Source: a virus. Taken from it: DNA of 44,109 nucleotides. The position numbers and the translations under genes were made by a program. The notes under the pieces were generated by a model, which saw only the letters and a list, made by a program, of their open reading frames with translations, did no database searches and had not been told where the DNA came from. Each line of letters opens with the position of its first letter. Position 1 is the first letter of the stretch. Location: the IMG/VR virus record IMGVR_UViG_3300025812_000003; one strand, written 5' to 3'. Positions 1 to 44,109 of the stretch are shown one piece after another.

Positions 1-768
1 GTCCGCGATGAACTTCTGGGCCGCAGCCTCGACTTCCTTGGCCAGGGCGGGGTCCAGCTTCCAGTTCGCCTTGCGGGCCTTGATGTTGAACTCGTACTTG
101 TTGCCGTTGAGCGCCATCACGATGTCGTAGTCGTAGACGCTCGTCCCTTCCTCGGGGAGCGAGGAGACGGAGCGGAAGTTGGGACGGGAGAAGTCCACGA
201 ATCCGATCTTCCACTCGATGGGGGGCGTCTTCCCGTCGGGCAGCTTGCGGTTCCCGCTTCTCGGGTCCACGTTGGTGTATTCCAGGGCCAGGGCGATGAC
301 GTGGTAGCGCCCCTCCTCGTCCAGCTTCTGGCAGCAGAAGGCCGGTTCGCCCTGCTCGCTAAGGCAGAGCACCTGCCTCTTGCCTTCCTTGGTCGTCACG
401 AAGTGACTGCGGTGCCCCCTGGGCTTGATGAACGGCAGGAGCGCGAACCGCACGACCTTGTCGCTCTTCCTTTCGGGGCGGATGCGTTCGAGCCCGTCGC
501 CCTTCTTCATGAGCTCGGTGTCGCCCCATTCCACCTCGTCTCCCACCGGGTTGCCGTCCTTGCCGCCGCCCTTGGTGGCGGGGGCGGGAAGGTCAATGTC
601 TTCCTCTGTGGATGCCTTGGCGGATGCCTGAGGAGGAGGCGGGGCCGCCTGCGGCGGTGTCTGGGGTGCTGGAGGCGGGGCCACTGGGGCCGGTGACGGC
701 GCAGCGGCGGGGGGCTTGCTGGGGACGATGTCATTGAGTTCGTCGTCTACGTCGGAAAATTGTTTCAT
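1..768 (-). CDS. T4 gp32-like single-stranded DNA-binding protein (3' end runs off window; missing from ORF track)
   Basis: Hand translation from ATG at 768 (ATGA overlap with upstream stop): MKQFSDVDDELNDIV, Pro/Ala linker, then KVVRFALLPF..GHRSHFV..VLCLSEQGEPAFCCQKL..EWKIGFVDFS..YDYDIVMALNGNKYEF, resembling the gp32 core with His/Cys zinc ligands. Confidence 0.6.
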   Translation of the reverse strand, partial: MKQFSDVDDELNDIVPSKPPAAAPSPAPVAPPPAPQTPPQAAPPPPQASAKASTEEDIDLPAPATKGGGKDGNPVGDEVEWGDTELMKKGDGLERIRPERKSDKVVRFALLPFIKPRGHRSHFVTTKEGKRQVLCLSEQGEPAFCCQKLDEEGRYHVIALALEYTNVDPRSGNRKLPDGKTPPIEWKIGFVDFSRPNFRSVSSLPEEGTSVYDYDIVMALNGNKYEFNIKARKANWKLDPALAKEVEAAAQKFIAD

Positions 769-1148
769 TTCTGGTTCTCCTTTTGATTTGTGGCTATTTG
801 CGACCCTTGGTCGATCTGGTTTTCCGGGCTACCGGAACCCCCGGCCTTCTCCAGCCTGCGGAGCCTTCCGAGGGTCACGAACCTGACCTTGCGTTTCTTG
901 CCGGTGTGCTTGGTCTCCCCCGTGAGGGGAATCCTCCTGAGGCCCGCTGGCCGGTGACGCACCGTCAGTTTCCCGAACTTGAACAGCTTGATCGCGAACC
1001 TGTCGACGTCCAGGTTCTCCGCCAGGGTGGCTTCGAGGGCCGCCAACACCCCCCTGACCATCTCCTCCGCCTCCTTCTTGCAGAGGCGGGGGAAGGCCTG
1101 CCTGACCTTCCCCATGAACATCTCAAGGCCTATCCGCGAGCTGGCCAT
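765..1148 (-). CDS. HU/IHF-family DNA-binding protein
   Basis: LCKKEAEEMVRGVL..IKLFKFGKLTVRHRPAGLRRIPLTGETKHTGKKRKVRF matches the HU/IHF arm signature; ATG 1148 follows AAAGGAAG. Confidence 0.85.
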   Translation of the reverse strand: MASSRIGLEMFMGKVRQAFPRLCKKEAEEMVRGVLAALEATLAENLDVDRFAIKLFKFGKLTVRHRPAGLRRIPLTGETKHTGKKRKVRFVTLGRLRRLEKAGGSGSPENQIDQGSQIATNQKENQK

Positions 1149-1230
1149 CCAAGGCTTCCTTTCGTTTCTTTCGGCTACCAACGCCGAACGGGCACATCAC
1201 CCATGGGGACAATACCGAAAAACGGGCAAG

Positions 1231-2007
1231 TCATCTCTGCCATATGGCGGAGACGCGCAGGGCGGCCAAATGGGGGTCCCCCCTCCTCATCCTCCAGGCG
1301 GAGATTTCGCGGACGGTGTCATGGACCTTAGACGGGTCGAGCGAGAGGCCCTTGAGGTACTTCAGCCTCGACGGGGAGACGGACAGCCCGGCCTTCCTCA
1401 GGGATTCCTCCTCGCCGGAGAGCACGAAGGCGTACGCCGAGAGGTCCTTGAACAGGGCATGGAGGCGGTACGCTGGGTCGACGCCGGGGGGAATCCACCT
1501 TATACTATCCTCCCATGGCCCGGGCCAACGCCTGTACGGGGCGGGCACGGGCCCCAGGAGGAGCCATACGGCGTTCCATATGGCCACGCGCACGTCGTCG
1601 ACGTCCTCGAATGCGAGGGCGTCCGCACACCGCCGCATCACCTCCCGGTCGACGCCCTCTTTGCCCAGGAGGAGCGCCGCGTGCTTGACCAGCGCCAGCG
1701 CCGCCGCCGACCCCTTCCTGACGGGGCCTATCGACCAGAAGGCGGCCTTCTCCCTGACGGAGGCCGACAGGTCCACCACCCTGGCCGCGGTTATGCACAG
1801 GAGGCACGGCTCCCCCGTGAGGAGGGTGGAGTCGTCCACCGCCTCGGCGAACCGGCACTTGAGGCCGAGGGCCTGCTCGGCGAACCTTATCTGCGCGGGG
1901 TCGCTGCCGACCAGGACGTTGTACTTCTTGGGGTTCTTGCGGGACAGGAGATGGAAGACGGGGGGGAAGTCGGATGCCGTTATGCCGGGCCGGTGCGGTG
2001 CGTCCAC
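1231..2007 (-). CDS. hypothetical protein, weakly reminiscent of clamp-loader delta (HolA) subunit
   Basis: 258 aa; YNVLVGSDP and LGKEGVDREVMRRCADAL loosely echo HolA; replication-gene context. Confidence 0.35.
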   Translation of the reverse strand: MDAPHRPGITASDFPPVFHLLSRKNPKKYNVLVGSDPAQIRFAEQALGLKCRFAEAVDDSTLLTGEPCLLCITAARVVDLSASVREKAAFWSIGPVRKGSAAALALVKHAALLLGKEGVDREVMRRCADALAFEDVDDVRVAIWNAVWLLLGPVPAPYRRWPGPWEDSIRWIPPGVDPAYRLHALFKDLSAYAFVLSGEEESLRKAGLSVSPSRLKYLKGLSLDPSKVHDTVREISAWRMRRGDPHLAALRVSAIWQR

Positions 2008-2026
2008 ACGGGCTTAATACTGTGCT

Positions 2027-2764
2027 TTAGGTTCTGATTGTTAAAATACGAGTGGCGATTGTCGTGCCCGACTCTTTGAACGTTCCTGGCGGAACGTCCT
2101 CGACTGTAAAGTCGGCATCCGGGAACAAGACGGCCAAGTCTTGGTCTGAGTGGGGCATTATGATGCTGACCAGGGTGCCCTTTGGTCGGAGCCAGCCAAG
2201 AGCGTGCCTCACATGTCGGATGTCTTGCCCTCTTGTAAATGGGGGGTTCATGACTATCCGATCAAACTTATCATCATCCGAGGCGGGCAAAGGCAAAGCG
2301 AGGAAGTCTGCGACGACGACGTCAAGGCATTTTTCAATCGCTCGGGCGGCAAATTCGGGATTGACCTCGATGCACTGGACGGATACGGCTCCTTCCTGCA
2401 TGCACGCATCCGCAAGGGTACCTTCGCCGCAGGACGGCTCCAATACGGAACATCCGCACACGCTTGCCATCCTTGCCACTCTCTGCGCCAGCTTCTCGGG
2501 GGTAAAGAACGCCTGGAAAAGCTTCTTTTCGTCTATGGAAACCCCAGTCTCCAAGGCGAGGCCCAGCTTGACAAGAGGGCTGCCCTGAAAGACGTGCGTC
2601 CTCGTCTGGCGGCTCCATTTGCCGCCAGCATTCACGAGGACCTTGTTCACTTGTTCGTAAAGCTTCCGCTCCAATTGCCCCGCGGGCAACGCTAGCTGGT
2701 TTCCAGATACGGTGGAACGCCGGAGCACGTCCTCGACTTCTGGCGAAATTTTGGCGTTGGACAT
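2027..2764 (-). CDS. SAM-dependent N6-adenine-type DNA methyltransferase
   Basis: FFTP, VLEPSCGEG (motif I), FDRIVMNPPF (motif IV), GTFKESGT. Confidence 0.85.
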   Translation of the reverse strand: MSNAKISPEVEDVLRRSTVSGNQLALPAGQLERKLYEQVNKVLVNAGGKWSRQTRTHVFQGSPLVKLGLALETGVSIDEKKLFQAFFTPEKLAQRVARMASVCGCSVLEPSCGEGTLADACMQEGAVSVQCIEVNPEFAARAIEKCLDVVVADFLALPLPASDDDKFDRIVMNPPFTRGQDIRHVRHALGWLRPKGTLVSIIMPHSDQDLAVLFPDADFTVEDVPPGTFKESGTTIATRILTIRT

Positions 2765-2774
2765 AGCATCTCCT

Positions 2775-3095
2775 CTAGCTCAATTCGGTATACGCTGCGG
2801 TCAAAATCTTGAACTGCTCGGTCGCTTCCTCCAGGGTCATGCGGTTGATGATGATGCGGTCGGGATGGCACGCCATGCTCAGGCGGCGGTAGGCGCTCCT
2901 GATTTCGGCCTTGCTGGCGTTGGCCCCGACACCCAGGATTTCCCGGGCGGTGCGCCTCTGCCCGTGCAGGATTTCCTTCGCCTCGTCCTTGCTCATCCGC
3001 TTGCGGAACGCCGAGCGCCACTGGGCGGGGCTGCCGTAGCCCTCCGCCTCGGGGTCGTAGGTCTTGTAGTTTCCGCCGAAGGGCCGCTTGCTCAT
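2775..3095 (-). CDS. J-domain (DnaJ-type) protein
   Basis: EILGVGANASKAEIRSAYRRLSMACHPDR..ATEQFKILTAAYTELS, intact HPD motif. Confidence 0.9.
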   Translation of the reverse strand: MSKRPFGGNYKTYDPEAEGYGSPAQWRSAFRKRMSKDEAKEILHGQRRTAREILGVGANASKAEIRSAYRRLSMACHPDRIIINRMTLEEATEQFKILTAAYTELS

Positions 3096-3331
3096 TGCGC
3101 CGCCTTTTTGTGGGGCTCGATTTGATAGCGGGTACGGATGACCGTCCCAAAATCGGAGAGACGGCCCGTGTATTTCCTGCCTGCGGTCAACAGGGCCTTG
3201 TCCACTCCCGTCCCCTTAAAGATTTCCAGCACGACACAGACATGCCAACGGCCGTCCTCGCCGCGTGCCCGCACCTTGTCGCCTTCCTTGACGGTGGTGC
3301 CGTCCGGCAATGTCATGATTCGGTTGCTCAT
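3092..3331 (-). CDS. small hypothetical protein (SH3/Tudor-like beta barrel?)
   Basis: VKEGDKVRARGEDGRWHVCVVLEI; ATGA overlaps on both sides. Confidence 0.55.
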   Translation of the reverse strand: MSNRIMTLPDGTTVKEGDKVRARGEDGRWHVCVVLEIFKGTGVDKALLTAGRKYTGRLSDFGTVIRTRYQIEPHKKAAQ

Positions 3332-3588
3332 TTCAGCAAGGCCTCGAAGGGCTTCATGTCGGCAGGAATGCTAAGGGCTGCCAAATGCTTGCAGTGGCGG
3401 TAGCGAATCCAACCCATGCAGGAGCATCCCCAATGGCGGCCAGCCTTGTTCTGCGACACGACGTAGACCCGGTTGGAGCTTTCGGACCTGATCTCGAAGC
3501 GGTTCGTCCATTGGGCGTTGTCGGCGAGCTTGATGGTCCCTGGCGGGGTGTAGATGACGATCTGCTGTTTTGCTGCGGCTGCTGGCAT
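3328..3588 (-). CDS. SWIM zinc-finger protein
   Basis: YVVS..WGCSCMGWIRYRHCKHL (CxC..CxH). Confidence 0.8.
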   Translation of the reverse strand: MPAAAAKQQIVIYTPPGTIKLADNAQWTNRFEIRSESSNRVYVVSQNKAGRHWGCSCMGWIRYRHCKHLAALSIPADMKPFEALLK

Positions 3589-3589
3589 G

Positions 3590-3886
3590 CTATTTCCCTC
3601 CTAGATTCGACCAAAAATTCCTGGCGGCCTTGACGACCGCTGTGCGCAATCCCGGCACCTCGTCGATGCGGATGCGGTTTCGCCCGCGAGGGCCAGCCAG
3701 TTGGACTGTGATTATTTGCGACGTTCCGACCATGCGGCGCACCGCCCTGACGCTGGCGTATACCGAACCGGACGAATACCCCGAGACTTCCACGCCGAAG
3801 TACAGGACGTCCAGCCCGGGGAATCGGTCGTCGGGCTGGACCATATTGAGCGCCTCAAGCTTCAATCCTTTGTTCCATTTTTCCAT
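3590..3886 (-). CDS. hypothetical protein
   Basis: ATG 3886 after GAAGGGA; first gene below the repeated promoter element. Confidence 0.6.
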   Translation of the reverse strand: MEKWNKGLKLEALNMVQPDDRFPGLDVLYFGVEVSGYSSGSVYASVRAVRRMVGTSQIITVQLAGPRGRNRIRIDEVPGLRTAVVKAARNFWSNLGGK

Positions 3887-3905
3887 GCTTGGTTTCCCTT
3901 CATCT

Positions 3906-3946
3906 ACATTATACACCGGGATACACAAATTTTTCGGGGATTCTTC
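3906..3946 (-). promoter_or_regulatory. repeated promoter element, copy 1 (TGTATCCCGGTGTATAAT)
   Basis: 16-bp core identical at 3910-3925, 32921-32936 and 33551-33566; ends in a TATAAT -10 box. Confidence 0.75.
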
Positions 3947-3953
3947 GGGCGGT

Positions 3954-4688
3954 CTAAGCCACTAAGAGCTTTGGTCTTACTGACTGAAACTTCTTATGGG
4001 CGGAAGTAAGCTCGATGAGGAACAGGTCGGCGTCGATCATGTGGAGGAGGACGCGCCTCCCCAAGTCCGTGATGGCGAACCCCTGCGGGGCCCCGGCGAC
4101 CAGCCCGTATTGCGCGCCGATCAGCAGGAGGTTCTCCGCCAGTTGGTAGATCATTTTCCTGGAGACCGCCTTCGCCTTGTCACCCTCGACCTCCACCCCA
4201 TCCTCGTCCGTGAACTTCAGCCTTATCGCCTCCTCCAGGGGCTCGATGAGGTACTCATGGACGGGGTCGTTGAGCTCCTTGAGGACCAGGATCAGGGCGG
4301 CCCTCACGAACGGGGCGAGGGGCTGCATGATCGTCTTGACGGGGTCGACCATGAACACCTTCACCATGACAGCCACCCCGAAGGTGGCACCCCACTTGGT
4401 CGCCCCGATGAGGGAGGGATGGAAGGAAAACTCCGACATGGTCGGGTACTTGGCGTATTTCTCCAGGAGCTCCCTCTGCCCCAGGACCAGCCTCTTGATC
4501 TCCTCCGGCCCGGAAAGCTTGCCGGTGGCGAGCTGCTTGGCCGTGACCAGGGCCATCATCTCCCTCCTGACCTCCTGGGCGATGACCTTCTGGGCGAACA
4601 GGACCTTCTTGAGGTCGTCCATCGTGCCGAGGCGGACGAGCGGCCTCGGCACGACGTCTTCCCTGCCTGCGGGCTCCTTGACCATCAT
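3954..4688 (-). CDS. hypothetical protein (possible C-terminal winged helix)
   Basis: ATG 4688 after AAGGAGG; C-terminal YGLV..GFAITDLGRRVL. Confidence 0.6.
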   Translation of the reverse strand: MMVKEPAGREDVVPRPLVRLGTMDDLKKVLFAQKVIAQEVRREMMALVTAKQLATGKLSGPEEIKRLVLGQRELLEKYAKYPTMSEFSFHPSLIGATKWGATFGVAVMVKVFMVDPVKTIMQPLAPFVRAALILVLKELNDPVHEYLIEPLEEAIRLKFTDEDGVEVEGDKAKAVSRKMIYQLAENLLLIGAQYGLVAGAPQGFAITDLGRRVLLHMIDADLFLIELTSAHKKFQSVRPKLLVA

Positions 4689-4795
4689 GCCTCCTTGGCA
4701 GGCCCCCTGCGATGCTTCCTCCGGTGCGCCGCGAACTTCCAGGATTTCCTCGTCCTGTAGCCGCACGGGCACGCATACTTGTACTTGGGCTTCAT
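4685..4795 (-). CDS. 36-aa C2H2-like zinc-finger microprotein (not in ORF track)
   Basis: MKPKYKYACPCGYRTRKSWKFAAHRRKHRRGPAKEA; RBS GAGGAGG; stop overlaps next ATG. Confidence 0.7.
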   Translation of the reverse strand: MKPKYKYACPCGYRTRKSWKFAAHRRKHRRGPAKEA

Positions 4796-4811
4796 CCTTC
4801 CTCCTCTTGGG

Positions 4812-5240
4812 CTATGCCGTGGCCAGCAGCCTTTCCGGTGCCCGGAAGACCCTGATGGCCCCCTGCGGGGGCCTGAACGGGACGGGCTTCCCGAAGCGCC
4901 TCGGGCTCCCCATGATGGCCACGTACGCCTGCCCCGTGCTGCCGTACAGGTTCGGGTCGTCGTCGAAGTAGCTCTGCGGCAGCTCCTCGACCGGCACCAC
5001 GTCCTTCACGACGACGGAGCCGACGATGGCCCCGACCGGGACGTCGGCGACCTTCTTGCGCAGCTTGTAGTCCGCCCACCCCCAGTCGTCGACGCGGTTC
5101 GACGACGTGTAGAGCAGGATCGGCCCCCGGTGCTTCCAGTTGAAGCTGATCGTCTTGACCTTCCGCTTCCCGGAGAGCACCAGCTCGTTCCACGGGGCCC
5201 TGTTGGCCATCACCGGCACGGTCTTTTCTTCTTTTTTCAT
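4812..5240 (-). CDS. ASCH domain protein
   Basis: RAPWNELVLSGKRKVKT..WKHRGPILLYTS..PVGAIVGSVVVKDV..PRRFGKPVPF. Confidence 0.8.
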   Translation of the reverse strand: MKKEEKTVPVMANRAPWNELVLSGKRKVKTISFNWKHRGPILLYTSSNRVDDWGWADYKLRKKVADVPVGAIVGSVVVKDVVPVEELPQSYFDDDPNLYGSTGQAYVAIMGSPRRFGKPVPFRPPQGAIRVFRAPERLLATA

Positions 5241-5407
5241 TTGTCCCTCCCACGGATTTCGACATCGACCCATTCCATCCCCCAGCGCCTGGCGGACGCC
5301 TTCCGCTGGGCCAGGACCTCGTCGTCGCCCATGCGAAGGTCGAGGACCAGCCCGTAAACGCAAAACAGGATAAAACAGGCAACGACAACCATCATCCCAT
5401 ATCTCAT
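5237..5407 (-). CDS. small membrane protein
   Basis: N-terminal hydrophobic helix MMVVVACFILFCVYGLVL. Confidence 0.55.
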   Translation of the reverse strand: MRYGMMVVVACFILFCVYGLVLDLRMGDDEVLAQRKASARRWGMEWVDVEIRGRDK

Positions 5408-5421
5408 GGACTGCCCCCTTT

Positions 5422-5613
5422 TTAGAATACGCTGAAGCACGGGTTCCCGCAGTTGCACATCAGGTCCCCCGGATGGAGGCACCTACATGCCAGGATAGTG
5501 GGCTGGGGTTCCTTTCTTTCCTTCGCACCATGACAGTAGATTTCGACCTTCCGCAGCGTCTCCCCGCAGACCCCGCACTTCTCGCCTTCCTTTTCCGCCA
5601 GTTTCTCAGACAT
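5422..5613 (-). CDS. small Cys-rich protein
   Basis: CGVC..CRC..CNCGNPC in 63 aa; operon-like spacing. Confidence 0.55.
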   Translation of the reverse strand: MSEKLAEKEGEKCGVCGETLRKVEIYCHGAKERKEPQPTILACRCLHPGDLMCNCGNPCFSVF

Positions 5614-5902
5614 GCTGCCCCCTCGCCGCCAAGTGCGTCCTCAAGAACCTTATTACTGCCGGGATGGACCTGACGGTCTCGGTGGACCTCCCGACCGACA
5701 CGTAGCAGTATCCCCCGCAGTACACATCCACGACCCACTCGACTCCGCCCGTGGCGGCCAGGAACCGCCAGTTGGGGACGAGCTTGTTCGACTCCCTCCA
5801 TCCCATCCGCATGGGCCCGTCCATCGGAACGGAGCGCTCAAGCACCGCCCTGACCTGGGCGACGTCCTGCGGCCTCGGATACCTGGGGCGGAACTTGCGC
5901 AT
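5606..5902 (-). CDS. hypothetical protein
   Basis: ATG 5902 overlaps upstream TGA. Confidence 0.55.
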   Translation of the reverse strand: MRKFRPRYPRPQDVAQVRAVLERSVPMDGPMRMGWRESNKLVPNWRFLAATGGVEWVVDVYCGGYCYVSVGRSTETVRSIPAVIRFLRTHLAARGQHV

Positions 5903-6180
5903 CAGTTCTTCGCCGCATCGTGATGGTCGGGCGAGAACCCGAACATCGGAATCTGGCGGGAGTCGGGCAGGAGAGAGGATGCTTCCTTCTCCGACAACAG
6001 GCCTTCCGGCGGTCCCTGGGAATACAGGAACTGCGCACGATGTCCGGCTTCTCTCCACGAAATGAAGAACAACACCTTCTGCCGCCTCTGGCGGAACGCC
6101 AAGCCCGACGGGCCTATGCTGACGAACCACCCGCCCGGCAGCCTCCTGCGTATCGTCCTGGAAATGCCCAGCGTCTTCAT
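5902..6180 (-). CDS. hypothetical protein
   Basis: RBS GGAGGAGG; 92 aa; tightly coupled to neighbours. Confidence 0.6.
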   Translation of the reverse strand: MKTLGISRTIRRRLPGGWFVSIGPSGLAFRQRRQKVLFFISWREAGHRAQFLYSQGPPEGLLSEKEASSLLPDSRQIPMFGFSPDHHDAAKN

Positions 6181-6431
6181 GGCGTGCCTCCTCCTTGGCC
6201 CTTCTCCACCAAGAGCCTTCCGCGATCGGAAATTTCGTAGTCGTCGTGGTCTCCGTGCTGTATCAGACCATTATTCAAAAGCTCGTAGACGGTTCCCCAC
6301 CGAACATTCTTCAGGACGTATGATCCCTTGGACTTGCTCCCGGATTCGAGCAGGTAGTGCCCGACATGGGGCATTATGCTGCCGGAATCGGCAAGCAAGC
6401 GAAGCACGGATAATCTATAGGATGGTCTCAT
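6177..6431 (-). CDS. small winged-helix-like protein
   Basis: WGTVYELLNNGLI..YEISDRGR. Confidence 0.5.
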   Translation of the reverse strand: MRPSYRLSVLRLLADSGSIMPHVGHYLLESGSKSKGSYVLKNVRWGTVYELLNNGLIQHGDHDDYEISDRGRLLVEKGQGGGTP

Positions 6432-6435
6432 ATCC

Positions 6436-8247
6436 TTACCAATCCACCTCGTACTCCCCCGGGAACATCAGGGACTCGGCCCACCAGGGCGAGAACATCT
6501 TCCCGGCCTTCTGGACGAAGTAGCCGAACGCCGCGTCCAGGATGTAGTGGGTGGCCTTGTCGCCGACGTGCCGGTTGGAGCGCCCCGTGGCCTGCTGCAG
6601 GTGGAGCGCCGTGGTCCAGTCGTACCATTCCGGGTCGAGGGCGATGCGCGCCTTCACGTAGTTCGACAGGAACTCGTACGGGACCTTCACCACGATGCTG
6701 AACCGGCTGAGGTCGTCCTTCAGGTCCAGCCCCTCGGTCATCGAGGGCGATATGATGACGGTCGGCACCCCCACCTTCTCGATGTGCTCCGCCACGATCC
6801 TCTCCCTGTCCCCCTTCACCCCCTCCTCGTGCGTCAGCACGCGGTCCCCGAGCCCGTGGTCCCGCAGGTACTGCACGACGTACTTGGTGATCTTGTAGGT
6901 GTGGGTGTGGATGATCCCCTTATCGTTGGCATGCTTCCTCAGGATTCTCTCTATCTCCGCGGCCACCAGGGGGAGGGACTGGTCGATGGTCTTGGCGCTC
7001 ATGTTGGCGACTGGGCGGTAGAGGATGCGGCGGTTCTCCACCGGGAAGTCGCTCGGGAGGGCCACGCACACCGCGTCGTCCTTGTCGATGCCCAGGTTCC
7101 GCAGGAAGGTGCCGAAGTCCAGGATGGTGGCGCTCATCAGGACGACCTTCTCGGCCTTGGAGAACAGGAGTTTGTCGGCGAAGAGGGTGGCGGTCAGGGG
7201 CTTGATGATCATCTTGGCGGGCAGGAGGGGAATCTTGGCCCCGCACTCCCGCTTCCAGCACTTCGTCGTCCCGGGCCGGAGCTTGGCCCGGCATTCCGGG
7301 CACTTGGTAGTCTCGGACTCGGACCATACCATCCATCCCTTGCGGTCCTCGGACTTGAGGAACATGTCGAGCTGCCCGAGGTACCTTTCCAGGCCGCTCG
7401 CCTTCTTGCTGAGCCTCGCGGCCTCCTTCTTCATGGTGTCGCGCAGGCCCTCCGCCTCCATCTGGAGCTTCTGCACGGCAACGAGGACGGCGGGCTGGAA
7501 CTCCTGCTTGAGCCAGTCGAGCGCCACCCCCATGCCCTCGGCGTCGGGCTTGACGAAGGGGACGGAGCAGAAGTCTATCCCCACTTCCTCGCATCGCCAG
7601 CGGGTGACCTCGGTGTTGGCCATCCCGAGTATGTGCTGCTCGGTGCCGTGCGCCTCGTCCAGGACGAGCATGGAGCGGTTCCTGAGTTGCCCCGAAAAGG
7701 ACGTTTCCGCGAGGTAGTAGGCGAAGTTGGTCACGCCCAGGGGGCTGGAGCAAAAGATTTTCTTGGCGACCTTGTACCCGTGGCACCCCCCCGGCTGGGC
7801 GTGCTCCTCGTACATGAAGTCGGCCGCCTCGCAGTCCATCTCCTCGCCGCCCTCCTCCACCGGATAGTAGTAGCCGCAGGTGTAGTTGGACTTGCCCTTC
7901 AGCTCCACGAGGCCCATGCCGCCGAAGTCCCCGAGGTACTGCTCGGTGAGGGTCTTCTGCGGCGACAGGATGTACGTCCCGGCATCATAGCACCCGCCAG
8001 GTGCCATGACCCGGGCCCACGACCCCGCCGCTATGGCCAGCCCGGACTTCCCGGAGCCCGTGGGAAGCTCAAGGACGACGTACTTCTTGTTCTCCAGGTA
8101 CGCCCGCTCCACCGCCTTGAGGGCGGCCTCCTGCGCAGGACGGATGCTGTCGAACGGGAAATGATCCCTGATTTCCTTGGATTCTATCAGCGACAGCCAT
8201 TTCCTGCAAGTCTCTCGGGCTTCCTGGACGGCTAGGGGGTCCCCCAT
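6436..8247 (-). CDS. DinG/XPD-family SF2 DNA helicase
   Basis: Q-motif IRPAQ, ELPTGSGKS, LDEAH, MSAT, MTEGLDL, QATGRSNRH. Confidence 0.9.
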   Translation of the reverse strand: MGDPLAVQEARETCRKWLSLIESKEIRDHFPFDSIRPAQEAALKAVERAYLENKKYVVLELPTGSGKSGLAIAAGSWARVMAPGGCYDAGTYILSPQKTLTEQYLGDFGGMGLVELKGKSNYTCGYYYPVEEGGEEMDCEAADFMYEEHAQPGGCHGYKVAKKIFCSSPLGVTNFAYYLAETSFSGQLRNRSMLVLDEAHGTEQHILGMANTEVTRWRCEEVGIDFCSVPFVKPDAEGMGVALDWLKQEFQPAVLVAVQKLQMEAEGLRDTMKKEAARLSKKASGLERYLGQLDMFLKSEDRKGWMVWSESETTKCPECRAKLRPGTTKCWKRECGAKIPLLPAKMIIKPLTATLFADKLLFSKAEKVVLMSATILDFGTFLRNLGIDKDDAVCVALPSDFPVENRRILYRPVANMSAKTIDQSLPLVAAEIERILRKHANDKGIIHTHTYKITKYVVQYLRDHGLGDRVLTHEEGVKGDRERIVAEHIEKVGVPTVIISPSMTEGLDLKDDLSRFSIVVKVPYEFLSNYVKARIALDPEWYDWTTALHLQQATGRSNRHVGDKATHYILDAAFGYFVQKAGKMFSPWWAESLMFPGEYEVDW

Positions 8248-8312
8248 GGGATTTTGTCCTCATGGGTATAATACACCGAAAAATGACTTTGAAGGGGGGT
8301 TTTTGGCTACTT

Positions 8313-9017
8313 TTAGAAAACGACGGGGCGGAAGCAGTCGCTCGTGCAGCCATAGCCATTCACCTGCTCGCGCAGGACTACGGCCTGTTCCTCCTTGGGA
8401 AGCAGGTCCAGGACCTCCTCCATGGCCTTCCATATGCCGTCCCGGAACTCCGGGCCCTCGATCCTGCCCTTCTCGTCCTCCTCCATCCCCACGTACTTCC
8501 TCGCCAGGGACGTCAGAGCGGAGCACAGGGAGGAGCACGTCCCGGCAGGGATGCCGTCGCCCGCGGACTCCTTGAGGAGCCTTACGGCCTCCAATATCCT
8601 CTCCTCGGGGGAGTCCATGTGGTTGTAGATGCACATCAGCTTGAAGGCCAGCTTCTGCCTGGGCCTGAGGCGGTCCCACGAGGGGGAGGACCTGGAGGAC
8701 ATCTCCTCCGCCACGTCCTCCAGCATGCCCTCCGCCCTGAGCCACCTCTCGGCCTGGCCAAGCTCATCCGGGGCAAGGGACAGGAAGCGCCCGATGCGCC
8801 GCTCCTTCTCGCTGCGGACGAGCGCGGGCGAGCATGCCGCCGACCGGGCGCTGCCGATGCAGCAGAGGTGCAGGTCGGGGTACCTGATCCGGCGCAGGGC
8901 CTTGCTCGTGAACCTCTTCCCCTCGGAGGCGAGCTCCTTGCGGGCGTCTGAGAAGCGCACGGACGGCTGGATGGTCTCGACCTCCACCTTGAGCGGGAAT
9001 CCCTCGGCGTCCTTCAT
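8313..9017 (-). CDS. hypothetical protein
   Basis: ATG 5 nt below a CGGTATTGT promoter motif. Confidence 0.6.
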   Translation of the reverse strand: MKDAEGFPLKVEVETIQPSVRFSDARKELASEGKRFTSKALRRIRYPDLHLCCIGSARSAACSPALVRSEKERRIGRFLSLAPDELGQAERWLRAEGMLEDVAEEMSSRSSPSWDRLRPRQKLAFKLMCIYNHMDSPEERILEAVRLLKESAGDGIPAGTCSSLCSALTSLARKYVGMEEDEKGRIEGPEFRDGIWKAMEEVLDLLPKEEQAVVLREQVNGYGCTSDCFRPVVF

Positions 9018-9111
9018 GATCGACAATACCGTCCTTCCGCGTTACCTCGATACGAGGAGCTTGTGCCACTAAAAAAGATAGGCAATAGGCGAGATTTGGG
9101 ACGAAGGAAGC

Positions 9112-9148
9112 AAAAAAAATGCGGCAAGGCCCCGAGGGGCCCTGCCGC
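9112..9148 (-). terminator. intrinsic terminator
   Basis: GCGGCAGGGCCCC-TC-GGGGCCTTGCCGC then ATTTTTTTT, downstream of 9190-10788. Confidence 0.85.
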
Positions 9149-9189
9149 CTGAATCCGGTCGGAACGCGACGGGATTACGATACGGATGG

Positions 9190-10788
9190 CTAGTGGACGA
9201 CGCAGACGTAGTCCGGGTTGCCGCCCGTCCGGTAGAAGTCCCCGGCCGCCAGCCCTCCCGTGATCGCCGCCGCGTTGTTGGCGTATGCGGGCAGCCCCGC
9301 TACGGCCAGCTTCGAGTGCGGGGTGGTCGTCCCGATGCCGACGTTGCCGCCGACTTGCGATAGCCCGGGGTTCCAAACCGCGCCTTGGCCGTCATAAAAT
9401 AAGAACCCTCCCGAGGACTGAGTGTTGAGAGCGAAGCGCTTGGCGCTGCCGGTGAAAATGGAAAGCCCGGTTGCGGCGTCGGTCGAGGTGCTGATGGTGA
9501 GCCGGGAGCCGACTTGGCCGGACATGGAGGGGTCGGCCGTGCCGACCCCCAGATTGCCCGTGGTCGTGATGGCCACCGGAGGATTGCTTCCTCGCTGAGC
9601 AAAGAAATGGGTGCCAACGGCGGGAATTGCCGTCCCAATCGAAAGGCCGCCGCCCTGGAGTGCCGCGGCAGAATATATGAGCGGAAACCAATAGCTGTCG
9701 GAACCGGGCGCATGAGTGATGTTAGCGCCCACCGTTGCGATCCACGGGGAGCCGCCACAGACTACCATGCTGAATTTACTGTAGGAAACTGTGGGGTCCC
9801 ATTGCCAGAGAGGGGTGCTTGCTATGCCATGAACGACAGTGGAACCAAAGGGTATCCAGGACTGGACAGGTTGCCACAGATTTGCCCAGTAGGTGGGCTG
9901 TTTGTCGGGCTCCTCGTTGGAGTTGTTGGTAAGGCAGCCGTAGACATCACAGCTATACTGGCTCTGGAAGCTCACCACCTGCCCAACGGTGTAAGCATTG
10001 CCCGATGCCCACGAGCCCTTAAATGCGCCCGATGCCCCCATGCTCCCCCAGTTAGTATTGCCTGCCGAGGGAACGGAGTTGGTGCTGGCTGTAAGCGCCT
10101 GCCAGATTGACGAGTTGTGGGAAACCATCTGCCCGGTGACGTAGGTGATTGTGGACGACCACTCACCCATGAAGAAGGAGCCCACAAGACCAGCAATTCC
10201 TGACATCGCTCCGTCAGGGGGGGCATTCCCTATGTTGTTAAACCGCACCGAAACGAACGTGTCTCCATTGTACGATACAACGTTGCCCGAGCCGTAGGTC
10301 GTAGTAGGACTGTACGCTGGTGGGACCCAGGTAATGACGTTCATGTAGGGATAGAAAGAATCCAGAAATGGAGTAGGTATAACGGTGGCCCCTGTAAGCT
10401 GCAGCCAGCAAGCCGCTGGGGGGGTACAACCCTGATTGCCGTCGATGGTGGATATGTATGCATTTCCTTGGTACATCACTACTTCGTACAAGTTGTAGGT
10501 ATAGTCTGTCCACTCAGTGACCGCAATCAGGAGCGTTCCCTCGCTACTCAGAGCGTTGGGGATTGGGAACCATGGACCCAGCAGATTTGCTCCGGGATCG
10601 GGCACGTTGCCTAAGTTGCTGTCCATAGTCGATACCCAAAGAAGCCCGCCATAGCTCACGACGGAGTACTTGGGGTAGGTCAGATACCCCCTCCAGGACA
10701 TGGGAGTAGTTGAAAACTGAAGTAGCCCGCTTTCCGAAAAGCTACCGTTGATTGGAATACTTAGACCTGCAGAATATACGCTGCCCAT
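9190..10788 (-). CDS. tail-fibre/receptor-binding-like protein with CBM5/12-like repeats
   Basis: Several W-x4/5-Y-xx-G-xx-V-x-Y/H-x-G repeats ending P..W; C-terminal GNLGVGTADP and GNVGIGTTTP..LPAYANNAAA..GLAAGDFY typical of fibre/adhesin ends; RBS AAGGAGG. Confidence 0.65.
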   Translation of the reverse strand: MGSVYSAGLSIPINGSFSESGLLQFSTTPMSWRGYLTYPKYSVVSYGGLLWVSTMDSNLGNVPDPGANLLGPWFPIPNALSSEGTLLIAVTEWTDYTYNLYEVVMYQGNAYISTIDGNQGCTPPAACWLQLTGATVIPTPFLDSFYPYMNVITWVPPAYSPTTTYGSGNVVSYNGDTFVSVRFNNIGNAPPDGAMSGIAGLVGSFFMGEWSSTITYVTGQMVSHNSSIWQALTASTNSVPSAGNTNWGSMGASGAFKGSWASGNAYTVGQVVSFQSQYSCDVYGCLTNNSNEEPDKQPTYWANLWQPVQSWIPFGSTVVHGIASTPLWQWDPTVSYSKFSMVVCGGSPWIATVGANITHAPGSDSYWFPLIYSAAALQGGGLSIGTAIPAVGTHFFAQRGSNPPVAITTTGNLGVGTADPSMSGQVGSRLTISTSTDAATGLSIFTGSAKRFALNTQSSGGFLFYDGQGAVWNPGLSQVGGNVGIGTTTPHSKLAVAGLPAYANNAAAITGGLAAGDFYRTGGNPDYVCVVH

Positions 10789-10959
10789 TTGGTTTGCCTC
10801 CTTAGGCGGAACGGCTTATGGCGAGTCGGCAGGGACGGAGATGTCGGGCGTCGTTGCCCAGCATTGGGTTCCATTCGAAAGGATGGCCAACTAGAACGTC
10901 CCCTCACCTATGGGATGCGTAGTCGGTATATTTATGGTTGGAATAAGAAAACAAAGGAG

Positions 10960-13900
10960 TTATGCTTTATCCAGCTTTTCCAGCTCCTCTTTCAGCACGG
11001 CACGGTCCCGCTCGACCTGCGACCACCCCTTCCGGTAGGTCTCGTCCATCGAGGCCCCCTTGGTGAAATGGTGGTGGGTCAGCCTGGCGGATTCGTCCCT
11101 GAACGCCTCCCCGAGCCTCGACGCCTTGGCCCAGAGGAGGTTGTCGCACCCCACGTGGTGGAATCTCTCGGAAAAGACCTCCCCGAGCCTGTCGAACAGG
11201 TCCTTGCGGATGAGAAAGTGCTCACAGGCGTTTCCCCCGTCCGGGAGCAGGGGGCCCGTGTTGACCGCCACGAGCCCGTGCTCCCTTGACGACAGCGCCG
11301 CCCGGTAGAGACACCACGGGTCGGAGAACTCCACGTCGTCGGCGGCGAAGAAGAAGGCGGCGGCCTCGGCGGCCCTGCACATCCGGTTGACCTTCACGGG
11401 CACGGTGTCGGTGGTGCCGTCCACCAGGATCGTGACGAGGTGCTTCGGGTAGTACAGCCCATCTATCGAGTCCACGCACCGCCTCAACCCCTCCGGCCTT
11501 CCCAGGGCGGGGATGACGAAGGCGACGCGGGGCAGGTAGTCCTTCTTGCTGTAGTGGGCGGCGTCGACCCACGACTTCATGCAGTGGTGGAAGAGCCTCG
11601 TGTTGGGGGTGACGTTGATGGTGCCAGTCCGGTGGTTGTAGGGCGTGAAGTACTCCGGGGGATAGACCGCCACGCCCGGATGCCCGCTCCCGCCCTCCTT
11701 TACCAGGGGGGTGAAGACCTCCGTCGCGGCCGCGAAGGGGAAGTCCTCGTCCCCCTTGAATTTGCTCTCCATGAGCCTCATCTGCTCCCGGATCAAAGGA
11801 TGGTTCGGGATCGAGCCGATGGGGGAGTTCCCGACCCATCCGTCCTCCCCCGTGCCCACGAAGAGCGAATGGCCCAGCATGTCGTCGAAGCTCCTGCCGG
11901 GAAGGACCTCCTCGTCCAGGTCGCAGTAGATTCCCCCGCGTTCCGCCAGCTCGTGGAGCCGCCAGTAGTCCGAGACGTTGACCCATTTTTTAGCAGCCAC
12001 ACCGGCGTCCATGTAGGGGATTCCCCTGGGCAGGTCCTTGAGGGTGAGGACCTGGTGCTCGTACCCCCCCATCGCCCTCTGCGTGGCCAGGCACTTCCCC
12101 ATGGCGGGCGGGATGCCCCCGTCCTCGGACAGCCATATGTTGAAGATCCTCCTGGGTATGGGGGCCCTGCCCAGGCTGGCGGACCCGGGCTCCTTGACCC
12201 ACGACTTCAGGAAATGGTGGAAGGTAATGCTATGGCTGGTGACGTTGGTCCTGCCGGTCTGGTGGTTGTAGGGGTAGAAGACCTCCGGAATGCACACGAG
12301 GATGCCCTCGTCCTTGCTGGCGGCGGCCAGGATGCGGGGGGTGATGATCTCCAGGGAGGACTCGAAGTTCTTGTCGTCGTCCCCCCTGAACTTGGCTACG
12401 ACCTCCTCCAGGTGCGCTTTGAGGAGCGGATGCCCCGGCTCCGCCCCCATGACGGCGGTGGACACGAAGCCGTTCTCCTCCCGCCCAGCGAACAGCGAGC
12501 GGCGGAGCAGCCCGCGGAAATCCTTGCCGGGGAGGATCTCCACGTCGGCGTCGCAGTATATGCCGCCCCGCTCGATCAGCTCGTGTATGCGGACGTAGTC
12601 GCACGCCTTGACCCATTTCTTGGCCCCGATGGCGGCGTCCAGGTAGGGGATGCCCTTCGGGCAGTCGCCCAGTCCGATGACGTGGTGCTCGTATCCCTCG
12701 ACCGCCCTCTGGCTGGCGATGCACTTCCTCACGAGGTCCGGCATGCTTCCGTCCTCGGAGAGCCAGACGGTGAAGATGCGCCTGGGAATCCTGTCGGGCG
12801 GCTCGGACCTCGTCTCCTTGAACCAGATGCTCTCGCACTTTTCCGTCCCCGGGACACACTCGTCCACCGCCTCGCAGACGCCCATCCAGGTGCCGGGGAG
12901 GTAGTCGTGCCCCGACAGGACGACATCGGCCATGTCCCGCCACAGCCCGATGTCCTCCTTGACCTCCTCCTTGGTGTGCCCGGCGTCGATGAACACCATG
13001 CCGAACCTGCGCCCCTCGACGGCGCACTTGGCGGCGGCCTCGCGGCTCGTCATGCGCAGGACTTCGAGGTTCTTGAAGTGCCCGACGTTCTTCGTGAACG
13101 TGGCGAAGATGTCCTCCGCCTTCGCCATGGCGTTGGTCTGGTCCCTCGGGTCCACGGAGCCCTGGAAGGTGTCGACGCACGTCACCGTGCCCTTGCACCC
13201 GGACAGCAGGGCGTGGGTGCTCCTCCCCTTCCAGCTCCCCAGCTCCAGGACGCTGTCCATCCCCTTGGCCTTCTCGTAGAGCCAGTTGAGCTCGCCGATG
13301 CTCATCCACCCCTCGATGCCCTGGTCCTTGTACTCGTAGTCCCGGGGATAGTAGAACTGCCTTTCAGCCTGGTACTTCGGGTTGGCCGGGTCGTAGGCGA
13401 ACGCCTTGTCGTAGTGCTCCTTCGACCGCGCCTTGTCGCCGAGCCACCACAGCGCCCAGTACAGCTTCTCGTGCGGCTCGTAGGTGTAGTGCGCCCCGAG
13501 GTTGCAGTAGCAGTCGTTCGGGGGTATCTCCAGGGCCGCCGAGCAGTAGCAGGCGACCTTCTGCGGGTCGTTCTTCCTCCAGTAATGGTCGGCGAGGCGG
13601 AGCAGCGGCTCCCTGCGCGTCCCGTCCGCCAGGAACGCCCTGTGCCAGGAGTCGAGTGCCTTCCCCTCCTCCCCGAGCGCCATCCATGCGTCCCCGATGA
13701 ACACCAGCGACTGGCCCCTCTCCTGCGCCCACCGGTTCATAGCGACGTGGCGGGCCAGCTCCTTGATGGCGGACTTCGGCCTTCCCCTCCACAGGAGCTC
13801 GCGCCCGAGGTAGTGGGAGTTCCGGTCGTTGCCCTGGTTGAGGTAGCAGTCGAGCGCCAGCCCGGCGAGGTAGCGGTCCCTGTGCGGGTCGTTGTCGGGC

Positions 13901-14502
13901 AACTGGAAGTGCTCCAGGAGGAGGACACTCGGGGGGAGGTAGGTGCGCTCGGCCTCGCCCACCAGGACCTCGTGGACGATTCCCTGCCAGCGCATCTTCC
14001 TGCGGTCGTACATCTTGCACTGCTTGAACTGGACGGCCGGCTGGCCGTTGGGGTAGTGCGAGAAGACGAAGTGGAACTCCATCTGCTCGTAGCCCCGCCT
14101 GACGGCCTCCTCGATGGCGTCGATGTCGCACACGGAGAATTGCTCGTCGCAGTCGGGCATCGAGACGACGTCGTTCGTGGCCAGGAAGGCGGAATGGTTC
14201 CTGGCGGCGGCATAGTTGAACAGCCTGTCCCCCTGGCGGACTATCGGGGCCTCCCCCTCCACAACGAACCGGGCATTGATCTTGTCCGCGATGCCGGGGG
14301 GCATGTCGAACATGAACTTGTCCCCCACGCAATGGACGGAGAACCCTGCGGCCCTGCCAACCTCCACGGTCCCGTCCGTGGATCCCGTGTCCACAAGGAC
14401 CACCTCGCCCCCCCGTCCCAGGAACCCCCCCAGCGAGGCGATCAGCCGCGGGAGCGTCCTCTCCGCGTTCTTCCCTATCAGGCACACGCTGAAGTTGACC
14501 AT
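10960..14502 (-). CDS. multidomain glycosyltransferase: GT2 + TPR + class I methyltransferase + two DxD (GT32-like) domains + GT2-like domain
   Basis: SVCLIGKN..LVDTGSTDGT..AARN..DCDE; TPR-like helices; VLELGSWKGRST..VFIDAGH..SGHDY; twice IPRRIF.WL..ERGGIYCDxD; C-terminal VAFVIPALGR..AADD. Confidence 0.85.
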   Translation of the reverse strand: MVNFSVCLIGKNAERTLPRLIASLGGFLGRGGEVVLVDTGSTDGTVEVGRAAGFSVHCVGDKFMFDMPPGIADKINARFVVEGEAPIVRQGDRLFNYAAARNHSAFLATNDVVSMPDCDEQFSVCDIDAIEEAVRRGYEQMEFHFVFSHYPNGQPAVQFKQCKMYDRRKMRWQGIVHEVLVGEAERTYLPPSVLLLEHFQLPDNDPHRDRYLAGLALDCYLNQGNDRNSHYLGRELLWRGRPKSAIKELARHVAMNRWAQERGQSLVFIGDAWMALGEEGKALDSWHRAFLADGTRREPLLRLADHYWRKNDPQKVACYCSAALEIPPNDCYCNLGAHYTYEPHEKLYWALWWLGDKARSKEHYDKAFAYDPANPKYQAERQFYYPRDYEYKDQGIEGWMSIGELNWLYEKAKGMDSVLELGSWKGRSTHALLSGCKGTVTCVDTFQGSVDPRDQTNAMAKAEDIFATFTKNVGHFKNLEVLRMTSREAAAKCAVEGRRFGMVFIDAGHTKEEVKEDIGLWRDMADVVLSGHDYLPGTWMGVCEAVDECVPGTEKCESIWFKETRSEPPDRIPRRIFTVWLSEDGSMPDLVRKCIASQRAVEGYEHHVIGLGDCPKGIPYLDAAIGAKKWVKACDYVRIHELIERGGIYCDADVEILPGKDFRGLLRRSLFAGREENGFVSTAVMGAEPGHPLLKAHLEEVVAKFRGDDDKNFESSLEIITPRILAAASKDEGILVCIPEVFYPYNHQTGRTNVTSHSITFHHFLKSWVKEPGSASLGRAPIPRRIFNIWLSEDGGIPPAMGKCLATQRAMGGYEHQVLTLKDLPRGIPYMDAGVAAKKWVNVSDYWRLHELAERGGIYCDLDEEVLPGRSFDDMLGHSLFVGTGEDGWVGNSPIGSIPNHPLIREQMRLMESKFKGDEDFPFAAATEVFTPLVKEGGSGHPGVAVYPPEYFTPYNHRTGTINVTPNTRLFHHCMKSWVDAAHYSKKDYLPRVAFVIPALGRPEGLRRCVDSIDGLYYPKHLVTILVDGTTDTVPVKVNRMCRAAEAAAFFFAADDVEFSDPWCLYRAALSSREHGLVAVNTGPLLPDGGNACEHFLIRKDLFDRLGEVFSERFHHVGCDNLLWAKASRLGEAFRDESARLTHHHFTKGASMDETYRKGWSQVERDRAVLKEELEKLDKA

Positions 14503-14537
14503 GCCGTCTCAATACTTGGTTTGCCGCAAGGCGGGGC

Positions 14538-15113
14538 CTACCTGGTCCTCGGGGGCCAGCATACCTTCTTGTTCTTGATGTTTGCCAGAGCCGGGTAGTC
14601 CCTTTCCGCAAGGTAGTCCCGCGACAGGTTGGCTGGATTTTTCGGGGTCTCGTGCTGCTCGAACGGCTGGGCGGTGTCGTCGATGTGCTTCTGGTTCTCC
14701 CGGTTGGCTATCTCCTCGGACCCGTGGAACATCTCCCCGAGCTCGCCGGAGATGTCGTAGCCATAGGCCACCTTCCTGCCCGCCAGGACGTCCAGGACCC
14801 CCCTCAGCTTCAGCATGGCGGCGCGCTGGAGCGCCATGGCGGACTCGTAGTCCCCGGAGCGGGCGGACTCCTTCGAGCCGGAAACGTCCCGCTTGGCCAG
14901 GCCCACGTCCCTTTGCAGGCGGGCGGCGGATGGGGGGAGGGAGGCATAGACGCCGAGGAGCAGCTCCTTGAGCTTGGGGTAGGCCTCCAGGAAGGCGGCG
15001 CGGGCGTCCCCGCCCCCGGCAAAGATGGCCTTCCATAGCTGTGCGGCAAGCCCGTCGAGCCTGCCGACGGCGGCGGGCCCGTCGGCCTTCTTGCAAAGGA
15101 GCGGGTTGCGCAT
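14538..15113 (-). CDS. hypothetical protein
   Basis: RBS GGAGG; 191 aa. Confidence 0.6.
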   Translation of the reverse strand: MRNPLLCKKADGPAAVGRLDGLAAQLWKAIFAGGGDARAAFLEAYPKLKELLLGVYASLPPSAARLQRDVGLAKRDVSGSKESARSGDYESAMALQRAAMLKLRGVLDVLAGRKVAYGYDISGELGEMFHGSEEIANRENQKHIDDTAQPFEQHETPKNPANLSRDYLAERDYPALANIKNKKVCWPPRTR

Positions 15114-15148
15114 GGTCCTCCCTGAATAGGGAACGAAAAGACGCGGGA

Positions 15149-15430
15149 CTAGGGGACGGTCGGGTCGGGAAGGGCCTCCGTGGGGGGGACGGGGGCGGCG
15201 GGGGGCTCGGCCTCGGCGGGCACGGCGGCGCAGTCGATGATCAGAGGCTGCTGGAACAGGCGGAAGAAGGTGGCGTTCCGCACGAGGCTCTGGTATTCCC
15301 TGACCACGCTCCTGGGCATCCGGGCCCGCAGGTCAGCGACTTCGGCGGAGGATACGGAAATCTCGTATTCCCCGCACGGGAGCAGGGTCCCGTATTTCCT
15401 GACGATGGCGGCGAACATGTCTGGGGTCAT
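15149..15430 (-). CDS. hypothetical protein
   Basis: 93 aa, operon-like spacing. Confidence 0.55.
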   Translation of the reverse strand: MTPDMFAAIVRKYGTLLPCGEYEISVSSAEVADLRARMPRSVVREYQSLVRNATFFRLFQQPLIIDCAAVPAEAEPPAAPVPPTEALPDPTVP

Positions 15431-15433
15431 CCC

Positions 15434-15673
15434 TCACCTCTCGAAGAAGCCATGGGACTCGGCATATCCCCTTATGGCCTCGGCATCGGCGCGCTCCCGC
15501 CAGGTGCCGTATTTGATCAGCACGTAGGTGTGGTCCTTGTCGGCCTGGAGGCCCCGCAGGGACTCCGGGCCGGGCACGTACCTTGCCGTCTCCGGCCTGG
15601 CCCACGGCTGGCGCAGGTCGAGCCAGTGGCAGTACTGCTCGTAGCTTCCGGCCAGGATCAGGTGCGTGACCAT
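15434..15673 (-). CDS. hypothetical protein
   Basis: 79 aa, operon-like spacing. Confidence 0.55.
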   Translation of the reverse strand: MVTHLILAGSYEQYCHWLDLRQPWARPETARYVPGPESLRGLQADKDHTYVLIKYGTWRERADAEAIRGYAESHGFFER

Positions 15674-15680
15674 GCTGTCC

Positions 15681-16451
15681 CTACAGGCTGCAAATACCGC
15701 CGGATGGCGATCCCGGAACGTCCGCCACGACCGGGGGGTAGGCGGACAGCCTGTTCTCGTGGGGGTAGCCGAACGGGTTCGCGACGACCCTGGTCCCGCC
15801 CATCGTGCGGTCGTATGGGAGGTGGGTGTGCCCGTACACCCACAGCCTCGGCTGCTTCTCCAGGATCAGGCTCGTGAGGTCCGAGACGAAGAACCGGTTG
15901 AGGTTCTCCCTGTCGTCCCTGTAGCGCGGATGGATGGCCAGGATGGACGGGACGTGGTGGGACAGCACGACCGTGCCCTCCCGGACGAGCCTCCACGCGG
16001 CCTCCTGGAAGGCCCCGTTCTCCGTATAGACCCAGTCGGCGAACCCCCTTATCTGAGAGAAGTCGTTGAGCTTGTGCCTGTGGTACCAGTTTTCCTTGTC
16101 GAGCGGGAACCAGAGGGTGCCCCCGAAGAAACGGACGCCCTCGACGGTCTCGTCGCCGTTCCGCAGCCAGTGGAAGTTCGGGGGCATGGCCTCGGACAGG
16201 ACGGCCTCCGCCTCCTCCTTGGAGCCGCCGTAGTACTCATGGTTTCCCGCGACGAACACGGCGTGCCTGGCCTTGCTGGAAAGGAAGCCCAGCACGTCCT
16301 TGATGGCTTGGGGGCTTTGTCGGCAGGGGACGACGAGGTCCCCGGGAAGGAGGAGGAAATCGAGGTTCGGCTCGAAGGGGATGGTCTTGAGGAACCTGAC
16401 CGGGTCTGGGTAGAATTCAGAATGTAAATCTGAAAGTAGCTGTGCCTTCAC
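15681..16451 (-). CDS. calcineurin-like metallophosphoesterase
   Basis: SDLH, PGDL, GNHEYY, SHH, GHTH motifs. Confidence 0.9.
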   Translation of the reverse strand: MKAQLLSDLHSEFYPDPVRFLKTIPFEPNLDFLLLPGDLVVPCRQSPQAIKDVLGFLSSKARHAVFVAGNHEYYGGSKEEAEAVLSEAMPPNFHWLRNGDETVEGVRFFGGTLWFPLDKENWYHRHKLNDFSQIRGFADWVYTENGAFQEAAWRLVREGTVVLSHHVPSILAIHPRYRDDRENLNRFFVSDLTSLILEKQPRLWVYGHTHLPYDRTMGGTRVVANPFGYPHENRLSAYPPVVADVPGSPSGGICSL

Positions 16452-16699
16452 TTGTTCTTCTCCATGTAGTCTAATACCATTTTCACCTCATCAATGGTTG
16501 CATCTCCTTTAAGAACATTGGCACGATATGAGATGACAAACACGTTTCCTGAAATATACCCTTTACTGTTGTTGATGCGATCCAAAGAAGGAGAGTTTGG
16601 ACCCGCTTTACCCCTAGATAAATATAAAGGAATCCCCAGGACTGGACAAATGTCGGGAACCACTATATCTTCAATCTTAATGGTAGATGCCTCTACCAT
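16448..16699 (-). pseudogene. truncated HNH-type homing endonuclease (nuclease end only)
   Basis: AT-rich; PDICPVLGIPL..SPSLDRINNSKGYISGNVFVISYRANVLK closely parallels the C-terminus of 38495-39124; N-terminal part absent. Confidence 0.65.
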
Positions 16700-16720
16700 A
16701 TAATACTGAAAGTCAAAAAA

Positions 16721-16795
<75 letters not shown>

Positions 16796-16803
16796 TTCTA
16801 TTT

Positions 16804-17005
16804 AAGGGCGCGGCAGTCAAGATTTGGGCCGGGGGCCAACGCCGGTCAGCGGCGTGGTGGACTACCAACCATCATCAACGGCGAAAACGAACCACCAACC
16901 ACCGACAACCAACAGTTCCCTAACAGGCTCACGCCCGCAGTGTAACCCTGCCGACTATCTTTATCGTCGGAGGCCAGGTAAGGCTTTCCGACTAGCCGCG
17001 CTCTT
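16804..17005 (-). ncRNA. unassigned ~200-nt structured RNA with GU-repeat loop
   Basis: 5' GCGCGGC-U-AGUC pairs with 3' GACU-GCCGCGC; internal hairpins CCGAC/GUCGG, GCGGGC-GUGA-GCCUGU, ACGCCG/CGGCGU. Confidence 0.6.
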
Positions 17006-17032
17006 CCGGGCGGCCCCCGTCAACTTGGCTGC

Positions 17033-17344
17033 CTACTCCTTCTTGGCCGGCACGAGCTCGCCGAGGACGTCCTCGTTGGGCTCGTATCCCTTGATGGCCG
17101 CCACGGCGTTGGTCGCCTTGATGGCCATGTCCAGCTTCCGGCGCTCGCGGGCGATGTTGGATATGAGCCTGTCCAGGGCCACGACGTCGTACGTCGGCTC
17201 GACCTTCTCCGGCGTGTCGCCCTTCAGTCCGCGATAGGTCGTCCGTGCGGCGGAGTTCTCGTTGCGCAGGCCCTGGAGCTCGGCGTGCCGCTCGGCCAGC
17301 GTCTTCGCCCACGTGAGCCCCTCGTTGATCGTCATCTTTGTCAT
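17033..17344 (-). CDS. DUF6847/DIP1984-like coiled-coil protein
   Basis: MTINEGLTWAKTLAERHAEL..PTYDVVALDRLISNIARERRKLDMAIKATNA; RBS GGAGG; own promoter motif at 17364-17372. Confidence 0.6.
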   Translation of the reverse strand: MTKMTINEGLTWAKTLAERHAELQGLRNENSAARTTYRGLKGDTPEKVEPTYDVVALDRLISNIARERRKLDMAIKATNAVAAIKGYEPNEDVLGELVPAKKE

Positions 17345-17378
17345 GTCCGTTTCCTCCCGAAGCACAATACCGAAAAAT

Positions 17379-17678
17379 TCGTGGACCGGTAAGCCGAATT
17401 CTGTCCCTCTTGCGAGGTGGCAACCATTCGTCTGGGACGGCCGTCGCCGGCCGCCTCAAGCTCGCTACCCGAGGGTGATGCGGGCCGGGCAGGCCCTCCC
17501 CTCCTATTTGCGATTGCTCCGCATGAAGCTTGCCGCGTTTCACTCCGGACCTAACCGGCTCGTCTCTGTGGCGCTGGTTGTCACGCCTTGCGGCGTGCCG
17601 GGGCGTTACCCCGCATGCTGCCCTATGGAGTTCGGACTTTCCTCCCCCCCTCACGGGGCGGCGGTTGCCTGGTCCACA
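17379..17678 (-). ncRNA. rnpB: RNase P RNA (compact bacterial type A-like)
   Basis: GAGGAAAGUCC and ACAGAAUUCGGCUUA P4 signatures; AGCGCCACAGAGA and GUGAAAC conserved regions; P1 GUGGACC/GGUCCAC; GGCAACC/GGUUGCC P2. Confidence 0.95.
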
Positions 17679-17680
17679 AG

Positions 17681-18094
17681 CTAGGCTGCCTGGAACTCCC
17701 CCTGCCTGACCCCCTCCTCGTACCACGAGGCCCAATTGGCCATCTCCCTGAGCGCGAGGTCGGGGTCCAGGTACACCCCCGCGCACGTCCCGCGCCCTCC
17801 CGGGGCGAACATCCTGCGGACCAGCGGGCTCATCCGCTTGATGTCCCCGATGCCGAGGGACAGGAGCTCGAAGTCGGGGCCGGGCGGGAAGCACGGCGTG
17901 CCGTCCCCTCCCTCGGGGGCCTCCTTGAGCCGGAACGATATCCTGCGCTCGGCGGGGAGCGAGACAGCGACCGACACGTCGTCGTCGTACCTGCCCGCGG
18001 ACGACGCCCTGAGCCGGGCCTCGAAGATCGGCTCCTCGGTCCTGTAGAGGCGCTTCACCAAGTCCGCAGCGGATGCCCTGCTTGCATTGTCCAT
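17681..18094 (-). CDS. hypothetical protein
   Basis: ATG 18094 after GGAGG; fills the gap between ssrA and rnpB. Confidence 0.55.
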   Translation of the reverse strand: MDNASRASAADLVKRLYRTEEPIFEARLRASSAGRYDDDVSVAVSLPAERRISFRLKEAPEGGDGTPCFPPGPDFELLSLGIGDIKRMSPLVRRMFAPGGRGTCAGVYLDPDLALREMANWASWYEEGVRQGEFQAA

Positions 18095-18135
18095 TTTCGT
18101 ATACCCTCCAGTCAAATACCAGGGATCACGGAATC

Positions 18136-18493
18136 TGGTGGAGGCGGGGGGAGTCGAACCCCCGTCCGAGGAGTCCCACGATCAGGAGACTACACGCTTG
18201 TCCCGGTTCCACTGCCTTCGCCAGCGCCCCAAGGTACCGGGCGATGCAAGGACGCTGGCTAACTTTCGGAAATTCGCCCCGGCCTGCAAGCTTCGCCGGA
18301 GCTACTCTCGCCATATCAACGCCCCGTCCCCTGCATGCGAGCCTGGAGGGGGAGGCGTGGCCCAGATGTCTCTAGGCCATTGCGTACATAGCAAGTGGTT
18401 TTGCGTCTGTACTTTCCATCCCTGTTGCGGGCGGCATGGTCCCCCGGCGTGCCTCCTGGACACGAGCGCTCCCGTCGAAACCGGAACGCCCCC
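18136..18493 (-). ncRNA. ssrA: tmRNA; predicted tag (A)AKPLAMYAMA at 18404-18372
   Basis: 5' GGGGGCG..GGUUUCGAC, 3' GGUUCGACUCCCCCCGCCUCCACCA, G3:U70 pair, 358 nt, internal GCA-initiated short frame. Confidence 0.95.
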
Positions 18494-18527
18494 ACAGTTG
18501 TATGATACAACGAAAAGCCAAGCAACT

Positions 18528-18621
18528 TGGTCCCGGCGTCAGGAGTCGAACCCGATCCATGCTCTAATCTGGAGCTTATGCGGTTTATAAGACCGCTCGT
18601 TCGGCCGCAAACTTCGCCGGG
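18528..18621 (-). tRNA. atypical tRNA with UAU (Ile) anticodon and long variable arm
   Basis: CCCGGCG/CGCCGGG-ACCA; GCGGT-CTTATAA-ACCGC; ~24-nt extra arm with GCUC/GAGC stem; TTCGACT loop. Confidence 0.8.
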
Positions 18622-18691
18622 CAAAATAACGGGCGGGACATCAGCCTATAAAGCCGCCCCGAAGGGCGGCACATTCGCTCCCGCCCGAAAA

Positions 18692-18768
18692 TGGTACCGT
18701 CGACGGGGCTCAAACCCGCTAATGCCCTGGTTGAAAGCCAGGGGACTCGATGCTTCGTCTTCGACGGT
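18692..18768 (-). tRNA. tRNA-Glu(UUC), non-canonical D and T loops
   Basis: ACCGTCG/CGACGGT-ACCA; CCTGG-CTTTCAA-CCAGG; T-loop TTTGAGC; no GG in D-loop. Confidence 0.8.
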
Positions 18769-18773
18769 AAAAC

Positions 18774-18926
18774 GAGGCGATGGCCGATGCCGTTCGGCAA
18801 CAGGCCAACGGCAGCCACGAAGACTGCCGACTGCGCGGCCACTCGGTTTCTCTCCTGCCCCGATCCGCTGCGCCGGAACTCCAAGGAGACTCTGTCCGGC
18901 CGCTCCTTGCCAGCCTTCATCGCCCC
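18774..18926 (-). ncRNA. unassigned ~153-nt multi-branched RNA between tRNA-Cys and tRNA-Glu
   Basis: GGGGCGAUG/CAUCGCCUC closing stem; GCGGCC/GGCCGC; CGGCAGUC-UUCG-UGGCUGCCG; UGCCG-AA-CGGCA. Confidence 0.55.
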
Positions 18927-18929
18927 AAC

Positions 18930-19005
18930 TGGAGCACCCGGAGGGACTCGAACCCCCGATTAGAGGCTCTGCAGGCCTCCGCCTTTGCCGCTTGGCCACG
19001 GGTGC
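18930..19005 (-). tRNA. tRNA-Cys(GCA)
   Basis: GAGGC-CTGCAGA-GCCTC; U73; CCA. Confidence 0.93.
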
Positions 19006-19011
19006 CAAAAC

Positions 19012-19113
19012 CTACTTCGGGTCCACGCCAAACCACCAGCCGCGCGGCTTGGTGATGAACCACAGCCCGGCCAAAAAGGCCAGGAGATAACCGGATGCGA
19101 CGACCCAATACAT
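19012..19113 (-). CDS. 33-aa membrane microprotein (not in ORF track)
   Basis: MYWVVASGYLLAFLAGLWFITKPRGWWFGVDPK; RBS GGAG; fills the spacer exactly. Confidence 0.55.
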   Translation of the reverse strand: MYWVVASGYLLAFLAGLWFITKPRGWWFGVDPK

Positions 19114-19122
19114 GGGCACTCC

Positions 19123-19323
19123 CTATTCTTCCGCCACGTCCTGTTGGAAAATCCTCCTGAGCTTGAGCTGCGTGGCCCTTCCCAGGCGGCAGAACTCCAC
19201 CACCACCCAGCTTGCGGTGTGGGCGATGAGCCACCCCACCACTATCCACTGGGTGATCCGGTCGAACAGCCTGACCGGCTGGACGTGATACAGCTCCCTG
19301 CAAAACTCAAAGAAAGAACCCAT
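19123..19323 (-). CDS. small membrane protein
   Basis: RBS GAGGAGG; hydrophobic WIVVGWLIAHTASWVVV. Confidence 0.6.
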   Translation of the reverse strand: MGSFFEFCRELYHVQPVRLFDRITQWIVVGWLIAHTASWVVVEFCRLGRATQLKLRRIFQQDVAEE

Positions 19324-19385
19324 CTCTCGGCACCTCCTCGGACGGCTGGTTGGGTCGCCCTCGGCGATGCCAAGGACCCGGATTT

Positions 19386-19460
19386 TGGTAGCCTGTGGGG
19401 GTGTCGATCCCCCTTCCCCAGGTTGAGAACCTGGGATCCTAGCCGGTAGACGAACAGGCC
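19386..19460 (-). tRNA. tRNA-Glu(CUC)
   Basis: CCAGG-TTCTCAA-CCTGG; T-loop ATCGACA; CCA. Confidence 0.9.
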
Positions 19461-19467
19461 GAAAACT

Positions 19468-19543
19468 TGGTGGAAGCGAAGGGATTCGGACCCTCTGCCT
19501 CGGCGTTGCGAGCGCCGCGCTCTCCCAATTGAGCTACGCTCCC
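19468..19543 (-). tRNA. tRNA-Ala(CGC)
   Basis: CGGCG-CTCGCAA-CGCCG; G3:U70; CCA. Confidence 0.93.
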
Positions 19544-19544
19544 A

Positions 19545-19619
19545 TGGTGCGACCTACAGGAGTCGAACCTGTCGCTCCTTCCGTGTCAGGGAAGGCGTCT
19601 ACCGCTGGCATAAGGCCGC
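19545..19619 (-). tRNA. tRNA-Val(GAC)
   Basis: CTTCC-CTGACAC-GGAAG; TTCGACT; ACCA; weak D stem. Confidence 0.9.
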
Positions 19620-19627
19620 ACGAAATT

Positions 19628-19706
19628 TGGCGGTCTGTACGGGATTCGGACCCGTGGTCTCTGACGTGACAGGTCAGCGGGGACGACCAGGCTCCCCTAA
19701 CAGACC
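19628..19706 (-). tRNA. tRNA-Asp(GUC)
   Basis: CTGAC-CTGTCAC-GTCAG; G73; CCA. Confidence 0.93.
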
Positions 19707-19713
19707 GAAAGAC

Positions 19714-19833
19714 TGGCGGCAAGGCCGGGATAGCTTTGGCCCCCTGCCCGGACGTGGTATCCGGAAGCGCTGGGACGCTCGCTTTATCCGACTTGACCCA
19801 GCACCCGACCCGCAGGCCGGGCCGCCAGATGCC
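19714..19833 (-). ncRNA. unassigned ~120-nt CCA-terminated multi-arm RNA
   Basis: Ends UUGCC-G-CCA, 5' GGCA can close it; arms CCCGGCC/GGUCGGG, GCUGGG/CCCAGC, CCGGA/UCCGG, GGCC/GGCC; no TTCGA loop. Confidence 0.5.
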
Positions 19834-19839
19834 GAACCT

Positions 19840-19915
19840 TGGTGGACCCGGGGGGGCTCGAACCCCCGACCTCATGGCTGCCGGCCATGCGCTCTCCCGG
19901 CTGAGCTACGGGCCC
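19840..19915 (-). tRNA. tRNA-Ala(GGC)
   Basis: CATGG-CCGGCAG-CCATG; G3:U70; CCA. Confidence 0.93.
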
Positions 19916-19922
19916 ACGAAAA

Positions 19923-19996
19923 TGGAGCGGGACACGGGACTCGGACCCGTTTCTCTGGCTTGGAGGGCCAGGGCACAACCCATATACCAGTCCCGC
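19923..19996 (-). tRNA. tRNA-Gly(UCC)
   Basis: CTGGC-CCTCCAA-GCCAG; U73; CCA. Confidence 0.9.
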
Positions 19997-20004
19997 TCAA
20001 AGCT

Positions 20005-20079
20005 TGGTGGACCCGGAGGGAGTCGAACCCCCGACCTCTGCATTGCAAGTGCAGCGCCTTCCCGCTCGGCTACGAGCCC
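20005..20079 (-). tRNA. tRNA-Ala(UGC)
   Basis: CTGCA-CTTGCAA-TGCAG; G3:U70; CCA. Confidence 0.94.
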
Positions 20080-20081
20080 AC

Positions 20082-20144
20082 GGGATGCCTCGGGTCATTG
20101 CTTTATTCGGACGTGGCCGACTTGCGCAGACGCCAAAACATCCC
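20082..20144 (-). ncRNA. structured inter-tRNA spacer
   Basis: 12-bp stem GGGAUGUUUUGG/CCGAGGCAUCCC (with G:U pairs) enclosing UGC..UCGG/CCGA..GCA. Confidence 0.4.
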
Positions 20145-20151
20145 ACGAACC

Positions 20152-20226
20152 TGGAGCGGGCGAGGGGAGTCGAACCCCCCACCTGAGCCTTGGCAAGGCC
20201 CCACTCTACCGCTGAGCTACGCCCGC
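20152..20226 (-). tRNA. tRNA-Gly(GCC)
   Basis: GGGCC-TTGCCAA-GGCTC; U73; CCA. Confidence 0.95.
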
Positions 20227-20234
20227 CCGAAACT

Positions 20235-20313
20235 TGGTACTGGGGGTGGGATTCGAACCCACGATATGCCTGTTTGTAGGACAGGAGGCTTTGGCCGCTC
20301 GCCGCACCCCAGT
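20235..20313 (-). tRNA. tRNA-Val(UAC)
   Basis: ACTGGGG/CCCCAGT-ACCA; CCTGT-CCTACAA-ACAGG; TTCGAAT. Confidence 0.88.
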
Positions 20314-20323
20314 AAATCCCCCC

Positions 20324-20361
20324 AAAAATGTAAAAGGCGCTGGAAACCTCCCAGCGCCCTC
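20324..20361 (-). terminator. attenuator terminator (3:4 hairpin) directly upstream of the tRNA array
   Basis: GAGGGCGCUGGGA-GGU-UUCCAGCGCC-UUUUACAUUUUU. Confidence 0.8.
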
Positions 20362-20383
20362 GGAACCTTGGATTGGCCTCTTC

Positions 20384-20500
20384 CTACCCAATCCCTCCGT
20401 CCGAGGGCCGAATATCGCCCTCGACCATGCCACTCCCGCACACGGCAGCGGCTTCCGCCGCTGCTATGCATTCTTCGCGTCCTATGGCCAGTGCCTTCAT
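20384..20500 (-). CDS. 38-aa leader peptide of the tRNA array (not in ORF track)
   Basis: MKALAIGREECIAAAEAAAVCGSGMVEGDIRPSDGGIG; RBS GAGGGA; overlaps antiterminator segments. Confidence 0.7.
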   Translation of the reverse strand: MKALAIGREECIAAAEAAAVCGSGMVEGDIRPSDGGIG

Positions 20501-20514
20501 GTTCCCTCGTCCAT

Positions 20515-20540
20515 ATAATACCTCCCGTAGTCGAAAAATC
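20515..20540 (-). promoter_or_regulatory. promoter of leader/tRNA operon (AGGTATTAT -10 motif)
   Basis: Matches the GGTATT(A/G)T motif repeated upstream of minus-strand units. Confidence 0.65.
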
Positions 20541-20606
20541 GCGGGAAATCTTCATGGGCTGGCTTTCCGCCCGGAAGCCAGCCCCTTGCAGTCGGGTTCT
20601 TCCGGC

Positions 20607-21272
20607 TCATTTCCGCCGCAGGACTCCCGCGATACCCAGGAGGCCCATGCCGACGAGGCCGAGGCTGGCGGGCTCCGGCGTGGACGAGACGTCCCCGGTC
20701 CAGGTCCCGAGCCCGGTCCAGTAGTTCGGGTAGCTGCTCCAGCCGTTGTAGTTGCCGTACACGTTGGTGCCGTCGCCGTCGCCGGGCTGGCCTTCCCATT
20801 TGGTCGTTACGAACCCACCGGAACAATATGGGTACCCAGGACAGGGCCAGCCGATTATCGGGCCGGTGTAGTTGTCGATGTTGAAGTCCCAATATTGGAT
20901 GCCGTCCTTGTCGGTGGTCAGGGAAAACACGCTGACGACCCCGAAGGCGTCGGGACCAGCGACGAAATTGGCCAAGTCCCACACAGTCCTCCCGTCCGTA
21001 AAGCTGTAGTCGATGATCGTGCCTCCGGGCAGCGTATCGGGCTCAAGACTGTAGGTGCGGTTCGACTTGAGCGGGGACGACAGGGTGAAGTAGCCGCTGA
21101 CCCCGCCAAGCCCCCAGCCCCCCACGTACCAAAACTGGTCGCCGGTGTACGTGTAGGTATAGGTCTGCGAAATCGCCATGGCTGGTGCCAGGGCTGCCAG
21201 GAACAATGCGATGGTCAACAACAATCTGACTGCTTTGAGTGCAAACTTGCGACTGCCGCTGCTTTCGGTCAT
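20607..21272 (-). CDS. PEP-CTERM sorting-domain surface protein with signal peptide
   Basis: N-terminal LLLTIALFLAALAPAMA; C-terminal TPEPASLGLVGMGLLGIAGVLRRK; RBS AGGAGG. Confidence 0.9.
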   Translation of the reverse strand: MTESSGSRKFALKAVRLLLTIALFLAALAPAMAISQTYTYTYTGDQFWYVGGWGLGGVSGYFTLSSPLKSNRTYSLEPDTLPGGTIIDYSFTDGRTVWDLANFVAGPDAFGVVSVFSLTTDKDGIQYWDFNIDNYTGPIIGWPCPGYPYCSGGFVTTKWEGQPGDGDGTNVYGNYNGWSSYPNYWTGLGTWTGDVSSTPEPASLGLVGMGLLGIAGVLRRK

Positions 21273-21406
21273 GACTGCCTCCTTTGGGTGTTTGGCTTGT
21301 GCTCTGCGATTGGGTTTCCGTCTTTCATCCGCCTACATAATACCGCGTGGTTTGGAAATGCCGAGGAATTTTTGCGCCTTGCGAAAAGAGTGCCCTGGCC
21401 AGGGGG

Positions 21407-21736
21407 TCACAGGTTGTGCTCGGCCCCCCAGCCCAGCCAGCGGAGCCGCATCAGGTCCACCCGCCCCTTCTCGTCCTCCCTGAGGACGGGCGGATCGTCG
21501 GCCCATCCCCACAGGAGGTGGAACGCCGCGTGGATGCAGAAGTTGTTGTCGATCCACCAGCCGGAGTCGATGTCGTCCTTGCGCAGGTCCTCTATCAGGA
21601 ACGGCACGATGCCCGGCCCCAGCGCCTTCAGCGCCAGGTACGTCGGGCAGCCCTCCCGGGTCATGGACATGTGCGCGGTGGCCCGGAAATGCTCCGCCAT
21701 CAGCCTGCGGTACTCCTCGTGCAGCTTGGCGTCCAT
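21407..21736 (-). CDS. hypothetical protein
   Basis: RBS GGAGG; YLALKALGPGIVPFLIEDL helical motif. Confidence 0.6.
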   Translation of the reverse strand: MDAKLHEEYRRLMAEHFRATAHMSMTREGCPTYLALKALGPGIVPFLIEDLRKDDIDSGWWIDNNFCIHAAFHLLWGWADDPPVLREDEKGRVDLMRLRWLGWGAEHNL

Positions 21737-21749
21737 GCTTCGCCCCTCC

Positions 21750-22031
21750 CTAGCTGATCCTTCGAAGCGTTATGCGCTTCGATCCGTCCGGCTTCTCTTC
21801 AATCGTTTCGGCCATCGCGAACGCTGGCTCCGGCTTCAGGCACTCGTAGGCGTCGAGCTGGCCCTGGCTTGGGGAATGGGGGGCCGCGAGGAGCGCTGTG
21901 GTGCAGAACAGGTCTTCTCCGAGCCTGAAATTGGCGAGCATGGCGATCTTGTGTTTCTTGCATATGTCGATGATTTTCGCCATCAGCGGGTTGATCTGGT
22001 CGTCGTATGCCTGCTCCTTGGTCTTGGGCAT
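21750..22031 (-). CDS. phage hypothetical protein
   Basis: MPKTKEQAYDDQINPLMAKIIDICKKHKIAMLA; ATG after AGAGG. Confidence 0.65.
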   Translation of the reverse strand: MPKTKEQAYDDQINPLMAKIIDICKKHKIAMLANFRLGEDLFCTTALLAAPHSPSQGQLDAYECLKPEPAFAMAETIEEKPDGSKRITLRRIS

Positions 22032-22117
22032 TGTCCTCTTTTTCCTTTCGGGAGATTGGTGATCCATTTGTCGCGTTCTCATTTTATGGCCAGACCGTCC
22101 GGGACCGTGTTCCCGAA

Positions 22118-22199
22118 GCGGTCTCGGCGGCCCTGCCGGAGTCGAACCAGCGCCGAGGGTGTATGAGCCTCCAGCCTCCCAGAGAGGGCCGCCGACCGC
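22118..22199 (-). ncRNA. tRNA-like element with extended acceptor stem and no CCA
   Basis: T-arm GCUGG-UUCGACU-CCGGC; stem GCGGUC-GGCGGCCCU/AGGGCCGCC-GA-GACCGC; CUCAUAC loop. Confidence 0.55.
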
Positions 22200-22285
22200 C
22201 TGGCGATGTGGAACCCCGGAGGCCGATAAGGAAATCCCCCGGGTAAGCCACCGCCGATCCTCCCATCCAATACCGGAAAACCGAT

Positions 22286-22765
22286 TTACTGCCCGGGTCG
22301 CCCCTTCGCCGGGATTCCTGCCAGGGCCACCTGCCTTGCGACCTTCACGGGCGGCCATTCCAGCTCCAGCCCCGCCCTGCGGAGCGTCTCCGTCACGTTG
22401 ACCCCACCGGCCTCCGGGCATGCGTCGGACACGTAGTCAGGATGCGCCGCCAGGAACGCCATCAGCTTGGCCGTGAGGTGCTTCCTTGCGGTCGGCTGCC
22501 AGTACAGGCAGCAGACGAGCTGCCGCTCGCTCCATCCGGGGTGGCGGAGCCGCATCCTCAGGACGTGGGCGGCCAGGTCGAACTCGTTCACTATGGCGAA
22601 CACCGGCCTGCCTAGGTCGATGGCGTCCCCGAACATCGGGCAGGAAGGCGGGCAGCCCGCCTTGTGACCGAAGTTGGGGCACCCCCTGGGATGGTTGGGG
22701 TAGGGCAGCCTGCACAGGCCCCTCATTTTGGGATCGACGACGACCTCCTTGAGCTCGATTACCAT
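22286..22765 (-). CDS. DUF2284-like Cys-rich metal-binding protein
   Basis: VVVDPKMRGLC..GCPNFGHKAGCPP..CPEAGGVNVTETL. Confidence 0.7.
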   Translation of the reverse strand: MVIELKEVVVDPKMRGLCRLPYPNHPRGCPNFGHKAGCPPSCPMFGDAIDLGRPVFAIVNEFDLAAHVLRMRLRHPGWSERQLVCCLYWQPTARKHLTAKLMAFLAAHPDYVSDACPEAGGVNVTETLRRAGLELEWPPVKVARQVALAGIPAKGRPGQ

Positions 22766-22778
22766 GCGACCCCCATGC

Positions 22779-23828
22779 TTATCCCTCCTTGATTTTTTTG
22801 GCTATCTCTTCGCCCCATTTCTTGGCGGCGTGCTTCTCCAGGTCCTCCCAATGGCCGGAGGCGACCTCCATGACGGCGCGCCCGTGGTTCTCCTTTTCCA
22901 CCTGGGCCTCCCATAGGTCCTCGTCCCGGACGGACCTGACGTTCTTGCGCACCAGGGCGGCCAGGACGTTGGGCCGGAGGGCATCCAGCTCCCACGAGGA
23001 GTCCCCGAACTTCCGTATGTAGTCCCCCGACCGGCTGTCCGTGGTCTTGGCGGGGTTGTTCTCGGGCTTGTACTTTTCGACTTGGTCCATGTTGAGGGCG
23101 ACCCGCGTGATCGCAACCCTGTCCGCCTCGTCCTCGCCGACGTGGTGGGAGACGAACATCCGTATGCGGTCCTGTATGTCCCTGGTCATGTCGATTCCCG
23201 AGGGGTCGTGGTCCCCGAAATGATACACGTGGACGGACTTCCCCTCGTCCAGGTAGCGGACGAATCTCATGGCCGCCCCCCACATCTCGGACTGGGAGGT
23301 GTAGCCGCGGCAGGAAAGGTAGGGCACGTCTATGTCCTGCGTCTCGCAGATGCTCTGGAAGACGCCCAGGAGGGCGTCCTTCTCGATCCAAACCTCGACC
23401 CGGCAATCCTGGGCCGCCCACTTGTCCGTCCTGAAGCTCTTGGCGGCGGACTCCATGATGTCGGACGGGTCGTCCCAGTGCCCGATGGTCTTGAGCTCCC
23501 TGGTCCGGTCCTCGACGATGTCCCAGTCGAGCAGCCCGGCGAGCCGGGCCTCGTTCACGACGTCCCCGAGCCACTTGTAGTTGGGCGTGGCGTTCTTGAT
23601 GCCCTTCGGGTCGCCGGGCGGGACGTGCCGCCACTTGTCCGTTCCCGGGATCTTGACGTACTTGCGGGTGTCGGGAAACAGGTCGTTCGACACCATGACG
23701 TAGTATATCTGGCGGAGGGTGAGCTTCAGCCCGGCATAGTCCGGATCGTTGACGATGTCGTCGAGGTAGCGGACCGCGGCCAGCTTGTCCGTCCCGAACG
23801 AGATGTCCTGGTAGCAAATCTTGGGCAT
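22779..23828 (-). CDS. Topo VI-A/Spo11-like winged-helix + Toprim protein
   Basis: LTLRQIYY, VEVWIEKDAL, RGYTS, FGDHDPSG, WELDAL; RBS AGGAGG. Confidence 0.75.
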   Translation of the reverse strand: MPKICYQDISFGTDKLAAVRYLDDIVNDPDYAGLKLTLRQIYYVMVSNDLFPDTRKYVKIPGTDKWRHVPPGDPKGIKNATPNYKWLGDVVNEARLAGLLDWDIVEDRTRELKTIGHWDDPSDIMESAAKSFRTDKWAAQDCRVEVWIEKDALLGVFQSICETQDIDVPYLSCRGYTSQSEMWGAAMRFVRYLDEGKSVHVYHFGDHDPSGIDMTRDIQDRIRMFVSHHVGEDEADRVAITRVALNMDQVEKYKPENNPAKTTDSRSGDYIRKFGDSSWELDALRPNVLAALVRKNVRSVRDEDLWEAQVEKENHGRAVMEVASGHWEDLEKHAAKKWGEEIAKKIKEG

Positions 23829-23972
23829 GAGGTTCCTCCTAATACAATATACACTGCCCCGGGAGGTTTCGGCAAGGAATCCGAGTGCGGGATGGGTGCC
23901 GGTGCCGCTTCCGGCGCTCCCGGCACCCACCGGTTTGGAGGGACTGACTAGCGTGGCCTTTGGTGCTGAAGC

Positions 23973-24257
23973 CTATTTGGGAAACGCCTTCCCGAATTCC
24001 TTGGACGTCTGAGCCACCCTCATCGTGTCCTCCCCGGTGGCGAGGGACAGCAGCGGGACCTCGGCCTCGACCCGTGCTATCTGGCCGCGAGGGATGAGGG
24101 TGTACCTGCTCCCTTCCTTCTTCACCATCCCTATCTGGGCATACTGGGCCAGCACGATCTTGATGAAGTCCTCCACCCTCGGGTCGGGGCATCCTATCTC
24201 CTGTTGCACCTGCTCGCCCCCGACCAGCGTAAGGATGAATACAACCTTGGTTTCCAT
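23973..24257 (-). CDS. hypothetical protein
   Basis: RBS GGAGG; 94 aa. Confidence 0.6.
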   Translation of the reverse strand: METKVVFILTLVGGEQVQQEIGCPDPRVEDFIKIVLAQYAQIGMVKKEGSRYTLIPRGQIARVEAEVPLLSLATGEDTMRVAQTSKEFGKAFPK

Positions 24258-24285
24258 ATGCCTCCCAAATGCTATGGCTCCGCGA

Positions 24286-27072
24286 CTATAGCCCGCAGGA
24301 ACCGTTGCCGCACGCTGGCTCCTTCATGGAGGTGGTGTGGTCGTTCTTCTCGAACTCCGCCAGCCCGGCCCAGTCGAGCTCCGGCATCTTCGCCGTGCGC
24401 TCCCGGAACTCCGCCTCCGTGACCTCCGCGAATGGTGCCTGCTTGTATATGTGGCTGGAGTAGGGGAGGAACGACACGCCGCCGATGGTGTCGAAGTGCC
24501 GGTACACCCATGCCGCCACGTCCAGCCACTCGTGGTCCCGGACGTACACCGTGGTGCTGGGGTTGTGCTCCGTCCAGTGCTTCTTGTAGGTCAGGTAGAG
24601 TTCGAGCTGCCCTATGGCGGTGATGCCGTCCCTGAGGACGGACGACGAGGGCGACTCGCTGGGGAAGTAGAACACGTCCACGTCGTCCGGCTTGTTGGCC
24701 TCCGGCTCGCTGGGCACCCCGGCCTGCTTGAGGAACTGCCCTATGGGGTTCTTGCGATCCTCGCGGATGGAGACGAGCAGGAAGCGCCCGTAGCGGGGAT
24801 GTATGCCGGGCGACGAGTTCGCCAGCAGGGCGACCGTCCCCGATGGCTTGACGCAGGTGGCGGCCGCGGACTGCGGGATGCCGAGCCTCTCCGACCACTC
24901 CTTGTTGACCTCGATGACGTGCTGGCGGAGGTCGTCGAGCAGGGAGGCCAGCTCGGGGCCGTTGGTCGACAGCAGCTTGTTGTCCATGATCCCCGTGAGG
25001 CTGACGCCCAGTAGGCGCTCCTCCTCGGCATTCTTCTGCCAGTCCTTGCGGAGGTAGCGGAAGTTGGTGAGGGTGGACTGGAGCGTCCCCATGATGGTGG
25101 CGATGCGCACCTTCTCCATGAGGATTTTCTTGTCGTCGCCGGGCCTGGCCACCGCCTCGGTGAGGTTGCACAGGCCCTTGGAGCGCAGGATGATCTCCAC
25201 GCACGGGTTGACCCCGAAGTCGATGTCCTTGGTCTCGCGCCGCCCGTTGGAGGCCGAATGCTTGGTCGCGGCCTCCCGGTTGAAGATGCCCCGCTCGCCG
25301 GAGCGGGACTCGTACAGGGACAGCCACTCCCGCAGGAACATGCCCATCTCCGGCCTCTCCGTGTAGACCGCCGAATTGTTGGCGAGGGCCCGCTGGGGGT
25401 TCTCGATCCACCACTGGCCGGTCTTGGCGTTCCGCATGCGGTCGTCCGACAGGTTGGAGAGCGATATCATGGCGGAGCGCCTCACCCCGCCGCTCACCAC
25501 GATGTCCGCCACCATGCACATCAGGTCGTGGCATTCCAGGGACGTCAGCCTGCGCCCTGCGGCGTTCCTGAAAAGCTGGACGGCGAACTTGAACAGCCGG
25601 TCGAGCGGGTCGGGCCCGGACGCCCGCCCGCCGAACGTCTTGAGGGGGGAGCCCGCGGGACGGAGGGCGCTGAGGTCCCACTTCGGGACGAGGCCGCCGT
25701 ACAGGAGGGCGATGAGCTGGCGGAACGCGGTGGCCCAGCCTATCTTGGAGTCCCTGACCTTGATGACCGTGGGCTCGTCGAAGAAGCTCTCGGCGATGAC
25801 GGGCAGCTTCCCGACGTACTGCCGCTCCACGGAGAACCCGAGGCCCACGCCGCACATGCTTATGTAGACGGCCTCGTCGAAGGCACGGGGGTCGTCTACC
25901 GCCATGTAGCTGCAGTTTCCAGTGAGAATCCCATTGGCAAGGACGAAGGAATGCGTGGTTGGTTCCACTACGCAGAAGACTTCCTCGGGCTCGTCGAGTA
26001 GATCGATAGACATCACTTTGAAAATGCCGGACCTCCGTAGCGTAAGCCTCTGGAGAGGGGCATAGCGATGGCCAAAATTGGTCTCCTCCACCATGGATGT
26101 GTTTTGACCCGTGACCAAGTACCCGGCAAGGGGGGCGATGGACTTCACAAATTCTATGGCTTCCGAGTCTTGCGAGGATATTCCCGGTTGGTGTTCGTTG
26201 TTGTGACCGTCTGCCGCCAGATACCCCATGAGCCAGCTAGCCAAGTAACAAGCTTCCTTGCTTACAGGAATGTGCTTCCAATCTTTCATGTGTCCTTGAT
26301 GAAATATGACTACGGCGTCGCCGCTATAGGACGGGGGGTAGCATATTGAAGAATGACCATATTTCTCAAACACCCCAAGATGCCGCATGTCCTTCTCGCC
26401 ACAAAGACGGACCTTGGCCCTTCCCCTGGCATCTATGGTCCCGTCACCGAACCCAAACCCGGCAATCCACGCTTCGTCATTGGCGGGCAACTCAGTCTTG
26501 GGTCCTACAAAAGATATGAAATCCCCAACATTAAGGTCCGTGACTTCGCCTCGATTCACCGTGACCCAACGATGGTCGAGAGTTACCCTAACCCTGTGAC
26601 GGAGATTGGTTTTGGAACGTCCATTTTCCTCGATGGCGGGCTTGAAAGTCACCTCTTGAAGCGGCTGGACGCCGAATGATCGAATCTCGGCATTCCTCCA
26701 TTCGCCGTCGCCGGACATAACAATCTGAGTGGTGCCAACCGTTTCACCGAAAGTTTTGGAACCGTGGTATGTGAGGAATCCCTCGGTTCCCGCAAAACAG
26801 TTGTACCCGGCGACCTCGTCCTTCTCCAGCGCCTTGCCCGCCGTCATCAGCGCCCGCATGGACGGCATGACCTCCATGCGGAGTATCGAGCCCTCGATCT
26901 CCCCGGCGATCTCCTCGCGGAACTCCTCCGGGATGCGCTTCGAGATGAAGTCGACGTACCTGCGGACCGTTTCCCCCCAGTCCTCCCGCCTGCCCTTCTC
27001 GGGCACCCACCTGGCGTACCTGGACTTGAAGATGTACGACTGGAAGGGCGTGATCCCCTGGCTTTTCGGCAT
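24286..27072 (-). CDS. nrdJ: class II (adenosylcobalamin) ribonucleotide reductase, intein-containing
   Basis: SRYARW, MPSMRAL, GYNC, SGGVRRSA, GVNPCVEI, CNLTE, TCVKPSGT, C-terminal ACGNGSC. Confidence 0.95.
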   Translation of the reverse strand: MPKSQGITPFQSYIFKSRYARWVPEKGRREDWGETVRRYVDFISKRIPEEFREEIAGEIEGSILRMEVMPSMRALMTAGKALEKDEVAGYNCFAGTEGFLTYHGSKTFGETVGTTQIVMSGDGEWRNAEIRSFGVQPLQEVTFKPAIEENGRSKTNLRHRVRVTLDHRWVTVNRGEVTDLNVGDFISFVGPKTELPANDEAWIAGFGFGDGTIDARGRAKVRLCGEKDMRHLGVFEKYGHSSICYPPSYSGDAVVIFHQGHMKDWKHIPVSKEACYLASWLMGYLAADGHNNEHQPGISSQDSEAIEFVKSIAPLAGYLVTGQNTSMVEETNFGHRYAPLQRLTLRRSGIFKVMSIDLLDEPEEVFCVVEPTTHSFVLANGILTGNCSYMAVDDPRAFDEAVYISMCGVGLGFSVERQYVGKLPVIAESFFDEPTVIKVRDSKIGWATAFRQLIALLYGGLVPKWDLSALRPAGSPLKTFGGRASGPDPLDRLFKFAVQLFRNAAGRRLTSLECHDLMCMVADIVVSGGVRRSAMISLSNLSDDRMRNAKTGQWWIENPQRALANNSAVYTERPEMGMFLREWLSLYESRSGERGIFNREAATKHSASNGRRETKDIDFGVNPCVEIILRSKGLCNLTEAVARPGDDKKILMEKVRIATIMGTLQSTLTNFRYLRKDWQKNAEEERLLGVSLTGIMDNKLLSTNGPELASLLDDLRQHVIEVNKEWSERLGIPQSAAATCVKPSGTVALLANSSPGIHPRYGRFLLVSIREDRKNPIGQFLKQAGVPSEPEANKPDDVDVFYFPSESPSSSVLRDGITAIGQLELYLTYKKHWTEHNPSTTVYVRDHEWLDVAAWVYRHFDTIGGVSFLPYSSHIYKQAPFAEVTEAEFRERTAKMPELDWAGLAEFEKNDHTTSMKEPACGNGSCGL
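25915..26799 (-). mobile_element. 295-aa intein with LAGLIDADG endonuclease
   Basis: GYN|CFAGTE...HSFVLANGILTGN|CSY; WIAGFGFGDG and WLMGYLAADG motifs; lower GC than flanks. Confidence 0.93.
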
Positions 27073-27120
27073 GGCTTCCCCTTGTCCTCTTTCCCGGCCT
27101 AAACCCATTGTGAGATTTTC

Positions 27121-28095
27121 TCAGGCATGGTCATGCGGAGGCTGCATATTAGGTTCCTGTATTCGCGGAATTTGGGAAGGGGATGATTCTTCGGGGGATG
27201 GCGTTTTCGGAGTTGGGGAAGGCGGCTTGGGCCTCCTGTCCAGGCAGTCGCACGGGACCCATACCGTCTGGTCGTGCCCCTTCACTATGACGTCCTTGCC
27301 GCCGCCGCCCCTGCATTTCGGGCAGGACATGTCGGCCTCGGCGGGTCCGTCGATGCAGCGGCACATGACGAAGTTCGATGCCTTGGTGCCGAGCAGCTTG
27401 GCCTCCCGACCGCCGCCGCCGTGGCACTTCGGGCAGGACGGATCGGGCGTCCGCTTCCATGGGTCCCATGGATGGCTTTTCGGGTCGTATCCCGCAGGGA
27501 CGGATTCCACCATCTTGCGGGCGAAGTGCTCCAGGGTTTCCTTGCTGAGGCCGCGCTCCCTGTAGAACAGGTCGGCGGGCTCCCGGCGGGGGTTGAAGTG
27601 GTAGTGGATGGCGATGCGGATGTCGGAGAACGGCACCGTCCCAGTCCCGTCCGTCACGTCCTCGGACCAGGTGAAGAACGCGAACGGCCAGCGGGTTTCC
27701 TCGACGTCGGACGCTGGGCGGGCGTCGTGGGCTTCCGGGGAGATGCCCAAGGACGAGGAGGGCGTCGCTATCTTGGACTGGATGGCCCTCGACTTTTCGA
27801 ACTTGTGCTTCAGGCTGTTGGACTTGTCCTCGCGGAGGACTTTGGCGAGATACTCGCAGGGATCCGCATGCTTCACAAGGCAATCGGTCCACCAGCCATC
27901 TTCCTGGAGGAACCCCATGAGGCCCCACAGAAAATCCTCGCCGAGCTCGGAGATCAGGCCGCGGAAAATCTCCTTCCACTCGTCGGGGTAGGGGGGGCGT
28001 TTGAATCTTTCCATTTTCCCCGTCTGCCACCAGAATTGGCGTGCCAGCTTCCTTGCTGGCTCCCATTCCGGCTTGATCCTTGGATTAAGCTTCAA
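27121..28095 (-). CDS. replication-associated protein with tandem DnaJ-like CxxCxGxG zinc fingers
   Basis: TTG start after GAGGAGG; CPKCHGGGG..CRC and CPKCRGGGG..PCDC. Confidence 0.55.
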   Translation of the reverse strand: MKLNPRIKPEWEPARKLARQFWWQTGKMERFKRPPYPDEWKEIFRGLISELGEDFLWGLMGFLQEDGWWTDCLVKHADPCEYLAKVLREDKSNSLKHKFEKSRAIQSKIATPSSSLGISPEAHDARPASDVEETRWPFAFFTWSEDVTDGTGTVPFSDIRIAIHYHFNPRREPADLFYRERGLSKETLEHFARKMVESVPAGYDPKSHPWDPWKRTPDPSCPKCHGGGGREAKLLGTKASNFVMCRCIDGPAEADMSCPKCRGGGGKDVIVKGHDQTVWVPCDCLDRRPKPPSPTPKTPSPEESSPSQIPRIQEPNMQPPHDHA

Positions 28096-28582
28096 GGAAG
28101 TCCTCCTCATCCTTGCCAACTGGCTTACTTCCCTCTCTTACTTCACTTACTTCACTTACTATGCTTGGATTGCTTGACTTGCTTGAAGCACCTTTAGCAA
28201 GTGCTTGCCTTTGCTTGGCGCTTGCTAGGCCACCCCTTCGTCCTGCCGACGCTCTTTTTTCGTGTAATTCCGCCCTTTTTTCGACCACCCGTGCCCAGTC
28301 GTCCAGCACCCGCTTGTTTGCTAAGAGCCCGTTCTCGGAATGGAACCTCTTCAGGACCACCGTTTTGTTGTCCAGCCATTCCTCCTTGCTCTCGCAGTCG
28401 GCAAGCAACCATAGCTCCTCGTCGTCATCTGGTAGGTAAGGTCTGGTTGAGCAAAAAAATGTTTGGTTGAGCAAATTCTTGTACATCATCCTTTGCAGTC
28501 GGTTCATGACTTGGCGGACCCAAGGGTCCGCCCAGAATTCCTCGTCGTTCCAAGGCTGATACAGCGGCTTGCTGTTCTCCAT
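28085..28582 (-). CDS. DUF1376/YdaU-like phage replication initiator N-terminal protein
   Basis: YQPWNDEEFWAD..MYKNLL..LPDDDEELWLLA..LANKRV..KRASAGRRGGLASA. Confidence 0.7.
   Translation of the reverse strand: MENSKPLYQPWNDEEFWADPWVRQVMNRLQRMMYKNLLNQTFFCSTRPYLPDDDEELWLLADCESKEEWLDNKTVVLKRFHSENGLLANKRVLDDWARVVEKRAELHEKRASAGRRGGLASAKQRQALAKGASSKSSNPSIVSEVSEVREGSKPVGKDEEDFLEA
28124..28226. repeat. iteron-like short repeats (AAGTAAG/TAGTAAG and CAAGCA on minus strand)
   Basis: Minus strand: CAAGCAAAGGCAAGCACTTGC..CAAGCAAGTCAAGCAATCCAAGCATAGTAAGTGAAGTAAGTGAAGTAAGAGAGGGAAGTAAG. Confidence 0.6.
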
Positions 28583-28605
28583 TACGTGGTTTCCCCGTCT
28601 TCTGG

Positions 28606-30201
28606 TTAATACGACGGCATCTGGTCCACCATGCCGCTGTCCAGGTTCCTTATCTCGTCGATTGCCTTCTTGACCCCGGGGGCCAGCGACCTCGATTCGT
28701 CGACGTATCCATCGTCCGGGTGGAGGCTGAACCTCCCCGTCCGGGGAGACAATACCATCTTCACGGCGGGAGGCTGCCTCCCCTCGCGGTTCTTCCCGCA
28801 GCCCACCTCGATCTCGTTCGCGTCCCGCATCTCCGTGGTGGACCAGACGCTCAGCAGGACGTCGCAGTCGTTTATGAACGCGGTGTGCTGCCTGATGGAC
28901 GTCTGGCCTATGTGGGCCTCGCCTTCCTTGACCTCCTTCTTCAGCGACTCGTCGAAGGCCTGCTTGGTGATCTGGATGGGGCTGAGGACCAGCAGCCCCC
29001 TGTTGTTGTCGAAGTTTCGCGTGAGGTCGCGCACGCGGTGGATCATCGCCTCGATCTCCTTGTCCTGGAACCTGTGGTCCCCGTGGGTTTTCAGCGAGTC
29101 TATGCGGTCGATGACCAGGAAGTCGTACTTGTTCCTGGCGTGGTGGATGGTGAGCCAGTCCTCGATGCTGTCCAGGTCCTGGGCCTGGAACCTCTTGACT
29201 TCCAGCCTTCCGGGGAGGTTCCTCCGATTCATGATGTCCTCGGTGATGGCCATCATGAGCTTGATGTCGCCGTCGTTGGTGTTCTTGAGCGCCCATTGCT
29301 TCTTGGGGGGGAGGATCATCCCCTCGTAGTCCGGGTGGGCCGAGTGGAGGTAGGTCATCGCCGACCAGATCGTTTCGGGGCTGTGCTCGATGGACCAGTA
29401 GAGCCCGTTCGTCCCCTGCGTCAACAGCTTGTACACGATGTAGTTGAGCAGCGTGGTCTTCCCCTGGCCGCTCATCCCGAAGATTCCGACGAACGTGAGG
29501 TCCGGCTCCCCTACGGGGACGACCTTGTCGATGTGCTCGATCCCTATCTTCACTCGGCGGGTGGTCGCCTGGTCGTCCATGAGGTCGGCGAACTTCTCCC
29601 TGACCACCTGCACGTTCTCGTCCAGGAACCCGTCGACCGAGGGGGCATCGTCGGTGAACGCCCGGAGCCATTGCATGCGGAGCCATCTGGCCGCCGCCGC
29701 GGGGCCCCTGTCCTCCTTCTCGACCCCGAACTCCCTCCACTTGTGGGAGTCCATCCCGGAGGCGATGAGCCCGTAGCGCTTCCCGAGGTACAGGTGCCAT
29801 GCCTTGTTCACCTCCGAGTAGGCGCTCTCCATGAGGACGATGGCGTCCATCTCCCTGACGGACGCCGAGGGGGGCACCCACGACTCCAGTTGTTCGAGCT
29901 GCTCCAGCATCCTCGTGACGTCGTTCCCGCCCTCCCCTCCCCTGGAGTATTCCTTGGCGCTGTCGGGGTTCGTCACGATGTAGTCCCGCACGGAGCGGGG
30001 CCCGGCGGGCATCCTGCGGAAGCGCTCGATGTACTTCCATATGGCCTTCAGCGTCCTGCTGCTCACCACCTCGCCCGCATCCTCGGCGGAGTCCAGCACC
30101 ATCGCGTACTTCAGCGTCCAATCCAGCTTCTTCTTGTTCTCTATGACGAGCGAATGCAAATCCTGCGTGCAAAGACGCCAAGCAAGTTCGGAAAGGTACA
30201 T
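28606..30201 (-). CDS. dnaB: DnaB-like replicative helicase
   Basis: GIFGMSGQGKTT, YWSIE, LVIDRI, LSPIQ, DCDVLL, KNREG. Confidence 0.85.
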   Translation of the reverse strand: MYLSELAWRLCTQDLHSLVIENKKKLDWTLKYAMVLDSAEDAGEVVSSRTLKAIWKYIERFRRMPAGPRSVRDYIVTNPDSAKEYSRGGEGGNDVTRMLEQLEQLESWVPPSASVREMDAIVLMESAYSEVNKAWHLYLGKRYGLIASGMDSHKWREFGVEKEDRGPAAAARWLRMQWLRAFTDDAPSVDGFLDENVQVVREKFADLMDDQATTRRVKIGIEHIDKVVPVGEPDLTFVGIFGMSGQGKTTLLNYIVYKLLTQGTNGLYWSIEHSPETIWSAMTYLHSAHPDYEGMILPPKKQWALKNTNDGDIKLMMAITEDIMNRRNLPGRLEVKRFQAQDLDSIEDWLTIHHARNKYDFLVIDRIDSLKTHGDHRFQDKEIEAMIHRVRDLTRNFDNNRGLLVLSPIQITKQAFDESLKKEVKEGEAHIGQTSIRQHTAFINDCDVLLSVWSTTEMRDANEIEVGCGKNREGRQPPAVKMVLSPRTGRFSLHPDDGYVDESRSLAPGVKKAIDEIRNLDSGMVDQMPSY

Positions 30202-30298
30202 TTGGTCCCACTCCTCGGGTGGCTACGCTTCAGGTTCCGTATTACCAGATACCGCCTTTGTCGGCGATTCGTCGATTGGCGGCTTCCGGAGCCCTATC

Positions 30299-30829
30299 GT
30301 GGCCGAAGGATCAAATACCGGCGCTCCGCTCGACGTGGTGGAGGTGAGGCTGCTGTCCTATCGGTTCGCCTTCAAGCGCCTCTCGTGGCGCGAGGAGATG
30401 GGGGCGGACCCCGGCAAGGGGGCGGACCCGATCCGCACCGTCCTCGCCCGCGCCCTGGCCTCGGTCTCGGGCCTCGTGCCGGGCTCCCCCGAGGAGGCCA
30501 GGAAGGTCGTGGACGCCATACCCGAGGCCATCGCCACCAGGGTGTGGAAGGTCTACAGAGGGTCATTCCCCCCGGCCCGCCGCTTTAGCGCCGCCGACCT
30601 CTACATGGCCCCCGAGCCCACTGCCCTCGTTGCCCGCCGCGAGGAGGACGAGGCGGCGGAGGAGGACCTCCACGCCAGGACCATCAGGGAAATGGAGACG
30701 AGGTTCGGCAAGGAGGAGGTGGCGGCGGAGGCGGAGCTGAGCAGGAAGGTCCTGGCCGCCGCGAGGAGGAAGGGCGGGTTCGCCGGGGCCTCCAGGCCGT
30801 CCGCCGACAGGGAGGACGATGGGGGATAG
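30299..30829 (+). CDS. hypothetical protein, start of tail module
   Basis: GC3-biased frame from GTG 30299; overlaps next start. Confidence 0.5.
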   Translation: MAEGSNTGAPLDVVEVRLLSYRFAFKRLSWREEMGADPGKGADPIRTVLARALASVSGLVPGSPEEARKVVDAIPEAIATRVWKVYRGSFPPARRFSAADLYMAPEPTALVARREEDEAAEEDLHARTIREMETRFGKEEVAAEAELSRKVLAAARRKGGFAGASRPSADREDDGG

Positions 30830-31940
30830 GCCCACTTCGCGTTCCGTGCTTGGCACGTCGCCGTCCGGGAGGGGGAGGTCCAGGCTCACCTTCGGGGCGG
30901 AGATGGCGCAGAGGCTGGGCGAGGGCGTCCTCCGCAGGGCACCGCCCGCCCGCGTCCAGGAGGTCAGGGACAAGGTCGTCGAGGCGTGCGAGGAGCTGAT
31001 AGGCATCGGGGCAAGGATACGCCCGCTGCTCGTCGACGGCGTCCAGCACGGGTGGGTCAGGGGCCTCTACGACACGGAGCGCCGCATCCTCCGCAGGTGG
31101 GTGCCGGACCGGGGCGAGTTCGTGTTCCGCTGCCTCCTCCTCGTCACCTCCCTGGGGGAGGACGAGGTGATGGGGCTGTCGTCCCCGGAGGCCCGGGGGC
31201 TCGTGCAGCTCGTTATGGCCATGGGGGACAGGGACGCCTCCCTCTACCCGTACCTCTCAGCCTTCTCGACCACCAGGGCGTCCGAGTCCCTGTGGCACGG
31301 CGGCGGGGACCATGCGTCGTTCGAGGACAAACGCATCCTCATGCCGGACGGGAGGGCCATGAGGATCGTCTGCCCCTCCGACCACGCCCGCCTGTGGGCG
31401 TCGCTCTGCACCTACCGGGAGCAGGCCAAGAAGCGGCTGGACGAGAGCTGGAACGCCGTCCTCATCATGCGCCCGTGGGCGGGGAAGTCGGTGGACGGCC
31501 TCGCGGCGGAGCTCAAGGCGGCGACCAGGCAGATGCGCCCCGACGCCCTGGAGCCGTGGGAAAACGTGGTGAGCGCCCCGCCCGAGAAGGAGCTGGACGA
31601 CGGGTGGGCGCACGTGGAGAACATGGAGACGAAGGAGGGCATGCTCAAGGAGCTGCACGGCATGCTGTCCGAGGACCGGCACGAGCGGCTCATGGCCAAG
31701 TTCGAGAGGCAGCAGATCGACGAGGCCGAGAGGCGCAGGCAGGACATCGAGGCGCTGGCGGCGAGGAGGGGCGGCATCGGGATAAACCGGGAGGTCATCA
31801 CGGTCGAGACGGAGGAGGAGGCGTCGAGGAAGGAAAGGGCGCTCAGGAAGGGGAGGGTCGCCCCCGCCCCCGTGGGGAGGGAGAGGGCCAGCGGCGGCGA
31901 GGCGGCCAGCCCGTCCGAGAAGATCAAGAAATACCAGTAA
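30819..31940 (+). CDS. hypothetical tail-assembly-region protein
   Basis: 373 aa; position upstream of tape measure gene. Confidence 0.5.
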   Translation: MGDRPTSRSVLGTSPSGRGRSRLTFGAEMAQRLGEGVLRRAPPARVQEVRDKVVEACEELIGIGARIRPLLVDGVQHGWVRGLYDTERRILRRWVPDRGEFVFRCLLLVTSLGEDEVMGLSSPEARGLVQLVMAMGDRDASLYPYLSAFSTTRASESLWHGGGDHASFEDKRILMPDGRAMRIVCPSDHARLWASLCTYREQAKKRLDESWNAVLIMRPWAGKSVDGLAAELKAATRQMRPDALEPWENVVSAPPEKELDDGWAHVENMETKEGMLKELHGMLSEDRHERLMAKFERQQIDEAERRRQDIEALAARRGGIGINREVITVETEEEASRKERALRKGRVAPAPVGRERASGGEAASPSEKIKKYQ

Positions 31941-31957
31941 TGGATTCAGGGGGGAAC

Positions 31958-32593
31958 ATGGTAGACGAGAAGGCGGCGACGGTCGACGTGGAGGCCCCGA
32001 AGTCCCTGGACGAGGTGATCCTCGGCCTGAAGGGCTTTGGGCTGGAAGAAAATGAGGAAATTCTCAGCTTCGAGGCGTCCGGGAAGGTCGTCAAGCTCAG
32101 GATATCCAACATCCCGACCGACCAGGAGATGAAGGCCCTCCTGGCTTCCGAGGCGTTCAAGGGGTACGCATGGGTGCAGCGCATCCGGTGCGAGATTCTC
32201 TCCAGGGCCGTCACGTGGGTCAATGGCATCAGCATCCGGGACCTTTCCGGGACGGATCGCGCCGTGACGGACCCCACCGGCAAGGAGGGGGAGAAGTGCG
32301 ACGTGCAGGTGGCCATCCGCAACATCTTCCTGGGGTGGGGCCAGGAGGTGCTCCAGACCCTCTGGAAGGTCCTGATGGTCCATTGCGACAAGATCGAGAA
32401 GCGGTTGCAGGCCAGTTTCCCGGACTCCACCATCATGACGGAGATCGAGCGCAGGTTCTTCGACGCCGCCCTGAAGGAGATCGGGGACGCCAACAGGGAG
32501 GTCATCGAGGACACGGTGTCCAAGGTGCTCGACGAGGAGCTTGACTCGGAGGAAAAGGAAAGGCTCAAGAAGGCGACCGCCAAAAAGGTGTAA
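31958..32593 (+). CDS. putative tail assembly chaperone
   Basis: Acidic 211 aa from ATG 31958; last plus-strand gene before the tape measure gene. Confidence 0.45.
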   Translation: MVDEKAATVDVEAPKSLDEVILGLKGFGLEENEEILSFEASGKVVKLRISNIPTDQEMKALLASEAFKGYAWVQRIRCEILSRAVTWVNGISIRDLSGTDRAVTDPTGKEGEKCDVQVAIRNIFLGWGQEVLQTLWKVLMVHCDKIEKRLQASFPDSTIMTEIERRFFDAALKEIGDANREVIEDTVSKVLDEELDSEEKERLKKATAKKV

Positions 32594-32595
32594 CG

Positions 32596-32898
32596 TTATC
32601 CCGATTTAGATAGCTTGTTGGCTCCTAGGACCCCCATGATAACAGCGCCCATCCACGACAGGAGGCAGACTGCCAGGATCATGGTCGCCAAGGACAAGCA
32701 TACCTTGATCAAATAGAAGAACGCCCCATGGTTGTCGTTTTTTGCCTCAAGCTTCTTTATGATTATCCAGCTTCCCACAAAGCAAAATACCAGGAACCAG
32801 AGAACCGCACCTTCCGTACTTGCTGTGTCGTAGGATGGCGCAGGTGTGGGCTGATCTCCGAGGCCGAAAAACCAAAAAATCATACCTATTATTTCCAT
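32596..32898 (-). CDS. membrane protein (moron)
   Basis: 2-3 hydrophobic segments; lower GC; RBS GAGGAGG. Confidence 0.65.
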   Translation of the reverse strand: MEIIGMIFWFFGLGDQPTPAPSYDTASTEGAVLWFLVFCFVGSWIIIKKLEAKNDNHGAFFYLIKVCLSLATMILAVCLLSWMGAVIMGVLGANKLSKSG

Positions 32899-32905
32899 TG
32901 TCCTT

Positions 32906-32971
32906 CCTCCTCACCTATAGTATACACCGGGATACAAGGAATTTTTCGGCATTCTTCCCAATGACGGCAAT
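32906..32971 (-). promoter_or_regulatory. repeated promoter/RBS cassette, copy 2
   Basis: ~65-bp near-identity with 33538-33602; TATACT -10 plus AGGAGG. Confidence 0.8.
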
Positions 32972-32976
32972 CAGTC

Positions 32977-33528
32977 CTAACCGGAAAGAACGCATACGAG
33001 TATGAACAGGGAGGCCAGGAGTACGAACAGGGCGAGTACGGCCTTGAGGAACTGGACGGGGTGGAAGATGATCGAATAGAGAAGAAGCCCGACGATGAGC
33101 ATGGGCACAATCGCCGCAGGGCAGGCAATGGCGACGATGACAGCTGTGACAAGGACTATGCTGACGACGACTTTCAGGAATGCGAAAACTCCCCTTAGAA
33201 CGTAACTCGCCGCATCATCAAAGCACCATGACGAGCGCTGCTCCCTTCGCACTCGTTCGTTCCACGCCTTTCTTTCCTTCTCCGCCTCTTTGAGGTAGTG
33301 GGCCTCCATGGCTTTTTGGCATCCGTCTGGATGGAACTTGCAGCAAACGTTGTTCCTGAATGGCCTTGCTCGTATTCTTTCCTCTTGCTTCTTTCGCATG
33401 TCGCTTCTTTCGTACAGAGCAAGACGGTCTGGAGAGTTTCGGAACCATTCTTTGCGTGCTTCTCGTCTCCATTTTTCGCTAGTCATGGTTTTCTCCTTCA
33501 GGATAGTGCTCTGGGTTTCGACATCCAT
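32977..33528 (-). CDS. membrane protein (moron) with charged N-terminus
   Basis: C-terminal three hydrophobic helices; CCKFHPDGC; RBS AGGAGG. Confidence 0.65.
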   Translation of the reverse strand: MDVETQSTILKEKTMTSEKWRREARKEWFRNSPDRLALYERSDMRKKQEERIRARPFRNNVCCKFHPDGCQKAMEAHYLKEAEKERKAWNERVRREQRSSWCFDDAASYVLRGVFAFLKVVVSIVLVTAVIVAIACPAAIVPMLIVGLLLYSIIFHPVQFLKAVLALFVLLASLFILVCVLSG

Positions 33529-33537
33529 GATTCGTTC

Positions 33538-33602
33538 CTCCTACCTATAGTATACACCGGGATACAAGAATTCCTCGGGGATTCTTTCCCGTGACGGCAA
33601 TC
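33538..33602 (-). promoter_or_regulatory. repeated promoter/RBS cassette, copy 3
   Basis: See copy 2. Confidence 0.8.
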
Positions 33603-33642
33603 GCCACATATCTGACTGCCAGCCAGCCTATTAGGGGAACCT

Positions 33643-36600
33643 ATGGCAGACATCGACCCGAAGACCCTCCAAAATTCGCTTAACGACCTCAACTTGGTCA
33701 TTTCCGCGACGACCGACATGCTCGTCGAGAGCGGACGGAAATTCCTCGACATAATGGATCGCATTGTCGAGAAAGGCGGTAGGGTAGCCACCGATGCGAA
33801 GGCTGCCGCTAGTTGGTTCGAGGCTTCAAGGATGGACTTTCGGGAAATCCTCAAGACCGTACATGACATGAACAGGTCGGACTTTTTTAACGGGAAGACA
33901 CTAGGCAACGTAAAGAAACAACTTGAGGAAATGCGTGCAGTGGCTATGAGGATGAGCAAGGACCCCGATTACGGAAAGGGGAACCAGATAGCGGCCATTA
34001 AATCTCTTGATGCCATCGACAAGCTTTTGGGAAAGATAAAGGAAAAAGCCGGAGATGCCAAAGAAAACCTGAAAAACGCATTTGATTCCAGCATGGTAGA
34101 CGAATTCTCCACAACCATGAAGGGGGCGGCCTTGAGCATCGAGGCGGTCAACGAAAAGGCCAAGAAGATGCACGGCCTGATTTTCCAGACCCTCAGTTCC
34201 GTCAGAGTGCTTGCTCCGCTTATGAAAGTAGTGGAAAGGCACCCGGCTACGGTGGAAGCACGCGGTCAGTTTACACGCAAGGTTGCTGATCAGGGCGATG
34301 TTGTGAAAAGGTTCTTGGGTGGCGTCCCCATGGACGCAACGGGCAGGCCAGATACAAAGGTAATGGATGCAAAGAGCAAGGAGGAACTCAAGAAGCTTGC
34401 CGAAGAGATAAGGGGCATGGACGAAAAGCAGTTGGGTCGGATGGCCGGTCAAATCAGCGGTCGCAAGGGGCCTCTTGGGTGGCTCGACCGCCAGCAGACC
34501 ACGAAGATACTACGACGAGCGGCCGTTGATGTGGGAACGGAGGGAGAGATTGGTGCGGGAGCAGCAGCGGGAATGGGCAGGATCGTGTCGGGAGGGGGAT
34601 CGTGGACAGAGGGCTTGATGGCGGAATCGGGGGGTGCGGCTTTGGCGGGCTTGGGGACCATCCTCTACGCTTTGAAGAAAAGCTTTGACATGATGGTCGC
34701 GAGCAACCAAGACATTTTTGACAAGATAGGGACCAGCGGCGGCCTGTTTGCCGCCGGTCGGGGGCAGCCCGGGCAGGCCTTCCAGAACGTGCGCATGAAC
34801 CTCACCCCCGGCATGAACATGTACGGGCAGACCTACGAGAAGAACCTCCAGATAGCCGAGACGATAAACAAGTTCGGGGTCAGCGTCGGGGACCTTGCGG
34901 AGGCGGGAAGCGACCTTTCCAGGAACGTCATCGGCCTGGCGGGCGGGAAGGCGGGGCAGGGAATCGCCGCCACGGTCTACGGCGGGGCGAGGCTGGCGGG
35001 GCTGGACGAGAGGGCCGCCACGGAGCAGATCATGAAGCTCCTGATGCAGTACCACCAGTCCCTCGAAAGCACGGACGCCTTCTTCAACAAGCTCAATGAG
35101 GACACCAAGGCGTCGGGGATGACCTCCACGAAGTACATCCAGATCATCGACGACATCACGGGGCAGTTCGACCACATGGCGAGGGGCATCGAGGACGTGA
35201 CCTCGGCGCTCCGCATGCTCGGGCACACCGGGATAATGACGTCCGAGCAGGTGTCCGACGCCATGAAGGCCATGATGATGACGAAGACGACCCCGGAGCT
35301 CGGGGCCTACTTGGCGTTGCATATGCCGCCCGAGGTCCTCCAGGCTACCGCCGCGACGCAAAAGCAGAACGTCGGGGAGCAGGCGCAGGAGGCCTACGAC
35401 AACCTGGTCGACGCCTTCAAGAGCGCCGGGATGAGCCAGGAGGAGGCGGAGAAGAGGCTTGCGGGGCAGGGGGTGAGCGCCTCGGCGCTCGCCGCCCCCG
35501 GGGGCAATGCCGTGCAGAAGGCCAACATCCTGGCGGGGCAGGTCCTGACGGGGGTGGGGGATGCGGCGAGGAAGCAGGCGGTCGGCTCGTCCCTGGAGAA
35601 CCTCCAGACGAGCCGCCAGGCCCTGACCGCCACCCAGAACCTCCTCCTCAACCCCCACAGTCCGGCCGCCGCCCTGGAGTTCTCCCACCAGCCGTTCCAG
35701 GGGCCCGCCATGCAGGCGGCCCTCAACATGACGAAGATACCGGAGATACTGATGCGGGCGCAGGTCGGGGGAAACAAGCAGGACGTGTGGAAGACGCTCA
35801 TGCTCCATCCCGAGACGCTGGCGCAGAGGAACATGGAGATCAACAAGGTGTCGGAGGCCCTCCAGTTCAACCCTGAGGACATATACAGGCAGAGGACCTT
35901 CGTCCTGGCGGGGGCGGGGGCGCAGATCCAGGAAGCCATGAAGGGCGGCCTCCCCGACGCGCAATACGAGAAGATCGCTGGGTACCTGGGGCTCCAGCCG
36001 GGGGCGGGGAAGCAGGACGTGGTGAAGGCCCTCAGCGACAGCACCGAGAACCAGGCGAAGGCGGCCGAGGGGCTGGCGGGGGACTTCGACACGTTCATGC
36101 AGATGTTCACCGCGGGCTCCCCGCTGGCGAAGGGGTATGCCGATGCCGCCAAGGCGGCGGGGGCGCAGCAGACGACCCAGATGGCCAAGGACCTCGGTGC
36201 GGCGCTCACGGGCACCGACGTCTACCTCAAGCAGATTCGCGACATCCTGTTCAACCAGTTCCTGGGGCTGGTCACGGACATCGCGGACGTCGCAATGCAT
36301 CCGTCGCATTTGCTTACCGGCACCCCGGGACAGAGGGTCGAGGCGGAGAAAGCCACGGGCCTGGCCGCCGCCGCGGACGTGGCGCAGGAGGCACGATACA
36401 AGGGGCCCGGCAGCGTCTGGGCCGACCTGGAGAAGGCGAAGGTCATCCAGCAGAACATGCGGGCCGACATCGACAGGACGCAGGCGGACCTGACCACGGC
36501 CAAGGCCGCCGCCGCGGCGGCCCCGGACGACCAGGAAAAGAAAGGGGCCGTCCAGCAGAAGGAGACGGAGCTCCGCAACCTGCAGGCCAAGCTCAAGAGC

Positions 36601-37026
36601 GAGGTCGCCGTCACGGACAATGCGCAGAAGGCCCTCCAGGACTACCAAACGGGGAAGCTGGCCACCAGGGACGAAAGGGTAAACGCCCTGGGCGACATCA
36701 AGGCACTCCACACCATAATGGGCCTCGACGCCTACAACAAGTTCTATGGCATAGCCGTGCCTCCGGCGCTACAGCCGGGAGAGGCGGCGACCGGCACGGG
36801 CGCAGAAGCCGCCAAGGCAAAAGAGGAGAAGACTCCGAGCATCAGCGTGCAGACCTTCCAATACAATACCACCCAGGGGACGGTGCAGGCGTCGACGGGC
36901 GACCCGAACTCCATTTTGGACGGCAAGGAGACGTCCGTCCAAAGCGCAACGCAGGCTGGATCGGCCATCCTGGACAAGGCCAAGAAGAGCACGAAAAAAA
37001 CCACCACTAGCTTGGCGGACTTTTAA
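33643..37026 (+). CDS. tape-measure-like protein
   Basis: 1127 aa, Ala/Gly/Gln/Met-rich helical composition; followed by lytic and baseplate genes. Confidence 0.65.
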   Translation: MADIDPKTLQNSLNDLNLVISATTDMLVESGRKFLDIMDRIVEKGGRVATDAKAAASWFEASRMDFREILKTVHDMNRSDFFNGKTLGNVKKQLEEMRAVAMRMSKDPDYGKGNQIAAIKSLDAIDKLLGKIKEKAGDAKENLKNAFDSSMVDEFSTTMKGAALSIEAVNEKAKKMHGLIFQTLSSVRVLAPLMKVVERHPATVEARGQFTRKVADQGDVVKRFLGGVPMDATGRPDTKVMDAKSKEELKKLAEEIRGMDEKQLGRMAGQISGRKGPLGWLDRQQTTKILRRAAVDVGTEGEIGAGAAAGMGRIVSGGGSWTEGLMAESGGAALAGLGTILYALKKSFDMMVASNQDIFDKIGTSGGLFAAGRGQPGQAFQNVRMNLTPGMNMYGQTYEKNLQIAETINKFGVSVGDLAEAGSDLSRNVIGLAGGKAGQGIAATVYGGARLAGLDERAATEQIMKLLMQYHQSLESTDAFFNKLNEDTKASGMTSTKYIQIIDDITGQFDHMARGIEDVTSALRMLGHTGIMTSEQVSDAMKAMMMTKTTPELGAYLALHMPPEVLQATAATQKQNVGEQAQEAYDNLVDAFKSAGMSQEEAEKRLAGQGVSASALAAPGGNAVQKANILAGQVLTGVGDAARKQAVGSSLENLQTSRQALTATQNLLLNPHSPAAALEFSHQPFQGPAMQAALNMTKIPEILMRAQVGGNKQDVWKTLMLHPETLAQRNMEINKVSEALQFNPEDIYRQRTFVLAGAGAQIQEAMKGGLPDAQYEKIAGYLGLQPGAGKQDVVKALSDSTENQAKAAEGLAGDFDTFMQMFTAGSPLAKGYADAAKAAGAQQTTQMAKDLGAALTGTDVYLKQIRDILFNQFLGLVTDIADVAMHPSHLLTGTPGQRVEAEKATGLAAAADVAQEARYKGPGSVWADLEKAKVIQQNMRADIDRTQADLTTAKAAAAAAPDDQEKKGAVQQKETELRNLQAKLKSEVAVTDNAQKALQDYQTGKLATRDERVNALGDIKALHTIMGLDAYNKFYGIAVPPALQPGEAATGTGAEAAKAKEEKTPSISVQTFQYNTTQGTVQASTGDPNSILDGKETSVQSATQAGSAILDKAKKSTKKTTTSLADF

Positions 37027-37028
37027 CC

Positions 37029-38492
37029 ATGCCGGATCAGAACGTCATCTTCGCCGTCCAGCAGCAGTGCCAACTACAGGGTGTATCCTCCTCGCTGGCC
37101 AAGGCGGTGCTGAACAACGAATCATACGGGGGGGTACAGTTCAATCCCGATGGGACGACGCTGACCAGCTCCGCCGGGGCCCTGGGGGCCATGCAGGTGG
37201 AGCCAAAGACGGCGGCGGGCCTTCCGCCTCCCTACAATTCCGCGTCGCTCGATTCCATAGACGGGAATGCCGCCGCCGGGGTGGCGGTCCTCAGCCAGTT
37301 GCAGAAGGAGTATCCTAACGACCCGGCCAGGCAGCTCGCCGCATACGATGCCGGGCCCACGGCGGTCAACAAGGCCACCAACCTGTACGGGGACGACTGG
37401 CTCTCGCACCTTCCCGCGGAAACGCAGAAGTACGTGCAGAAGGGGCTCCCCACTGCCACGGGCAATGCCGCCCCCGCCGTGCCTTCGAGCAGCGACGCCA
37501 CCGGGAACACGGGGCTGCCCCCGCTGCAGTTCTCCAGGGAGGCCTCCCAAATCCAGTCCGTCGTCCTCGAACAGCCCACCGTGGACTTCAACGTCCTGTT
37601 CCCGGACGTGATCAACCCGGACGGGCTCGACGAGGTGCCGTGGTACTCGGACAGGAGCCTCGTCACCGGCAACCCCAAGGTCAGGGGCTCCGTCACGCCG
37701 GTGGTCTTCGAGATCGCGCTCAAGGGAAGGGACGTCGAGCTCCTGTCCGACAGCTCCGGCGCTCCGATCCAGGTGCAGCTCAACGCTTCGATGAAGAACT
37801 TCAACGTGGCCATGAAGCACGTCTTCACCCCGCAGCGCACCCGCACGGGCTGGCACATAACGATGTGGGGGATGCAGGCCGACGTCATCACCGGCAACTG
37901 CACGACCGGCGTCTTCATGAACCAGTTCGGGCTCACGGACTTCTTCAGCACCGCCGTGGCGGACGACCAGGTCACGCAGCTCGTGACGAGCGGCTTCAAG
38001 GTCTTCCAGTCCGGGGCGGGGAGCTTCCCCGACCTGGCCGACCAGCGGGCGTCGGGCGTGGTGGAGGAGAGGCTCATACAGGACGACACGACGTTCTACA
38101 ACCAGCAGATAGGGCTGATAGCCGGGACCCCGGACCCGAGCGAGGCGTTCCGCGTGGCGGCGCAGGACGCGTTCATGGAGTTCCTCCTCATGTTCAAGAA
38201 CAACGGCATCTACTGGCTCAACAACCAGGGCGGGATGTGGGGGAAGAAGGAGCAGGTGGGGGTGGACGAGTGGTCCCCCGAGGTGGCGCTCTCCGCCACG
38301 GCCAAGAACGCCCGGAACAACGACGTGGCGACCAGGGGGACGGTGATGATGAAGTTCAGGGGTTCGACTTATAGCGGATACTTCAAGAGTCTGACTTGGC
38401 AGATGGATGCCCAAAATCCATTCAAATTTGATTTTAATTTCGTATTTCAGGTGGAGAGGACCTTGGGATACATGTTTTCCCCAGCGTGGTAA
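37029..38492 (+). CDS. lytic transglycosylase (SLT) domain fused to baseplate/tail-initiator-like domain
   Basis: AVLNNES, SSAGALGAMQV, GNAAAG, LAAYDAGP, ETQKYV; beta-rich C-terminus YSGYFKSL..PFKFDFNFVFQV. Confidence 0.8.
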   Translation: MPDQNVIFAVQQQCQLQGVSSSLAKAVLNNESYGGVQFNPDGTTLTSSAGALGAMQVEPKTAAGLPPPYNSASLDSIDGNAAAGVAVLSQLQKEYPNDPARQLAAYDAGPTAVNKATNLYGDDWLSHLPAETQKYVQKGLPTATGNAAPAVPSSSDATGNTGLPPLQFSREASQIQSVVLEQPTVDFNVLFPDVINPDGLDEVPWYSDRSLVTGNPKVRGSVTPVVFEIALKGRDVELLSDSSGAPIQVQLNASMKNFNVAMKHVFTPQRTRTGWHITMWGMQADVITGNCTTGVFMNQFGLTDFFSTAVADDQVTQLVTSGFKVFQSGAGSFPDLADQRASGVVEERLIQDDTTFYNQQIGLIAGTPDPSEAFRVAAQDAFMEFLLMFKNNGIYWLNNQGGMWGKKEQVGVDEWSPEVALSATAKNARNNDVATRGTVMMKFRGSTYSGYFKSLTWQMDAQNPFKFDFNFVFQVERTLGYMFSPAW

Positions 38493-38494
38493 CT

Positions 38495-39124
38495 ATGTAT
38501 TATCCAAAGAAAAGCGAAGCTCTCAAGAGAATGTGGAAAAACCTCAGCCAGGAAGAATACAACCACAAAGTTTCTGGTGTTCGGGCCTTGGGAGTCAAAC
38601 GTATCATCAATCGTATTGGTTTACGCTACGGCAAACTAACTGTTGTTGCCTCTGCTGGTCAAAACAAGCATGGTCAGCTCATGTGGGAATGTGTTTGTGA
38701 TTGTGGAAACAGAATCCCCACCATCGTTACGGGAAATCAGTTGGGCTGTAAAAAAACCATTAGTTGTTCGAATTGTGGTAGGAGTAGGCAAGGTCGAAGG
38801 ACTCACGGCAAAACAAACACCGTTGAGTATAGAATGTTTCAAAGAGTTAAAACAAGGGCTAAAAGAAAAGGCATGGAATTCAGCCTGAAATTCACAGATA
38901 TTGTCGTCCCAGATGTTTGTCCCGTTTTCGGAACCCCGCTCAAGCCCGGTACTCATAAGGATTACGACTTTAGTCCTTCTTTGGATCGTTTGGACAACTC
39001 CAAAGGATATATCAAAGAAAATGTGTGGGTTATAAGCAAAAAGGCCAACATGATAAAAAACAACTCCACGCTTCCTGAATTGAGGGCTTTGGTGTCCGCC
39101 TTGGAAAGGCGGCTAAAGGAATAG
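38495..39124 (+). mobile_element. free-standing HNH-type homing endonuclease
   Basis: IGLRYGKLTVV..WECVCDCGN..SC; CPVFG..SLDRLDNSKGYIKENVWVIS..N; sharply AT-rich. Confidence 0.85.
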
Positions 39125-39125
39125 C

Positions 39126-40241
39126 ATGGCAAGCGCACCCACATTCCCGTCCGCCATAGTGAGCGCTAAACGGGGTCCGAACGTCGGCACGCTCCCGTCC
39201 CCGCAGGTCCTGGACTTGACGCCGATAGACCCGCCGCCCGCCAACGTCGGCAGCAACCCCAACGATGTCAGCGACATAGGGATAAACAACCCCAGGGTGA
39301 GCGCCGTCCCCCCCATGCAGCTTCCGATCCGCGGGGAGAAGCGCTTCATCCCGGAGAACGCCACGGCGATCGCGGGCACCAGCCTCGCCGCCACGTCCGA
39401 CTTCTACGTCACCGCCGCCAAGCAGGCCTTCACGGACTACGTCGCGGTGGTCATCCCGCACCGGGGCGTCAACCCCAGCAGCGGGAAGCCGGACCCCAGC
39501 TTCAATGCGATCTACAGGTTCCTCATCAACCCGCAGACCGCCCAGGTATCCAGGAACACGGAGGACTCGCAGACGTTCGCCCGCGGAGGCTGGCAGTTCG
39601 GGCTGTGGGGGGAGGGGCTCGTGAGGGTGTCGATGACGGGGCACACGCCGGGCCAGTACTTCGCCGATGGCCTCACGGACGACTACGCCTACCTGACGGA
39701 ATCCTGGCGGAACCTCCAGCAGCTCACCATGGTGTACGAGAACAACGGCTACTGGTTCGAGGGGGAGGAGGCCGACGAGGGCCCGCTGGCCCCCGGCTTC
39801 ACGCGCAGGCGCATCAAGAAGCACCAGGACCTCCGGCTCATCGTGGGCAATTTCATATGGAGCGGGATGTTCGACGAGCTCAGCGTGACGCTGGACGCCG
39901 ACCATCCGTTCCGGGCGGAGTTTACCTTCTCGTTCCTGGCATGGAAGGAAAGGCCGAGGCAGGGCTCCCCGTACAGCCGGTGGGGGATACAGACCAACGT
40001 GGAAAGGGGGCATTCCTACGGGGCGGCATCGTACCAGGCGCAGGAAAATCCTTCTTCGGACTCCAGCACGGGGCAGATTACGATCCTGCCGCTTTCCGGA
40101 AGCGGGCTTGCCACGGGCCTCCTGCCTCCGTCCGTGTATTCTGACGTCGCCCTAGAGGGCGTTGCCACAGGAGGCACCAGCACCCCCACCCCTAGCTCCA
40201 TCATGTTCAATCCAGGGGAGTTCATACCGTTTATAGTATAG
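39126..40241 (+). CDS. putative baseplate/virion structural protein
   Basis: FLINPQT, WGEG..VSMTGHT, WSGMFDELSV..PFRAEFTFSF parallels the C-terminal domain of 37029-38492. Confidence 0.55.
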   Translation: MASAPTFPSAIVSAKRGPNVGTLPSPQVLDLTPIDPPPANVGSNPNDVSDIGINNPRVSAVPPMQLPIRGEKRFIPENATAIAGTSLAATSDFYVTAAKQAFTDYVAVVIPHRGVNPSSGKPDPSFNAIYRFLINPQTAQVSRNTEDSQTFARGGWQFGLWGEGLVRVSMTGHTPGQYFADGLTDDYAYLTESWRNLQQLTMVYENNGYWFEGEEADEGPLAPGFTRRRIKKHQDLRLIVGNFIWSGMFDELSVTLDADHPFRAEFTFSFLAWKERPRQGSPYSRWGIQTNVERGHSYGAASYQAQENPSSDSSTGQITILPLSGSGLATGLLPPSVYSDVALEGVATGGTSTPTPSSIMFNPGEFIPFIV

Positions 40242-40248
40242 GCATTAT

Positions 40249-42969
40249 ATGGCAAATGCAATTCGCAACATCTCGCAATCGGTCCAGGAACGGGAGATAG
40301 TCAAGACAGCGCCCGACGTCGTGGTGTACCTGGAGGGACGGCCATACCTCATAAACCCCTACATCAACTCGAAGGACGCCAAGAACCAAAGCGACGGCCT
40401 GTATACGGTGGTCAGCTTCAACGACTACCTGGATTCCTTCACCGCCTCCTACGACGTCGACAACCTCGTGCCGTCCGGCAGCTTCAGCCTGTCGGTCCCG
40501 AGCGACCAGAAGTACCTGTTCCAGGCACCGGGCGGGAACAACGTCATCGAGCCCATGATGCAGGTGCAGGTGTTCGCCAAGGGATACTTTCCCTCCCAGA
40601 ACGGGAATACCCTCTATTACCGTGTATTCAAAGGACTTGTATCCAACATATCCCACGCCGACACCGGGACGGCACTCCAGATTTCGGTCAACATGGTGGG
40701 CATGCTCCGCTTCCTCGACGTGATGTACATCGACTTGGCGGTCGCCCTGATGACGAACTCCCCCAATGCTGTCGTTGCGATGAAATCCAACCAGGCCGAC
40801 ATGAATCCCTACGTGGCCCTGGCGAACACGTTCCTGCGGTCCGTCACTACGGAGGGCTTCCAGCTCAATGCCGTGCAGCAGGCGTCCCTTAGCAAAGGCC
40901 AAAACGACTGGGCGGACGCCGTCCAGGCGGGGTACGTCAACAGGTGGCAGACGACGCTAACCAACATAGTGAGGGACGTCCGCATCCTTGGGTACGACTT
41001 CAACAAGGCCGTCGCATCGGACTACGATGCGGCAACCCTTCCGGACACGCTCACCCATACCCCGGACGATGCCAAGGGCATGGCCCCCAACAAGCGGTCG
41101 TCCAGGAATACCCTCGCGCCCAACATGTCGCCGTCCGAGGCCGTGGCGGACAAGTTCTTCAAGGCCGACCTCATGCGCAAGTACCTTCCCGAGATGGCAG
41201 TGGGGCAGATAACGCTCCTGGACGGGAAGATAGTGTCGCGCCTGGAAAGGATTCGCACGCTCGCCAACCTGCTCGGGTACGAGGGCTACCAGGACCTCGA
41301 TGGGGCCATCATATTCAAGCCCCCGTTCTACAACCTGGACGTCACCGACATAGGCACTCCGCCCTCCTCCCCCGGTTCCACCGGCTCCGGCACCCCCGGT
41401 GCCGTCAGCGCCGCCAGCTACATCCGGGAGGGGGCCAACCCGTTCGTGGTAAGCCTCAGCGAGATAATATCGGAGTCGGAATCGGAGGACGAGGCGGCGG
41501 TGACGGCCACCCGCATGTCCCTGGAGGCGAACTGGATGGCCGATTTCCAACTGCAGACCCCGTCCAACGGCCTGCTCCCGGTGGTCGAGCACATCGACAT
41601 CCCCAAGCTCTGCAAGTTTGGCCTTCGAGAGACGCCAGCCCGCCAGATGCCCTTCATCGAAGCCGGGGACATAATCGGCCTGTATACCTATGCGGTGAGC
41701 GAGCTCAACCGGGCAAACCGTGGGTACCGCACCTACAACCTGTCCATCCCGCTGCGTCCCGAACTGCGGCTCGGGTTCCCGATGTACATCCCCCACAGGG
41801 ACATGTACGGATACATCAAGAACATCGGCATCTCGTACCAGCAGGGGGGGACCGCCACGATGCAGGTAATGCTCGATACCATCCGCAAGCGCCCCCTTTT
41901 GCCGGGCATCCAGACCATAAAGGGGTCCGACGGTACCGACAGGCAGATCACCACCTATTCCAGCCAAAGGAACCTGGTGATGCAGTGGACGGTGCCGCCG
42001 TCCACCGACGAAACGGGAGCATTGAAGTCATTGCCCGCCAACAACACGAGCTGGCAGAGCCCGGGCTGGCTGAACCCCGTTTCCCAATCTTCCTCGACCG
42101 GCGACTCGGGGGCCCAGTCCACGGATCCTGCGGTCCGGCTCCTCGGGAACCCCGCCACCCTCCCGCAGCCGTCGAACTCCCCCTTCGACAAGGAGGAATG
42201 GGAGTACCTCATGCACAGGAAGGAGAAGCTGGGCTCCCTATGGGCCACGAGGTTCGACACCAGGACCAAGAGCTTCCGGGTCCAGAATGACAAGGCCACT
42301 GCCGAAGACCAAAAGCTCGACGGAGGATCGAGCATCCAGGTGGGCCAGCCGTTCTTCCGCAAGGAGAACTGGCTCCAGAACGGGATAACCAAGACCTACT
42401 GCACCAAAGTTCTGACCTGCCAGCCCTACACGGACGAGAAGGGATACGAAGTCGTGACCCCGTTCCCGTGGGGAAGGTGGCTGGACGTCAACACGGCGAT
42501 CAGCGATTCCCGGCTCGGAGTGCTCCGCGCCAATGCTAACCCGCAGGCGGCGGGGAGCGTCCGGGGCGTGAACGTCTTCCTGTTCGCCGGGCTGGTCTCG
42601 CCGAGCTCTGGCGACGCGAGCACGGAGCTGAGCAACGCGCTCAATGCCTCCCTTGCCAGCAGCACCAACGGCACATCGAGCATCGGGTACGACTCGATAG
42701 AGATGGACTCGGTCATTGAGCTCCAGACCCCCAAGCCGGGGGACGTGGGGGACGACACGAGCCTGGTGGACAGCACCCAGCCCGACATGGCGAAAAGCGG
42801 GCAGGGGACCAGTCTGGCGGACCGCCTCGGCGTGTTCGTCACGGGAGGAAGGTCCCTCCCCAACGTCCAGGCACTGCAGGGGACCAAGGGCACCGCGACC
42901 ACCGGCAATCCCACCGCCCCCGCCCCGCCGGTCCTGCTGCAAAACTTCGGCCAAGGGGGTAATGGATAG
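40249..42969 (+). CDS. putative baseplate hub protein
   Basis: 906 aa; RVFKGLV, SRLERI, EGYQDLDGAIIFKPPFYN, KFGLR, RPELRLGFP motifs typical of hub proteins. Confidence 0.6.
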   Translation: MANAIRNISQSVQEREIVKTAPDVVVYLEGRPYLINPYINSKDAKNQSDGLYTVVSFNDYLDSFTASYDVDNLVPSGSFSLSVPSDQKYLFQAPGGNNVIEPMMQVQVFAKGYFPSQNGNTLYYRVFKGLVSNISHADTGTALQISVNMVGMLRFLDVMYIDLAVALMTNSPNAVVAMKSNQADMNPYVALANTFLRSVTTEGFQLNAVQQASLSKGQNDWADAVQAGYVNRWQTTLTNIVRDVRILGYDFNKAVASDYDAATLPDTLTHTPDDAKGMAPNKRSSRNTLAPNMSPSEAVADKFFKADLMRKYLPEMAVGQITLLDGKIVSRLERIRTLANLLGYEGYQDLDGAIIFKPPFYNLDVTDIGTPPSSPGSTGSGTPGAVSAASYIREGANPFVVSLSEIISESESEDEAAVTATRMSLEANWMADFQLQTPSNGLLPVVEHIDIPKLCKFGLRETPARQMPFIEAGDIIGLYTYAVSELNRANRGYRTYNLSIPLRPELRLGFPMYIPHRDMYGYIKNIGISYQQGGTATMQVMLDTIRKRPLLPGIQTIKGSDGTDRQITTYSSQRNLVMQWTVPPSTDETGALKSLPANNTSWQSPGWLNPVSQSSSTGDSGAQSTDPAVRLLGNPATLPQPSNSPFDKEEWEYLMHRKEKLGSLWATRFDTRTKSFRVQNDKATAEDQKLDGGSSIQVGQPFFRKENWLQNGITKTYCTKVLTCQPYTDEKGYEVVTPFPWGRWLDVNTAISDSRLGVLRANANPQAAGSVRGVNVFLFAGLVSPSSGDASTELSNALNASLASSTNGTSSIGYDSIEMDSVIELQTPKPGDVGDDTSLVDSTQPDMAKSGQGTSLADRLGVFVTGGRSLPNVQALQGTKGTATTGNPTAPAPPVLLQNFGQGGNG

Positions 42970-42971
42970 GC

Positions 42972-44109
42972 ATGCCGATACCCGGAAGCGTCACCGCCAA
43001 CTACAAGGATCCCATGTCCCAGCACACCAGGGACATGGAGGAGTACCGGGTCTTCATCGGCACGGTCATGTCCGTGGACTGGGAAAGGCACGTGTGCAGC
43101 GTCGAGGACCTCCGCACCAAGGTCGTGTACCGCGAGGTCGGGCTCCTCCCCTGCACGCACAGCTCCTACGAGTCCACCGACGTCCAGATGCCCGAGGAGC
43201 TGTCGAAGTGCCTCTGCGTGCCCGTGACCTACGTGGGCGGGCACTCGCAGATCGCCATCCTGGCATGGGTCGTGTCGGACGCCAAGCGGGCGCTGGACGC
43301 CATTGCCATGAAGGAGTTCGAGGGCATACCCGGGCTCAACGAGCGCAAGCGGGGCAACTTCCGCAAGGCCTACCCGGGCCAGCGGGCGTCGTCGAACGTG
43401 GAGGGGTACTCCGAGAGGACGAACGCCGGGTGGGAGAAGTCGTCCCGGGGGTTCGACAGGGAGACGGTGGACGCGCACCGGCGCACCTGGCGGCAGGTCA
43501 CATCCCGGCACGTCAGGTACTCCGACGCCGGGATGTCCTTCGAGGGCCCGGCGGTGCGTCCCGACGCCTCCTCCGTCGTCCCCACGGTCATGCCGGACGG
43601 CAGCCGGGAATACACGGTCTGCCTCCAGCCCGGAGCCCGGACGTCCGACCGTTACCTCAACGGTAAACAGGACGTAGTGTCCTATTCCGAGCGGGTTACG
43701 AGGGTCCAGGAGTTCTCCCTCGACTACCCGCTCCCCCCCGAGGTCCTCCAGACCGACCTTCTCGACAGCGTGCTCGGCACGACCGCCGACCCGTGGCAGC
43801 GCACCTCCGTGAGCACGCAGGGGAAGTTCCAGGTCGACGACCAGACGCACTTCGCCGACCAGGACTTCGACCATCCCACGGACAGCGGCGGCAAGCCCCT
43901 CGGCCCGACCCTCGGCGAGGGGGCCACGCCGCGTCGCAAGGGGTTCATCCTGGAGCGCAGCGAGGGGACGCTGGTCGGGTACAACCGGTTCGACAAGGGC
44001 ACGTACGGGCAGGTGCTCAAGCCCGTCCTCTCGAAGCTCGAACGCCTCGGGAGGTTCGGGGCGGACTTCGAGAGCGGGTACAACCCCGTGGCGGACTCGG
44101 CGGACCATG
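42972..44109 (+). CDS. putative baseplate central spike protein, partial (missing from ORF track)
   Basis: ATG 42972: MPIPGSV..FIGTVMSVDWERHVCSVEDL..MPEELSKCLCV..AILAWV (gp5/gpV-like OB-fold start); frame appears open to window end. Confidence 0.5.
   Translation, partial: MPIPGSVTANYKDPMSQHTRDMEEYRVFIGTVMSVDWERHVCSVEDLRTKVVYREVGLLPCTHSSYESTDVQMPEELSKCLCVPVTYVGGHSQIAILAWVVSDAKRALDAIAMKEFEGIPGLNERKRGNFRKAYPGQRASSNVEGYSERTNAGWEKSSRGFDRETVDAHRRTWRQVTSRHVRYSDAGMSFEGPAVRPDASSVVPTVMPDGSREYTVCLQPGARTSDRYLNGKQDVVSYSERVTRVQEFSLDYPLPPEVLQTDLLDSVLGTTADPWQRTSVSTQGKFQVDDQTHFADQDFDHPTDSGGKPLGPTLGEGATPRRKGFILERSEGTLVGYNRFDKGTYGQVLKPVLSKLERLGRFGADFESGYNPVADSADH

Follow-up and report, generated by a model that had tools for sequence, protein, structure and literature searches.

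A betaproteobacterial-type RNase P RNA gene beside tmRNA and tRNA genes in a jumbo phage genome

RNase P is a universal and essential ribozyme that, in the literature searched, has so far been described for cells and organelles and not for viruses. A 44,109-nucleotide stretch of viral DNA (IMG/VR record IMGVR_UViG_3300025812_000003; hereafter the window) raises the question of whether a phage can also encode the RNA of this enzyme and, if it can, where such a gene came from and what it would do during infection. An earlier note, made from the letters of the window alone, had pointed to a compact rnpB gene near ssrA and several tRNA genes, and had proposed that together they make up a self-contained translation-rescue island whose ribozyme may be adapted to the non-canonical T and D loops of its own tRNAs. 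Huge phages are described as carrying tRNAs, tmRNAs and translation factors in the main text of Al-Shayeb et al. 2020 (PMC7162821). We found no phage-encoded RNase P RNA described in the openly accessible full-text literature, and the terms ‘RNase P’, ‘ribonuclease P’ and ‘rnpB’ are absent from the main texts of PMC7162821, PMC7824862 and PMC13282480.

An RNase P RNA gene in a phage locus

Searched with the bacterial type A model, as the earlier note had proposed, the window gives an RF00010 (RNaseP_bact_a) match of 203.2 bits (E = 1.6e-64) at the Rfam gathering threshold, the cut-off for this family being 100 bits. The gene was therefore correctly recognized, and only its limit shifts, from 17379 to a true end at 17374 (Table 1). 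The whole of the model (positions 1-367) is matched by the 307 nt of the window rnpB; in the Rfam alignment, 10 nt stand in place of 28 model positions in the P12 stretch and 14 nt in place of 49 in the P13/P14 stretch, which bears out the original description of a compact gene of ~300 nt with a short P12 and a reduced P13/P14 region. Helices P1-P12 and P15-P19 and the P4 and P6 pseudoknots can all be drawn, P12 as a 14-nt hairpin, and P13/P14 are missing. Every hand-drawn helix is complementary, the sole exception being a G-G mismatch in P3, and all eight pairs of P4 form around a bulged U. The L15 loop reads GGGUA and holds the GGU that pairs with the CCA of tRNA, L18 and L9 read as GNRA loops, and the consensus motifs CR-I to CR-V are matched in the Rfam alignment.

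Comparison with known RNase P RNAs places these features in context. Escherichia coli M1 RNA and the Thermotoga maritima P RNA have the same catalytic domain (P1-P5 and P15-P18, with the P4 and P6 pseudoknots), the same CR-I to CR-V motifs and the same GGU in L15; unlike them, the window RNA lacks P13/P14 and has a much shorter P12. A second point of comparison is with archaeal RNase P RNAs, which function with several proteins. Passages of PMC4919922 describe archaeal type A RNAs that likewise have no P13/P14 but are also without P18, whereas the window RNA has a P18 capped by its GNRA loop and scores as bacterial in Rfam. The stacked P13/P14 helices are presented in passages of PMC1874661 as a type A element and hallmark of the specificity domain, and the window rnpB is without them; they are not needed for RF00010 membership, because native betaproteobacterial members of the family also lack them.

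Table 1. Features of the rnpB locus in the window
Feature	Position	Strand	Basis or remark
rnpB, bacterial type A, betaproteobacterial short form, 307 nt	17374..17680	-	RF00010, helices, covariation, conserved columns
tmRNA gene (ssrA), one-piece, tag AKPLAMYAMA*, encoded CCA end	18136..18493	-	RF00023, ARAGORN
Nine-tRNA block: Val-tac, Gly-gcc, Ala-tgc, Gly-tcc, Ala-ggc, Asp-gtc, Val-gac, Ala-cgc, Glu-ctc	19386..20313	-	Rfam, ARAGORN
tRNA-Cys (gca)	18930..19005	-	Rfam, ARAGORN
Candidate degenerate tRNA-Glu(UUC)-like element, CCA at end	18692..18768	-	by eye; called by no tool
tRNA-Ile(tat)-like gene, 94 nt, long extra arm	18528..18621	-	ARAGORN; below Rfam cut-off
ORF144, 144 aa, between tmRNA and rnpB	17681..18115	-	orphan
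ORF110, 110 aa, directly downstream of rnpB; DUF6847-like phage protein	17033..17365	-	weak PF20935 match
tRNA-Gly (ccc), downstream of rnpB and ORF110	16721..16795	-	Rfam, ARAGORN

The proximity of rnpB to ssrA and to tRNA genes is confirmed by both Rfam and ARAGORN. The tmRNA scores 120.6 bits (E = 1e-46) against RF00023, for which the cut-off is 47, and its sequence contains the G3-U70 alanine identity pair. The 12 tRNA genes called by ARAGORN all lie on the minus strand between 16721 and 20313, and 10 of these are also found in Rfam; six of the spacers in the array are only 1-8 nt long. A 3′ CCA is encoded by 12/12 tRNAs and by the tmRNA, as had been claimed for the tRNAs, and the T-loops are canonical in 8/12, with three reading TCCGAnT and one ATCGACA. 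Parts of this arrangement recur in two relatives, G007 and G011 (the latter a 317-kb record rated 99% complete). Specifically, G007 has a 93-nt counterpart of the tRNA-Ile(tat)-like gene at the same site, G011 has the tRNA-Gly (ccc) position filled as well, and G011 carries a tRNA-Glu(ttc) in the stretch that matches the candidate tRNA-Glu(UUC)-like element, which itself has a fold z-score of -2.4 and acceptor and anticodon stems only.

Two protein-coding frames border rnpB. The stop codon of ORF144 abuts the 5′ end of rnpB; the frame has a GC3 of 0.90, belongs to no family, and has no tblastn match in G007, G011 or G012 and no usable Atlas match. The Atlas clusters of ORF110 are viral and DUF6847, and a homologue with 72% identity occupies the same place in G011, the only relative in which it is conserved. 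Either frame was considered as a protein partner of rnpB and set aside, as neither resembles RnpA or SmpB. A scan of 16400-20700 found three promoter-like sites (0.9 expected), none of them positioned so as to transcribe the array, and four terminator-like sites (4.2 expected), and was no better overall than scans of shuffles. Among the listed sequencing runs that match 16650-20400, none is an RNA run.

A separate observation concerns 3′ ends. Most of the CCA ends, like the 3′ end of rnpB, are followed by a U-rich, TTTCG-type motif, which suggests that the tRNAs and rnpB may use a common route of 3′ processing.

The wider surroundings are those of a phage. Genes for a portal, a DNA polymerase, a primase, a UvsX-like recombinase, a DnaB-like helicase, a ribonucleotide reductase, a topoisomerase, HNH endonucleases, a tail fibre and an SLT lysis protein are found in the window taken together with the 24 kb that lie upstream in G001, a near-identical IMG/VR record of 64,871 bp (CheckV 20% complete). 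The window is part of a jumbo phage genome. It differs from G001 at 55 of 40,734 bases, with no difference in rnpB, and the 3.4 kb of the window not covered by G001 are taken up by two long ORFs, neither with a Pfam match. The nearest cultured relative is Tunturiibacter phage Tunturi_5, a jumbo myovirus isolate of 309 kb that infects Acidobacteriota: the DNA polymerase of the window phage shares 45.7% identity with the Tunturi_5 enzyme over 89% of its length, and the next best matches are at ~25%. A blastn search of 16500-20500 against 50,697 GenBank phage records returned tRNA-sized matches only.

If rnpB were a passenger or an artefact, it could be a recent piece of host chromosome, the product of a chimeric assembly, or a copy left at an attachment site with no selected role. 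The junctions speak against this. The sampled words of 16650-20400 are contained, to a fraction of 0.99, in 20 peat or wetland DNA runs (2017-2025), which may include the source sample and whose studies may be one campaign. In 4/4 peat or wetland runs examined, a single contig covers 16768-18164 with no differences and thus spans tRNA-Gly, ORF110, rnpB, ORF144 and the end of the tmRNA, at a depth equal to that of its flanks in all four (for example, 113.7/108.6/114.1 and 350.6/319/354.4). Because identical junctions are present in G001 and in 4/4 runs at even depth, a chimera or chromosomal fragment is very unlikely, and the phage location holds up against the chromosomal or chimeric origin with which the earlier note had invited refutation. 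In addition, the window rnpB is full length and not a 3′ fragment, and no integrase match was found among the scanned ORFs.

Compact form and structural constraint

A phage gene with a truncated specificity domain might be thought to be a product of phage evolution, and the form of the RNA in bacteria bears directly on this. A scan for the J11/12 ... J12/13 motif in bacteria, with each species represented by a single genome, gave at least 120 loci (an estimated 5500 stretches). The loci listed are mostly on chromosomal contigs of Burkholderiales and other Betaproteobacteria, with genera that include Cupriavidus, Diaphorobacter, Polaromonas, Polynucleobacter, Nitrosovibrio, Variovorax, Collimonas and Massilia; Omnitrophota, Planctomycetes, candidate-phyla bacteria and Mycoplasmatales are also among them. 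In 103/120 of the loci listed, the 3′ strand of P5 begins at most 16 nt after the J12/13 motif, so near that there is no space for P13/P14, as in the window rnpB. A 14-nt P12 is common among these loci, and the P12 hairpin of one peat Burkholderiaceae MAG is identical to that of the window. In 5/5 betaproteobacterial genomes checked, the motif locus is the only RF00010 match (303-341 nt, 210-254 bits), and as the single match per genome it is the native rnpB of the cell; the 203.2 bits of the window gene are comparable to these scores.

The native rnpB of Betaproteobacteria (Burkholderiales and Nitrosomonadales) therefore has the size, the 14-nt P12 and the loss of P13/P14 that mark the window gene, and in both the J12/13 motif runs straight into the 3′ strand of P11. 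Early comparative work on proteobacterial RNase P RNAs reportedly noted the loss of P13/P14 in the beta group. Judged by this comparison of sequences, the reduced P13/P14 region and the short P12 are an inherited form and not a phage invention, and the small size of the gene is not to be taken as phage miniaturization. The betaproteobacterial form also hints at the donor lineage and perhaps at the host range of these uncultured phages. Despite these similarities, the window rnpB departs from its native counterparts in several ways: it is phage-encoded, with no rnpA found in the phage; the two lowest pairs of P4 are A-U where relatives mostly have G-C; one of these two pairs, 49/284, is a compensated change from a betaproteobacterial near-invariant; and a P19 hairpin is present.

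Are the viral copies merely remnants of such a gene? To address constraint, the pairs drawn by hand on the window sequence were projected onto a MAFFT alignment of 22 distinct viral copies (described below). Standard pairs occupy 87.0% of 1840 cells, against 64.7% in shuffled alignments (0/500 shuffles as high), and 76/92 pairs have changes on both sides. The alignment was not fitted to the structure; since the structure was taken from one alignment row, it is favoured over slid controls, in which partners moved by 1-3 columns are 35-42% paired. P4 is paired in 100% of cells, with 6/8 pairs compensatory, and P18 in 97%, with 8/8 compensatory; the values for P15, P16, P17 and P6 are 94%, 82%, 91% and 87%. 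Low pairing is confined to the outer P9, part of P3 and P19, which are length-variable loops where the alignment is unreliable.

The bases of J11/12 and J12/13, which we take to be the contacts to the tRNA elbow (the T-loop), are invariant in 22/22 viral copies. Across 77 betaproteobacterial rnpB, 106 columns reach a conservation of 97% or more; the window rnpB agrees with 100 of them, and four of the six departures belong to two compensated pairs (49/284 of P4 and 102/155 of P10). In 7/22 viral copies two core P4 pairs are swapped; the window copy has the canonical top of P4. This pattern of substitution indicates that the fold of the viral rnpB is under selection for its structure.

These results also bear on the suggestion that the ribozyme is adapted to non-canonical T and D loops of its own tRNAs, which they do not favour: the form of the specificity domain is ordinary for a native betaproteobacterial rnpB, the presumed elbow-contacting bases do not vary among the viral copies, and two-thirds of the T-loops in the window (8/12) are canonical.

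Other viral copies and their descent

The window gene is not alone among viral contigs. IMG/VR was scanned with two narrow patterns, a CR-I motif and a short-S-domain motif. The first returned 31 contigs, 23 of them with an RF00010 match above the cut-off; eight of these 23 loci are 269-325 nt long. For seven of them the retrieved flanking sequence contains tRNA genes, and the eighth (L034) lies ~430 nt from a tmRNA and tRNA array. The second returned 25 contigs, of which 23 were new and 20 of the new ones were above the RF00010 cut-off. Together the two scans gave 43 loci above the Rfam cut-off. The statement that phage rnpB is rare thus stands for the literature, where we found none, and fails for IMG/VR, where two narrow scans suffice for 43. 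Many of the rnpB-bearing contigs are 100-463 kb long, and across this wider set rnpB lies within tRNA arrays, often abutting tRNAs. After removal of duplicates there are 22 distinct short copies, including that of the window.

The copies closest to the window rnpB, at 81.6-81.7% identity, are L034 in G007 and L044/L059 in G011, and the local gene order around rnpB is common to all three phages. By comparison, the window tmRNA is 71-77% identical to the tmRNAs of G007 and G011, and four neighbouring protein genes are 62-72% identical between the window and G011 at the DNA level, so rnpB is conserved above its neighbours.

Among the bacterial copies sampled, the best identity to the window rnpB is 68.5% (Cupriavidus), which means that there is no recent donor and that none can be named. 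To place the viral copies, we built a tree from 77 betaproteobacterial and 13 viral copies, with four full-size copies from viral contigs as outgroup; because of their long branches, the remaining nine short viral copies and the bacteria outside the beta group were not included, and selection of the bacterial sequences by a motif skews the sample towards Betaproteobacteria. The 13 viral-contig copies, that of the window among them, form one clade with 100/100 support on a stem of 0.47 changes per column. The clade falls inside Betaproteobacteria, beside a group of Comamonadaceae, Burkholderiaceae and Sutterellaceae, with support of 95/88 and 99/97 at the enclosing nodes. Betaproteobacteria are monophyletic in 0/200 bootstrap trees, but their monophyly is not rejected by the AU test (p = 0.175), and for this reason we state the placement, as far as this tree can give it, as within or sister to Betaproteobacteria.

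With this in hand, the passenger or artefact reading can be judged. What favours it is the same 68.5%, because with a best bacterial match this distant the donor cannot be named; against it, beyond the junctions and the full length of the gene, are the matching location of rnpB in G007 and G011, the fully supported viral clade, the strong covariation and the conservation of rnpB above that of neighbouring genes. We consider this reading most improbable.

Descent within the phages is the better fit. All clade records tested (5/5) encode a DNA polymerase with 55-71% identity to the enzyme of the window phage, and the closest polymerase, that of G011, accompanies one of the closest rnpB copies; these identities and the gene order shared with G007 and G011 fit vertical descent of rnpB in the phage lineage. 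A single origin of all 22 compact viral copies is not rejected by the AU test (p = 0.40), although the nine long-branch copies wander in the tree. For the clade of 13, we read the data as one old capture from a Burkholderiales-like donor, after which the gene was probably inherited vertically among related huge phages.

The nearest cultured relative does not fit this picture so neatly. Tunturi_5 infects Acidobacteriota, and a betaproteobacterial kind of rnpB in the window phage counts against the explanation we prefer. Tunturi_5 itself has no rnpB by RF00010 search, by nhmmer --max with two profiles (best E = 0.062) or by a scan for the CR-I/CR-V motifs, and ARAGORN finds no tmRNA in it. Passages of the Tunturi_5 paper report 43 tRNAs and leave RNase P unmentioned. 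A large tRNA array can, therefore, manage without a phage rnpB.

Partner proteins, possible roles and significance

If the gene is constrained, with which protein would its RNA work? RnpA (PF00825) was found in 0/11 phage records, seven of them at least 90% complete by CheckV, and SmpB (PF01668) in 0/6; neither family was found in a six-frame search of G001. The observation that the window has no rnpA or smpB holds in this search, and the two remaining long ORFs have no Pfam match. The idea of a self-contained translation-rescue island, however, does not survive these counts: with RnpA and SmpB not found, the island depends on proteins of the host. The absence of SmpB from these six phage records also sets them apart from the huge phages whose translation genes include SmpB in the main text of PMC7162821. 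As for a host partner, passages of PMC4919922 state that RnpA proteins of different bacterial species are interchangeable and that pre-tmRNA is processed by RNase P.

These results suggest a mechanism. The rnpB RNA may be co-transcribed with the tRNA array; it is predicted to bind host RnpA and form a catalytically active holoenzyme; 5′ cuts by this enzyme would free the tmRNA and the tightly spaced, CCA-bearing tRNAs from one another; and the phage copy would in this way secure or raise RNase P activity during infection. Because the tRNAs are 1-8 nt apart and all encode their CCA, RNase P cuts would be the main separating step. We think it likely that the RNA of the window rnpB, an intact type A gene, would pair with host RnpA and trim the 5′ leaders of the phage tRNAs and tmRNA.

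From work in E. coli, host RnpA rather than the RNA may be the limiting component; if so, extra phage RNA would add no activity. The phage RNA might mainly compete with the host P RNA for limited RnpA, so that the holoenzyme is re-aimed or throttled as part of host takeover. With rnpA in 0/11 phage records, any holoenzyme must indeed use the host protein, the stem of the viral clade is long and its copies evolve at a higher rate than bacterial ones, and the swapped core P4 pairs in 7/22 viral copies hint at altered properties. The window copy, however, with its canonical top of P4 and 100 of 106 near-invariant positions retained, has no mark of altered specificity, and we regard competition as an unlikely main role.

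The RNA could also serve a purpose other than tRNA maturation, either by cutting phage mRNAs or operon transcripts or as a decoy or replacement for host RNase P RNA lost to defence or shut-off. In the window, rnpB lies between two protein ORFs and not directly between tRNAs, and RNase P has non-tRNA substrates that include phage-induced RNAs, according to passages of PMC4919922. Set against this, the wider viral set has rnpB within tRNA arrays, the CCA-binding L15 is retained, and the bases of J11/12 and J12/13, which we recall as T-loop contacts, are invariant. We know of no defence aimed at RNase P RNA, which counts against a decoy or replacement. Such a role appears to us decidedly unlikely.

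Maturation of the phage's own tRNAs and tmRNA by a phage RNA with a host protein is the reading we carry forward. A phage ribozyme tied to tRNA genes has a precedent in the HDV-like theta ribozymes that adjoin tRNAs in gut phages, described in PMC10879173; those are unrelated, small and self-cleaving, whereas RNase P acts in trans. On balance, and with some reserve, we favour the view that huge soil and peat phages made a single capture of rnpB from a Burkholderiales-like donor and have kept it as a working, fast-evolving gene that uses host RnpA, which would make it the first virus-encoded RNase P.

If this is true, these phages control the step that frees every tRNA from packed arrays. A conserved copy, inherited vertically, in phages of 155-463 kb would mean that phage takeover of translation extends to the maturation of tRNA. 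The viral copies would also be a natural series of diverged but constrained RNase P variants, in which the catalytic P4 helix itself has compensatory changes.

Helix P4 and the tmRNA tag

To compare the viral RNase P RNA genes (rnpB), we aligned their 22 distinct short copies, the window's included (alignment A2, MAFFT). Seven of these copies, the window's not among them, show a joint swap of the two uppermost pairs in catalytic helix P4. Specifically, A-U is replaced by G-C at A2 columns 137/607, and G-C by U-G at columns 138/606. P4 is nearly invariant across bacteria generally; the first of the swapped columns lies outside the 106 near-invariant positions, defined as those at least 97% conserved in 77 betaproteobacterial rnpB genes.

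The tag encoded by the tmRNA also varies at its C-terminal end, which reads YAMA in the window (18136-18493, -) and YAFA in the related phage G007 (10328-10681 of its stretch L072), as against the usual ALAA type. Ends departing in this way might reduce the usual protease recognition.

tRNA repertoire and RNA 3′ ends

Nearly everything that the window's tRNA block (16721-20313, -) decodes, as annotated by ARAGORN, is a GNN codon (Gly, Ala, Val, Asp or Glu), to which the block adds Cys and a single Ile-tat. This restricted set is common to the stretches from three relatives, G011 (L071), G007 (L072) and G012 (L073). The Ile(tat)-like gene, whose long extra arm is unusual for an Ile tRNA, has a 93-nt counterpart kept in G007. 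An unannotated CCA-terminated element has a fold z-score of -2.4 and does not form a clean cloverleaf; it may be a decayed tRNA-Glu.

Most tRNA CCA ends within 16700-20320 (-) have a short, U-rich motif of TTTCG type in the spacer 3′ of them, and so do rnpB and the tRNA-like element. This motif may be a 3′ processing signal common to these RNAs. In some other viral contigs, rnpB directly adjoins tRNA genes with a spacing of 0-4 nt (rnpB loci L038, 299-572, and L016, 299-567), and in that arrangement RNase P cleavage of the tRNA that follows would create the rnpB 3′ end.

Features of the window, by position
Feature	Position	Strand	Details
1180-aa protein	10960-14502	-	two glycosyltransferase domains, methyltransferase domain, TPR
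HNH/endonuclease VII-like gene	16448-16699	-	phrog_3322; flanked by tRNA-Gly and phosphoesterase gene
tRNA-Ile(tat)-like gene	18528-18621	-	94 nt, long extra arm; called by ARAGORN, absent from the Rfam hits at its cut-off
Unannotated CCA-terminated element	18692-18768	-	8-bp acceptor-like stem, UUC anticodon-like loop
221-aa phage-encoded protein	20607-21272	-	C-terminal PEP-CTERM sorting motif (PF07589, E 7e-6)
HNH/endonuclease VII-like gene	38486-39124	+	phrog_3322

Protein genes in the window and its relatives

Two HNH/endonuclease VII-like genes occur in the window, and the one beside tRNA-Gly has no tblastn match in the examined stretches of G011, G007 and G012. The 1180-aa protein is 68% identical to that of G011 over its first 424 residues, the comparison stopping where the retrieved G011 sequence ends. 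In two relatives the DNA polymerase match falls in two or three pieces inside one long open frame (G011:C1:217499-221644 and G006:C1:127464-131396), a pattern consistent with the insertion of, for example, an intein. The PEP-CTERM motif of the 221-aa protein may point to an exosortase-bearing host.

Follow-up and report, generated by a model that had tools for sequence, protein, structure and literature searches.

We conclude with good confidence, from sequence comparison and RNA folding, that the tRNA array of an environmental huge phage is headed by a leader-peptide transcription attenuator, likely a sensor of decoding speed that feeds back on tRNA supply. The DNA that we analyzed (hereafter the window) is the 44,109-nucleotide IMG/VR virus record IMGVR_UViG_3300025812_000003, and 20 sequencing runs from soil, peat, and wetland metagenomes carry it; the 24 runs listed include no RNA run. 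Across a 601-nt stretch, a spanning contig is identical to the window in the four DNA runs compared. A second virus record (G001; 64.9 kb, estimated to be 20% complete) has 91% of the window’s words in common with it and an identical leader; a scan of its remaining 26 kb returned no tRNA and no Rfam match. PHROG matches of the phage DNA include helicase, ribonucleotide reductase, tail-fibre-like, virion lytic transglycosylase, and endonuclease families, among others.

Architecture of the leader and its predicted RNA switch

All elements of the leader lie on the minus strand, downstream of a gene with a Pfam match to PEP-CTERM (20607-21272). Directly 3′ of this gene is a hairpin without a U-tract (20556..20585) that, by its sequence, likely forms the end of the upstream transcription unit. 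It is followed by a promoter-like block (20511..20538) comprising a T-run, a GACTAC..GG spacer motif, and a -10-like TATTAT (20520-20515), and by an SD-like CGAGGG (20504..20509) that includes GAGGG at 20508-20504. An ATG 3 nt downstream opens the leader ORF (20384..20500), with 38 sense codons, a TAG stop, and the predicted peptide MKALAIGREECIAAAEAAAVCGSGMVEGDIRPSDGGIG.

A preliminary description of this DNA, made without database searches, had proposed that the leader ORF contains or precedes three RNA segments with mutually exclusive pairings and a terminator, and we find each of these where it had placed them. Segment 1 (20417..20423) pairs with segment 2 (20400..20408), acting in the window as a putative anti-antiterminator. 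Segment 2, the 5′ strand of the predicted antiterminator, spans ORF codons 31-34 and ends 13 nt ahead of the stop codon, which itself (20386-20384) sits in the loop of a further predicted hairpin, H3 (20370..20394). Segment 3 (20356..20364), which matches segment 2 as a perfect complement over 9 nt, overlaps the 5′ arm of an intrinsic-terminator-like hairpin (20324..20361), which has a stem from 20361 to 20333 and an interrupted T-tract that runs to 20324. Also as described earlier, a GC-rich hairpin folds within the ORF at codons 13-19 (20445..20464) in the minimum free energy (MFE) structure. Similar hairpins within the ORF appear in the MFE folds of relatives, and on this modeling the hairpin could be an RNA polymerase pause site that synchronizes ribosome and polymerase.

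The first tRNA of the array, tRNA-Val(UAC) (20313-20235), begins 10 nt after the T-tract, a distance into which a separate promoter would not fit. It is the first of nine tightly spaced predicted tRNAs (19386..20313): Val-UAC, Gly-GCC, Ala-UGC, Gly-UCC, Ala-GGC, Asp-GUC, Val-GAC, Ala-CGC, and Glu-CUC. Behind these come two small ORFs and then tRNA-Cys(GCA) and tRNA-Ile(UAU) (18528..19005), followed in order by tmRNA, an ORF, RNase P RNA, another ORF, and Gly-CCC. This arrangement suggests that the first nine tRNA genes are those most directly behind the switch, with Cys and Ile as putative members of the same transcript. That control might extend as far as tmRNA and RNase P RNA, as proposed earlier, is doubtful, given a terminator-like hairpin ahead of tRNA-Ile and a promoter-like site beyond tmRNA.

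Several properties of the leader RNA point to a switch. Its MFE of -88.5 kcal/mol, with four hairpins, corresponds to z=-5.4, and none of 200 shuffled sequences was equally stable. The terminator-like hairpin has 13 pairs, seven of them G-C, and a loop of 3; segment 3 shares 6 nt with its extended stem and 3 nt with its G+C core. When the upstream 144 nt were dinucleotide-shuffled 20,000 times, a complement of at least 9 nt overlapping the terminator arm arose in 0.3% of cases. The two alternative states are close in energy, with the terminator fold at -85.9 and the forced 2:3 fold at -83.0 kcal/mol (a difference of 2.9), and the window folds with the 1:2 hairpin. Searches of Rfam for leader families (His, Thr, Leu, Trp, and others) and the T-box returned no match at the gathering score, and at E up to 10 there was again no match, T-box included, on 20200-20650.

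In the mechanism that we propose, translation of the leader ORF would accompany transcription of the leader by RNA polymerase. Fast decoding would bring the ribosome to the last ~10 codons or to the stop, where it would cover segment 2 and open H3; with segment 2 covered, segment 3 would build the terminator and transcription would stop before the tRNAs. When a cognate tRNA is scarce, the ribosome would lag, and segment 2, left uncovered, would pair with segment 3. Once the 2:3 helix had formed, the base of the terminator would be lost and polymerase would continue into the tRNA genes. The outcome would be a negative-feedback loop, operating separately for each array, and the shortage it answers could come from host tRNA decay, host nucleases, or phage demand.

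The start signals are the least regular part of this layout. Of the promoter and ribosome-binding site in the preliminary description, TATTAT and GAGGG are both present, but a consensus promoter scan of the window found no -35 hexamer at the leader, where the -35 is degenerate, and did not list the site. By sequence comparison, the same promoter block heads the leaders of relatives, there with a TTGACA -35 17 nt upstream, and TATTATATGG has two matches in the window, where 0.27 would be expected. The SD-like GAGGG is only 3 nt from the ATG, a short spacing, and would fall at the extreme 5′ end of a transcript initiated from TATTAT. Moreover, the SD-like CGAGGG is a third copy of the motif of segments 1 and 3 and is thus complementary to segment 2; in the MFE folds of two relatives, the SD region does pair with segment 2.

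Leader codons sample the anticodons of the array

The codons of the leader ORF match the tRNAs encoded behind it. Under strict wobble rules, 24 of the 38 codons are decoded by the array, compared with 38.1% of codons in 27 presumed genes (binomial P=0.0015), so that the test against gene codon usage suggested at the outset gives a significant excess. The figure of 27 of 38 codons originally put forward holds at the level of amino acids; the strict count is 24 because the array’s tRNA-Glu(CUC) cannot read three GAA codons. These GAA codons also break the run of 14 consecutive array-read codons that had been reported, and the longest run under strict decoding is 6. Several relatives’ arrays include tRNA-Glu(UUC), which the visible array of the window does not.

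Counting all six frames, the window has 101 ATG-ORFs of 30-60 codons, and of these the leader alone reaches its own share of array-read codons. It contains a cognate codon for each of the 12 distinct array anticodons (simulated P=0.009). As the preliminary description had pointed out, this coverage takes in both Cys and Ile-UAU, with UGC and AUA each present twice. The GC3 of the leader is 0.63, versus 0.79 in genes.

The leader is retained at related huge-phage loci

Using the ribonucleotide reductase encoded 3.8 kb upstream as a query, we identified 66 IMG/VR loci with 39-81% identity. In 21 of these, ARAGORN predicted a Val/Gly/Ala/Asp/Glu/Cys array in a syntenic position, 3-6 kb downstream, and the leader is kept at all 21 huge-phage loci having this array. 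Several of the 21 belong to contigs of 317-463 kb with a CheckV completeness of 99-100%. The leader precedes tRNA-Val(UAC) in relatives, with two local variations: at locus L092 the first tRNA is tRNA-Val(GAC) instead, and at L123 an endonuclease VII gene is inserted between terminator and tRNA.

Other entry points were less productive. No relatives were recovered through the PEP-CTERM neighbour, a 26-nt tRNA-Val pattern, a 1127-aa protein, or blastn against a phage collection, and a metagenome scan with a PEP-CTERM alignment gave two loci, neither with a downstream tRNA. A topoisomerase-like neighbour led to 80 loci, and among the 60 of these that were scanned (L006-L065) tRNAs occur only in L058. 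This locus has 29 tRNAs, with a strong hairpin and T-run ending ~4 nt ahead of the first; examination of its array did not find a matching leader.

Leaders of other tRNA arrays match their own arrays

Four complete relatives (317-463 kb) each have 49-69 tRNA matches, organized in four or five arrays that are grouped by amino-acid set. Many of these arrays are headed by a promoter block, small ORF, and terminator of their own, and the sets with array-matched leaders include Tyr/Leu/Ser, His/Arg/Asn/Lys, Pro/Met/Phe, and Ile/Thr/Gln. In genome G005, for example, the leader peptide before the Tyr/Leu/Ser array is MKNLSSNSLSSLSYSSSLLSGLVLPDGWDG, while that before the His/Arg/Asn/Lys/Phe/Met/Pro/Gln/Trp array is MRNRKPNPMQWQPKRHFSRPSFGGLPFAP. 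We found no leader at the Ile/Thr/Gln arrays of G005, G002, and G004, at the Ser array of G004, or at suppressor-tRNA arrays.

We compared leaders and arrays in a set of 16 leaders, drawn from the window and the four complete genomes. Amino acids of the leader’s own array are enriched in all 16, with binomial P from 0.08 to 1e-7 (five fall between 0.03 and 0.08); because the genomes share leaders of a given type by homology, the independent events are fewer than the sequences. Within genomes, the true pairing of leaders with arrays ranks 1/6, 1/120, 1/6, and 1/24, or 1/103,680 combined. The leaders have cognate codons for 137 of 144 distinct array anticodons, where ~83 would be expected; coverage is complete in 10 of the 16, and one leader of 28 codons covers 16 of 16 anticodons. 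In a narrow search, a 2:3 duplex of at least 7 bp was present in three of eight leaders from arrays other than the GNN type.

These data bear on what such a switch would have been selected for. One reading accepts a real switch and assigns it to counter-defence: host anticodon nucleases would cut Val/Ala/Gly/Asp/Glu/Cys tRNAs, and the resulting stalling would induce replacements. Phage-encoded tRNAs have been reported to rescue infection in the face of tRNA-cleaving defences (PMC10264068, PMC11464382, PMC11555353), and the proposed leader logic would respond to tRNA cleavage. However, the sequence gives no hint of a nuclease, and leaders exist for nearly all amino-acid sets in phages with 49-69 tRNA matches, which fits general tRNA replacement or homeostasis better than an answer to one nuclease. 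We therefore regard selection for counter-defence as possible but rather unlikely. We lean instead toward a tRNA homeostat run by huge phages, in which nearly every array would have a “roll-call” leader with about one codon per tRNA species and would be transcribed only when its set is short.

Conservation and covariation of the leader

To describe the leader itself, we assembled 14 distinct leaders of the Val/Gly/Ala/Asp/Glu/Cys type (alignment A3). All possess an ATG-ORF, 31-49 codons long, in homologous register; across the 14 leaders this frame is free of stops, whereas the remaining two contain 41 and 23. Two close relatives, L089 and L090, differ by eight synonymous and two non-synonymous codons. 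Start and stop keep constant positions with respect to promoter block and terminator: the distance from stop codon to terminator stem is 21-24 nt in all 14, and that from the end of segment 2 to the stop codon is 9-15 nt. A terminator hairpin was found in each of the 14 leaders, and the 2:3 duplex, of 7-11 bp, has 3-6 nt in common with the terminator stem. On these sequence grounds, the conserved leader ORF is probably translated.

Both alternative helices are conserved as base pairs. In the antiterminator 2:3, 96.8% of 126 alignment cells are paired and six of nine pairs have changed on both sides; none of 500 shuffles reaches this result, and slid controls pair in 35-66%. In the terminator base, 97.1% of 70 cells are paired and three of five pairs have changed on both sides; none of 500 shuffles matches the cells paired, and slid controls give 41-73%. 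Column 69, in segment 3, covaries with both column 13 in segment 2 and column 89 in the 3′ arm of the terminator, as expected if two alternative helices are both selected. RNAalifold, unaided, returned the 2:3 helix as the consensus. The preliminary description had suggested looking in related phages for covariation of leader codons with array anticodons, and this expectation is borne out by the retention of the leader at 21 of 21 loci, the pairing rank and anticodon coverage given above, and the covariation of both helices.

Distant leaders diverge in sequence, but their middle part keeps a high content of Val, Ala, Gly, Glu, Asp, and Cys, and none of 16 distinct leaders of the Val/Gly/Ala/Asp/Glu/Cys type lacks a Cys codon. 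A model of segment 2, H3, segment 3, and the terminator (R1), built from the 14 leaders, scores 65.9 bits on L123, which was outside the training set, and 63.5 bits on the window at 20324-20416, which is a training sequence. At E up to 0.1, R1 did not detect leaders of other array types, whose kinship with the present leader is proposed solely from the shared layout and C-terminal motifs.

The ORF might instead encode a small functional peptide with the hairpin as its terminator, in which case the tRNAs would be expressed by leaky read-through without sensing. Conservation of the ORF, the mostly synonymous changes between close relatives, and a C-terminal motif common to the leaders would all be consistent with such a peptide. 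Its composition, however, switches with the array, from Ser/Leu/Tyr to Arg/Lys/Asn/His, Pro/Met/Phe, or Thr/Ile/Gln, and it samples nearly every isoacceptor. What is conserved in the middle of the peptide is composition, with sequence poorly conserved, and a covarying helix competes with the terminator. We consider a functional peptide very improbable.

We also think there is little chance that the leader is an untranslated structured 5′ element with an incidental ORF, whether for processing or stability, as a constitutive partial terminator, or as a protein- or tRNA-binding riboswitch. GC-rich DNA does yield many open frames, the GC3 of this ORF is unlike that of the genes, and its SD spacing is poor. 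Against this, 14 of 14 leaders keep the ORF open in one common register while the other two frames are riddled with stops, its ends keep fixed positions between promoter block and terminator, the match of codons to array holds across arrays, and the leader lacks a T-box or any other Rfam match at E up to 10.

Ribosome position and antiterminator formation

The attenuator reading makes the position of the ribosome decisive, and we modeled this by folding truncated transcripts. When transcripts are cut before the 3′ arm of the terminator and folded with no ribosome, all 2:3 pairs form in 12 of 14 leaders and most of them form in the others. With a ribosome placed on the RNA, the 2:3 helix forms at most upstream A-site positions and is lost with the A site in roughly the last ten codons. 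Since lag anywhere upstream would leave segment 2 free, stalls far upstream of segment 1 would pose no problem; the additional mechanism that the preliminary description had thought necessary for them is not called for by these folds.

The layout had originally been likened to trp/his-type attenuation. The ORF, the terminator, and the exclusive helices uphold this comparison, but our folds lend no support to the trp-style default in which lack of translation means termination, as 2:3 forms without a ribosome. In these models, the untranslated default is probably read-through, unlike in trp.

Full-length equilibrium folds with a ribosome mask gave inconsistent sensing windows that shift with transcript ends and criteria, and our reading does not draw on them. 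This inconsistency, together with a direction of control that is deduced from geometry alone, leaves some room for an inverted logic, in which stalling favours termination, or for a timer that merely delays tRNA synthesis without measuring supply. Against either stands the location of segment 2 in the last ~10 codons of all 14 leaders, where an advanced ribosome would block the antiterminator and a lagging one would free it. We judge both variants highly unlikely.

Discussion

If correct, the homeostat reading would point to a class of attenuators whose targets are RNA genes of the translation apparatus, and through which a virus could take over and balance the tRNA pool of the cell. The logic of the ribosome as sensor would apparently be applied to tRNAs themselves, giving a testable answer to how large phages regulate their dozens of tRNAs. 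A sensor of this kind would reveal the shortage that the phage expects, and so would offer a handle on why phages carry tRNAs. Synthetic biology may find in it a small, naturally occurring reporter of how available chosen tRNAs are. The layout also provides a signature for metagenome searches: a promoter block and a small ORF whose stop codon lies 21-24 nt ahead of a terminator, followed by a tRNA. In full-text literature searches, which largely leave out subscription journals, we found no description of the attenuation of tRNA genes or arrays.

The genes for tRNAs are a textbook case of promoter-level, growth-rate control, and leader-peptide attenuation is known for amino-acid supply, both at trpL, hisL, leuL, and pheL and in the multivalent thrL and ilvGMEDA leaders. 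The phage leader resembles the leaders of amino-acid operons in having a short ORF, here predicted to be translated, with control codons, a terminator before the genes, and mutually exclusive helices. It is unlike them in that its targets are tRNA genes and not biosynthetic or charging enzymes, and in that it samples many amino acids, with nearly every isoacceptor once, and has no single repeated codon. In mechanism it would come closest to the multivalent thr and ilv attenuators, and it differs from the trp leader in an untranslated default that, in our folds, looks like read-through. With tRNA genes as targets and no match to an Rfam leader family, it is best seen as a variant of ribosome-mediated attenuation that falls outside the known leader families.

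In E. coli, attenuation of pheST through the pheM leader controls phenylalanyl-tRNA synthetase and senses charged tRNA. There, too, attenuation acts on a component of the translation apparatus, but the pheST system is specific for a single amino acid, acts on a protein gene, and does not belong to a phage. T-box riboswitches bind tRNA directly, without translation. The phage leader would likewise read the state of tRNA to switch between terminator and antiterminator, but it has a conserved ORF and no T-box match.

The pheL leader is treated in PMC3082878 as a leader-peptide attenuator. Another parallel is the mycobacterial whiB7 uORF (Poulton et al., bioRxiv 10.1101/2023.06.02.543512), where stalling reportedly gives antitermination and knock-down of tRNAs and tRNA synthetases switches the system on. 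The composition of the uORF is reported to set what is sensed, a likeness to the phage leaders. As described there, the whiB7 uORF differs in being bacterial, in controlling a transcription factor, in an enrichment for alanine only, and in having no one-to-one relation with downstream tRNA genes. Studies of phage tRNA arrays (eLife 2023, PMC10264068; Nature 2024, PMC11464382; Nat Commun 2024, PMC11555353) also concern large phages with their own tRNA sets; they reportedly treat what phage tRNAs do, namely codon compensation and counter-defence, whereas the leader described here would gate the transcription of the tRNA genes.

Organization of the tRNA arrays

Genomes of the huge-phage clade to which the window's relatives belong carry 49-69 tRNA genes each, and we found these genes arrayed by amino-acid set: Val/Gly/Ala/Asp/Glu/Cys (all GNN boxes plus Cys), Tyr/Leu/Ser, His/Arg/Asn/Lys (with Trp/Gln in some cases), Pro/Met/Phe, and Ile/Thr/Gln. 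The same grouping is kept from genome to genome, as judged from the window's array (16721-20313, minus strand) and from IMG/VR loci found via ribonucleotide reductase or tRNA-array loci of complete relatives (L086-L105, L123, L128, L130 and L152-L164). Two further RNA genes lie on the minus strand within the window's tRNA region: one for a class A RNase P RNA of full length (17374-17680; 203 bits), the other for a tmRNA (18136-18493; tag AKPLAMYAMA). The tmRNA tags of relatives read AEPLSMYAMA, ANMQYAFA and ATAQYAFA.

Leader codons and stop codons

The window's tRNA-Ile(UAU) gene (18528-18621, minus strand) is unusually long at 94 nt, and its homologue in locus L086 (17181-17274), 88% identical, was overlooked by ARAGORN. 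Leaders with AUA codons occur only in the subgroup that possesses tRNA-Ile(UAU); in two loci with AUA-bearing leaders, L090 and L102, this tRNA gene is absent from the visible locus. Among the 14 Val/Gly/Ala-type leaders compared, five of the six in the window's subgroup end in TAG, and all eight in the subgroup that includes the complete relatives G002, G003 and G004 end in TAA. These three relatives carry two or three amber-suppressor tRNA genes (CUA anticodon) in tandem (loci L157, L160 and L161, respectively), an arrangement that hints at TAG recoding in their genomes.

Repeated motifs around the leader

The 10-mer TATTATATGG has two exact copies in the window, both on the minus strand and each preceded by a T-run and GACT. 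One (20511-20520) lies within the promoter block of the leader; the other (16696-16705) lies directly past tRNA-Gly(CCC), where an endonuclease ORF of 83 aa begins (16699-16450, minus strand; phrog_3322, E=2e-26). With up to one mismatch allowed, the window contains three matches, against 0.27 expected. A shorter motif, CGAGGG, occurs three times on the minus strand: in the SD region (20504-20509), in segment 1 (20417-20423) and in segment 3 (20356-20363). Segment 2, the strand that pairs with segment 3 in the antiterminator, is complementary to each copy. The SD region pairs with segment 2 in the MFE structures of two relatives; this predicted pairing could provide extra translational control or, in those relatives, act as the anti-antiterminator.

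Departures from the standard layout

In locus L123, an endonuclease VII family gene (18060-18467; PF02945, E=9e-19) lies between the leader terminator and the first tRNA, an insertion that would put ~400 nt between the switch and its array. At L158 (9351-9407), L159 (minus strand) and L162 (11845-11901), conserved ORFs of 17-18 codons (…LDLFT…) stop 11-22 nt ahead of tRNA-Phe gene pairs, with no obvious terminator; these ORFs may represent a different, shorter leader type. For the 29-tRNA array of L058, an unrelated IMG/VR phage contig found via its topoisomerase-like gene, we identified no matching leader; a strong hairpin with a T-run (8140-8195) ends ~4 nt short of its first tRNA.

Ribonucleotide reductase and host

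The ribonucleotide reductase gene of the window (24286-27108, minus strand) matches its four closest relatives (L102-L105) over 2871 nt, compared with ~1900 nt in most others. This difference in span suggests a ~300-aa insertion shared by these five genes; Pfam detected no intein domain in the window's protein at E values up to 0.001. Two neighbouring genes on the minus strand give weak hints to the host: the protein encoded at 20607-21272 bears a PEP-CTERM sorting signal, and the topoisomerase-like protein encoded at 22779-23930 has a named homologue in Edaphobacter (Acidobacteriota; 49% identity). Both clues agree with the peat and soil origin of the metagenome runs that contain the stretch.
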